DNA of 64,000 nt from Blastocystis sp. Blastoise (lineage: Eukaryota > Protista > Bigyra: Opalinata). A model generated the notes under the pieces. It ran no database searches. It was not told the origin of the DNA and worked only from the letters and a program-made list of their open reading frames with translations. Position 1 is the stretch's first letter. Each line of letters opens with the position of its first letter. A program made the translations under genes and the position numbers. Of this stretch, positions 1 through 64,000 are shown one piece after another. The DNA is taken from contig JBBPEB010000034.1 in the NCBI GenBank assembly GCA_039096225.1, positions 372,001 to 436,000 on the forward strand, read 5' to 3'.

Positions 1-1829
1 TCAAAATAATATGTATAAAATTACTTTCCAAAGTAATCTTCATAGTTATAGAGAAAAGTATAGAAAATCAATAAATTCTAATTCTAAGGCTTATTTGAAT
101 GAAATGAATTCTAATGATAATACAACGATTCACAATTATTTAAATGATTATAATTCTATCAATAAACAAAATTCTCCTTTATATAATAATAATAATAGTA
201 CTATATTTGATGATAATACTTATCAAAAATATTGTCCTTTAAATAAAGATTATTATACACGTCGTTCTCCTATAATTTTCTTAATTCCTGTTGAAGAAAA
301 TACTCAGTTAAATACCATGAATGAGAATAAAATAGAAAGTCTTATTAAATATAATGATGAATATCCTGTTAATATATATATATATAAAGAACTTCAATAT
401 AAAAAATTATGTTATTATGCATCACAATTATATATACCTGTAATTTCAAATGATATGAATAATATAAGAAATTATTATCAATTTGAATTTATAAAAGAAT
501 ATTCAATTTGTTTTTATGATTTTGATTATGATAATATTTTAAATGTTATATATTCAACAAATGGTATTAATGAAACAATATCAAAAAGATATTTTTCTTT
601 AAAAGATTATGAGATTTCACATGGTATTCGTAAGAATCTTATATTTGATGTTAATGAGTCTATTATCGATGGCCATATGGAAGTTAATACTTATTCATTT
701 GATACTTATAAACAAGATTCGAATAATAATATTGATTATGATTGTATAAATATAATGGAAAAGAGAAATGAATTGACTTCTCTTGTTCCTGCTATTATAT
801 ATAAATATAAATATTCTTCATATAAAGATGAGAATTATATGAATAAACATGTTTCTTTTAGAATACCTATAGAAAATACTAATAATATTAGTATCTCTAA
901 ATCTATGGATACTCAATATATATCAACTACTTCTTATAATACAAAAGAAAAGTCGATATATTCTATTTTTAAGAAATATAATAATAGTTCTTATGTTTCT
1001 AAACAAAAATATTTATATAATAAATATATAACATCAAATAAATCTTCTAGAATTCAAGATAAATATCTTGATGAATATGCATTATATCAATTAAGAAGAA
1101 AATTAGATGAAGAAAATACTAATGATTATTCTAAAGAACATTCTATTTATGAAAAAAATTCGAATGATTTCTATAGATATTCTGTTCCTTGTATTATTCG
1201 AGAATCTGCTTCAACTGATAATTCTTCATTATTAAATTCTAATAATGAATATATAGAAATGATGAATATGTATAATAAAATATCTTCTATTACTGAGGAT
1301 AAAAAAGATATATTCTATTCATCATTATATAATAAAGATAATAAAGATAATAAAGATAATAAAGATAATAAAGATAATGATAATAATAATAATCCTATAA
1401 TAAATAGATCTACTATACCTACTATGGTTATATATAAAGATTCACCTTATCATCTTAAGAAATCTATTACTTTACAACCACGTATTCAATATAATACTAC
1501 ATGTGTATCATTAAATGAAAAAGAAAAAGAAAATCGAAGTAATTATTATAAATTAAACATACCTTCACAAATTATAACAATAGAATACTCAAATAATAAT
1601 AAATATTATGGTGAATGTAAATATTATATGAGAGAAGGTGAAGGATTATTATTATATGCTGACAAAACTGCTTATTTTGGTTTATTTGAAAATAATATAC
1701 CTCATGGACATGGTATATATATTACAAAAGATCATATTTATAAAGGTGATGTTAATTATGGTATTTTAGTTATTGATAATATTCAAATTGATTTATTTGA
1801 AGTTGAAGAAAATCCTATTCGATATTCTT

Positions 1830-1874
<45 letters not shown>

Positions 1875-2018
1875 ATTTATAATTAATTATTTATATATAT
1901 ATTTATTGTATACTAATTATTATATATTTTTATAGCTATGTCATATCAAATAGCCGATTTTATACTTAAAAATCGTGAACTATTTGAATCTCATTGGATA
2001 TATCAAGCTATTCCTTAA
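1..2018 (+). CDS. MORN-repeat-containing protein, probably 5'-truncated by the window edge; last intron ~1833-1936
   Basis: Long ORF 11-1882 ending in MORN-like repeats (YYGECKYYMREGEGLLLY, YFGLFENNIPHGHGIYI, YKGDVNYG). A GT..AG intron leads to an in-frame terminal exon (SMSYQIADF...QAIP, TAA at 2016-2018). Confidence 0.7.
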
Positions 2019-2467
2019 ATTATATATATAGTTTTTTTATTTAATAGTTTTAATTCCTATTTTTTTTATATATTTATTTTTTTTAATTCCTTTTTTTTAA
2101 TATATTTATTTTTAAAAATTTTTCATCTATTTTAAAAAACTTTTCATTTTTTTTATTTTCTTTAAAAAATATATATTATATATATATTTATTTTATATAA
2201 TTTAATATTTAAACATTTATATTTGAAATTGTTATGATATTGAGTATTTGTTTTAATAAAATATATATGATTTATATAGAATAAATATTATAGTATAATT
2301 AAAATGAAAAAAACAACAACACTATAATAATTACAGAATTAAAAAAAAGGGAATACAAAAAAGAGACAACAAGAACATATAAACAAACATATAAATAAAA
2401 ATATATAATTATAAATAAATAAAATAAAAAATAAATATTAAAATTAAATAATAAAAAAAAAAGTTAT

Positions 2468-6995
<4,528 letters not shown>

Positions 6996-7516
6996 TTGTT
7001 AATAGAAACTCAAAATGACAGTTATACTATAGAAATAAGATTTGTGAAAAACCAACTATTTCAACTTCCATGATTATTTGCTAATTTTGAGCCAGTCATT
7101 TTTCATATTCTTTCTAAAATTATTTTTTCTTTTCTTTTTTTTATAATGATATTTTATAAGTCTTCTATTGATGCATATTGATTCAATAGAGTCTGATCAA
7201 TTTATGATGTAAAAATAATATCGTTCTTTTACCTGATCTTCTATAATTAAAGTAGCTAATATGACTATTATTTTCTTTTAAAGTATAAAAAATAATCCAA
7301 AAAGTGTGAGTCAACAAAGAACAATAAATTTAATTTATTAAAATTGAAAAATACTTAAAATTATGAACAAAACTAGTGATAAATATTTAAAAAAAAAAAG
7401 CATTACAAAGAGTATTTGTGAAGAAGAAGAAAAAAGAAATATATAAACAAAAGGAAAGGAATAACTATATCTAATAATAAAAAATATATGAATAGTACCA
7501 TGAAAAACAGATAGAA

Positions 7517-8206
7517 TTATTCATATTTTTCTTTAAATAAGCGACGATCAATAGAGGTGAAGCAATATAAAACAAAATCTTTTAAGTATAACGCAATGCC
7601 AGCTACAAACATAGCAATAATAAAAACACATGAATAAAAAAGAATATGCATTCCAAAATGATATCCAACTTTTTGTATAAGAGAAGGATAGGAATTAATT
7701 AATTGGGGAAATACTAAAGATAAGATTATGGAATAAATGAAAAACTCAATAGCTATATATAAAAGAACAATTCTTTTATGTGTTTGTTTTGATGTAAAGA
7801 AAATATAATCGACTAGAACAGAAATACATTCAAAAATATATTCATAAAAATATATGATATTCTCTGATGATAAATTATTCACATATACTTTTTTAGAACT
7901 GAAATTTGATAGATAGATCCACATAATAATTGAGAATAAGATCTTTATATCAATGACACTCTTAAAAACACTATAAGCTTCACTATCTTTCAAGCAAATT
8001 TTGGATGACCACAAACTGATCAAGGTTACTAAGTAATAGATAGCTAATTCCATCTCTACATGAATCACATAGCAATATGTAATCATCATATCAATATCTG
8101 TAGGCATAAAAGTAAAACCATTTTTAAAAAGACAAAACTTGCTAATAGCGATGGCAAGTAAACCAGACAGGCAATGCACTAATCGATAATAATGATAAAA
8201 ACTCAT
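7517..8206 (-). CDS. Intronless multi-pass membrane protein, diverged tandem paralog of the 8937-9682 gene
   Basis: 229-aa hydrophobic ORF. Shared blocks with the neighbour: YYLVTLISL vs YFLITLISL, SKK, VLVDYIFFTSK vs VLADFFLFSEK. Confidence 0.7.
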   Translation of the reverse strand: MSFYHYYRLVHCLSGLLAIAISKFCLFKNGFTFMPTDIDMMITYCYVIHVEMELAIYYLVTLISLWSSKICLKDSEAYSVFKSVIDIKILFSIIMWIYLSNFSSKKVYVNNLSSENIIYFYEYIFECISVLVDYIFFTSKQTHKRIVLLYIAIEFFIYSIILSLVFPQLINSYPSLIQKVGYHFGMHILFYSCVFIIAMFVAGIALYLKDFVLYCFTSIDRRLFKEKYE

Positions 8207-8936
8207 TGCAACTATCTTGAAATCAAATCTTATAGTGAAAAAATGAATCTATAAAGAAAAATAAACCTAAAAGAATAGAAAGAAAAATGTGGGTTTCCAT
8301 ATTCTATTCGAAGTTCTTTTGTATTCAGTTTTTTCTTATATTTGTTTCCATCATTTATTTTAGTAGTGTATATTCTTTATAATACTTTAACTTGTATATA
8401 TTTCTTATGAAATGTATGATAAATATAGAAATGAATCAACGAAATATTGATATTCTATGTATTTATAAGAAATAACAATGTATTAATTGACCCTATTCTC
8501 CTTTTTACGGGACTTCTCTTTTTTTTCAGTTAAATAGATATTATTTCAATAAAAGTTTTGCAACAATTATTTTCTTTTTCGTTTTCCGATTATTTCCGTT
8601 CAGATATATAATTAAATTATAATAGTTATTCTTAATATGTATGAATAGATCATACTACATATCTCCTTTTTTTAAATTTGAAAAAAAATCAACATTTTTT
8701 TAATAGATTAGTATAGTTTTCTTAATATTCTTTTGTTTGCTGTTGAATTATTATCTGAATCGAATTAAACAAAACAATGATATAAATATGAATAGAAAAC
8801 TAAATGAACCAATAAATAATTAAAAGAAACACATAAAATACTTTAATGAATTGCAAATAATATCATATATTTACAAGATTCAATAAATTTGAGAGTTAAT
8901 ATGATAAAAAGATGCAAAATGTAAAAAGAAAAATAA

Positions 8937-9682
8937 TTAGTAACGAATACCAATTAGATCAAGATAAAATCGAATAGCATAAAATAGATGAGTGATTAGA
9001 TAATAATATACAAAAAAAATAAGAATACATATCCATAACTTTTTACCCATTTTCGTTGGATTCATAAAATCATAAGGGAACCAATGATCAGACCAACAGA
9101 AAGAGCCTAAAATAATACATATAACAAAATAAAGAAGTGCATCAATTATAGGAACTAATGGAGTTAAATGAATTGACACTGGTTTTTCACTGAATAGGAA
9201 GAAATCAGCAAGTACAAATAGAATTGTAGTTAAATGACGATGTTTACAAAGTTTTTCAAATTCTTCATCATATGTAGATTCTTGCTAGATATATATGTAA
9301 TAGAAGTAGCAATAATTTCATTATATATAAATAATATAAAAAAATAATATGAATAAGAAAATACTTTTTTAGATTGCGGATAAAGAACAATCCAGAAAAC
9401 TAGCATCGTTGTAAATGAACGAATATAAACTAAATATTGGAATATAATAAAAGCCCAATGAGTCAGGACTTGATGAAAACTAAATGATAATGAAATGAGA
9501 GTAATAAGAAAGTAAATCAGGATCATCAGATTCGTTTGTATTGTATAAAAAAAGAACTTCTTTATGAATCCTTCCCAGTTTTCTCGTTTCCACCAATATT
9601 GCATTGTAAGATAGACAATGATTCCAACACAAACAACGGAGACCAAGGAGTATATTAATTGTATGATATCATTAATTGACAT
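8937..9682 (-). CDS. FAR-17a/AIG1/Pr6Pr-like membrane protein, 2 exons (intron ~9285-9364)
   Basis: FFYTIQTNL motif, a His-containing KHRH segment after splicing, and WFPYDFMNP resembling the YPYxFLD motif of this family. One GT-AG intron joins ORFs 9230-9682 and 8937-9179 in frame. Confidence 0.65.
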
Positions 9683-11879
9683 TGTTGATAAAAATATCTG
9701 TATACTACTTTATTTAAGCAAAATAAATTTATAAATTTATAATGGTGTTTTTCCCATAAAAATGAGTATTTTTTTGTTTGTTTGTGATGAAAAATCACTT
9801 GTAGGCAGGTTTTTGTTGTTTAGCAAAGTGGCGCTTGGACCACCACAGACAGCCTCAAAAACAACCACCGCCTGGTGCTGGAAAAACCACATACCGACGG
9901 AAAGGTTACCACCAACCGGCGCTTCGAGGACCATTTTTGACTGTGAACAATTTTTTTTAAGAAGCAGTTACACAATTATTTTTCGCGCAAACAACACCAC
10001 TATTTGCCTCTTGACGAACATAAACACGCGAAATAAAAACACATATTTACTCTTATTTAGCGTAAAGTGGGTATTAATGACACATTAACAGGGTCTAATA
10101 AGTTATTTTAGAAGTCATTTACATTTAATTAAGATTCTTTTTTATTCTCAAAACAACTCATTTTCATCTCAATTGTACAGTCATGTAAAAAACCGGACAC
10201 GCCAGTGTTTTTATTCTTTTTTCTCCACGATTATTTATTATTTCTTTACAACTTTTTGAATTTATAATATATAATGATTACTCTATACAAAAATGTTTTT
10301 TTCTTTTTTATTAAAATAAGAAAGAATATCGAACAAAAAATGTCTAGTTTTTTACATTTTCTGCCTTTTCTTTAAAACTTTTCTTTTGAGTACTCCTAAT
10401 AAATATAAACGTATAAAATCATATATATATAATCTATGTGTATGCTGTAGTCTATATATACCTTATCTAATAAATCATTCAAGTATATTAACTCCTTCTT
10501 GACTGATCATTTCGTTTTTTTTTTGTTTTTTTTTTCTTACAAAAAAATTGTTTTGTGTTTAAATATATATTATATATGGTAGGTGTGTATAAGAGGTATT
10601 GATTGATATTATTTTACAGTACTTATACCCTTTAAGAATAGTAAATATCGTGTGTTTCTTGAAAAACTGGACTTTTAACCCTCAAAAAACCCCTTTTTAG
10701 TTAATTATTTTAACAATACTTCCATCAAGTGTGTATTATTTTTTTAAATTTAAGAGTTTGCATTATCCTTTTAAAGAATATAAATATTATAATGTTTCAA
10801 GTAATATTTTAACACGATAGAGATATGCTCAAAGTTTGTTGTTTTTTTTCATTTGTTCGATTGCCAAGATTGAATTTGTTTCTGATCAAGATATTTTGTC
10901 TACAGTGATAAACGATAGCATAAGGCGTATTCATAATATAAAAAACTATTAAAAGTTATTCATTTTTTCTGATTGACAATCTACATTTTGTTCACATTTT
11001 TTAAATAACTTTCAATGGTCTTTACACTATTTTTAGTTGCAACTTATTACTATTTTTTTAATTACTGTATGTTAAACAATTCGTTTTTTTATTATTGAAA
11101 ACAATTCGTGGTGAAATATTGTTTTTTTCCCTGGTTGAATGCAAATGGGGGGTCTTTTTTTGTAAAAAAATATTGTATATTCTTGTTATTTTCCTCAAGT
11201 TATATGAAGAAGTTATCAATTCTTTATAAATTATCTTCTACATATATAACGAAATTTAATATGATATAATTGTATTGTAAGATAATATGTTTTATGATAA
11301 AGTTGTAAATGAGCTCATTGCTTGTGTAAAATCCTTTTAGAGATAGGTTTTTAAAAAATAATTGTCCTGCTGTCATGTGCATAGTACTCCGTCCATATAT
11401 CAGTAATCTAGCATCAAAAATATCATTTTAAATACAAAACAAACACTGGTGGGCAGCTTTTTAAAATCGTGAAAATTCTGGTATGCACCCTAGCTGTTTT
11501 TTGGTATAAAAAAAGTGATTTTCTGGTATATACAGGACTTTTCCTGGTATAAACTTATGGTGGGTTTTGTATTCCTATAGTGACGGGCCATGTATCTTTT
11601 TATGACTACGACTTATTTTTAATGTTTTTTTTTGGTATTCCATAATGACAGTGGTTGTATTTACTGTTGATATATATAAGATAAAAATGTCCATAACAAC
11701 ATCTATTTTACATTTTAGACTTTCATTAGGATTATTTTAGACTGTTTTAAACACATTATTTCTTTGTCTTCTTTTAATACATATTTTAGTTGTTTAAGCA
11801 TAAAAAACAATAAAAATAACAAAATACAAAAAAATAAAAGAATAAACAATTAAATAAAGTAAAATATAAAAAACTATTA

Positions 11880-12450
11880 TTTAATTTTGACCGAGGGACT
11901 TTGTTTTCTACTCATATAAGGAACCTATAAAAATATAATTATAGAAATGTAATAAATAAAAGGATAAATAAATACATACAGTTTAAGAGCTCATGGAGAA
12001 TCGCATTTCCTTGAAGCAGAACAACAAGAGAGGTTACCTTTGAAATCAAGTTATTTCTGGTCAGCTGATCGTTATAGAAGAAGCTATATTTATAATCACG
12101 AAGAGAATCTGTGCTTATTTTTGAATAATTTGAGTTATATATACAAGCTATAGAATAATAGATATATAGGGAATGAAAAAAAATACCATTTTAAAGAAAA
12201 CAACCAACTTTATAAATATTAATAAATATAAAGATTTTTGTAAGTGTTTTCTTGAAAAAAGAATAAGCATGGCCCTGAATATGAATTTGTATGAATTTTT
12301 TTATATATAAGAAAAGTACTAAAATCCAGGGGTTATTTCGACTCTGTAATATTTTTAGTAAAACTTCACTTTGAAGTTAAGAAAAATGTATATATTAATG
12401 CTTGTGTAATATGGTTGTTTATAAATATATAAATTGTACTCTGACAATGG
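11880..12450 (-). pseudogene. Decayed intron-containing gene in the left arm of the inner element
   Basis: Exon/intron pattern aligns by eye with 17160-17850. Contains stops; product unrecognised. Confidence 0.5.
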
Positions 12451-13195
12451 TTTTAAGGTTACTGGTGTAAAAAACTTCCATTCTTGAAGGCAATTACTTT
12501 TTCATATTTGTTTTACTTATGAGCTTTATTGACGTTGTAGTGTTGATTGATTGTCAGTGAGTCGTTTTGAGTCAAAATATATACAAATAACGAACTTTTA
12601 TCAAACTGATTAACAAATACTGAGATAAAATATTTTATTATATTTATGTTTTCTTTTAATAGCAATACACTTGTAGAGATGAATAAGTGTAAAATTAGCT
12701 TTTAAAAAGCTTAATTAAATGGTTTTAAGGTTATTTTCAATAAATAAAAATATTTTCTAAAAATATTATAAATATATATATACAAGCTTTATTTTCAATT
12801 ATTTTCATTTAAAAAAGATTATAAAAACTAAAAGATTATTAACTATTATATATTATACAAAGAGAATAAATAAAATAATTTATTAATATTATAATAATAA
12901 AAAGATATATATATAATAAAAAGTAAATATAAAAACAACAATATAATATAATTACTTATAATAAGAATGAGTTAATAAATACTAGTTGATTATTTTAATT
13001 TAGGATAGATTTATATATATATATAACATTTATTATATAACCTATATATATATAATCCATGTATATAACCTATATGTACATATACGTATATATTGTTCAT
13101 TCTCCATTGTATATATTATCTTTTTAAAACAGGCTACTGATTAAGAGAAAGAGTAATAGTAGTAGAGAAAAGAATTACAATAATTATATATCTAT

Positions 13196-13510
13196 TTAAT
13201 CTATATAAATATATTTAAATAGATATAAATAAATATAAATAGATATAAATAAATATAAATAGATATAAATAGATATAAATAAATATAAATAGATATATAA
13301 ATAAATATAAATAAATATAAACATATATATAAATATAAACAGATATAAATAAATATAAATAAATATAAATAAATATAAATAAATATAAATAAATATAAAT
13401 AAATATAAATAAATATAAATAAATATAAATAAATATAAATAGATATAAATAGACATAAATAAATATAAATATATTTAAATAGATATAAATAGATATAAAT
13501 AAAGATTAAT
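13196..13510. repeat. 10-bp minisatellite (ATATAAATAA/ATATAAATAG)n
   Basis: About 30 tandem units read directly; explains the spurious ORFs at 13196-13536. Confidence 0.9.
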
Positions 13511-14025
13511 AAATGAATATATATATACTGAAACATTCAACACATTCCTCGATATAAATAAAACTCTCTCATTTCATTAGTCTTCATTTCTATCTATTCT
13601 TTTTATTATATATGTATATATTAATTAGTTGAAGAATACAATAATTAAGAGTAATTAATCTCATTTTAAGGCATTTATTTTCTACTTAAGTATATTAATT
13701 CTAAAGGTGAAAGTATAAGAAGAATCACGGGAAAAATGATCTATTTATAAATAGATATAATAGATATAGTATTCTAAATTGTTTGTTAAACGTATATAAT
13801 AACATATATGTATATATATATATAGTTTTATGTATAATAATATATACATATAAATATAAAAAATGATATAATAATAATAACATTATATACTATAGGAGAG
13901 ATAGTAGTACCAGAAACAAATAACATAAATTTCATTGAGTACTCAAGAAAGAATAATGTATTCTTACACTATATATGTTTATATAAAAATAAATATAGAC
14001 AAATACATATAGAATAGTAGCTAAA

Positions 14026-14067
<42 letters not shown>

Positions 14068-15749
14068 TATTGTATATACATAATATATACTTTATGTAAA
14101 CTGTGATTCTCTACTAAAGAAGAATCATAAATATATTTAACTATATATATATTATAATATAAATTAATAAATACATAGTAATTTTAATATATATACTTAT
14201 ATGAATAATCTCGAATTCTTATTTTATATTTTATTCACATCATAAGAAGCACAATATTCAAAACATATATATAATATCTCCTTGTTGATTTAATACATAT
14301 ATAACTATAGATAGAGAAAGCTAAAATGAATTTATAATATATAGTAATATATAATGTTATATATAAAGTGTAATAACAGTAATATATATTTAATAATATA
14401 CATAATAGTATGTTAAACCATATAAAACAGATTAACCAAAAGAAAAGACATTTTTGAGGGTTCATAGTAACTTCTCTACCACTTTCTTTTCATGATACTA
14501 AACTATATATAATAGATACATATAATAATATATTTATTTGGAAATATTATAATTAAATATATACTTTTATAATAATATGTTTAACTTGATATAATTCCAA
14601 ATAAACTGAACTCGCAATAAATAGTGAGACTCTCTTGACACTAACCCATTCTTATTACAATCGAGAGAAGTCTATCTATATCTATATTCATATATATCTA
14701 TGAAATAAAAATAGTAATAATAAAGATAATAATAATATAATTATATATAATAATATAATAATATATATATAACTATTTTTTTACAATAATAACATTAAAA
14801 TGCATATAAATAAAGATATATATATAAATATATAATCGAGATTAATCCATATAAACAAAATTATTAATATACTAATTTTCCAAATCCTTTTATTAAAAGG
14901 AATAAACTTTTCTATATTTTTCCCTATAAGAATTTATTCAATTGTCTAGTTTCTATTATACTGAAAAACTATATATATATATATATAATAAACAATATAA
15001 TAATAATATATGTATATAGAAAACATTATATATAATAATATATATAATAATATATATATACATAATTATATATATAAATCATTTAAGATTCGTCATAATC
15101 AATATAATAATAACTGTTTTCTTTAATTCTAAATATTTTATTCTGCTATAGACATAGATATATAATAAATACTACAATATATAATATATATATACCATAT
15201 TATAATGAAAGCAAGTAGTAATAACCTATGTTCTATCTTTATGCTGATTAATTCTCAGTATTCAAATAGTATTAGATGCCTATATATATAATACAAAATC
15301 ATTTTAATAATTTAAAAATATATTGAAAAAATTGAGAAATATTCTTAATAATATATATATATATAATAATATATATATATATAATAATATATATATATAT
15401 ATATAATAATATATAATAATATATATATATATATATATACAATAATTTTCTATAATGAACTTTGATATAATTGTTCAATTAATCAAATGATACTATATAA
15501 ATAATAAATAGAATGAATATATAAAAAATATATATATAATAATGATAATAAATAATTTATAAATATATAGAGTAATAAATAATATAAATTTTAATACATT
15601 CAATTCTATATAAAAAAGTGAATAAATAAATCTAAAATAAAATAAATATATAAAACAATATTCTCCAATATATTTTAATTCAATCTACATCTAAAATAAG
15701 AAAATAGAATATTATAAAAATACAAAACTAATAATAATAAAAAAATTTA

Positions 15750-16230
15750 TAAATACCTAATAATAAATACGAAAAACAATTCTTTCAATTAAATCACTTT
15801 TTCAAGATTCGATAACTACCCTAGAGTAATATAGATAGTGAATAAAGTAAAAATAAATAAAAAAATAAATAATAATAAATATATACGGAAATGAATGTCT
15901 CCCATTCTCTCCTTTTTAATTTATTTTGAAATTTTTTTGATTTGAAACCATCCATTACTACCATTAAAGCAAATTGAATGATCTCATTCAATTACAACCT
16001 AAATAAATAAAATAGAAATTAGACAAAATTATTATATTTTATATTTATATACTTTTGAAGAGACCTGCGTGACTAAAGAGAAGGCTTGAAACTGTTGGTG
16101 ACATCTATAAGTTCTAAAAATAAATAAACGATAACATAATTACTGATTAAGTATTTGTATATAAAATAATTATAAAATATTTACTAATTTAAAGGTTCAC
16201 AGACTTCTTGAGATAGTTGATGCTCGAAAA
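15750..16230 (-). pseudogene. Decayed 5' exons of a gene in the right arm of the inner element
   Basis: Homologous to 23290-23760 (shared TCTCCCATTCTCTCC...TTTTGATTTGAAAC block and similar splice positions). Confidence 0.5.
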
Positions 16231-17159
16231 TAAATGAAAAGCAATCAACAAAGCTTGATAAGCTTAAAAATAAATTTTTGATTTTTTAAAAAAATAATTT
16301 TTTTTATACAATTTTTTCTTTTGTTAGTTAAAGACTTTTTTTCGACCGATTTTTTTCTTTTTTTTTGTCTTAAACTGAACTCAAACCCTAACCCTAACCC
16401 TGGACAAGAAAATGGTCCGCCAGTGACAATTTTTCTGACATTCATAAGAATGGCAACTTTATCATAATTCATATTCAATTCTATGTTCTTTCGAGTCTGT
16501 GAATTCGTTAGTATACGTGAATAATTCAATTAAGCAAATTGCCGAACAAAATTAAAAATGATTGTCCTAGATATTGTGGATAATTTCTTGAATATGTTAT
16601 AGAAAGTCTTAAATTATCAGTTAATATACAAATAAAACATCTTACTATCAATTTCTTAGATATAAATATATAAATATAAAACAACGAATTTATATGAGTG
16701 TCTACACAACATTATACCAAGTTTATTTTTATTTTTGTGGTATAAATTACTTTCGTCGGTATAAAAAAAATTAAAGACCGATTTTTTCGTAATTTTGGTA
16801 TAAATTTATGGGGAACCTGGTATAAAAGGGAAAAAGCTGCCCACCAGTGAAAGAAAAATATTTATACATATATTTTTGGTAAAAAACCGGACATTTTCAG
16901 TTAAGCAGTATGCAATATTTTTTTAATAATAAAAAATATATAGTTGTGTACACCTTGGTCCATAATATCTTAAGAAAAAAAACATTTAAAAAATGCTTTA
17001 AAATAAAAGAAAAATAAACGAAAAAAAGGACTGGTGTCCGGTTTTTTACATGACTGTAGTATAATAAAATAACAATAAAAATAACAAAATACAAAAATAA
17101 TAAATAAATAATTAATAAATTAACATAGTATTTTAATATGTTTAACAGCCATCCCAAAG

Positions 17160-17850
17160 CATTGTTTTTTGACCATTTTGAGTAGCTATAAAAATGTAAT
17201 TATAGAAATGTTGATAATATAATAATAATAAATAACATACCTTATATAGAATATATCAAAAGCAATCGTCCCTTCTAATTCTATACCAGTTCTGACAGCC
17301 TATAAAAAGAAAATCATAGAATTGATCAAAAATATAATAATAATAAATAGCATACCTTTTACAAACACATCAAGCGCCACCTCATCTTTAGTTTCAAAAC
17401 TATTCTGAAAGACTATAAAAAGTTTAAAATAAAAATGATAAAAATATAATAATAATAAATAGCATACCTTGAACACACACATCAAGAACCGATTATACTT
17501 CAAGGACCACCAGCTATAAGAAGACAACTTTCAAACCAAGTCATTCCTGTTCAGTAGAGCACTAAAGACGAAGTCCTAACTTAATCCAAGAAAAACATTG
17601 TGCTCATCTTCTATTTGTTTGAGTCATAAATGATAACTATATAATAGAATATATGTAAGAATAATAATACATACCATCATAATTCAAAAACAGCAACAAC
17701 ACAATATTTAATAAATAAAAAAATTATGTGAAAATCTTTTATAAAAAAAATTAAAATCCAGCCCCAAAACGGAATTTGTAAAAAATTTCACTACATAAAA
17801 ACAAATTTTAATTTTACCCCCTCAGTGGTTTCTCTTTTTTTATCTCTTGA
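17160..17850 (-). pseudogene. Decayed intron-containing gene in the left arm of the outer element
   Basis: Exons bounded by GT/AG with in-frame stops; homologous to 11880-12450. Confidence 0.5.
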
Positions 17851-19976
17851 GAGACTGAATACTAAAAAGTTAACATAGTTTAAATGTTACTGTCTATTTA
17901 TAATCAATGACTATTATTTTTATTTTTGTGTTATGGTAAGTAAAATTAGGTCACTGAAAGAGCAATGACCAATTTTGAACACAATGAAAACCATATTGTG
18001 TTTAATTGTGTAATTATATTAATTATATACTGCTTCATTATGATAGTTAGGTCATTTAAAAAAAGAAAATGTTAAATCTGATATACTTTTACAAACTGAT
18101 TGACTAATTCTTTAAAAATATTTTTTATGAATAATTACTGGTTCTTTTTATTGCTACATACTTGTAGAAATGAATGTATAAAGAAATAAGTTTTTAGTGA
18201 ATCAATTCAAAGAGTATTAATAGAAATTAAAGTGTAAAAAAAATATTACTATAAACAAAACTATATATGTATAAACCTCTTACTTATTTAGCTAGAAACG
18301 TTAATAATAAACTAATTAATATTCTTATGATATAAAATAAAAGAAGAAATAAATAAATTAAACAAAATAATATTATAAACGAATATATATATAGTATTTA
18401 GTAGATAATAAAAAGAATAATAACATGAAATAGTAATTAAATATATATAATATTTTATTCCAGTTTATTATGTTCATAAAGCGTTCGTTCGATTGATTGT
18501 AAGAGAAGTTAACAGAAGAATGGATAGAGAAGCTTATTTTATATAAATAATACTAATAATAATAAGATATAGATTTAGTATAATAGATTAAGAAGAAGGT
18601 AAGATTAATAATAATAATAATAATAATAGTTATATATACTAATAGCTTCATTAATTTAAAACAACTAAATATAATCTTCTGTATATATATAAGAAACATA
18701 AACTTCATTTTCCCCTATATATAATTCTTTTATAGCTCCTATATTTTAGCTATTATTATTTCATCATTTTATTTAATATTCTTCTGTTATTGTATAGTTA
18801 AAAAAACAAGTTGATACAATACATACCCTATAATAATAATAATAATAATAATAATAAAATATACTTTAAATATATATGTATAATAAAGTGGCATATAGTA
18901 AAGAATGTCAGGCTTCATATATATATTGGGATATAAATTGAAGAGAAGGGATATAAATTAATAGAATTGCAGCATAATCTGACTTTCAAAATCTATTTAT
19001 ATGTATAAGTATATAATAATAAATATGAATATATGCCATTTTGATAGTTGTTGAAATTGTTCATGACATAATCGGAGAGATGAGGAAGTAGTATATATAT
19101 AGAATCATAGGTATCAGATCTATATTGACCTATATATATAATAAAATATTATAATAATAATATTACAAATAATAATAATATGCATAATAATAATAATAAT
19201 AATCACAATACATACCCACAATTTGTGAGAGTAGTTGAAGACCTAAAAGGGGAGGTAAGGTGACTGTAGTGGGTAGGCAGTGGGTAGAGACGGTAGTGGG
19301 AGGGGTTTGAATGGGTGTTGGGGAGGTAGTTGTTATATATAGAGAGGAATCAGGATTTGTAGGTAGAGAGAATAGGTAGGAGATCAGAGAAGGAAGTAAA
19401 GGAAGACTATATATATAGTTATATATAATAATAATAATAATATGCTTTATTAAGATATTATAAATAAATAATAAAACAAAATACATTTCTTTTTTCATAA
19501 TATTAATATAACTCTTTAATAAGTTGACAATAAGTACATATACATCTAATGTATTAATATATATAGAAGAGAGAGAAGTAATCATATTCATAATCTCTAT
19601 TAATTCTTCATTTACATGTAAATAAAAAGGATTTAAATCTGGTTGGCGGGGAAGAGGGACTGATGAATTCTCAATTTGGCGGGAACTGAATGTTTGTAAT
19701 CCATCAAGAATAGATGTCAAACAATTTATTATATAAGTCATATAATCATCTATATATATGTATATATAATAATAATAATAATAATAAATATTTACAAATA
19801 TATAAATATAAAATATAATCATAATCTTAATAATAATATATATAATTACGAATAATTTGTTCATTAGAAATATTATTATTTGAGGGGTTTTGGTTATGAA
19901 TACAGGCACTTATATTGGATATACAGAAACGAATAGAACTCTATATATATGTATATATATATGCTGAAATATAAAC

Positions 19977-20033
<57 letters not shown>

Positions 20034-20429
20034 TTTATATACCTTATGAAAATCAAAATCTTGTCGAAGTAAACGTGTGAATGAACATATTTCAAACAAT
20101 ATATATAAGTATTCTAAGGGTAGTGAAGAAGGTACTGAAGGGTAGGGAGAAAGAAGAAGAGAAGGCTTATATAATAATAATAAATATAATAATAATATCA
20201 AATATAATAATAATAATACATATAATAATATATGCATACCTTAAGTAATGTATATAGTTCTTCTAGTTGTTCATCAGTAATAAATATTTTATGTATATAT
20301 TTATTTAGTAAATATCCACTTCTCTTCATAAGTCCTTTTTCTTGGCATTGTAAACCAAGTATATATATAGAGAAACAAACGTCATATGTATTCTCCATTG
20401 AAGAAAGAAGATTTGTATATCTATAACAT

Positions 20430-20491
<62 letters not shown>

Positions 20492-20651
20492 ATAGTAAAT
20501 AATAATAAATGTGATAATAATTATAAGTCTATATTTACCTATATATAGTTTCTTCAAGAATAGAAATAACAAACACATGCTTATGGGCAGCATAATCGCG
20601 GTTATTCGAGAAACACATTAACATATTCACAACAAATGGACCCATAGAATC

Positions 20652-20743
<92 letters not shown>

Positions 20744-21301
20744 AAAAAAGTAATGCAACCAATTTAGATATAATAATAAAAAAAAATAAAACAATAATAA
20801 TAATAATAATAATAAACATTATAATAATAATGCTATATACCCTTCAATGTTGAGTCTCCAAATACAGATATTAAATGATAAAGAGCTTCTATATATCTCC
20901 ATGTATATTTCGAGTGATCCCCGCGGGGATCAGCAAGATTTTGTTGAAGTTGTTCTAAGAGTAATGTAACATAGCTACCTACTTTTGTAGGATTATTCTT
21001 TAATATAGTTTGTGCCAATTTATAAACTTTTGTTTGATAATCATATATATCAATGTTAAGAGATAAATCTTCAGATAAATCAAAATTTTCAGGGAACCTA
21101 TATATATATATAATATTATGTAGATTCTAATTGAATCAATAATAATTTAAATAAATAAAATAAAAAAAAATAAAATAAAATAAAATAAATAATATATATA
21201 TACATCATTTGTTGAATAATCGAGTCCATGACAGAAGGGAGAAGAGATAGAGAAGGGAAGAGAGAGAGGAAATAAGGTTGTTCAATATGACTGCAATAAT
21301 C

Positions 21302-21387
21302 GTGGAAATGAAGGAAAATTAATAAAGAACGAGTAGAATAGATTTAAAATAGAATAAAAATAGAATAGTATAAATATGAAAGGATAT
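21302..21387 (-). other. U12-type AT-AC intron (exportin-T copy)
   Basis: 5' ATATCCTTT, 3' TTTTCCTTCATTTCCAC. Phase 0 removal gives VLEILI|DYCSHI in frame. Confidence 0.85.
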
Positions 21388-21769
21388 AATTAATATTTCA
21401 AGAACAGGGTATACACAGGGTGAGGGATAAAATGTGACTTTCCCAAGGAAATCGAGAGATATAGAGAAATAAATAGAAAGAAGAGATGCAAGACGATTAT
21501 CAGCCTGTATAATAAATGGAATAATAAATATAATGATAAAATAATATTAATAAAAAAATAATAATGATAATAAGTAGAAAATAAAAATAATAAATAGAAT
21601 AATAAAACATAATAATAAATAGCTATATATAATATATACATCATTCTTAATAAATACATGAAATTGAGCCAGTTCATATCCAATAATATTAATCAGTTCC
21701 GCTAGAATAACAAGGAAGTCCATATCAATATCTACAGGAGAAGAGAAAGAAAGAGAAGGAGAGAGAGTA

Positions 21770-21896
21770 GTATATATAGAAGGTAAGAAGTTAAAGAAGA
21801 AGAGATAGTTGTATATATAGAAGGAGAGAAATAAATGTATTAAATATAATAATAAAATATAGAATAATAATAATAATAATAATATATAAAAGATAT
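21770..21896 (-). other. Probable U12-type AT-AC intron (exportin-T copy)
   Basis: 5' ATATCTTTT, branch-like TTCTTTAAC, 3' TATATAC. Phase 2 removal restores the frame. There is no GT or AG anywhere inside the intron, but alternative AC acceptors exist. Confidence 0.65.
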
Positions 21897-21988
21897 ATAT
21901 TGAGTAGAATGAGACAGTTAATCTTATCATCTAGACTCATACCTTTATCAATTATCTATATATAATAATAATAATAATAATAATATAC

Positions 21989-22628
21989 TATAGCTATCAT
22001 CAACTTTATTTATTGAATATATTATAAAAGTCTTCACAAAAGCCATTAATAAAATGAGATGAATTCGATATATATAAGTCAAAATATTTATGGTAATTCT
22101 GTAATATTCATAGACATATACAGAACAGACTAATCATTTCACTATTATTACAATCTAAATAACACCCCAATTGTGATTTAGTAATACAGAAAGAACGGTT
22201 TCTAACAAAAGTTTATTAACCTTCAACAAATAGTGCTTTATTCACGATTATATATAGAAGAATTGAAAAAGAGACATACATAATAATAATATAATCTATA
22301 TCTTCATTTATTGTGTTCATTAACGAATATTCTTTATGATAATAGTGTTCATTTTAAAGCTCTTTCTGTAAGTGACATTAATTGTTTTTGTATAGATATA
22401 TAGAATAAGGAATACTATCAAGAGACTAAGTATAAGAAAATTGAGAAGACAAAGAAGGTATTGAAATACTATTTATATAGATACTAAAGATTATGATTAT
22501 AATAAAGATAATAATGATATATATATACAGAATATATTGTTTATTTTTATATAATGAATTAAATATAGTAGTAATAGAAGCAGATTCAGTATGTATTTTA
22601 ATATATATTTTAATACATTTGTAAACTA
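21989..22628 (-). pseudogene. NOL6: Decayed captured fragment of NOL6 (corresponds to ~4058-5006)
   Basis: Nucleotide similarity to four NOL6 exons, e.g. TTTTAAAGCTCTTTC, ATTGAGAAGA...ATTGAAATACTAT, ATATAATGAATT, AGAAGCAGATTC, AATTCTRTAATATTCA. Several stops and frameshifts. Confidence 0.88.
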
Positions 22629-23289
22629 TAGAATAATAATAATATAATAAAAGGATAAAAGGTAATTATAATAATATATATAGTGTATATATATGGTTTT
22701 CTATAGATTCAATAAGACAGATACATAATAAATTTCTATAAAAACTCACTATTTCTGTTAGCTTGTTCATTTGAATATACCTGTAAAGTATTATTTAATT
22801 AATATATATATATACTATTATTATAAATTTTGTTAAAAAAACATCTTTCTTTTGTATCTTACTTTTTATTATTTTTGTATATAATAATATTATTTAAAAA
22901 CCTAAATATAAATAAATATAAATATATTCATATATATTAAATAAAAAATGTATATATATGTATATATTCTTCTTAATAATAAAAAAGTATACATATATAC
23001 CATCATATTCAATTAAAATTGTTTTAAACATCATTTGTTAATTAAAAATTTCCTATATAAACCATAAATAAGATAAAAACTATTATAAAAAATATATTAT
23101 TAAAAAAATATTATTAATAATTAAAAGTAATATATATATATATAATAAAATATTGAACTATAGAACTAACTGTAAATATACAATAAAATAACTATATTCA
23201 GTATATTTAAAGTTAATATAATTAGAATAGCATTGTAAAATAATATAAATTAAATAAAAAACAAAATTAAATAAAAAATATATATGTAT

Positions 23290-23760
23290 AAATATTTACC
23301 TATAAGAATTTTTGTATTTGTTTTTGTTTCTTAATTTTGAATATTTAATAACCCAAGATGACATTATTGTAGTATATTTAATATCCTAAATTAAAATAAA
23401 TAAATAATATAAAATAATAAATATATACAAAAAAAAATGATCTCCCATTCTCTCCCATTTTGAATTTCTTGAATTTATTTTGATTTGAAACTGTTCATAT
23501 ACCTTTTCAGAGTACCTTGAATCATTCCAATTATCAATAACCTATATAAAAATAATAATAATTATCAACATTTACAATACTTAGTTTAGCATACTTCTGA
23601 CTACTTTATCACAATTGAATCACTGTCTAATAGCTTCAGGTACTGTCAATAACCTATAAATACAAATAAATATGAATATAATTGCAATTAAGTTTTTGAG
23701 TTTCAAATAAAAAGAAAATATTAATACTACAGAGATGATATATACTTCCTGAGATAGCTA
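23290..23760 (-). pseudogene. Decayed 5' exons of a gene in the right arm of the outer element
   Basis: Homologous to 15750-16230; in-frame stops. Confidence 0.5.
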
Positions 23761-25953
23761 GAATAAAAAATAAAATATAAATACTAATAATTCATTCAGA
23801 ATATGTATTTAAAATGCTGCTTTTTTTTATAAGAAAATAAAGTTAATTTTTTTTATAAGAAATTTACAGTGTAATTCTTTTAATACAAAGTCAGTCGCCA
23901 CTGAATTTTCTTAAAACAGAAAAAGTCTGCCTACTATTTAACTTTAGATTATAAAAATCATTGAATTATTATAAATGGATTTATTGATAAAACTATTAAT
24001 TATATTTGTTTGTACCGTTTTGAATGAAGAAGAATTTGTGTATAGAATGTTATTCATTAACTTTAATAAGAATAAAAAGGAAAAAAAAGCTAATTTGTTA
24101 AAAATATTTTTTTTGATATCCTTAAATAAAGTATTCATATAATGTGTCTACCAAGTATTCTAAGCACAGTCAAATGCAAATTATTCAACAAGAAGATAAT
24201 TAAGAAAATGTTGATATAATCGTAGTATTCTTTTTAATTTTATTTAAGGTTCTTCTAACTGTCCTCATCAAAATAAACCCAGTAGACACCTATATTCAAC
24301 AGTTTAATACAATATTTTTCCATCACCATTAACTAGTTGTTTCTATAACATTTTCACATCAATTACAAGTATCATCGACTTTCCAAACAATATATATTAT
24401 TCATATTAAAAATTATATACTCTAATACAAAATAATTAAAAAAATGTAATGTTGTGTTTGCTTTTTATAAAAAAATACACAAAATGAGTATCAAGCGCCA
24501 CTTGGTGGTCAAATAGTCGAGCTAAAAAAAGATTTAAGAGCGTGTTCATTTTTTTTGGCGCTTAGGGGTACCACCAAATGGGGCTACACGGGAAAAACCT
24601 GCCTACAGGTGAATTATTTTTTGTTTTGTTAAATGAGAAAAACATAACAAGGAATGAATATTATTGTTTACTATGTAGCCACTGATGAATAAAACACTTG
24701 TGAAAAAATGATACAAAAGAAATAAGAAAAAATGTGTATTATAAATTGGCGAGGTATGATCAAAAAGATATATAATGACTGTCTATGTTCTAATTTCTTT
24801 TCCCTATATGAGAATAACTAAGATAAATATTAAAATGTTGTTACAAAAAAATATTTCTTAAAAAAAAAAGAAGTTCAAGTGGTGTTAGACGATGAGAAAT
24901 TATGTAAAGAAGAAATAACAAAAATAATAAAATAATGGAAAATATTAATTGGTTAATATTAATATAGATAGAAATATAGATTAAGAAAGGAGGAAATGAA
25001 TAAAAAAAGAGAATGATATAAAATAGATCTAAAGAAAAAAGATCTACAGATAGAATTAATATATATATATATATATGGAATAATAAAATTCAAAAAAAAA
25101 AAAAAAAAAATACAAAAAAAAAAAAACAATAGAATTTATATATACAAATGTAATAATAATAATAGAAATACAAGGAACGAATATTCATAAAATGATATAT
25201 ATAATAATATAAAATAATATATATATATATATATGTTAAGTTCAGTATTATTTCAGGAGATAATAACAAAAAAAAAAATAATAATAAGTTTAATTATAAT
25301 TAATAATAAATCTTATAAACAAAGAATTATATATATATATATAATGTACAATAGAATTGGTTTTTTTTTATATATAGATAAAATAAAATGTTAAAAAAAA
25401 ACAATCAAACATAATGTTATATATATATTTGAAAAAAAAAATAATAATAATACAACCTTTGATTTGTATAATAGATAACAAATAGAATAAGTCAAAAAAA
25501 AAAGAAGAAGAAGAAGATAGGAAATGAATTGAATAATAAAATAAAAGAAGAAAAAAAAGAAAGAGAGTGTATTTTTTTAAGGATAAGAAATAATATAAAA
25601 AATAGGGTAGAATATAAAATTTTATCATACGATTTTACAAAAATATAAAAGAAAATATATATATATATATACATATTAAAGAAGAAGAAAACCTAATATA
25701 TATATATATATATATAGAAATGTTCAAATATATATATGGGAGTATTGATAATTAATAAAAATATTAGAAAAATGAGAAATAATAATAAAATGATTCAATT
25801 GAATAAAACAAAAAAAAAATTTTAAATTGTTATATATATGATATAATAAAAAAAATTAAAGTATTCATAATATAAAGTAAGATTTATAAAATTTGAAAAA
25901 TAATGAATAATAAAATATATATTATATATAAACAATATTCATATAAAATTTCA

Positions 25954-27074
25954 TTATTCTTTTTGAATAATTTCTTTAATATTTGTAATTAGAAGGATTA
26001 GTGTTTGTTTATTTGATAGTTTAAAACAATCAAATTCATCACGAAATACTTGTATAACTGTATTCATATGAAATTCATTATGAATATCTATAAATTGTAT
26101 ATATTGATATAATTTCATTAAAACTAATGATTTTATTTGTACATTTATAGTAACTCCTTGATTTGTTTGTTCAATAAATAATAAATCGGCAATTAATTTC
26201 TTCATATTAAAATATTGTTTATCATATACTTTAACACGTCTTTTTAAGAAGAATCCAGGTATTAAAGAAGGAATAAGAGGATTAGGAGGAGGAGGAGGAA
26301 TAGTAGTAGTAGTAGTAGTAGTAGTAGGAATAGAAGGAATAGAAGGAATTGGAGATAAATCTTCAGAAGTAGTAATTGTAGTAGTAGTATTATATGTATC
26401 TATATTATTATTATTATTATTATTATTATCTTTGTTAATATCTATATTATTATTATTATTAGTATTATTAATGTTAGTACTTGTATTTTGGTACTTTTCA
26501 ATTTTACTATTATTATTATTATTATTAATCATATTATTATTATAATTATTACTATTATTATTCATATTATTACTATTATTATTCATATTATTATTATTAA
26601 CATTATTATCTTTATATCCATATTGAATAGAAGCACAAGAATAACTTTCAGGACGACTTGGATAATAATCTTCTTCTTCATAATCACGAAGAGAATCATG
26701 AGTATAATTATGAGGATCTTCAAAAGAAGGATCAGTAAGCATAGTATCAGTATATATATAAGGCATACTATGTCTATAAGACAGAGATGAATTTAAATTA
26801 TTATTATTATTATTAGTATTATTTAAATTCTTATGAGTAGGGGATGATTGAGGTATAGATGAATTTATATGAGCATATAAACTAGAAGAAGGATGAATAG
26901 AATTTCCACGAGGAGAACTAACATTAATAGGATATATATAATTATTTGTTGTTTTATTTAATCTATTTTTAGAAGTAGAAATATCTGAATAAGTAGGTAT
27001 ATGACTCTCATTTATATTATTATTATTATTATGTTGAAATGAAAGACGACTTGGTAAAGAAGGAGTAGGAGTAA

Positions 27075-27135
<61 letters not shown>

Positions 27136-27276
27136 TGATTCATTTTTATTTTCTTCTTGTATTATAATAGGATTAATAGAAGAAGGATAGATAGATTGAG
27201 AAGGAATTGAAGTTAAAGGTGAACTTATAATATTTTGAGACTTAGTAGTAGAATTATTGAGAATAGTATCTGATAG

Positions 27277-27335
<59 letters not shown>

Positions 27336-27419
27336 CTTTTATGGAACTAGTAAGAATATCCAATGAAATAAGATTTGACGTAGTTTCACTTGAATTATTA
27401 TTATTAATATTATTATTAA

Positions 27420-27452
<33 letters not shown>

Positions 27453-27729
27453 CTTTATTATTATTAATAATATTATTATTACTTTTAGGAATAGGATCTT
27501 CATGATTCATACCTACATAAACAGGTGTAGGATAAATAGAAGGACTATTTATATTCATAGATATCTTGGAATTTCCACGGGGAGACTGTATAGAATGAAT
27601 AACTGGTGTTGTAATAATTGTAGAAACAGTATGTATAGGAGATTGTTGAGGGGAAAATAATTGTGTAACTGTGTTCGTAGTAGAAGAAGGATTAAAAAAG
27701 GAAGGATTTGGTGAGAATGTAGAATTTAC

Positions 27730-27816
<87 letters not shown>

Positions 27817-28918
27817 TATAATCATATTATATATATAATATATACAAAAATGAGATTTTAGATCACTATTTTTTGGAGTAACATTATTAGGTGCTATATT
27901 AGCCGAGGAAATCGGATTAGGAGATGCAACACCATAGGGAGAAAAAGGATGAGGAGAGAAGAGAGAACAAGATATAGTCTATAGAATAAATAATAATAAT
28001 ACTAATAGAATATATATATATATATATATATACAGAATTTCTTGAAGGATATTCATCAGTATCTGTCTATATATTAAAATATAAATATAATAAATATAAT
28101 AAATATAATAAATATAATAAATATAAATATAATAAATATAAATATAATAAATATAATAAATATAAATATAATAAATATAAATATAATAAATACATAAAAT
28201 TTATTGGATAAATCACTATATCGTTCTATTCCCTTACTATCGCGTTCATCAAGCCCTACTATCGACGTCGATAAGCATTGACCAGCGGAAGAAACACGGT
28301 GATGGGTAGGGCGATCATAAGAAGATGTATCATAACGATACGAAGGATAATAAGGTGATTTTTGACGTGAAGATGAAGATGAAGAAGATGATGATGATGG
28401 TAAATAATTAATAGGTTCTTTATATACATATTTTGAAGTAGATAAAGAAGGAGGTGACATTTCGTTTATATAACGATTATCTTCTAGAAAATAAAAATTA
28501 TAATAAATATATAATAAATATAATAATAAATATACCATAATAATTATTTGACACTCTATTTACACTCGATGTTCGTGGAGATACCATTTTTAGTTCTTTA
28601 TTTGTTGATCCATAACCGCGGTTATTTGTTCTAATAAAAGAGTCTATAGGAAGATCATATTTTTGTTGAATATCTTGTATATATCCTTTATAATAAGCAT
28701 TTTGTTCCCATAATAATTTACGTTCATTATTTAAATCATCAATAGTGACTTTTTTAGATGTATTTAATTGTGTTAAATAATCAATTTCTTCTTTTTGTTT
28801 ATTTATATAGATATTTTGACTTTCAATTGTACTTTGTAATGAATATATTGTATCTTGATATCGTTTATATATAGCAGAAGAATTCAATGAATAATTATCT
28901 CCAGATGGCTATAGTATA

Positions 28919-29009
<91 letters not shown>

Positions 29010-29019
29010 CAAATAATTA

Positions 29020-29054
<35 letters not shown>

Positions 29055-29678
29055 CAAAAATACACATAATAAACAAATAATTAAATAATAAATAAAATAA
29101 AAATAATATATATACTAATGTTAAAGAAGGAACAGTAGCAGAACCTAATGGATTTTCAGAATTATTTGAATCTATTTATAAATATATTTATATACAAAAA
29201 AAAAAATAAAATTAAAATAAAAAAAAAAAATTAAAATAAAAAAAAAAGCGTAAAAAAAATATTTACGTTGAATGTCCATTTCAGAATTGATGAGTATATT
29301 ATTTTGATTTTCTTTTATAGAAGATTTTTTATCTTTATTATTATCAACATTCACTTTTGAGCATTCTACAGTTATATCATCATTATCTATATTAAGTTCT
29401 TGTTCTACAAATATTTTTTGATCTATTTCAGGTTTTGAACTTGGAGATAATAAGTGTTGCATCACATTTTCAACTTTATTAAATGAAGAATGATCATGAA
29501 TAGGAGAGTCATCTAAATTGCTCTTCAATGGATCACACTGCATATCATCGAAAGGATTTAAATCCTAAAAAAAAATTTAAAGTAATCAAACAAAATTCGA
29601 AAATAGTATATTTACTTCAAAATTATTTATAGACATCTTCTCGTTTTGTCGATTTGGATGATGAAGAGTTCCTTTCAT
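25954..29678 (-). CDS. Uncharacterised Asn/Ser/Pro-rich protein with a coiled-coil segment, multi-exon
   Basis: ATG at 29678 (MKGTLHHPNRQNEK). Exons join ORFs 29172-29543, 28498-28887, 28074-28538 and 25954-27825 through GT-AG introns. Poly-Asn tracts and a poly-Pro stretch precede a globular-looking C-terminus. Confidence 0.7.
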
Positions 29679-31124
29679 AAAAAAAATACTTAAAACAGAT
29701 CAGTTACTGTTAAAAAGAACTTTGTTGACAAAAATGAGACGATGACCACCACATTTTTTAAAGAATCAATCTTATTTTCCCATGAATATTCATGTGTTTT
29801 CTCTATATTCTTAGATATATTCATGGTTATCTTTTCTTTTGATAAATTCCATTCAAATATAATTCATTCATAAAAGCATTCTTTTAATGTGTTTTCGAAT
29901 CATTTTAAAGAATTGTATATAATAATTAATAGTTGATGATTATTTATTTTTTGATTTATCATTTAAAAGAGTCTTTAATTTTTAGGAAAAAGTTGTTTTT
30001 ATTTAAAAGAAACACAATAAAGAAGAAAGACTCTTGCAAACTCTCTGAGAATGATACTATTATTGTAATTCAATAACCTAAAAATTATGCTTACTTCATG
30101 ACTCGTTCTTTAATGTCTTTTTCTACCATATTTAGATTACAAAAAAAAAAAGAACACTTTAAAAATCTATATATAAACATTATATATATATATATAAATC
30201 AGTCTATTTATTACTGATAGAATTTCTATTCTATAGTGATTCATCAAATAGTATGATGTGCTCATTTTTATATCACTTTGCTTTAATTTTCGATGAAAAT
30301 CATAGAGATTGTTGGCATAGCATATGATACTTATTATAGCACACATGTATATCTTTTATCACAATGAATATATATTCTATTAGCAAATTGTGAATGATGT
30401 ATATTATATTTCTTAATAATAACGTTATTTTAAATCTTCAGATAATATATTTTAAAGAATAAAATATATGCAAATGGTTTTTAAAAGATAAAAAAAAACA
30501 TATTCATTGATTCTTTTCAAGTAAGTGAAAACGAACTATGATTCTAATAATACTATCATATGAATAATATATTCAACATATTAAATCTAAAAGAAACATG
30601 AAAAAAGGTAATAAATTCATAGAAGATCACGAATAATATGTAAAAAATACTAATTGATTGAAGAGATATATATTTCAATTAGCTAAAAACAACGTATATA
30701 AATACAGATCAGGATATACAGAAAAGAAAATGAAAAAATAGTATTGATAAACTGAATGTAAATGAAGAGGAACTTGAAGTATTCTAAGAGAAAAACAGAA
30801 TAAGAAAATATTTTTAGTAGAAAATTGGGAATATCAAAAGGATAACCGCGATTATCGTTAGTCATGGGCAGGTTTTGAAGAACATGGAGAGAAAAAGATA
30901 ATTAGGGGACAAAAATTAGGGTCAGAATAGAAAATATGTATCTAAATGAGAATAAATTTCCACAGAAATATGCAGAGAAAAAAGATGATATAAGGATCCA
31001 TCAATGTTTTATATACCATAAATGAGAAGAAATACATGAAAAGATAATACTAAATACAACTATAATCTAACAAAAGTAAATAATAGATAATATTTTATTA
31101 TTTTCATAGATATAATTAATCAAA

Positions 31125-32097
31125 ATGGCTGCTAAGAAAGATAAGGCTTTCGATCTTCAATTAAAACTTCTTATGATTGGTGATTCTGGTGTTGGTAAGA
31201 CTTGCTTATTAATGCAATATGCTTCCAAAACCTTTATTCGTACTTTCATTACTACCATTGGTATTGATTTCAAAATTAAAACTGTAAACATTGATGGTAA
31301 AGTTGTCAAGCTTCAAATTTGGGATACTGCTGGTCAAGATCGTTTTAGAACTATTACTACTTCTTATTTCCGTGGTTCTCATGGTATTTTATTAGTATAT
31401 GATGTTACTGATAGAAATTCTTTCAATAATGTTGAAAGTTGGATGGAACAAATTCATACTGTATGTTTTTTTTTTAATTTCATTTTTTATTATTATTATT
31501 ATTTATTTAAATATTTATATAGCATGCTGATGTTAATGTTAATAAAGTTTTAATTGGTAATAAGTGTGATTTAGAATCTCAAAGAGCATATATATTATTA
31601 TATTATTATATACATTTATATATATATATATTTTTAATTCTTTATATATATAATTATATAATATAATATATATATATTTAATATAGGCTGTTTCTACTAA
31701 AGAAGGACAAGATTTAGCTAAAAAGTATGGTATTAATTTCTTTGAAACTTCTGCTTCTCAAAATACTAATGTTGATGAAGTATATATTAATATATTATAA
31801 AGTACAAATTATTTTTAATTCGAATTCATTATGATACTAAATAATTATAATTATAATAATATATATATATATATAGTGTTTTATGGATTTAGCTACAGAA
31901 TGTGTCAAGAGAATTGCTGATGATGGTCCTGATGATGAAGATACAAAGAAAGTTGAAATTGGTAGAATTAGTGATGTATATATATAAGATATAATTAATT
32001 ATAAATAAAAGAATTCTATAATAATAATAATAATGATTTTAATTCTATTATATATATATAGGAAGATAAAAAGAATAAGGGTTGCTGTGGAAAGTAA
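31125..32097 (+). CDS. RAB8: Rab GTPase, Rab8/Sec4/RabE-like, 5 coding exons
   Basis: [32 protein letters not shown] and C-terminal CCGK. The second intron (31586-31686) is GC-AG. Confidence 0.92.
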
Positions 32098-32504
32098 TAA
32101 TAATATAATAATTATTTATTTATTTGATTTAAATATATATGTATATACAAATTAATAATAATGAATTGTTTTTATTGTTTAACTTTTTATTTCTTTTATT
32201 TTTTTATAACTATTTGTACTATTTTTATCTGTTTATGGGTTTCTGAAACATATATATATCATTCTCTAAACAGAGTTCATTTATAATAATGTAGCTGATT
32301 ATCTTTATAGAAATTTGTTTACAATAGTATATAATTGATTTTTTTTTTTAAATTTTATCGTTTAAGATACATTACTTACTAGTTATTATCATCAAAATAT
32401 TAATTTTTGTTATTCTTAATTTTTTTAAAAATATAAACGCTAAAATGTTATATATTCATATTAATACTGGATTCTTAAAATAAAACAACAACAAATAACA
32501 CTCA

Positions 32505-34572
32505 TTAATTTAATAACTTATTGAATAGGTCAACTTTCGAAAAATCACATGCAAGTGGAGTTTGAAAAAGCATATAATATATACACATTCCATCTTCCTA
32601 AATAAATAAATATAGTCTATAAATTATAATATATATACATAAAATTTTAGTATTTTATTTGCTGTTCCACACTATGGTAATATAAAAGTATATTAGAATA
32701 TATATATAAATATATATGTTATATTATATATAAAATAAATATATATGCTATATTATATATAAAATAATATTATATATAAATAAAATAATAGTATATCTAA
32801 ATAAAAATAATATATATATATATAATACTTGATTTGTTACATAAACATATCTAGATTCTCCATTAATACATTTTGTATTACTTATATATATATCAATCCA
32901 TTCATTTTTACCTGTAAAAAAACTTTTCATTTCTTTTGTATCTGTATAAAAACCTAAATTAGTGACATCAGCTGCGTCATTCTTTTGATTTAAAATCGTT
33001 CTTTCAGCATCTTCTATTGAACCACCCATTTTCACACTATAGAAGTTATTTATCATATTATTTAAATTATTATATGTTTATATATTTGTAATTATAATTA
33101 AAATAGCATTTATATATAATATATATATAAATAATCATAATACAAATATATAAATATATAATATATACAAATTATTTTTCATTTCCCATGTTTTTGGATT
33201 CTTATGAACTTGATTTATGTATATATATTAAAGAAATATATATATTTAGAATAATACTTTACTTCATATCTATATTAATCCTAAGAAATACTCTTGTAGT
33301 TAATATATATATAATAATAATAAGGATATATAACGATAAGGACAATAGTAAAATTTATAATTTTTATATATATAATTCACACTTCCTCCTTTCATCTCTA
33401 ATTCATCTATTTATATATATATATGTAAACAACAAAAAAAATTAATAAAAAAAAAATTTTTAATAAAAAAAATATTTTAAAGTATCTAGTATATATTTAT
33501 ATATATATACTAATATCTCTACTCTTATAGCATGTAGTTGTAAGATTAATATATTGAAAGTTATTATTATTTATATATGTATTTAAAGACACATATTCTT
33601 GACTTGAAAGTGTATATAAACTTGTTCTAAAAAATATAATATATAAATATATATACACTTTAGTTTTTTGATTTTTATAATAATAATAAATACATATATA
33701 TACTTTTTTTCATAGTCTACTTCCAGTTTTCTACTTGATTTCTTTTGATATTGTTTATATATCTGTTGTATATCGTTCTTATATTTAATCATTTTCTTTA
33801 TATAAATATATTCAATCAAAAATAATTAATTAAAACAATATATATATATTCAATTCTTTAAAAAAATGAATGAAAATATATCTATATTCAATCAAAAATA
33901 CAATAATAAAATTATAATATATTCAATAATAAATAAATAATAAATTCAAAATAATATATATATATATATACCTTCTTAATTATGGATATAGTATTCTCTA
34001 ATGCTTTCTTCATTATATTAATATCTTTTAACTCTTTTATAGAATTATTTGCTTGTATCTATAGTATATATATAATATTCATAATACTAATAGAATCTAT
34101 ATGAATTTAAAATATATAGATAATAAATGAAATAATATAAATATATTTATTTATACAAGGATTTTAAGTTCATTTTGAATGTTCTTCTTATTCAACTCAT
34201 TTATAGTGTCACAACTCTGAAAATTAATTGTTGTTGGATTCGGTTCATCTGTGCAATCACAACAGTCACAAATACCATCATTGACTTTTGAACTTGAAAT
34301 GGTGACAAATTCTCCATCAACGTTCTTGTTCAGACATTTGAAAACAAAATTAGAACAAGCTCCAGTTAAAAACTCATCATTACCATTCTTACAATCACAA
34401 TAATCATCATTCACTTTATTATCATCGATAGACATTGTATTATCGCAATAAAACCTAGGACCATCACTCTCCTCAATCCCAAAAGTCTATACAGAAATAA
34501 ATAAGTTATGGATGACTTAGCATATACTATTGCTAGAAAAAATATAACAAAAACAAAGTGTTTAATCAACAT
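32505..34572 (-). CDS. PRKCSH: Glucosidase II beta subunit / PRKCSH-like protein
   Basis: Signal-peptide-like exon 1. VNDDYCDC..G.DE..TGAC and SSKVNDGICDCCDCTDE. C-terminal MRH-like YCPYRYINQ...CG..NKI...C.Y...FQTPLAC. One AT-AC intron. No HDEL seen, so a GNPTG-like/paralogous identity is not excluded. Confidence 0.82.
33219..33329 (-). other. U12-type AT-AC intron (glucosidase II beta gene)
   Basis: 5' ATATCCTT, branch-like TTTCTTTAAT, 3' TATATAC. Removal gives YCPYRY|INQ, matching the MRH CPFxxVxQ pattern. Confidence 0.85.
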
Positions 34573-35401
34573 TCGTGTGAGTTGTATAGAAAAACAAAAT
34601 TGTGTGTGTTTTTTAACAATTTTATTTTATTTCCTATAGTTTTGTAATTGTTTATAAATATTTTTATTAGTTTAAAAATTAGCATTGCCATAGTTGAGTC
34701 TTCTTCAATTATTATTAAACATATACATATATTTTTTATACATTAACAAGTCATTCTTTTATAAAAATTTATATATATGTTTCTGAACCTTTTTAAATAT
34801 ACACCATCTTTATGAAACTTATTGAAAAAATGAAAGAGAACAATTAATTCATACTTTCGTAACAAATAGCTTGTTTAAATGCATATGGTTTTCATAAATA
34901 ACTATGCTCGCATATCCTGTTATTTCTCTTAAATCATATTTTCATGAATAACAATGAATAAAAATCACATATAATAATTACATCGACATCATTATATTAG
35001 AATATATGAAACAAAATGATTATTAAGATATCTTCAATGCCGTTGAATATACTTATCACACTTAATAACATCAACTATGTAATATAAAGTCTTTTTAATG
35101 AAAAAGAATTTTTTAATAAAAATTAATAAAATAATCAGGATTATGTTACTTTTTGAAAGAAATGCTATTCAATACCGTTGATTCATGACTATAAGAATAA
35201 AATACCTAGAAAATAGTTTATTTCCATGAATCTGAGATTTCTATTTCATTTTTATTTTTTCAAAAAACGAAATATATTTTAAAAATCTATACTTGTTGGC
35301 TTTTGATTTCTTTATCAAATATAGATTTTTAGTTGTACTTAATTTAACAAACTTTGTTGAAAAATATATTCTAAACAGAATATTATATATACAAATTGAT
35401 T

Positions 35402-36874
35402 ATGAACGGTAGTTCGTCTCTTAATGTATTTATTTTGTTTATAAATTGTTAAATACATTCTTTAAGCTATCAGATATTACATCCTTGTCTTGAATTTATA
35501 CTATTTCATTATTTTTTTGCATTTTTTATTATTATTTTTATAGTCTTCGTCGTCAAGAGATGAGAAATCGTCTTTACCAAAGCAGAAGCAACTGAAATCA
35601 GTGAACCAAGGAAATAATTCACATTCTACTTTAAATAAAACACATTCATTTTCATCGTCATCGAAAAATTCACAAAAGTATTTATTTTATTTATTTTTTT
35701 ATATGATTGTTATTTATAAAAATTCATATTATTTATATTATATATTATTTAAAAAGAAATCTTTAGATAAGAATATATTGTATTATTGAATATCTCAAGA
35801 ATATTATTATATATATATAAATATAGTTCAAAACAATTGACTCGTCAATTATCTCATAATTCTCAATCACATCATTCAACTAAACATTCCTCTATTTCTC
35901 TTGGTTCTCATATTAAAATTGATGATTTTAATGAGAGTGATGTTGAGTCTTCTTTATTTGCAGTTTCTCCTGATCCTGATATACAAATAAAAATAGAAAA
36001 AGAAAATTTAAAATCAAATTCTAATTCAAAAAATATTAATGAAAAAAATCAATATAATTCTGTTACTACTGCTAATAATAATAATAAAGATAGTGATAAT
36101 AAGAATAAGAATATAGATGAAGAAAAGAAAAATAATGAAGTGAATAGTATATCTCCTGATGTAAAACTTCGAAAAAAACCGGGAAGAAAACCAGGAAAGC
36201 AATTAAAGTCTTTAAAAATGCAATCTAAAAAATCTTCAGGGAATATTTTAGATTCTGTTCCTTTAAAGAAAGAGAATCCGCATGGGAATATTGATTATTC
36301 TATGTATATGAAGCGTCATACAATAACTCGAAGTATGAAGAAATTAGGTTTTGTAGATGATTATTTGAAAGAAGAAGAAGATAGTGATGATAATAATAAT
36401 GATGATGAAGATAGTGATATAAGTAATAATAGTCATAATAATGATAGTAATAGTAGTAATTCTGAAGATGATGATATGGATAGTACTATAAATGATACTA
36501 TAGATGAAGAAAATAATCATGAACATCCTATGAATAATGATGATACGATATCTATTCTTAAACGAGATGCACATGATTCTGAAGGAATAGAAGATAGTAC
36601 GATGACGCGAGGGCGTCATCGCAGTCGTGGTCGCGGACGTGGAGGGAAATTCAATATTCGTAAAGGAGAACGAATAATCAATAAGAATCGAAATACTTGG
36701 AAAAATCGTGTTATTCTTAATAGTGATGATAATTCTGATATTAATGATAATAATAATGTTAATAATAATGTTAGTAATAATGTTAATAATAATAATGTTA
36801 ATAATAATAATGGTAATAATAATAATGTTAATAATGTTAATAATAATAATGTTAATAATAATAAAAATAATAAT

Positions 36875-36953
<79 letters not shown>

Positions 36954-37691
36954 TTAATAATAATGAAAATAATAATAATGGTCCTAAAGGAATTAAACGA
37001 TTGATGTCTGAGTCCATAAATGATAATAAACAAATGAAAATAGAATATAAAGAAGAAGAAGAAGAAAAGGATAATACACTTGTTGATGTATATATATATG
37101 CTTATTATTATTTTATAATAATAATAATAATTATTATGTTTTATATTTTATATGCTTTAACAATATCTTTTTGTATATACTATATCTTTTTTTAAATATA
37201 AATATATATTTATTAGTTTACAATTATTTAAGATTATTCTTCTATATATATATATATAGAGTTATATAACAGCTGATAGTGATCCAGATATTAATAATTT
37301 ATTTAAAATAGAAGAAGATGATGATAGTCATTCACTATCTACTCCTCATCCTTCTGTTTCTAATGTAAATTCTCCTAATAGAAATATAAATAATAATAAA
37401 TATGATATAAAGAATTCTATTCCTACTTCTACTACTACAGCTGCTGCTACTACTACTCCTCTTTCTCTTGATTCTTCTTCAAATAAAACAACATCCTCTT
37501 CATCAAAAATGAATATTCCCGTGGTAAATAATCTTAAAATAAAATCAGTACGTAGTGAAGATGTATATAAAAAAGATATTATTCCAAATTCATTATCTAC
37601 TGTTTCTTCTCCTTCTGATAATATTATATTTGTATCTACTACTCCATTATCTTCACCCTCTACAAACTCTGTTAATATATATAAAGATACA

Positions 37692-37732
<41 letters not shown>

Positions 37733-40700
37733 TGTCAACTCAACTAATACAATAAATAATTCAAAAAATGGTATATATATATATATATATTGAGTATTAT
37801 TAAAACATATAATTACTATTTTATAATATTTATATTTCTAAAATTATTATATATATAGATTCTAAAGGAGATAATTCTAGACCAAATAATCAACATATAA
37901 ACTATAAGAAGATAAATAAGATTGATATAAATAGATCAAATATAAGTAATATGAATAAAGATAAAAATAATAAAGAAACAGATGAATCGAATCTCTCTCT
38001 TAAAGATAATTCTATTTCTATAAATAATAATAATATACATTCAAATAAACATCGTAAAGAATCAAATGTTTCTAATTCTTCATCTTCTTCATCTTTATTT
38101 TCATCTCAAGATAAAAATACAAATAATTCAAAAGATATATCAAATAATAAGAATAATTCTTCTGTTAAAGGTAATAATATTCGTGATTCTTCTAAAAATA
38201 GTATAAATGATATGAGTTATATGAATAATAGAAATCATAGTATTGATTATTCAAATATAAATACTATACAAGAAGAGGAAAAAGAAAGAAAAGAAGATAG
38301 TATACAAGAAGAAAAAAAGCAAAAAGAACAAAAAGAAGAAAAACATAAAGAAAAAGAGACAAAAGAAGAAAGAAAAGAAGAAGATGATGATGAAGAAGAA
38401 GAAGAAATAAAAGAAAGAGAAGAAGAAGAAGAAAAAGAAGATAATGATAATGATGATGATACTACAAGTATAGTAACAGATACCGATAGAGTATCAAATC
38501 CTATTATTCGTGGCCGTGGTCGTGGACGTGGTAAATTACGATCACATGGAAGAGGAAGAGGTAGAGGAAGAGGAAGAGGAAGAGGTTCATTCTATCATTA
38601 TGATGATAGTGATAATCAAAGTGAAAATGAAAATGATGAAACATTTGAAATTGATAATGATAAAAATGATAAAAAAGAAAATTATCATTCTATTTCACGT
38701 CATAATTATGATCCTACTTATAATATAGATGGAAATGATTTAGATAAATATAAACGTAAAGGTATAAATATGAAATTAAAAAAGAATAAACGTCGTAATA
38801 ATGATGATGATAGTTCTGATGATTATGTGAAACACAGAAGGAATAGTATTTCTAAAGAATCTTTAAAGAGAAAATCAAGTATTAAAAGTGATTATTCTTC
38901 AATAAGTAAATCTAAAGAAGATAGTATAAAGAGTTCTACTATCAATAATTCTATAAAGAATAGTTCTATTCATATTAATAAACCATTATCTTCAATAGAT
39001 GGTAAAACATTATTAGATTTAGAAGGATCTACTCATAAAAATTCACGGTTATTTGAAGAATATCATTCTATGGATTTATCAAATGAAACTAATAATAATA
39101 ATACTAATGGTAATTATAAGAATAATAATAATAATAATTCAAATAATAATAATCAAAACTCACCAACAGATACAGTATCAACAAATTCCCGTGGAAATAA
39201 TTCATCAAATAATCATGCTAATGATAAATCTACTACTACTACTAGTAATAATAATAATAATAATACTAATGCTTCTAAACATATTCCTAATGATAAATTT
39301 ATTGATAAATCAGGTATATTAAATGATACAAAGAATGATCATGAATCTGAAATGGATATAGAAAAAGAAGAACGAAAACAATTACCTTATATTAATCCAC
39401 CTCCAAGAACATGTATATTAAATAATACATATATAGAAGAATGTGCATTATGTTTAAAAGAATATAAATATAAAGATCAAAATGAAAAAGAATTATATAA
39501 ATCCAATCACAATCATGAAGAAGAAACAGATATAGATATAGATATAGATATAGATATGAATATTACAACAGATGAAGAAGATCAAAACTCAGTAAAGAAT
39601 TCAGTAAAGAATTCAGTAAAGAATTCGGTAAAGAATTCAATGAAGAATTCAATGAAGAATTCAATGAAGAATTCTATAAAGAATTCAATGAAGAATTCAA
39701 AAGAATCTTTGTCGAATTCTTTTTCTTCTCCTTCTTCATCTCCTTCTATAGATCAAGATCATCTTATTATTACTTGTACTCGTTGTACTATGACTTATCA
39801 TTATGGATGTATAAATCATTATATTATGTCTTCTCAATCACCTTTAGTATCTTTATATCATTGGAAGAATGGTGAGGGATGTGTAACGGCTACTAATATG
39901 AAAACATGGTTATGTCCTGTTTGTCGATATATTCTTAAGAAATATAATAAAAACTCTATTTATATACATGATGATATAGATAATAATAATAATAATAATA
40001 ATAGATCACCTAATTTATCAGAATTAATACATTCAATGTCCATAGATAATCATAATAATAAAGATTTATCTAATAATAATAATTTAGTGAATGGTATAGA
40101 TTCTGTAGATATTGATATTCATGAAGAGACATCTAATTCTAATAATAATAATGATAATATTAATAATGATAATAATAAAATTGAGAAACAAACTGAATTG
40201 GATTCTAATTCTGAAAAACATACTCTTCCTGTAGAAACTAATAATAATAATAAAGATTTATCTGATAATAATAAAGATTTATCTGATAATAATAATAAAG
40301 AAGATTTATCTGATAATAATAAAGATTTTTCTAATAATAATAAAGATTTATCTGATAATAATAATCTTTCATCAATAGATATAATATCAAATAATAATAA
40401 TAATACTACTACTACTACTACTTCTACACAAGTGTCTATTAAGCCTGTATTGCCTACATATATATCACGTGTTTGTGCTCCAAAATCCCCCTTAATCACG
40501 TTATCTCCTTGTCGTACCCCAGATAAACACGAATTAGATACAAAAGATCTTAAAAATGATTTGAATATTTCTATATCGTTGGAGAATCAAAAAGAGACTA
40601 ATGTATTTATATCAAGAAAAGGAAGTATATATAGTCCGAATTCAACAATTGCCACGAATAATACAACTAATAATAATAATAATAGTAATATGAATATAAA

Positions 40701-41727
40701 TACATCTATTCCTTCTGTTTCTAATAATAATAATACAACTAATAATAATAATAATATAAATATATCAATAAATAAAGATATATCTGTTTCTACAGATTCT
40801 ATTCGATCTATTTCAACCCCTACTGCTATTTCTATGGAATCTATTAATAATACAAAAGTATCAGATATAAATAATAATAATAATAATTCTACTACTAATA
40901 ATAATATAAATATAATTTCCGATACTATAACTATGCCTATAAATACAAATACTATATATACATCATCAATATTATCAGATTCTTCTATATATTCTTATAT
41001 ATATACTCAAGATATGATTCAACATAGTTTAGTACAAGATGGAGAAATATTATTATTAGGAAAAGATTTAATAGGTTGTTCTATGAATATATATGATACA
41101 ATACAAGAAACATCATTAAGAGGACGTATATTATATTATTTACAAGATTTATTATTATATTATGTATTATTTGAAGATGGTGAAGGTTATTGGATGTGTT
41201 TAGAAAGAAGAGAATGTAATGTTTATGGTGGAATTGTATGGTTTAAAACAATTGAAGGGATTTTAAATAATAACAATGAAAATAAAAAAGGAAATAATGA
41301 AAATAATCATGAAAATATTGATATTCATGACAAAATACTTGATGACTCGATTCATGATTCTGGTATATATGATGAAATTAATAAAAATAATGAAATTCAT
41401 TGTAATTCTAATATGAATGATAATGATATGAATAAGAATAATGATTATGATAATAATAAAGATATAGATATATTTAATACCAAAGATTCAATCACTACAT
41501 CTACTCAAGAAAGCATTATTCCCGCGATTATATCGCCTTCTCTATCAACTACTCATGTTTCCATGGAATCTAATGTTTGTAGTGTTTCAAATAGTAATAA
41601 TAGTAATATTAATAATAATAATGATATTATTGATAATAATAGTAATGTTATTGTTGATAATAATAATGTTATTAATAATAATAATAATAGTAATGTTATT
41701 GCTGATAATAATAATATTAATAATAAT

Positions 41728-41761
<34 letters not shown>

Positions 41762-44700
41762 GTGATATGATTATTACAACAACTACAACTACTACTACTA
41801 ATATAGAGAATATTCCTAATAATACTCCTTATAAAGAAATATGGCATATTGGTCAAATAATAAGAACATATAATAAAGATGAGAGTATGACAAATATTGA
41901 TAAACAGAATATTATACAGATATATGATTTAATTGATAATAAATTATGTCAAATTCCTATAAATAATGTTACTATATTTACTTCAAAACGTGAACATTTA
42001 TCTGTTTATTATACATTATCTGTAGAAAATACAGAACATATAAATGAAGAATTAGAATTAGTACCTAAAATTATTCAGAAAAGTCAAGAACCATTTAGTA
42101 GTATATCTGAAAAATTAATCAGAAGTAATAAAGAATGGTTATATACATCTATTTATATATATATTTATATAAATAAATATCCATTTGGAGATTGGGAAAA
42201 AGGTTATGTCACGTGCTTTAATGCAAATACAGGTAAACATTATGTCAAGTTTTATAAAGAAGAAATAAAAAGTGGTTGGTATTTATTAAATGATAGAGAT
42301 GTTATTCGATGGAAAACTATTTATAAGTATATATATTATGATATTTATTTATTATATTAAGTTTATTATATATATTTTTAATAATATTTTTCTTTATTAT
42401 TTGATTATAATTTATATTTATTTATTTTTTTAAACTATTTTATTATTCATATAATTAGTTCTCATTATATATATATGATTTAATTTTTTATATTATTTAT
42501 CAATATACTATATATATATATAGTTTATTAACATCATCTTCTCCATTAACTCAATATCATTCACAAGAATTAATAAAAATATTACCTCAAGATTCTACTT
42601 ATTGTATATGTTGTTTATCAAATATATCAACATTAACAAATCCATTATTACAATGTTCAAAATGTAATTTATATATACATTTAGAATGTGATCCTGATTC
42701 AAAACATAATTATAATGAAGAGAAACATAAATATTATTGTTTTTGTTGTAGAGTCTGTAATGGATGTAATTTATATATAACAAAACATAATATATGGAAT
42801 TATATAGTAATAAATGAAAAGCAAATAATATGTTGTGATAAATGTTTATTATTATATAATACGAATCATTATTGTAGTATATGTCGTAAAACATATATAA
42901 ATACAAAAGATATGTTATTATGCCAAGAATGTGGTATGTATATACATGAATCATGTGAAAGTAAATGTGTAAGAAGATATATGAATAAAGAACGTGAAAA
43001 CAGACATCATCATCAGCAAGAAGAAGAAGATACTATAATAGAAGGAGAAATAGAAGGAGAAGGAGAAATAGAAGATAAAGATGGAAATGATACTTTATCT
43101 ATAAGAACTGGTAATAGTAAAAAAGAAAATAGTATATCAACTTCAAAAAGTTTTTATGATAATTATTTATGTAGTCGTTGTAGAAGAAAGAAAATGATAG
43201 ATTTACATAAAGAATTATTAAGAATTGATATAAAACATTTATTTACAAAACAAGTTGAAGAGAATTTTGCACCTGATTATTATAAAGTAATATCAAAATC
43301 AAATGCTATGTGTTTAGATATAATGAATGAAAAGATAAAACAAAAAGAATATGCATCTATACAATTATTTTATAATGATTTTGAATTAATATGTTTAAAT
43401 AGTTATAAATATAATAATCCTGAAGATAATATTTGGAATGCAACTGATGATTTTTATAAAGAAGGAAAACAAATATTTATACAATTATGTCATAATATTA
43501 CTTCTGGTATATATGAAAAAGAAATAATAAATATCCAAAATAAACGTTTAGAACAAATAAATGGTCCATCAGCATCTTTAACTGCACAAACAAATTCACA
43601 TATAGCTAGTGAACGTCAACATCAATTAGAAAAAGTAAAAGATGAAATAGGAAAATTAGCACCTAAAACATTATTACCTTATATAGAACCATTAGATATA
43701 ACTAAAGTAAGTATACAAGATAAATATAAAAGCATATTATGTAGAGATATGTGTATAATATGTGGTAGTACAGGTGATATAGATAAAATGTTATTTTGTA
43801 TTGATTGTGGTGAATGTTATCATGCTAATTGTTTAGTACCCCGTATTGTTATTAATGATTTATTAAGAACAACTTGGAGATGTAAATATTGTTGTATTTG
43901 TGAACATTGTGGATTAAATATTCATACACAAAGTAATAATACTATACCTAATATTAATAATAATCATAATATTGAAGATATGAATGATAATAATCATAAT
44001 GTGAATAATAATAATAATAATGTGAATAATAATAATATACATATATATCCTTCAGAAATGAATAAATCAATATCAAATCATTATAAATCATCATCATTAC
44101 AATCTTCTTCTTCAACACCTTTATCTTCACCTTCTAATCATTCTATAAATAATACTAATAATACTAATAATACTAATAATAATAATATATTATTAGAAGA
44201 TCAAGATATTATTAGTTGTGATTATTGTAAGAAAACATATCATATGAAATGTTTAAATCCACCATTATTACAATTACCTAAAGATACATGGTATTGTTAT
44301 ACATGTTATCATTGTAATCAATGTCATCAACAAAATCTACCGTTTTCTTATTCAATTAAACGTAATTATTGTACTAATTGTGCTTTAAATGAACCATTAT
44401 TTAAAATATGTCCTATATGTAATAAAGAATGGAATGAAAATGATCAAAATATGTATTTATGTGAAAAATGTGAAAGATGGGTTCATAAATCATGTACTGA
44501 ATTATCTTCTGAAGATATGTTTAAATTAGAATTTTATAATAAAAATTATATATGTAAAAATTGTTTACATAATAATAATAATAATAATATTAATACTAAT
44601 ATGATTAATACTAATAATACTATAGATATCAATATGAATACAATGAATAATATAAATCTGTCATCAAATTATATACAAAATTCTATAATAAATAGAAATA

Positions 44701-47700
44701 ACAATAATATGAATACAAATAATATTTATTCTAATACATCTATTCTATCAACACCATCTCTTTCTTCTTCTTCTTATCCAATGAATACTATTATTAGTAA
44801 TACTGATATTAGTAATAATAGTAATTATAATACTGATGCTAATAATAATAATACTAATATTGATAATAGTAATGTTAATACTAATAATAATATGAATGAT
44901 ACTAATAGTAATACTAATAATACTATGAATGGAATATCATTAAATTCAAAAACTTCAATGATATCCACAAATCTATTTGATCAACCAATAAATTCTCCAT
45001 ATCTTTCTATATTAGCAAATCATAATTCACCAACTATATCTCAACCTATATCTACTACTCTATATACATCACCTACTACTTCACCTTATCCATTATCACC
45101 TTATATATATCAACAACCTGTGTCATTTACTATACCTGATAATGATACAAAAGATATGGATAGTACATTAAGAACATGTATTAAAAGTATACAAGGATAT
45201 AGAAGTATGGTATTAGAAAAAGAAAATAATTTTAAATCAAAAGATGAATTTATTAAAAATTTATTAAATAGTCGTGTTTATGAAATGGCTCAAATTATTT
45301 TAAAGGTATATATATATATAATATTAATATTATTATTTATTGTTTTAAATAATTATTTTATAATATTATTCTATTGATAATTATATTTTATTATTATTTT
45401 AAATAATAAATATAATAAATATAATAAATATAATAAATATAATAAATATAATAATAATATATTATTCTATAGGCAAATTCTATACTATTATATATAACTT
45501 CATTATCTGTACCTCAATCTATAATTGATGAAAAAATACAAGAAAGAATATCTACGTTTAAAAATAAATACTTAGCTCAACAATTATATTTTAGAGCACA
45601 ACGTTATATAGCATCTAAATTAGCATATAGTTCAATTCATTTTACTTCAGGACCTTCTCCTTCTACTATAATGAATATACCAGAAATATGTAATAATTTA
45701 CCTCATATTGATGTAAAATCTTATATTAATACTCCTTATCCTCTAGTTGATTCTGATTTAATTACTTCTCTTTCAGATTATTATAATTATGATCTTATTT
45801 CTTTATATAGTGATACTATATCTGCTTCTTCTTTTCTTTGGGCTATTTATAATATATTTCCTATTTATTTTGATCCAAAAGAACCATTTTCAAAATTTCA
45901 TTTATTATTAATATCTACACCATTAGTTCATTTACATTATCTTCAAAAACAACATATTGGTAATCAAAATGATTTAGAAGATTTAAAACATAAATTAATA
46001 GAATCATTAACAAATCCTAATATAACTATGTTACCAGATCCATCTATATGTACAAAACAATTTTCTTATAATGATTTATCTACACCTTTTTTATCTTTTT
46101 CTTTTTATAATAATAATAATATAAATATAGATAATAATAATATAAATATAGGTAATAATTTATTAGAAAAAGATAATGTTAGTCAAGAAGAAAAAATGGA
46201 TATAAAAGAAAAAGAAGATGATAAAGATAATAAAGATAATATAGATGATAATAAAGATAATGTAAATGATAAAGATGATAAAGATAATAAAGATAATAAT
46301 AAAGATAATATAGATGATAATAAAGACAATATAGATGATAATAAAGATAATATAAATGATAAAGATAATAAAGATGATAATAAAGATAATAATAATGAAA
46401 TTACAGCTTCTGATAAAAAGGAGGAAGAAATAAAATTTGAAGAGAATATTAATCCTATAACTAATAATAATAATAATGTTACGAATACAGAATCAACAGA
46501 TATAAGTATTGAAGAAAGTCAAGTGATAAATAAAACAAATGTACTTGTTTCTACTAATACTAATAATATTAATAATAGTATTAATACTGATGATAAGAGT
46601 AATCCTAATATTATTAAGGATACGATTAATATTATTCAAGATAATCGTAAGAATAGTATAGATAATAATAATAAGAATAATAATAAGGATAAGAATAATA
46701 GTATGTCTATTGAGAATGATGCTGTTAATACAACAGATAATGTTAATAATATAAATTCATGTGATATTATTAAAGATACCAATTCTGTTAATAAAAATAT
46801 TCAAATAGAATTATCATCGGTAAATAATAATAATAATAATAATGATATTTATAATAATAATACTCCTGTAAATGGAGAAACTAATAGTATTCCAGATACT
46901 CATGATGAATCAAATCGTATTGAAACACAATTATCTTCTGATATTATATGTAATAAATTAAAGAATAATCTTCAATCTACAATAATACCGCCTACAGATA
47001 ATAATAATAATAATAATCAATTATATGAACAAACAACTAAAGATATTACTTCTACTATACAGAATACCAATAATATACAGAATAAACTTGAAAATATAGT
47101 TCAAACTAATGAATCACTAATCATGAATTCATCAATTAATAAAGAGAATAATATTGATACTAAGACTATTATTGAAGATAATAATAATAGTAATATAGTT
47201 GATAATAATAATATAATTAATAATAATAATCAGAATATTGATATTCTTGATAATACTATTAATTCTAATTCTAATAATTTTGTAAATACTGTTAATTCTA
47301 ATTCTAATAATTCTAATAATTCTAATTCTATTAATTCGAATAATATATCTACTATAAACACTAATAATAATACAGTATCTACTATGAATTCTATATCAGA
47401 ACAAATTACTTCTTCTACTTATATAAATTCTATACCACCTATAGTATTAAGAAAGATTCATCCTATTTCAGCATTAACTTGTCTTCCTCAATATAATATA
47501 AAAGATCCCCGTGAATGTATATTTTGTGGTTTATATGGTGACCGTGAAAGAGCTGGTCGATTAATACCGTGTAATAATAGTGAATGGATTCATTGTAACT
47601 GCTGTATTTGGACTAATGAAATTATTGAAGATTTTTCGACTTGTTTATTAAAAGGATTAAGTTCGATAAAAACAAAATATAAAAATAATCGTTGTTATTA

Positions 47701-49156
47701 TTGTAAAAAATTAAATGCAAATTTACGTTGTCATGATATAGAATGTAATCATTATTTTCATTTTGAATGTGGTTTAGATAATAATTGTATATATATGTTA
47801 AATAAAGTATGTTATTGTCCTGAACATATACCAAAACCACGACGTTTAAAAAGAAAGAAGTTTATTGATAATTATTATGATGATGATGTTATATATAATA
47901 AAAATAATAATATAATAGATAGAACTATAGAGAAAAATATATTAAAAAATAAAGAATATGAAGAATATGAAAAGAAAAAAGAAGGAAAACGTAAGAATCA
48001 ATCCTTACGTCGTGGAACACATACACTTCCCCGTGGGAATCTTAGTCGTAAAGTATCTTTAGGTATAAGTAATAATAATAATTCTAAAGAAGAAACAACT
48101 CTATATGCTTCTATTAATGATAGAATAGAAGAAAAAAATGAAATTAATTTAGAGAATCAAAGAGCTACAAATTATGAAGTGAATCGAAAAGTATTAATGT
48201 ATTTAAATAAAGGGTATATATTGTCTTTATTATTATTATTATTATTATTTTTTTTTGTTATATATATATATTAATATTATTATGATATATGTATTATTCT
48301 TATTATGTTTTATATATTATTATTATATATATGTTGTTTATAAATATTATATATAAAATTATATGTATATATGTATATATATATAATCTATATAGTCTTC
48401 GTAAGGTTCCATTCCCGCGAATATTCCGTCAAGGTGGTTGTACTATTTTACATTTAGGTCAATTATTAGATGCACCGTCTTTTTATAGTAATATATATAT
48501 ATATCCTCAAGGATTTCGAAGTTATCGTATTTTCTGGTCTACTACTCATCCTGGAAAGGTATATATATAATAAATTTATTTATTTGTATTGTTTTGGGTT
48601 TTTATAAAGTATTATTTTTTATTTTATGATTATTATTATTTTTTAATATTATTATTATTATTATTATTATTCTTATTCTTATTATTATTATTATATATAT
48701 ATATAGAGAACTTTATATTGTAATGATATTCTTCAAGATCGTTGCTTAATTGATGGAGAATATATATATATACCTACTTTTATATGTAAAGATATTATTG
48801 ATAATGTTGAATATAGAGATCATACTATAGAAGGTGTATATATATATATATTATTGTTTTTTAATATTTTTAAATAATCATAATATATATATATAGGTGT
48901 ATATGAAAAGTTGATAAATGCTTATAATTCTCTTCCTATATATATAAATGGCTATAGACAACGTGTAGATAGACATATATATGGATTAGATGCTTATTAT
49001 TTCTTTGGAATATCTATACCTGAAGTATATATATATATATATATATATTATTATTATATTTATTTTTATTTTTATTATTATTAATATAGGTAGTACAAGC
49101 ATTAGAATCTTTCCCTATATCCCTTTATTATGCTATTCCTCCTTCTATATGTATAT

Positions 49157-49202
<46 letters not shown>

Positions 49203-49247
49203 TCAACCAATTTCTTCCAAAACTCCCGATCATAATAGTGTTAATGG

Positions 49248-49287
<40 letters not shown>

Positions 49288-49427
49288 TATATAGATATAT
49301 TATCTAAGGATAGATTAGGTAATCGATATATATATCATTATCATTTTATTGATCCAAGTCAAGAAGAAGTGATGAGAGTTAAAGATGAACGAGTATATAT
49401 ATAATATAATATATATAAATAATTAAA

Positions 49428-49463
<36 letters not shown>

Positions 49464-50426
49464 TATTATATATATAGGCACATCAAAGTATGTTAGCTCA
49501 ATATACATCAAAATCTATTGTATGTTCACGTATAAATGCAATTAAACCAAAATCAAAACAAATTTCATCTATTAATTGGGTATATAAAATAGTTTCACAA
49601 ACACGTTTATCAACAAATAACCACGGGAATCGACTTCTTTTATCATCACCAACAAGTTTTGATAGTAGTAGTGAAAATTCCCGTGAAAATCTGTCTATTT
49701 CTGGTACACCTTCTTTTGGTTATTATGAATCTACAGAAGCTAAAATAAAAGAAAAATATAAAGCTATGAAGGTATATATATATATTATTATATATATTTA
49801 TTATTGTTTTTATATATATTATTATATATAAATTATATAATATTCTTTATTATATATATATTATTATGTATATTTATTATTGTTTATATATATATATATA
49901 TATAGAGTGAACCAATATCATCAAAATTAGTAGTATTAGATAGTTGTATAGAAGGAAAAGGATTATTTAGTAAAGTTACAATTCCCGCGAATACTTATAT
50001 ATGTGAATATACTGGAGAAATCGTTCGATATGAATTAGCAGATGTAAGAGAAAAGAAGTATATATATATATTGTTATTACTTTATTATTATATATTATAT
50101 TATATTATATTATATTATATTATATTTAATATATATATAGACTTCAGGATCAAGGTCATAAATCTTGCTATTTCTTCCGTTTGAATGATAAGTATATAAT
50201 TGATAGCACTACAAAAGGAAATGAAGCAAGATTCATCAATCATTCCTGTCAGCCAAATACATATACATCTATAATAACTGTTGATGGTGAAGATCACATT
50301 ATATTTATATCTCTTAAACAAATATCACCAAATACTGAAATAACATATGATTATAAATTTAGCCATGATGGAGAAGAAATTCCATGTACGTGCGGCGCTG
50401 AAAATTGTAGGGGTCGTATGAATTAA
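35402..50426 (+). CDS. KMT2/MLL/trithorax-like histone H3K4 methyltransferase (PHD fingers, bromodomain, extended PHD, FYRN/FYRC, SET, post-SET)
   Basis: Several C4HC3 PHDs; bromodomain (FAPDYYKVI...M.LDIM..K...Y...F..DFELI..N...YN); ePHD (DPRECIFC...RAGRLIP...WIHCNCCIW); FYRN (IYPQGFRSYRIFWS); SET (EYTGE, GNEARFINHSCQPN, EITYDYKF); post-SET CTCGAENCRGRMN. The start exon is inferred from in-frame splicing. Confidence 0.9.
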
Positions 50427-51195
50427 TATATATATATATATTTATAGAATTCTTTTATTGTTTTTTTTTATTTGTATTGATTTTATTTGAATTATTTTTT
50501 CTATTTTTTGTTATAACTTTTCATTTTTTTTTTATGTAATTCTTTGTTTAAAAGAATTCAGTATTTTAAAATTAACAATATAGTTGTTTTATTTGTGGAA
50601 AAATAATAAGAATTCAAAATCCTTTTAAATAGAAATTAAAACCATTTTTATTATATACTCATCTCTTTTAAAAACAACACTTGAGTGTATACACTTGTTT
50701 ATTATTATAATACTATAGATATATTGCAATATTTGTTCTTCGAAAGAGTCCGATTACCTAATTTGAAATAATTAGAATATAATACTTGAAATAATTTGAT
50801 CAGCAATTAAAGTATTGTTTCTTAAATGGTAAAATATATTAGAAATAAAAAGATTGTAAAGAAAACTTAAAAAAGGGAAACTTGATAAATAAACACAATT
50901 ATAGAATAGGACTGAAATTCTAGTTAAATTTTTAGATATAAATCTCGTTATCATAATATTCCGAAAAACTAGAATTTTTGATCAATTTATACATAAGATA
51001 TTAATACATAAAAAAACTATTTCTAAAAAATATGAAGCACTAAAACCAACGTGCCTTTTCAGTTATTTTACTAAAAGAAATTGTATTCTATATATATATT
51101 ATATAATTTTTTATTTATTTATTAAATTTCAAGTAAGTTTAAATGATTCAATTTAAAATAAGAAATTAAAATAATATAAATATATAGAAAAGAAA

Positions 51196-52448
51196 ATGCC
51201 TAGAGACTTAGAACGAGAAGCTTTAGTAGATCCAACCCGCTGTATAGAAAAAGGAATGGTTACATTCTTTGGAAGTGAAAAAACCTTCATTGTTCTTTAC
51301 CTAAAGAAAGACTAGTCTTATATCCTGAAAGTTTTCTGTATAAAAGTTGGTTGAATAATGATAAAGCAATTAATGGTTGTTTCTATAGTGGTTCTTCTGA
51401 ACGTAATTTAGATTTGATTATTGATTATATGAATGGTGTAGATATCGATATTGCTATGAAAACTAAAGAGGAATTAAATAATTTAGTTGCTGATTTTAAT
51501 AATGTGAACGTTGAGCCTCCTAAGTATGTCGTTGATGCACTTAAGGATCAACCCTCAAATAATAATTCTAAAGATATACTTGAATATCTACAAACATTCA
51601 ATAAAGATCTTTGTGAAGAAAAGAAAAGTTTAAAGATAATAAATGATACTCATGATGAACAAACTGAAAAATTGAATTTATTACTTGAATTGATGAATCA
51701 TATCAATGTTTCTATTGGAGATATGAAGAATGATATTAATCAATTGAAGAATTCTCTTCCACAAAAAAACAATGAATCTATAGATATCAAAATTGAAAAG
51801 AACTCATTTGAACAAAGTTCTATTATACGTAAAAACGAATACTATTTGGCTACATTAACAAATTGGTTTGGTAAAGAAAAGAAATGGAAATTATTATTCA
51901 GGTATTTATTAATTTATTATATATTATTATATATATAGAGCAAGTGAACATAATTATTCTGCAAGAGAATTCCATAGATATTGTGACAATAAAGGAGAAA
52001 CAGTGACTATAATCAAACATATAGGTCATAATAATCATATTAATATATTTGGAGGATATACAGATCAAGAGTGGGATTGTTCAAATCGTATATTTTTTTA
52101 TTTTATATAATTATTCAATATGATTTTATAGGTTATAAATATTATTCCAAAGAATTTCTATTTACTTTAAGTAACGAACATGATATTCCTCCTACTAAAT
52201 ATTATCAGATAAGTAGTGATAGAAGATATGGTATATATTGTTCTTCTTCTTATGGTCCAACATTTGGAGGTGGTTATGATATCAAAATATCTGATCAATG
52301 TCATAGTAATACTAATTCTTATTGTTGTACATCTTGTTATTGTGAAGTGAATACTCCTCAAAAATCATCATTATTTGTAAATACTAATAGTGCTAATTCT
52401 ACTAATAAGTTTACAGTAGAAGATTATGAAGTATGGGGAAGAGCTTAA
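51196..52448 (+). CDS. BTB/POZ-like + coiled-coil + TLDc domain protein; apparent 1-nt frameshift at ~51278-51283
   Basis: TLDc motifs WKLLFRASEH..SAREFHRYCDNKGETV, NIFGGYT, FLFTL, YGPTFGGGYDI, VEDYEVW. N-terminal LYPESFL...LDLIIDYMNG is BTB-like. Confidence 0.85.
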
Positions 52449-53210
52449 ATATTTATTAAGAATTAAAAAATACCATTTTTTTTTCTTTTGAAAATATATA
52501 TAATTTATATTCTTATTTCTTCGACATTTTTTTATTCATTTAATTATTGTTTTTGATTTTTTGTTTTTAGTAAACTGACATGTTTTTTTTATATTTTTAT
52601 TAATTACTTTTTAAAAAATAAAAAAAGTAGTTTAAATTTTTTAAATTATCTATGATGATAACACTATTTATTTTGTATTAAAAAAAAAATTGTGATAATT
52701 GTATGAAAATATTTTTCTAGTATTTTCTCTCAATTTGCTAAAAGGGAAAAAGAAAATTTGAATGACGCGCTTTTAACATTTGGCTGAATTCTTCTGAAAA
52801 TACTATTTTTTATAATTCACCAATTCTAGTAAAAGAATGACTATTTTATTTCCTATCACAAATGGTTCAAATTGGTATTTATCAAAGATTAAATATAATT
52901 TTGAGTGTAGTTCCTGTATAAGCAGATCTGCAAGCATAGATTTTGCATTTAGTTCATAATACAAACGTTTTCTGAATACATTTATGTAAGGATTTACTAT
53001 TTGAGATCATGATCATTGATTCTATGCTTTATTTTCATTGTTTTAATTGCTTGCTGGTCTTGCCATGCATACTTTTCTTTCTTAGTCTTTTAACTTTTTT
53101 ATAATTTGATCATTTTCTTTATGTAATATATTCATTTTCTTTATAGATATATTTCTATAGTGTTCTATTTTGCCTTTTAAATCTTAGTAGTGTCAAATTT
53201 ATTGTTACAA

Positions 53211-55820
53211 ATGAAATCCCATACGAATGAGCGCGTAATGATTACATTTTTTAGAAATATTCATATTTTAATTAAATTCTTTAGAATAAATACGCATATA
53301 GTGATGATGAAAAGGATATCGATACAAGTAGCGAATCTAATTCAATAAATGTATTTTTTTTTCTAGTAAAATAAAAATATTTTTTTTACTATCCTATATA
53401 TTATTCTATAGGATGATGATTATGATTTTACTCCATTTATAGAACCTAGTAGTCATAATAATAAATCAAAGAAGAATTCAAAAAAGAATAATTCCAAAAA
53501 GAATAAATCAAAATTGATAAAGAATAATCAAGAGATAATAATACATGAATGGAATAGAATTGAAAATTTACCCAAACTTCTTCAAAATTGTTGTAATAGC
53601 GATGGCTATTTAAATGAACCAAAAGTCCAACGACAAGTATATACTGAAGAAATGGCTTATGTTATTGAATCTGAAGTCAAAGAAAGAGAAAAAGAATTAA
53701 GGTATATTTGTGCTATTTTTTTATAATATAATATTTTTTTTTATTCTTATAATATATATAGAATAACACTAAAAGAAGATCCAAATTATACATATAAAAA
53801 AACAAGTAATTTTCATTAATAATAATAGTAATATGTTATTTTTATATAGATAATTATAATTATAAACCTGAATCCTATAAATATGTATGTATAAATATAT
53901 AAATATAAATATAAATATTTATTATAAATAATAAATATAAATATAAATATATAAATATATATATAGACTATATGGACTCCTCAAATGGATTTAGATCTTT
54001 ATTCTTCGATATTAAAATATATAAATGAAAATAATTCATATAAACAAGAAAAATGTCTAAATTGGAGATCTATTGCTGATATATATAAGACTATATCACA
54101 TACAAATAATAAAGATATTATTAACAATCAAAACCCTATTTTTAATAAGCCTGGAACACAATTAAATTCTCGTTTTACTCGTTGTATATATGGAGATACT
54201 AAAAAGTATAAATATATATATATAATAATTTATCCTATACATATATATATTTTATTAAATATATTCTATCTACTATTATTTCTATATATATATATAGTCC
54301 TTGTACACAAGAAGAAATGGATGCTATTTCTTTTCTATATAATCATAATTTTGGTTATGCAGATATTAGTATTGTATATAATATCCTATCATTATTGTTA
54401 TTTATATATCTATCCTTTATATATATATATATATTTTTATATTATAAATAATAAATTATTATTTTTATATAGTATTTATCTCGTCGGTCAGCAGACTGGG
54501 TTCAAAAAGTTATAAAGAAAAACGTATATATATATCTATATATATATTAGTTGAGTATAAATCATATATATATAGATAATAATAAAAGAGAAACAAGAAA
54601 TAATATCCTATAAAGAACCAAAAGTTAGATCTTATTCTATGAGTATAACAAATAAGGTTGATATTCATAATAAAACTATTAATAAAAAGAAGAATTGTCA
54701 ATCACCTGCTTATTCAAATAATTTCAATTCTCCTTCAGATAAAAGAAGAAAATCTATATCTATTATATATACAGCTCCTAATTATTCCTTTGATATGTCA
54801 TCAAATAGTTCTGATAATTATTCAATTAATTCTCCTTTATCATGTTATTCACAAAATGATAATAATAATAATAATATATTATTAAATTCAGATCATCAAA
54901 TTTGTTCTCAAATTTCTTCAAATTATCAAAATAAATTACAAAACATATCTAAAGAATTAAGTGATGAATTATTTCAATCTACACTTTCATCTTCAAAATA
55001 TAATAATAATAATAATTATCAACATAATATATCTACTAATAACAGCATACAAATAAACAAATCAAATTCTTCTAAGAATTTATTTTCATCATTAACTATC
55101 GATACAGCATTATCTCCTGAATGTGATACATCACAATCTTCTCATCAAACAATAGCATCTCCTTCTCCTACTCCTTCTCCTCTTGTTACAAAAAACCAAA
55201 ATAAAGATAAAAACCTTCCATTAAATAATAATCAAATTTTATATTCTTCTTCTGTAGGATATTCTCTATCTGATTCTAAATATGGATATATATATTCACA
55301 AGAATATATGTCTTCTTCTCAACAATTTATTGAAAATCCTCATGGAGACTTTTATGTTGATTATACTATTTCTAATACGAATCATAATAAAATGAATACT
55401 ATTAATAATAAGGAATATAACTCTAATAATTATAACTATCTAAATTCAAGTTGTTTTTCTTTCGATGCACCTTTAAATACTTCTCAACAATCAACAATAA
55501 ACTCTACTTTTATTTCTGATGTCTCAAATTCTATTCCATTAGTAAATAACACAATATATCCTTATGATATGAATATAGCTATTCCAACATCCAATCTAGA
55601 TTATCCTCCTGGAAATAATTATGATGATTCTTCTAGAAATTCTTCTATATTCAATAATCTACCTAATAATAATTCAATAATAGATAATAATATGAATGTC
55701 TATCATTTAAATATGAATGATGAAAAAGATTTTGAATTACATAATAATCATGATTCTCACTCAAATACATTAAACGATTTGAATATTCCTGAAATTGATG
55801 AAAACGAAAATATAGAATAG
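53211..55820 (+). CDS. Myb/SANT-like transcription factor with a low-complexity C-terminus
   Basis: Spliced WTPQMDLDL...NWRSIA...KPGTQLNSRF followed by PCTQEEMDAI...YADIS.YLSRRSADWV, consistent with two degenerate Myb repeats. Confidence 0.6.
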
Positions 55821-56728
55821 TTTTTATCAGTTGAATATAATATGTATATTATCTAGAATGTTAATTATTTACCTTCTTAGCTTCGTAGTCTATTTATCTC
55901 TTAATAAAACTACATATATTTATAATAATAATCTTAATGATTCATATAATATAAATAATCAATGATTTCTTTGATAGACTATTAATATTATTGAATATAT
56001 TGTTTTTTCCTTATCGATGAAAACAAATAAAGTACTATTTACATGAATACTATTATTTAAAGACTTTTTTCTTCTAATGGTATATTGTAATTAATATATG
56101 AAATGATATTCAAATGATTGAGGAAGTAATGTTGTCCTATTCAAAACGTTTTGACTTAGATAAAATGATTTTTTTATAATATACTTTTTTCTTATTCTAT
56201 TTTTTAATTGCTTTATTATTGCTATTATTTTATTATTATTATTGACTTTTTTAGTCTATATATATAAGTTGTTTAAATGAGCTTTTGTTTTTATTGAGAA
56301 AATTCTCATGATTAGAAAAATGTGCCTGATTCTTCTTTTTTAAATAATCATCAATAAGCCCAGATAGTTACCTGATTGATGACACATAATAAATACTAAA
56401 ATGAAGCACAGAAAAACAAATTCATAACATCTTTCAACAAATCTTCATAATTGAAGTATTTCCCTTTCACTAGAGTAAGTTACTCAACATGATAAAGAAC
56501 TGTTTCATTCACTATTTCCTATTATTAAGGAAACAAAACAAAAATAAAAAGATTCTTATTCTGTTATGCAATTTTTTTTATCACCGAGAAATCCATATAT
56601 AATCGTAATTCTATCGTTTTTTGTTCTGCAAGTTTCATTTCGATTTTTTACATTAGATCAATGAATAATTCATTAGATATATAAATATCTAGATATATCG
56701 ATATATATAAAGAATATTGATATAATAA

Positions 56729-59700
56729 ATGTCGATAGAAACAAAAGAAATTGATAATCAACTAGAAAAATATAGTATTTTGTTTCTTTTCTCTACAGAA
56801 TCTATTATTAATTATTTTAGTTCAATTTATTTTTCAAGATGAAACAAAGATAGTTGTGTCGCTCACTTTCTTAAACAGATTTCCAAAATCATTATTATTC
56901 TTAACGTACAAAAATGAAAATAATTATGTAAAAAAGATGATGCATATTTTGTAGATGCACCATCATTTTTTATCAAAGATCTCGTCTTATTTCTGGAAGA
57001 TGATATAAATCTTGATTCCTTACCTATAAATGAAGTATGTGACTTTACAAATGCGATGAAATTTTTTATGTTTGATGATGATAATATTGAATATATATTT
57101 AAACTTGAAGATTTTAGAATAGAAAAGCTTAAAACGTTTCTGAAAAATAATAGTTGTTCAATGTATGTCTATTATGATGAGTCAAAAAATATATATATAT
57201 ATAGAGATAATAATAATTTCTATGATTACAAAGCTAAGCGAACATTAACGATTAATAGTATATTTGATTTGATATTCTATAGATAGCAAAAAAATATATA
57301 TATATGTTATATATAGATATGATAACAAAAGATTTGAATAGTTTGTTATTACAATATTCACGATTATTTGATTTATATAATATTACAAAAGTTATTTTAA
57401 GTTGTATATATAAATATATTTTTATATTTATATTATAATATATATATTATTAATATATATAGTTGATTTCTCTGATGATAGAATTCCTTATGAATATATA
57501 TATCCCTCCAATTTACATGAATTATTTCCAAAACTAGAAACATATAGAATTAAATGTATTTATTATAAATTATGTATATATATATATAGTTGGTTATTAT
57601 CCATTAAAAGAAGAAATGTGTATATCTCCTTCAAATTCTTATTATATATTATTCTATAAACAATATAAATATCAATATTATAAGAAATATTATCCTGAGT
57701 CTTATAAAGAATATATATCTGATCATCCTAAAATAGAAGACACATATATATATGAAACTGAAGTATCTATATTTCCATTCAATAATCAAATTGAAGAAGA
57801 TACTATTATCCATCATGAAATTATATATATTGATGATGAAATAAGAAAAGAAGAAAAAAAAGAAAAACCTAAATTATATATACAGTATATTTCTGAATAT
57901 TCCCGTGAATATAATGAGAAACAACTTGAATTAGAAACAAAAGGAATTGATATGAATGTCAAGAAATTATATTCTATATTTGAATTTTCATATATAGATG
58001 AAACTAAAGGTATATTTATATTTATATAACTTAAATTTTATATCTATAATATTTATATATAGTAAAAGATATTCTACATCCAATATTAAAGTATATGTTA
58101 TTTATAAATATTTATTTTCATTAATTATATAATAATATAGTGTTACTGATTGTATAAGTGATATAATAATAAAGTCTATTCTAAATATACCTATTTGTAA
58201 ACAATTAAAAACAATTCAACATCAATGTATATATATATATTATTATTTTATATACTATAATTATTATATATATATATAGTATCATCAAAAGTGACATTTC
58301 AGCCTTCTATTCCGATATTTTTAAAGAATTTAAAAGAAGGACTATTGGATACTCTTGAAATAATGAATATATTTGATTGTACATATATATATTATATACA
58401 TACATTATTATATTTTAGTATATATAGTTATTCAAGATTATTATTATCCTGAATATATACAATTATTTAAAGATATAATATCAACACATGTCTTTCCTAA
58501 TGTTACTACACTGTCTATTACTAGTATGTTATTATTATATTTATTATTATATATAATTATATTATAATAAAATAGAATTACAAATAACGAATAATGATGT
58601 ATTATTATTAAAAGATATTTTATCTTTAATAGCTAAAGAACATTTTCCAAAATTACATTTATATACTTTCTATATATCTCTTGATGATAAAATAGGAGAG
58701 TTAAAAACATTATATCTTCTTATACCTGAATCTTTTATGCAATTAATTGATATTATTATTATTAATAATGATGATATGATATTTCCTATTAATGATTTAT
58801 TTGTTCAAACCTGTGTTTCTATAAGCAAATCACATCATTTTATTATTCAAAGTATATATATATATTATTTTATATTTTTAGCATTATTTATATTTGTTTT
58901 TAATTTATATATATATATATATATATTATGTAGCAAATATAATAGAAGAATATGATGAATTATGGCAACAATTATATGACTATAAACTATTAGATTATAA
59001 TAAATTTTATAGGAATTGTATATGTTTTATTTTATATATATATATCTAATTTATTATTGAATAATATATATTTTATAGTATATATTGAAAATGTTGAAGA
59101 CCCAGAGTCATTATTTGATAAATATATGAATAATTTACTTGAAGATAATTATAATAATATTACTTTTTTATCAATAGGTATAACATATATATATATATAT
59201 ATAGAATAAAAAGCATATTTTATGTATATATAGGACTTAAATTTTCTTTTTATACTGAGTATAAAGTTGAAATAAATAGAATTGAACCACGTAAAAAATC
59301 TATTTTATCTGATTTCTTCTCTATGTTCTCCAATAATATCAAAACATTAGAATTAAATTGTACATTTATAATTATATATATATTATAATAATTATCATTA
59401 TTATTTATATTATCTATTTTATTATTATTATATAGCATCATTATTTGTGGACTATTTCTGTTTACATGATAATGGTAAGAATTTTCTTTTATTTCCAAAT
59501 CTTGAGAATCTAACTATTCGAACAGGTATATTTTATATTATATACTATTATTGTAATATTAATATACTATTATAATAAATAGATTCATACAACTATGATG
59601 TAATGAAGAACCTGTATAAGTATATAACAAATAATCAATTAAAACAGCTCAAATCATTAAAAATCATTAATTATTGTATATTAATAATATGTTAATAATA

Positions 59701-60519
59701 TAATTTTATATAGTTGAAAAGAATTATAGTTGTTGCTCGGATTCTTCGGATTCTTCGGATTCTTCGGATTCTTCGGATTCTTCTAATTCTTCGGATTACT
59801 ATTTACTTCATTTACTTCATTTTAGTTACTTATTTCGTGGTTGGAAATCTATAACTCATTATGTAAATAATATTGAAATATACGTCGAAAATAGTATATA
59901 GATATATAATTATCATATTATTGTAAAATAATAATTTATATTATATATTTATATTTATAATATTTTATATATAATAGATAAAAAACAACTTTATAATTTA
60001 TTTGATTATTTTCCTTTAATTTCTTCTGAAATGAATATACCTATATATTCTATAATTATGTTAAATATATTTGGTGGTCCATATGATGAAATATTTCATA
60101 ATGATTTATATGATAGAGATAGGTATGAGAGAAATTTCTATAATCAGTTACAAGAAAATTATTAAAAAAATATTAGATATTTAGAATTATGTATATATTA
60201 TATGTATATTATGTTTATGATTATTATTTATTTATATAGATATTATATCTGATGATTATTTATCCAAGTATGTGAATTTAATAATAAAAAATTCATATAT
60301 ATATTTAAGAGAATTAATAATTCATGTTTCAAGTATATAAATATATTATTAATAATACTAATATTTTATAAAATATATAATATATAATATATTTATTTAT
60401 TTTACTTTATATATATAGAGGATTGACATATAGATAAATATGAATCACTTTTAAATATATATAAAGAAACTCATAATTCTCAATTAAACATTCAATTTGT
60501 TTTAAATGAATCAAATTAA
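56729..60519 (+). CDS. Lineage-specific multi-exon protein with a BTB-like N-terminus and degenerate LRR-like FPxL repeats; apparent frameshift at ~56930
   Basis: Many short GT-AG exons. IQFIFQD...FL.RFPKSLL...YFVD N-terminus; repeated FPKLE, FPNVTTL, FPKLHL, FPNLENL. TAA at 60517-60519. Confidence 0.6.
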
Positions 60520-60807
60520 TATATATATATTTAATCATTTTCTTTTATATTTTATTTTTATGTGTTTATATAAAATGCCATTTTTTTATTATTTTTAAAG
60601 TTATTGTTAATAGTCCTTCTAATTGTATATTCTTATAAATATATTGTTTTTAATAAATCTAATATCTAAATACAAAAAGTCTATTCTTAATTTGATTATT
60701 TGCTTTGTATTTAAAAAATTAAACTAATTAATAATCATAATATATATATATATAACAGATATAAAAATGGAAAATAATTCTTTTTTAACAAGAAATATAT
60801 AATTCAA

Positions 60808-62460
60808 CTAATTTGCTTCTATATAGAACAATAATTATAATTTATTAATAGTATTATATATCTATATATACGTGGATATAATTTGAAATCAGGTCGACGT
60901 GATAGTATATTACTATTATTATTATTACTATTATTAGTAGTAGCAGGAGTAACTGTAATTTCATCCATAGCATTATCATCATCATCAATATCCGCGGTTA
61001 TTTCTATAAAAAATGAAATATGTATATAAAATTGTTTATATATATATATACGTTGATGCTCTTTATCTACCCACCCATTCTCTTCTATATATATATATAT
61101 ATAATTATATATATATATATATATATAATATTTTTAGTACTTACGTTGTGAAATATAATAGTTGTATGAATACTCCTATATATATATATTATTATTATTA
61201 TATTAATATATTAATATACTCCTTGACACATTTTTTGAAGAATATTCACGGTTTTGGGATCTAATTTATTCATTAATTCGGGATGAGCTGCAAATTTATG
61301 AATTAATTCATTCATTTGTTGAATTGTCATTTGATAGCCTTCATCTTCATATTCCTCTATTGTTTTATATACTTTTTTAGTTTTCCAGAATCTATATCGG
61401 AATCCCCAATATAATAAAACTAATTGTTTATTTAAGAAAGGAATAATTAGACTTGAAAAACACTTAAAAAGAACAATTGAAACGGCAACGATGACAGACA
61501 TAGTGACAGAGGGTGACGCAGAACATAAAAGAAGAAAACCAATACCTATATATATTTATATATTTATTAAATTTATAAACTAACTATAATAATAATAATA
61601 ATATATACCAGCTAAGAATGCATTAAGAACATTTAAACTTTTAGCTTTTGAATCTGGCATATATAGATACATAATAACAATACCAATAATAGCTGTAAGA
61701 ACAACATATCCTATTAAATATGGATAATATTGTGATATATAATTAGTTGTTGTTTGAGTCAGCAACTGTTTTATAAATGATCCTAAACCTATATATATAT
61801 AATAATAATAATATATATATATATATATGTATACCAATAGACGATAATACACTTAAGAGTCCAACTGTTTTCTTATTAATATTTAATCTATATTATTAAT
61901 AATAATATTAATAATAATAATATATATACCTTTTATAGATAAAATAGAAGAGAAGACACGAAGATAGAAGTACAGTTAAAGTTGCAGAAGAAGCATATAG
62001 GAATAAATGACTATGTGAAATACTATATATATTATATATAATATATAATATATAATATATTAAAAGTATACTAATAAGCCGCTATCAGTAAGATGAATCC
62101 AACAATTAATAGAATAACATGATTATAAGAGAATTCTATATATATATGAAAATAATAAATATATAAAAAAAATATAATTAATAATAAAAATACCATGTGT
62201 AATAGAAACATCAACGTTAACAATAAATGGTTCAGAATTTTGAATTTTGAATAAAATAGCACCAACAGGAGATATATATTGTAATTCAGCACCATTTTCG
62301 TCTTTGAATGTTCTTTCATATTTTGTATCTACAGTGCCACTGTGTTTCTCTTATATCTCTATTAAAATTATATAAAAAAAGTAAATTAAGAACTATTTAA
62401 GGTTAAAGAAAATAGAACTAAAATAGATTTGAGATCCTGTTCAACTTTTTTTGGATATAA
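60808..62460 (-). CDS. NEMP/TMEM194-like nuclear envelope membrane protein, 5' end apparently missing
   Basis: VGFILLIAAY.ISHSHLFLYASS, YLIGYVVLTAIIG, and YKTIEEYEDEGYQMTIQQMNEL resembling the NEMP LTEEEY..QG..ET.KALEEL motif. No start exon found before the transposon end. Confidence 0.65.
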
Positions 62461-62508
62461 GGCGTACTACCAAATGTGGCTAAACAAGAAAAACTCTGCC
62501 TACCAGTG
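62460..62508. mobile_element. Solo right end of a CAC-family transposon
   Basis: GTACTACCAAATGTGGCTAAACAAGAAAAACTCTGCCTACCAGTG aligns with the outer element's right end GTACCACCAAATGGGGCTACACGGGAAAAACCTGCCTACAGGTG. Confidence 0.8.
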
Positions 62509-62925
62509 TGTGGTTTGAAGAAACAAACTTTTTTGTTTGCTCTATGTCTATTATATATATATAAACTAAGTTGTTAACAATGTTTTTGCAAACACATATT
62601 AAGATTCAATATCAATAAATATAATTTCTTATGATATATCTATTATTTTGAGCAAATATTCTATGAATACAGAATTATTATGAATTCATAATAAACATAA
62701 AATAATACACTTTATAAATATTTGAATACATTTATTACCATTATTTAAATTATATTTAACTACTAATGATATTTAATAATTTCAAAATATACCAATGTTT
62801 TTATTTATATATAAAATTTGTAAATACGTTAATAAATATATTAAAAAATTATGAAAAAGAAATGATACATAGATAGCATAGTATAAAAAAGTAGTACAGA
62901 TAAATAAAAAAAGTATTTACTCGAT

Positions 62926-64000
62926 TTATTTTAATTTATAAAATACATGATTCTCTTTAATAAATGCCGAATCATTCAATTGTTGTTTATATATATTCCT
63001 TTTTTCATCTGAAATATCATAATCTATATAATGTTATTAATACAAATAACTATATGTATACCCAACCAAAAAATAAATTCTTTCAATTTTGGAATCTTTC
63101 CAATAGTTATAAATTTAATAAGTTTGGATAATTGTTCTTCATCATAAATATCTATAAAACACAAAATAGTATATAAAATAATGATAAATGTACATAATTC
63201 TAAGCTTCTTATATTTTGAGTTTTATTTTCATTTATACAATCTAACAGCAATTTTATATCATATATACTCATCATTTCATCTAAACAAAAGTATAATACT
63301 TTAATAAGATATATATACTGTCTGTACTAATAATTTTATCTATAAATGAATTACTATCATATTTACATCGAGGAATAGAAGTATCAGGATTATAAGTATA
63401 AGAGGAGTCATCATATGTGTCTATAGAAATATAATATTAATGAATTTGAATAAAATCATTATTACAGACATACTATAAAAAACAATGGTACTTAATGATG
63501 GAAAGTTATTATTATGAATAAATTTAAATAACTTTTTAATAAAAGAACAAGAATATTCTTCGTTACCAGAGTAAACTATAGATATATACAATATCTAGTT
63601 TTAAAATATAATTATATAATAAAAAAAAATATGTGCAAATCATGATTTGTAATATATAATATCATGGTTATCATTATTATATACAAAACTTAATATATTT
63701 TAATTGATGGAAATTATCTGTAGTGAGTACTTGATAAAAACTATTGTCTAGTATGCCATTAATACCTAAATATATATTCATAAAAAAATCATGAAATGTA
63801 TAATAAAAAATAATAAAAATATTATATCTAAATAATATATATACTTAGATTTAATTGAGTTGTATTATGAAAGCAACCCTTGTGAACTAATCGATTTATA
63901 AAAGACATAGTACAACCTAATAAGAATAGTTTACAATAATTATATAAATTATCAAAACACATAATTATATATATAAATAATTACCTTGTATTGTAACAAT
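62926..64000 (-). CDS. 3' part of a lineage-specific LRR-like protein, probably the same broad family as 56729-60519
   Basis: Short GT-AG exons encoding HNNNFPSLSTI, NIRSLEL and KIPKLKEF; terminal exon ends ENHVFYKLK-TAA. Runs off the window. Confidence 0.55.

Follow-up and report, generated by a model that had tools for sequence, protein, structure and literature searches.

A decayed NOL6 fragment is an old passenger of a recently multiplied Pack-type CACTA transposon in Blastocystis: apparent loss of cargo introns by way of the element's own spliced transcript

We analyzed a 64-kb stretch of the genome of a tortoise-gut Blastocystis (20% G+C), hereafter called the window, in which a degenerate piece of the NOL6 gene lies inside a transposon only a few kilobases from NOL6 itself. 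Our data indicate that the piece is probably an old passenger module of a mobile CACTA family, that the window element is one of several copies produced in a recent burst, and that the spliced form of the cargo has apparently overwritten parts of individual copies. The initial annotation had described the piece as a decayed, DNA-level copy of NOL6 taken by the transposon from the gene next to it. The first part of this interpretation, an old NOL6-derived transposon cargo with introns, stands; capture from the adjacent gene does not find support.

The host NOL6/Nrap gene is a multi-exon gene on the minus strand at 2468 to 6995. Its last exon (2468 to 4096) matched the Pfam domains Nrap_D5 (E = 3e-29) and Nrap_D6 (1e-8), and its first exon (6594 to 6995) matched residues 61 to 113 of human NOL6 (E = 0.0015). 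The exons were searched one at a time, not as a joined protein model; Pfam searches with the small exons and a PDB sequence search with exon 4462 to 4929 returned nothing usable, and the identity of the gene thus rests on its terminal exons. A genome search found no second full-length NOL6 gene in the assembly, which leaves 2468 to 6995 as the sole full copy.

To compare the cargo with this gene, positions 21700 to 23000 were used as a blastn query against the window. Three collinear plus/plus blocks were recovered, pairing 22305 to 22519 with 4577 to 4791 (81.6%, E = 1e-52), 22505 to 22716 with 4886 to 5110 (74%, E = 3e-30), and 21956 to 22132 with 4009 to 4207 (70.9%, E = 4e-23), while the other matches were simple-repeat noise. 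Local alignment of four exon blocks to 2468 to 6995, with 200 dinucleotide-preserving shuffles per block as the null, yielded z values of 42.8, 11.6, 3.2, and 15.7. These results confirm that 21956 to 22716 derives from the central part of NOL6 as a degenerate copy at DNA level, on the same strand, with introns and about 30% divergent from the gene, and the similarity clearly exceeds the shuffled background (z up to 43). The match runs slightly beyond the limits given there (21989 to 22628 in the element, about 4058 to 5006 in the gene) and now covers 21956 to 22716 and about 4040 to 5115, respectively. The NOL6-derived cargo itself (21989 to 22716, minus strand, defined by blastn, alignment, and shuffles) consists of pseudo-exons with stops and a frameshift: both stops reported earlier, GAG>TAG and GGA>TGA, are present, and a 2-nt insertion additionally shifts the frame. 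The intron predicted at 22469 to 22528 is real, since a spliced contig that is probably RNA omits exactly those 60 nt. On the donor side, MAFFT and blastn delimit five exon blocks at about 4040 to 5115 (minus strand), and both ends of this part fall in (AAT)n/(AT)n intron microsatellites of NOL6. A processed pseudogene or retrocopy of NOL6 was ruled out, as sibling copies keep all introns of the region plus one that the host gene has lost, and as the piece is internal to an element with inverted ends and target duplications.

Members of the CACTA (En/Spm) superfamily have the inverted ends 5'-CACTA/TAGTG-3' and a 3-bp target-site duplication, and the autonomous ones encode a Transposase_21-type DDE transposase. 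The element that bears the NOL6 piece, designated family A, occupies 9796 to 24611 on the plus strand and measures 7.9 kb when a nested insertion is excluded. Its left end at 9796 reads CACTTGTAGGCAGGTTTTT, and its right end at 24611 is the reverse complement of CACCTGTAGGCAGGTTTTT. These CAC...GTG inverted ends are of the CACTA/TAGTG type with one base off (CACTTGTAGGCAGG and CACCTGTAGGCAGG), and sister families have the CACTA-type ends CACTAGTAGGCAGG. The window copy is flanked by the duplication aat (9793 to 9795 and 24612 to 24614), and 3-bp target duplications were found in all five family A copies checked (aat, ttt, acg, cta, and tat). In the whole assembly (33.3 Mb, 34 contigs), there are exactly six family A end pairs, compared with 0 to 1 matches for a control pattern, and another 23 ends of related type have the sequence CACTAGTAGGCA.... 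Five sibling copies share exactly the boundaries at 9796 and 24611 with the window copy; their identical cargo and ends, but different flanks and duplications, reveal that the element is mobile as a unit. Based on ends, duplications, and mobility, family A is a genuine CACTA element. No transposase open reading frame (ORF) was found in it: the sole ORF of at least 150 aa (19163 to 19909) lies inside an exportin fragment. The lack of its own transposase and an interior made up of host gene fragments with introns place it among Pack-TYPE elements. Its right arm and right inverted end (22717 to 24611, plus strand) are 99.3 to 99.7% identical in the siblings and 93 to 94% identical in an older copy on contig C29.

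The window copy alone contains a 6.9-kb nest (10178 to 17054), which is absent from the five siblings; these join 10177 straight to 17055. The nest is a 1.5-kb element holding a 5.4-kb element, the former 100% identical to an uninterrupted copy at C31:1109060-1110528 and the latter 100% identical to copies on C13, C15, and C23. Given this identity, the nest is recent and provides no evidence of age. Part of the 5.4-kb nested element (15350 to 16021) is 68% similar to the family A right arm at 22911 to 23564. A regular-expression scan of the rest of the window for CACTA-type ends found one further end, at 62508 (minus strand, CACTGGTAGGCAGAGTTTTT), which comes from another related element and whose partner the simple pattern did not match. 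Two 623-aa ORFs, 11 to 1882 and 25954 to 27825, were considered as an inverted pair and rejected because they are unrelated.

NOL6 is not the only host gene represented in the element. A second cargo, a 3.1-kb fragment of an exportin gene of the Xpo1 family, lies at 18830 to 21955 (minus strand) and was assigned by donor comparison and Pfam. Its donor gene resides on another contig, at C4:1663442-1666441 (L037:4443-7442), where Pfam detects Xpo1 and where the sequence is 88 to 89% identical to the fragment. According to the family alignment, the NOL6 and exportin pieces are joined by a hybrid GT..AG intron of 33 nt (21956 to 21988, minus strand). Positions 17297 to 18446 are about 74% identical to more than 10 loci within about 30 kb of contig ends on C32, C17, C13, C31, C4, C29, C16, and C14; judging from this resemblance, the segment is probably a third captured fragment, derived from a subtelomeric gene family.

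The same cargo, which the initial annotation had proposed to look for in other copies of the element, was found in five further family A copies on three other contigs (C16, C21, and C24). Over 7,120 gap-free columns, the copies C24a, C21b, and C16a show zero substitutions among them, the window copy differs from this trio by 14 substitutions (0.20%), and C16b differs by 15. Nine of the window copy's substitutions are private, whereas the three identical siblings have none. Older relatives on C29 and C24 (the latter designated C24d) bear the same NOL6 piece, and the assembly (33.3 Mb) contains 11 NOL6-carrying elements in total. Over the 587 columns common to all NOL6-derived sequences, the Jukes-Cantor (JC) distance of the cargo is 0.128 to the C29 carrier, 0.325 to the still older C24d, and 0.355 to host NOL6. 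The last value bears out the earlier view of an old event; set against 0.20%, it makes the capture more than 100 times older than the split of the window copy from its siblings.

The surroundings of the NOL6 piece have changed over this time. Its left flank is unrelated among family A, C29, C24d, and a second CACTA family, lineage B, as judged by blastn with default scoring; long AT-rich alignments between families obtained under +1/-1 scoring were discarded as spurious. The family A copy C21a is a 13.3-kb chimera in which 6.2 kb of family A gives way to a different 6.4 kb. The switch lies inside a microsatellite intron after the NOL6 piece, the 6.4-kb part contains a 964-aa ORF (L024:5998-8892; C21:437497-440391, minus strand), and the right end is only 88% like that of family A. 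The 964-aa ORF is distantly related to the putative transposase of lineage B (23% identity, E = 3e-10). The unrelated left flanks and the C21a chimera indicate that the NOL6 piece is an old module shuffled between elements at simple repeats.

Lineage B comprises three elements of 13.1 to 13.9 kb, on C19, C23, and C7, with the CACTA ends CACTATGAGGCAG and, in two copies, the target duplications aga and tat. Their cargo corresponds to host NOL6 4040 to 4810 plus 5390 to 6110 (overall about 4040 to 6110) at a JC distance of 0.106; it is thus longer than the family A piece and separately diverged, albeit from the same gene region. Lineage B also has an 822-aa ORF (L019:4534-7002; C19:667533-670001). 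In Pfam hmmscan, this ORF had no match even at an E value of 10, and its only sequence relatives were four paralogs in the same genome (34 to 38% identical); by language-model features, it scored 0.95 to animal protein-atlas clusters with PF02992 (Transposase_21) members, and we regard it as a putative transposase. Three-point branch lengths over the 587 shared columns were 0.31 for family A, 0.06 for lineage B, and 0.05 for NOL6, which points either to independent capture of this gene region on two occasions or to one uptake later overwritten from the host gene.

The same NOL6 region therefore appears to have been captured twice. The alternative, which we consider unlikely, is that families A and B inherited their pieces from one capture in an ancestor of both. 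It would fit the facts that one and the same (AAT)n intron (host about 4040 to 4056) holds the start of each piece, that the two pieces are oriented alike with respect to the right end, 1 to 2 kb away from it, and that modules have demonstrably been exchanged at microsatellites, as in the C21a chimera and the unrelated left flanks. However, it leaves a five-fold rate difference between two pseudogenes (0.31 versus 0.06) unexplained; moreover, lineage B lacks host 4810 to 5390, which is partly present in family A, and has 5390 to 6110, which family A is missing, and the left junction sequences of the two are unrelated. Possibly, the resident NOL6 passenger, being old, directed another uptake from host NOL6 by homology; this would account for the left breakpoint common to A and B.

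With respect to the origin of the cargo, NOL6 is indeed close to the left end of the element, as the initial annotation had noted: the donor part is 4.7 kb and the start codon 2.8 kb from 9796. The question is whether this nearness records the capture, that is, whether the element took the fragment from the neighboring NOL6, through gap repair, template switching, or two neighboring insertions, with the window copy as a resident founder or master from which the others descend. The chance that one of 11 carriers falls within 17 kb of the donor, on either side, in 33.3 Mb is about 1%, or 1 to 2% if the six exportin pairs are counted, a figure that is suggestive but post hoc. In the Arabidopsis Pack-CACTA model, the only published one in which such capture has been followed in real time, new elements form at the donor locus and hop locally (PMC6379663). 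Furthermore, within the young family, divergence is greatest for the window copy and C16b, both of which retain an intron-like unit at about 18827 that is missing in the four youngest copies. On the other hand, the nine private substitutions of the window copy, versus none in the three identical copies, indicate that its present sequence is not their source. Outgroup rooting does not put the window copy at the base either; with the exportin donor and C29 as outgroups, the six copies offer too few polarized sites to place it. The exportin donor on C4 matters most here. Under strict locality, the lineage would have to have been elsewhere after capturing NOL6, which leaves two options, capture by the family over long distances or relocation of the lineage after the NOL6 capture, and with capture not strictly local, nearness to a donor is not expected; a resident founder could be rescued if the exportin module came by recombination between elements. 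In addition, the older carriers C29 and C24d lie on other contigs, and a scan of the window found no CACTA footprints or solo ends in or beside NOL6. Capture from the immediate neighborhood is not supported by the distances either, with siblings only 0.2% apart on C16, C21, and C24 and the cargo about 30% from the gene. We therefore consider local capture doubtful. Since the window copy belongs to a very recent burst, its position 2.8 to 4.7 kb from NOL6 says little about the capture site and is most likely due to chance or to reinsertion on the same chromosome, although the chance figure of about 1 to 2% is low enough for a historical link, through a resident founder or linked transposition, to be possible.

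The copies also differ in their introns. MAFFT alignment of the six family A copies disclosed nine presence/absence differences, eight with GT..AG and one with GC..AG ends on the coding strand (eight CT..AC and one CT..GC on the plus strand). A unit at about 17637 is missing in C16b, the unit at about 18827 is missing in the four youngest copies, those at about 18993 and 19128 are missing in C21b and C16a, and that at about 19407 is missing in C16a, while C21b precisely lacks the hybrid intron 21956 to 21988. The remaining three, all on the minus strand, are missing only in the window copy: an 83-nt GT..AG intron (site 22131-22132), which is present in the five siblings, C29, C24d, lineage B, and host NOL6; a 41-nt GT..AG intron (site 22209-22210), which host NOL6 also lacks; and a 94-nt GT..AG unit (site 22275-22280), whose position is ambiguous by 4 nt and whose acceptor lies 33 nt inside the former exon. 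The exons separating the three sites are identical to those of the siblings, and the 60-nt intron at 22469 to 22528 (minus strand; L021 joint 5681>5742, CT..AC on the plus strand) is kept in the window copy and spliced in the RNA. Because all three introns are found in C29, C24d, and lineage B, and two of them in the host gene, these differences are losses in the window copy; likewise, the exportin donor keeps the introns at 19128 and 19407, and those differences are losses too. Adjacent introns were lost together, three in the window copy and two in both C21b and C16a. The losses form short internal patches with retained introns on either side, showing no 3' bias, and thus fit short conversion tracts better than full-length cDNA replacement. 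Moreover, four of the intron differences, representing at least three separate events, occur within the zero-substitution trio C24a, C21b, and C16a. A slow background process would not be expected to produce so many, and the number points to erasure at about the time when a copy originates.

We aligned Logan contigs to the C24 copy, in a comparison that spans L021:4190-6400, with the exportin introns at about 17637 to 19407 lying outside this interval. A 2,310-nt contig from run X1 (organism A, probably RNA) matched the C24 copy with 0 mismatches and omitted exactly the 83-, 41-, and 94-nt units, the last cut at +4. The three units missing in the window copy's DNA therefore equal three of the joints of the X1 contig, and the deletions match splice junctions used in probable RNA. 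The contig also omits the 60-nt intron (22469 to 22528), a 135-nt intron (21504 to 21638), and an 86-nt intron (21302 to 21387), all of which are kept in every DNA copy. Since this combination of skips is found in no DNA copy, the contig represents a spliced chimeric NOL6-exportin transcript. That X1 is an RNA library is our guess, for which the six canonical joints argue. Thus, as read from this probable RNA, minus-strand transcription of the cargo yields a chimeric NOL6-exportin RNA, which is spliced. The 86-nt intron (minus strand; L021:4297-4382) has AT..AC ends on the coding strand and is U12-like; it is also spliced, with a 3-nt difference, in contig X2 from a poly(A) gut metatranscriptome. 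As for reverse transcriptases, at least 20 RVT_1 loci with open frames of 764 to 2,787 aa, most above 2,400 aa, were found in the genome (among them C23:75618, C15:725695, and C4:2419696, and 17 more), and from these frames the retroelements look intact and are possibly active.

The per-copy intron absences were read from the genome assembly, and copies that are 99.8 to 100% identical are difficult for assemblers; spliced reads that corrected a collapsed repeat, for example, might have produced the differences during assembly or polishing. We regard such an artifact as very improbable. It would be expected to hit all copies or the most expressed introns, not short patches of adjacent introns that differ between copies, whereas the observed patterns are copy specific and partly inherited, with C21b and C16a having the same two losses. 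The unit at about 18827 sets the window copy and C16b apart from the four youngest copies, a division that recurs at five substitution sites among the five complete copies. Furthermore, old diverged sequence shows the same kind of event, as host NOL6 and the exportin gene are each without one intron that transposons have kept.

In host NOL6, the site of a precise intron loss is 4359-4360 (minus strand), established by alignments and by the open frame. All 11 transposon-borne NOL6 pieces retain an intron of 41 to 50 nt at this site, whereas the host frame is open across it (...AEDQQACAEYRAFWGAKSELRRYKDG...) and reads through a conserved Nrap motif (...AEYRAFWGAKSELRRYKDG...). A 44-nt GC..AG unit (window position about 18993) is retained in four of the six transposon copies but absent from the exportin gene on C4, and from the alignment this looks like a second host intron loss preserved as a fossil. 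Transposon copies can thus serve as fossils of host introns, which makes the NOL6 and exportin losses datable relative to the captures.

From the observed homology, element ends, target duplications, copy set, and distances, we infer the following history and overwriting mechanism. An ancestral element would have taken up about 1.1 kb of genomic, intron-containing NOL6 DNA with breakpoints in (AAT)n intron microsatellites, and the captured piece would then have decayed into a pseudogene. Subsequently, the piece would have recombined with different neighbors in the subfamilies C24d and C29, in family A with exportin, and in the chimera with the putative transposase. The family would then have multiplied in a very recent burst, with the window copy as one of its products, and the spliced form would have overwritten short patches in individual copies; in the window copy, one patch of at most about 480 nt would have removed three adjacent introns. 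The element's own spliced RNA thus appears to be the means by which cargo introns are erased. The spliced form might act as cDNA, produced by the intact reverse transcriptases that the genome encodes and then recombined with the element, or through RNA-templated repair of the gap left at excision. We put forward only tentatively that erasure is coupled to transposition, such that excision-gap repair sometimes copies the spliced transcript (as RNA or cDNA) and not a sister copy; the sole pointer to the link with transposition is that intron losses are in excess of substitutions.

The classical cDNA model predicts intron loss biased to the 3' end. This reverse-transcriptase model has been tested (PMC3652778) and has been proposed for CACTA transposase genes (PMC4158355). 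Family A resembles it in the exact removal at splice sites, the co-loss of adjacent introns, the spliced transcript, and the intact reverse transcriptases. However, family A losses occur between copies with zero substitutions and hence proceed very fast compared with point mutation; they form short patches in the interior, with no 3' bias; and what they affect is a pseudogene within a transposon and not a gene under selection. Break repair templated by transcript RNA is the subject of work in yeast as well as in human cells. For double-strand breaks in human cells, it has been shown experimentally (PMC12065846, PMC11390984). Intron loss at the repaired break, the readout of that pathway, is what the family A copies resemble, and a cut-and-paste transposon makes breaks at every excision; unlike the systems in those studies, family A is known from sequences, and break and excision are what we infer from them.

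Among gene-capturing elements, family A most resembles Pack-CACTA and other Pack-TYPE transposons, such as Arabidopsis Pack-CACTA1a (PMC6379663), in its CACTA-type ends, 3-bp duplications, nonautonomous nature, mobility, and presence in several copies, and in uniting intron-bearing pieces from several host genes in one chimeric unit that is transcribed. That paper also names Tpn1 of morning glory and rice Pack-MULEs among further Pack-TYPE examples. Unlike the plant elements, family A resides in a stramenopile gut protist, has its breakpoints in intron microsatellites, and includes copies that have shed cargo introns; moreover, NOL6 cargo is also found in relatives with a putative transposase ORF, and the region was apparently taken twice. 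In the genome paper on Blastocystis strains, transposable elements are mentioned only as a fraction of 5.6 to 7.5% (PMC12129017).

Altogether, our data describe a gut protist with an active gene-capturing CACTA family, in which capture and the exchange of modules have left at least three dated layers. To our knowledge, gene-capturing CACTA elements are known mainly from plants. The family also illustrates that cargo lying beside its donor gene is not evidence of local capture when the element comes from a recent burst. Copies that are identical over 7 kb and differ by excised introns matching spliced RNA offer a view of intron loss as it happens, with a rate that far exceeds that of point mutation, and make it possible to test cDNA against RNA-templated repair on natural material. 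If repair-coupled erasure is true, Pack-type transposons would be a natural, countable reporter of RNA-templated break repair, and such erasure would provide a concrete route for intron shedding in a genome of this lineage.
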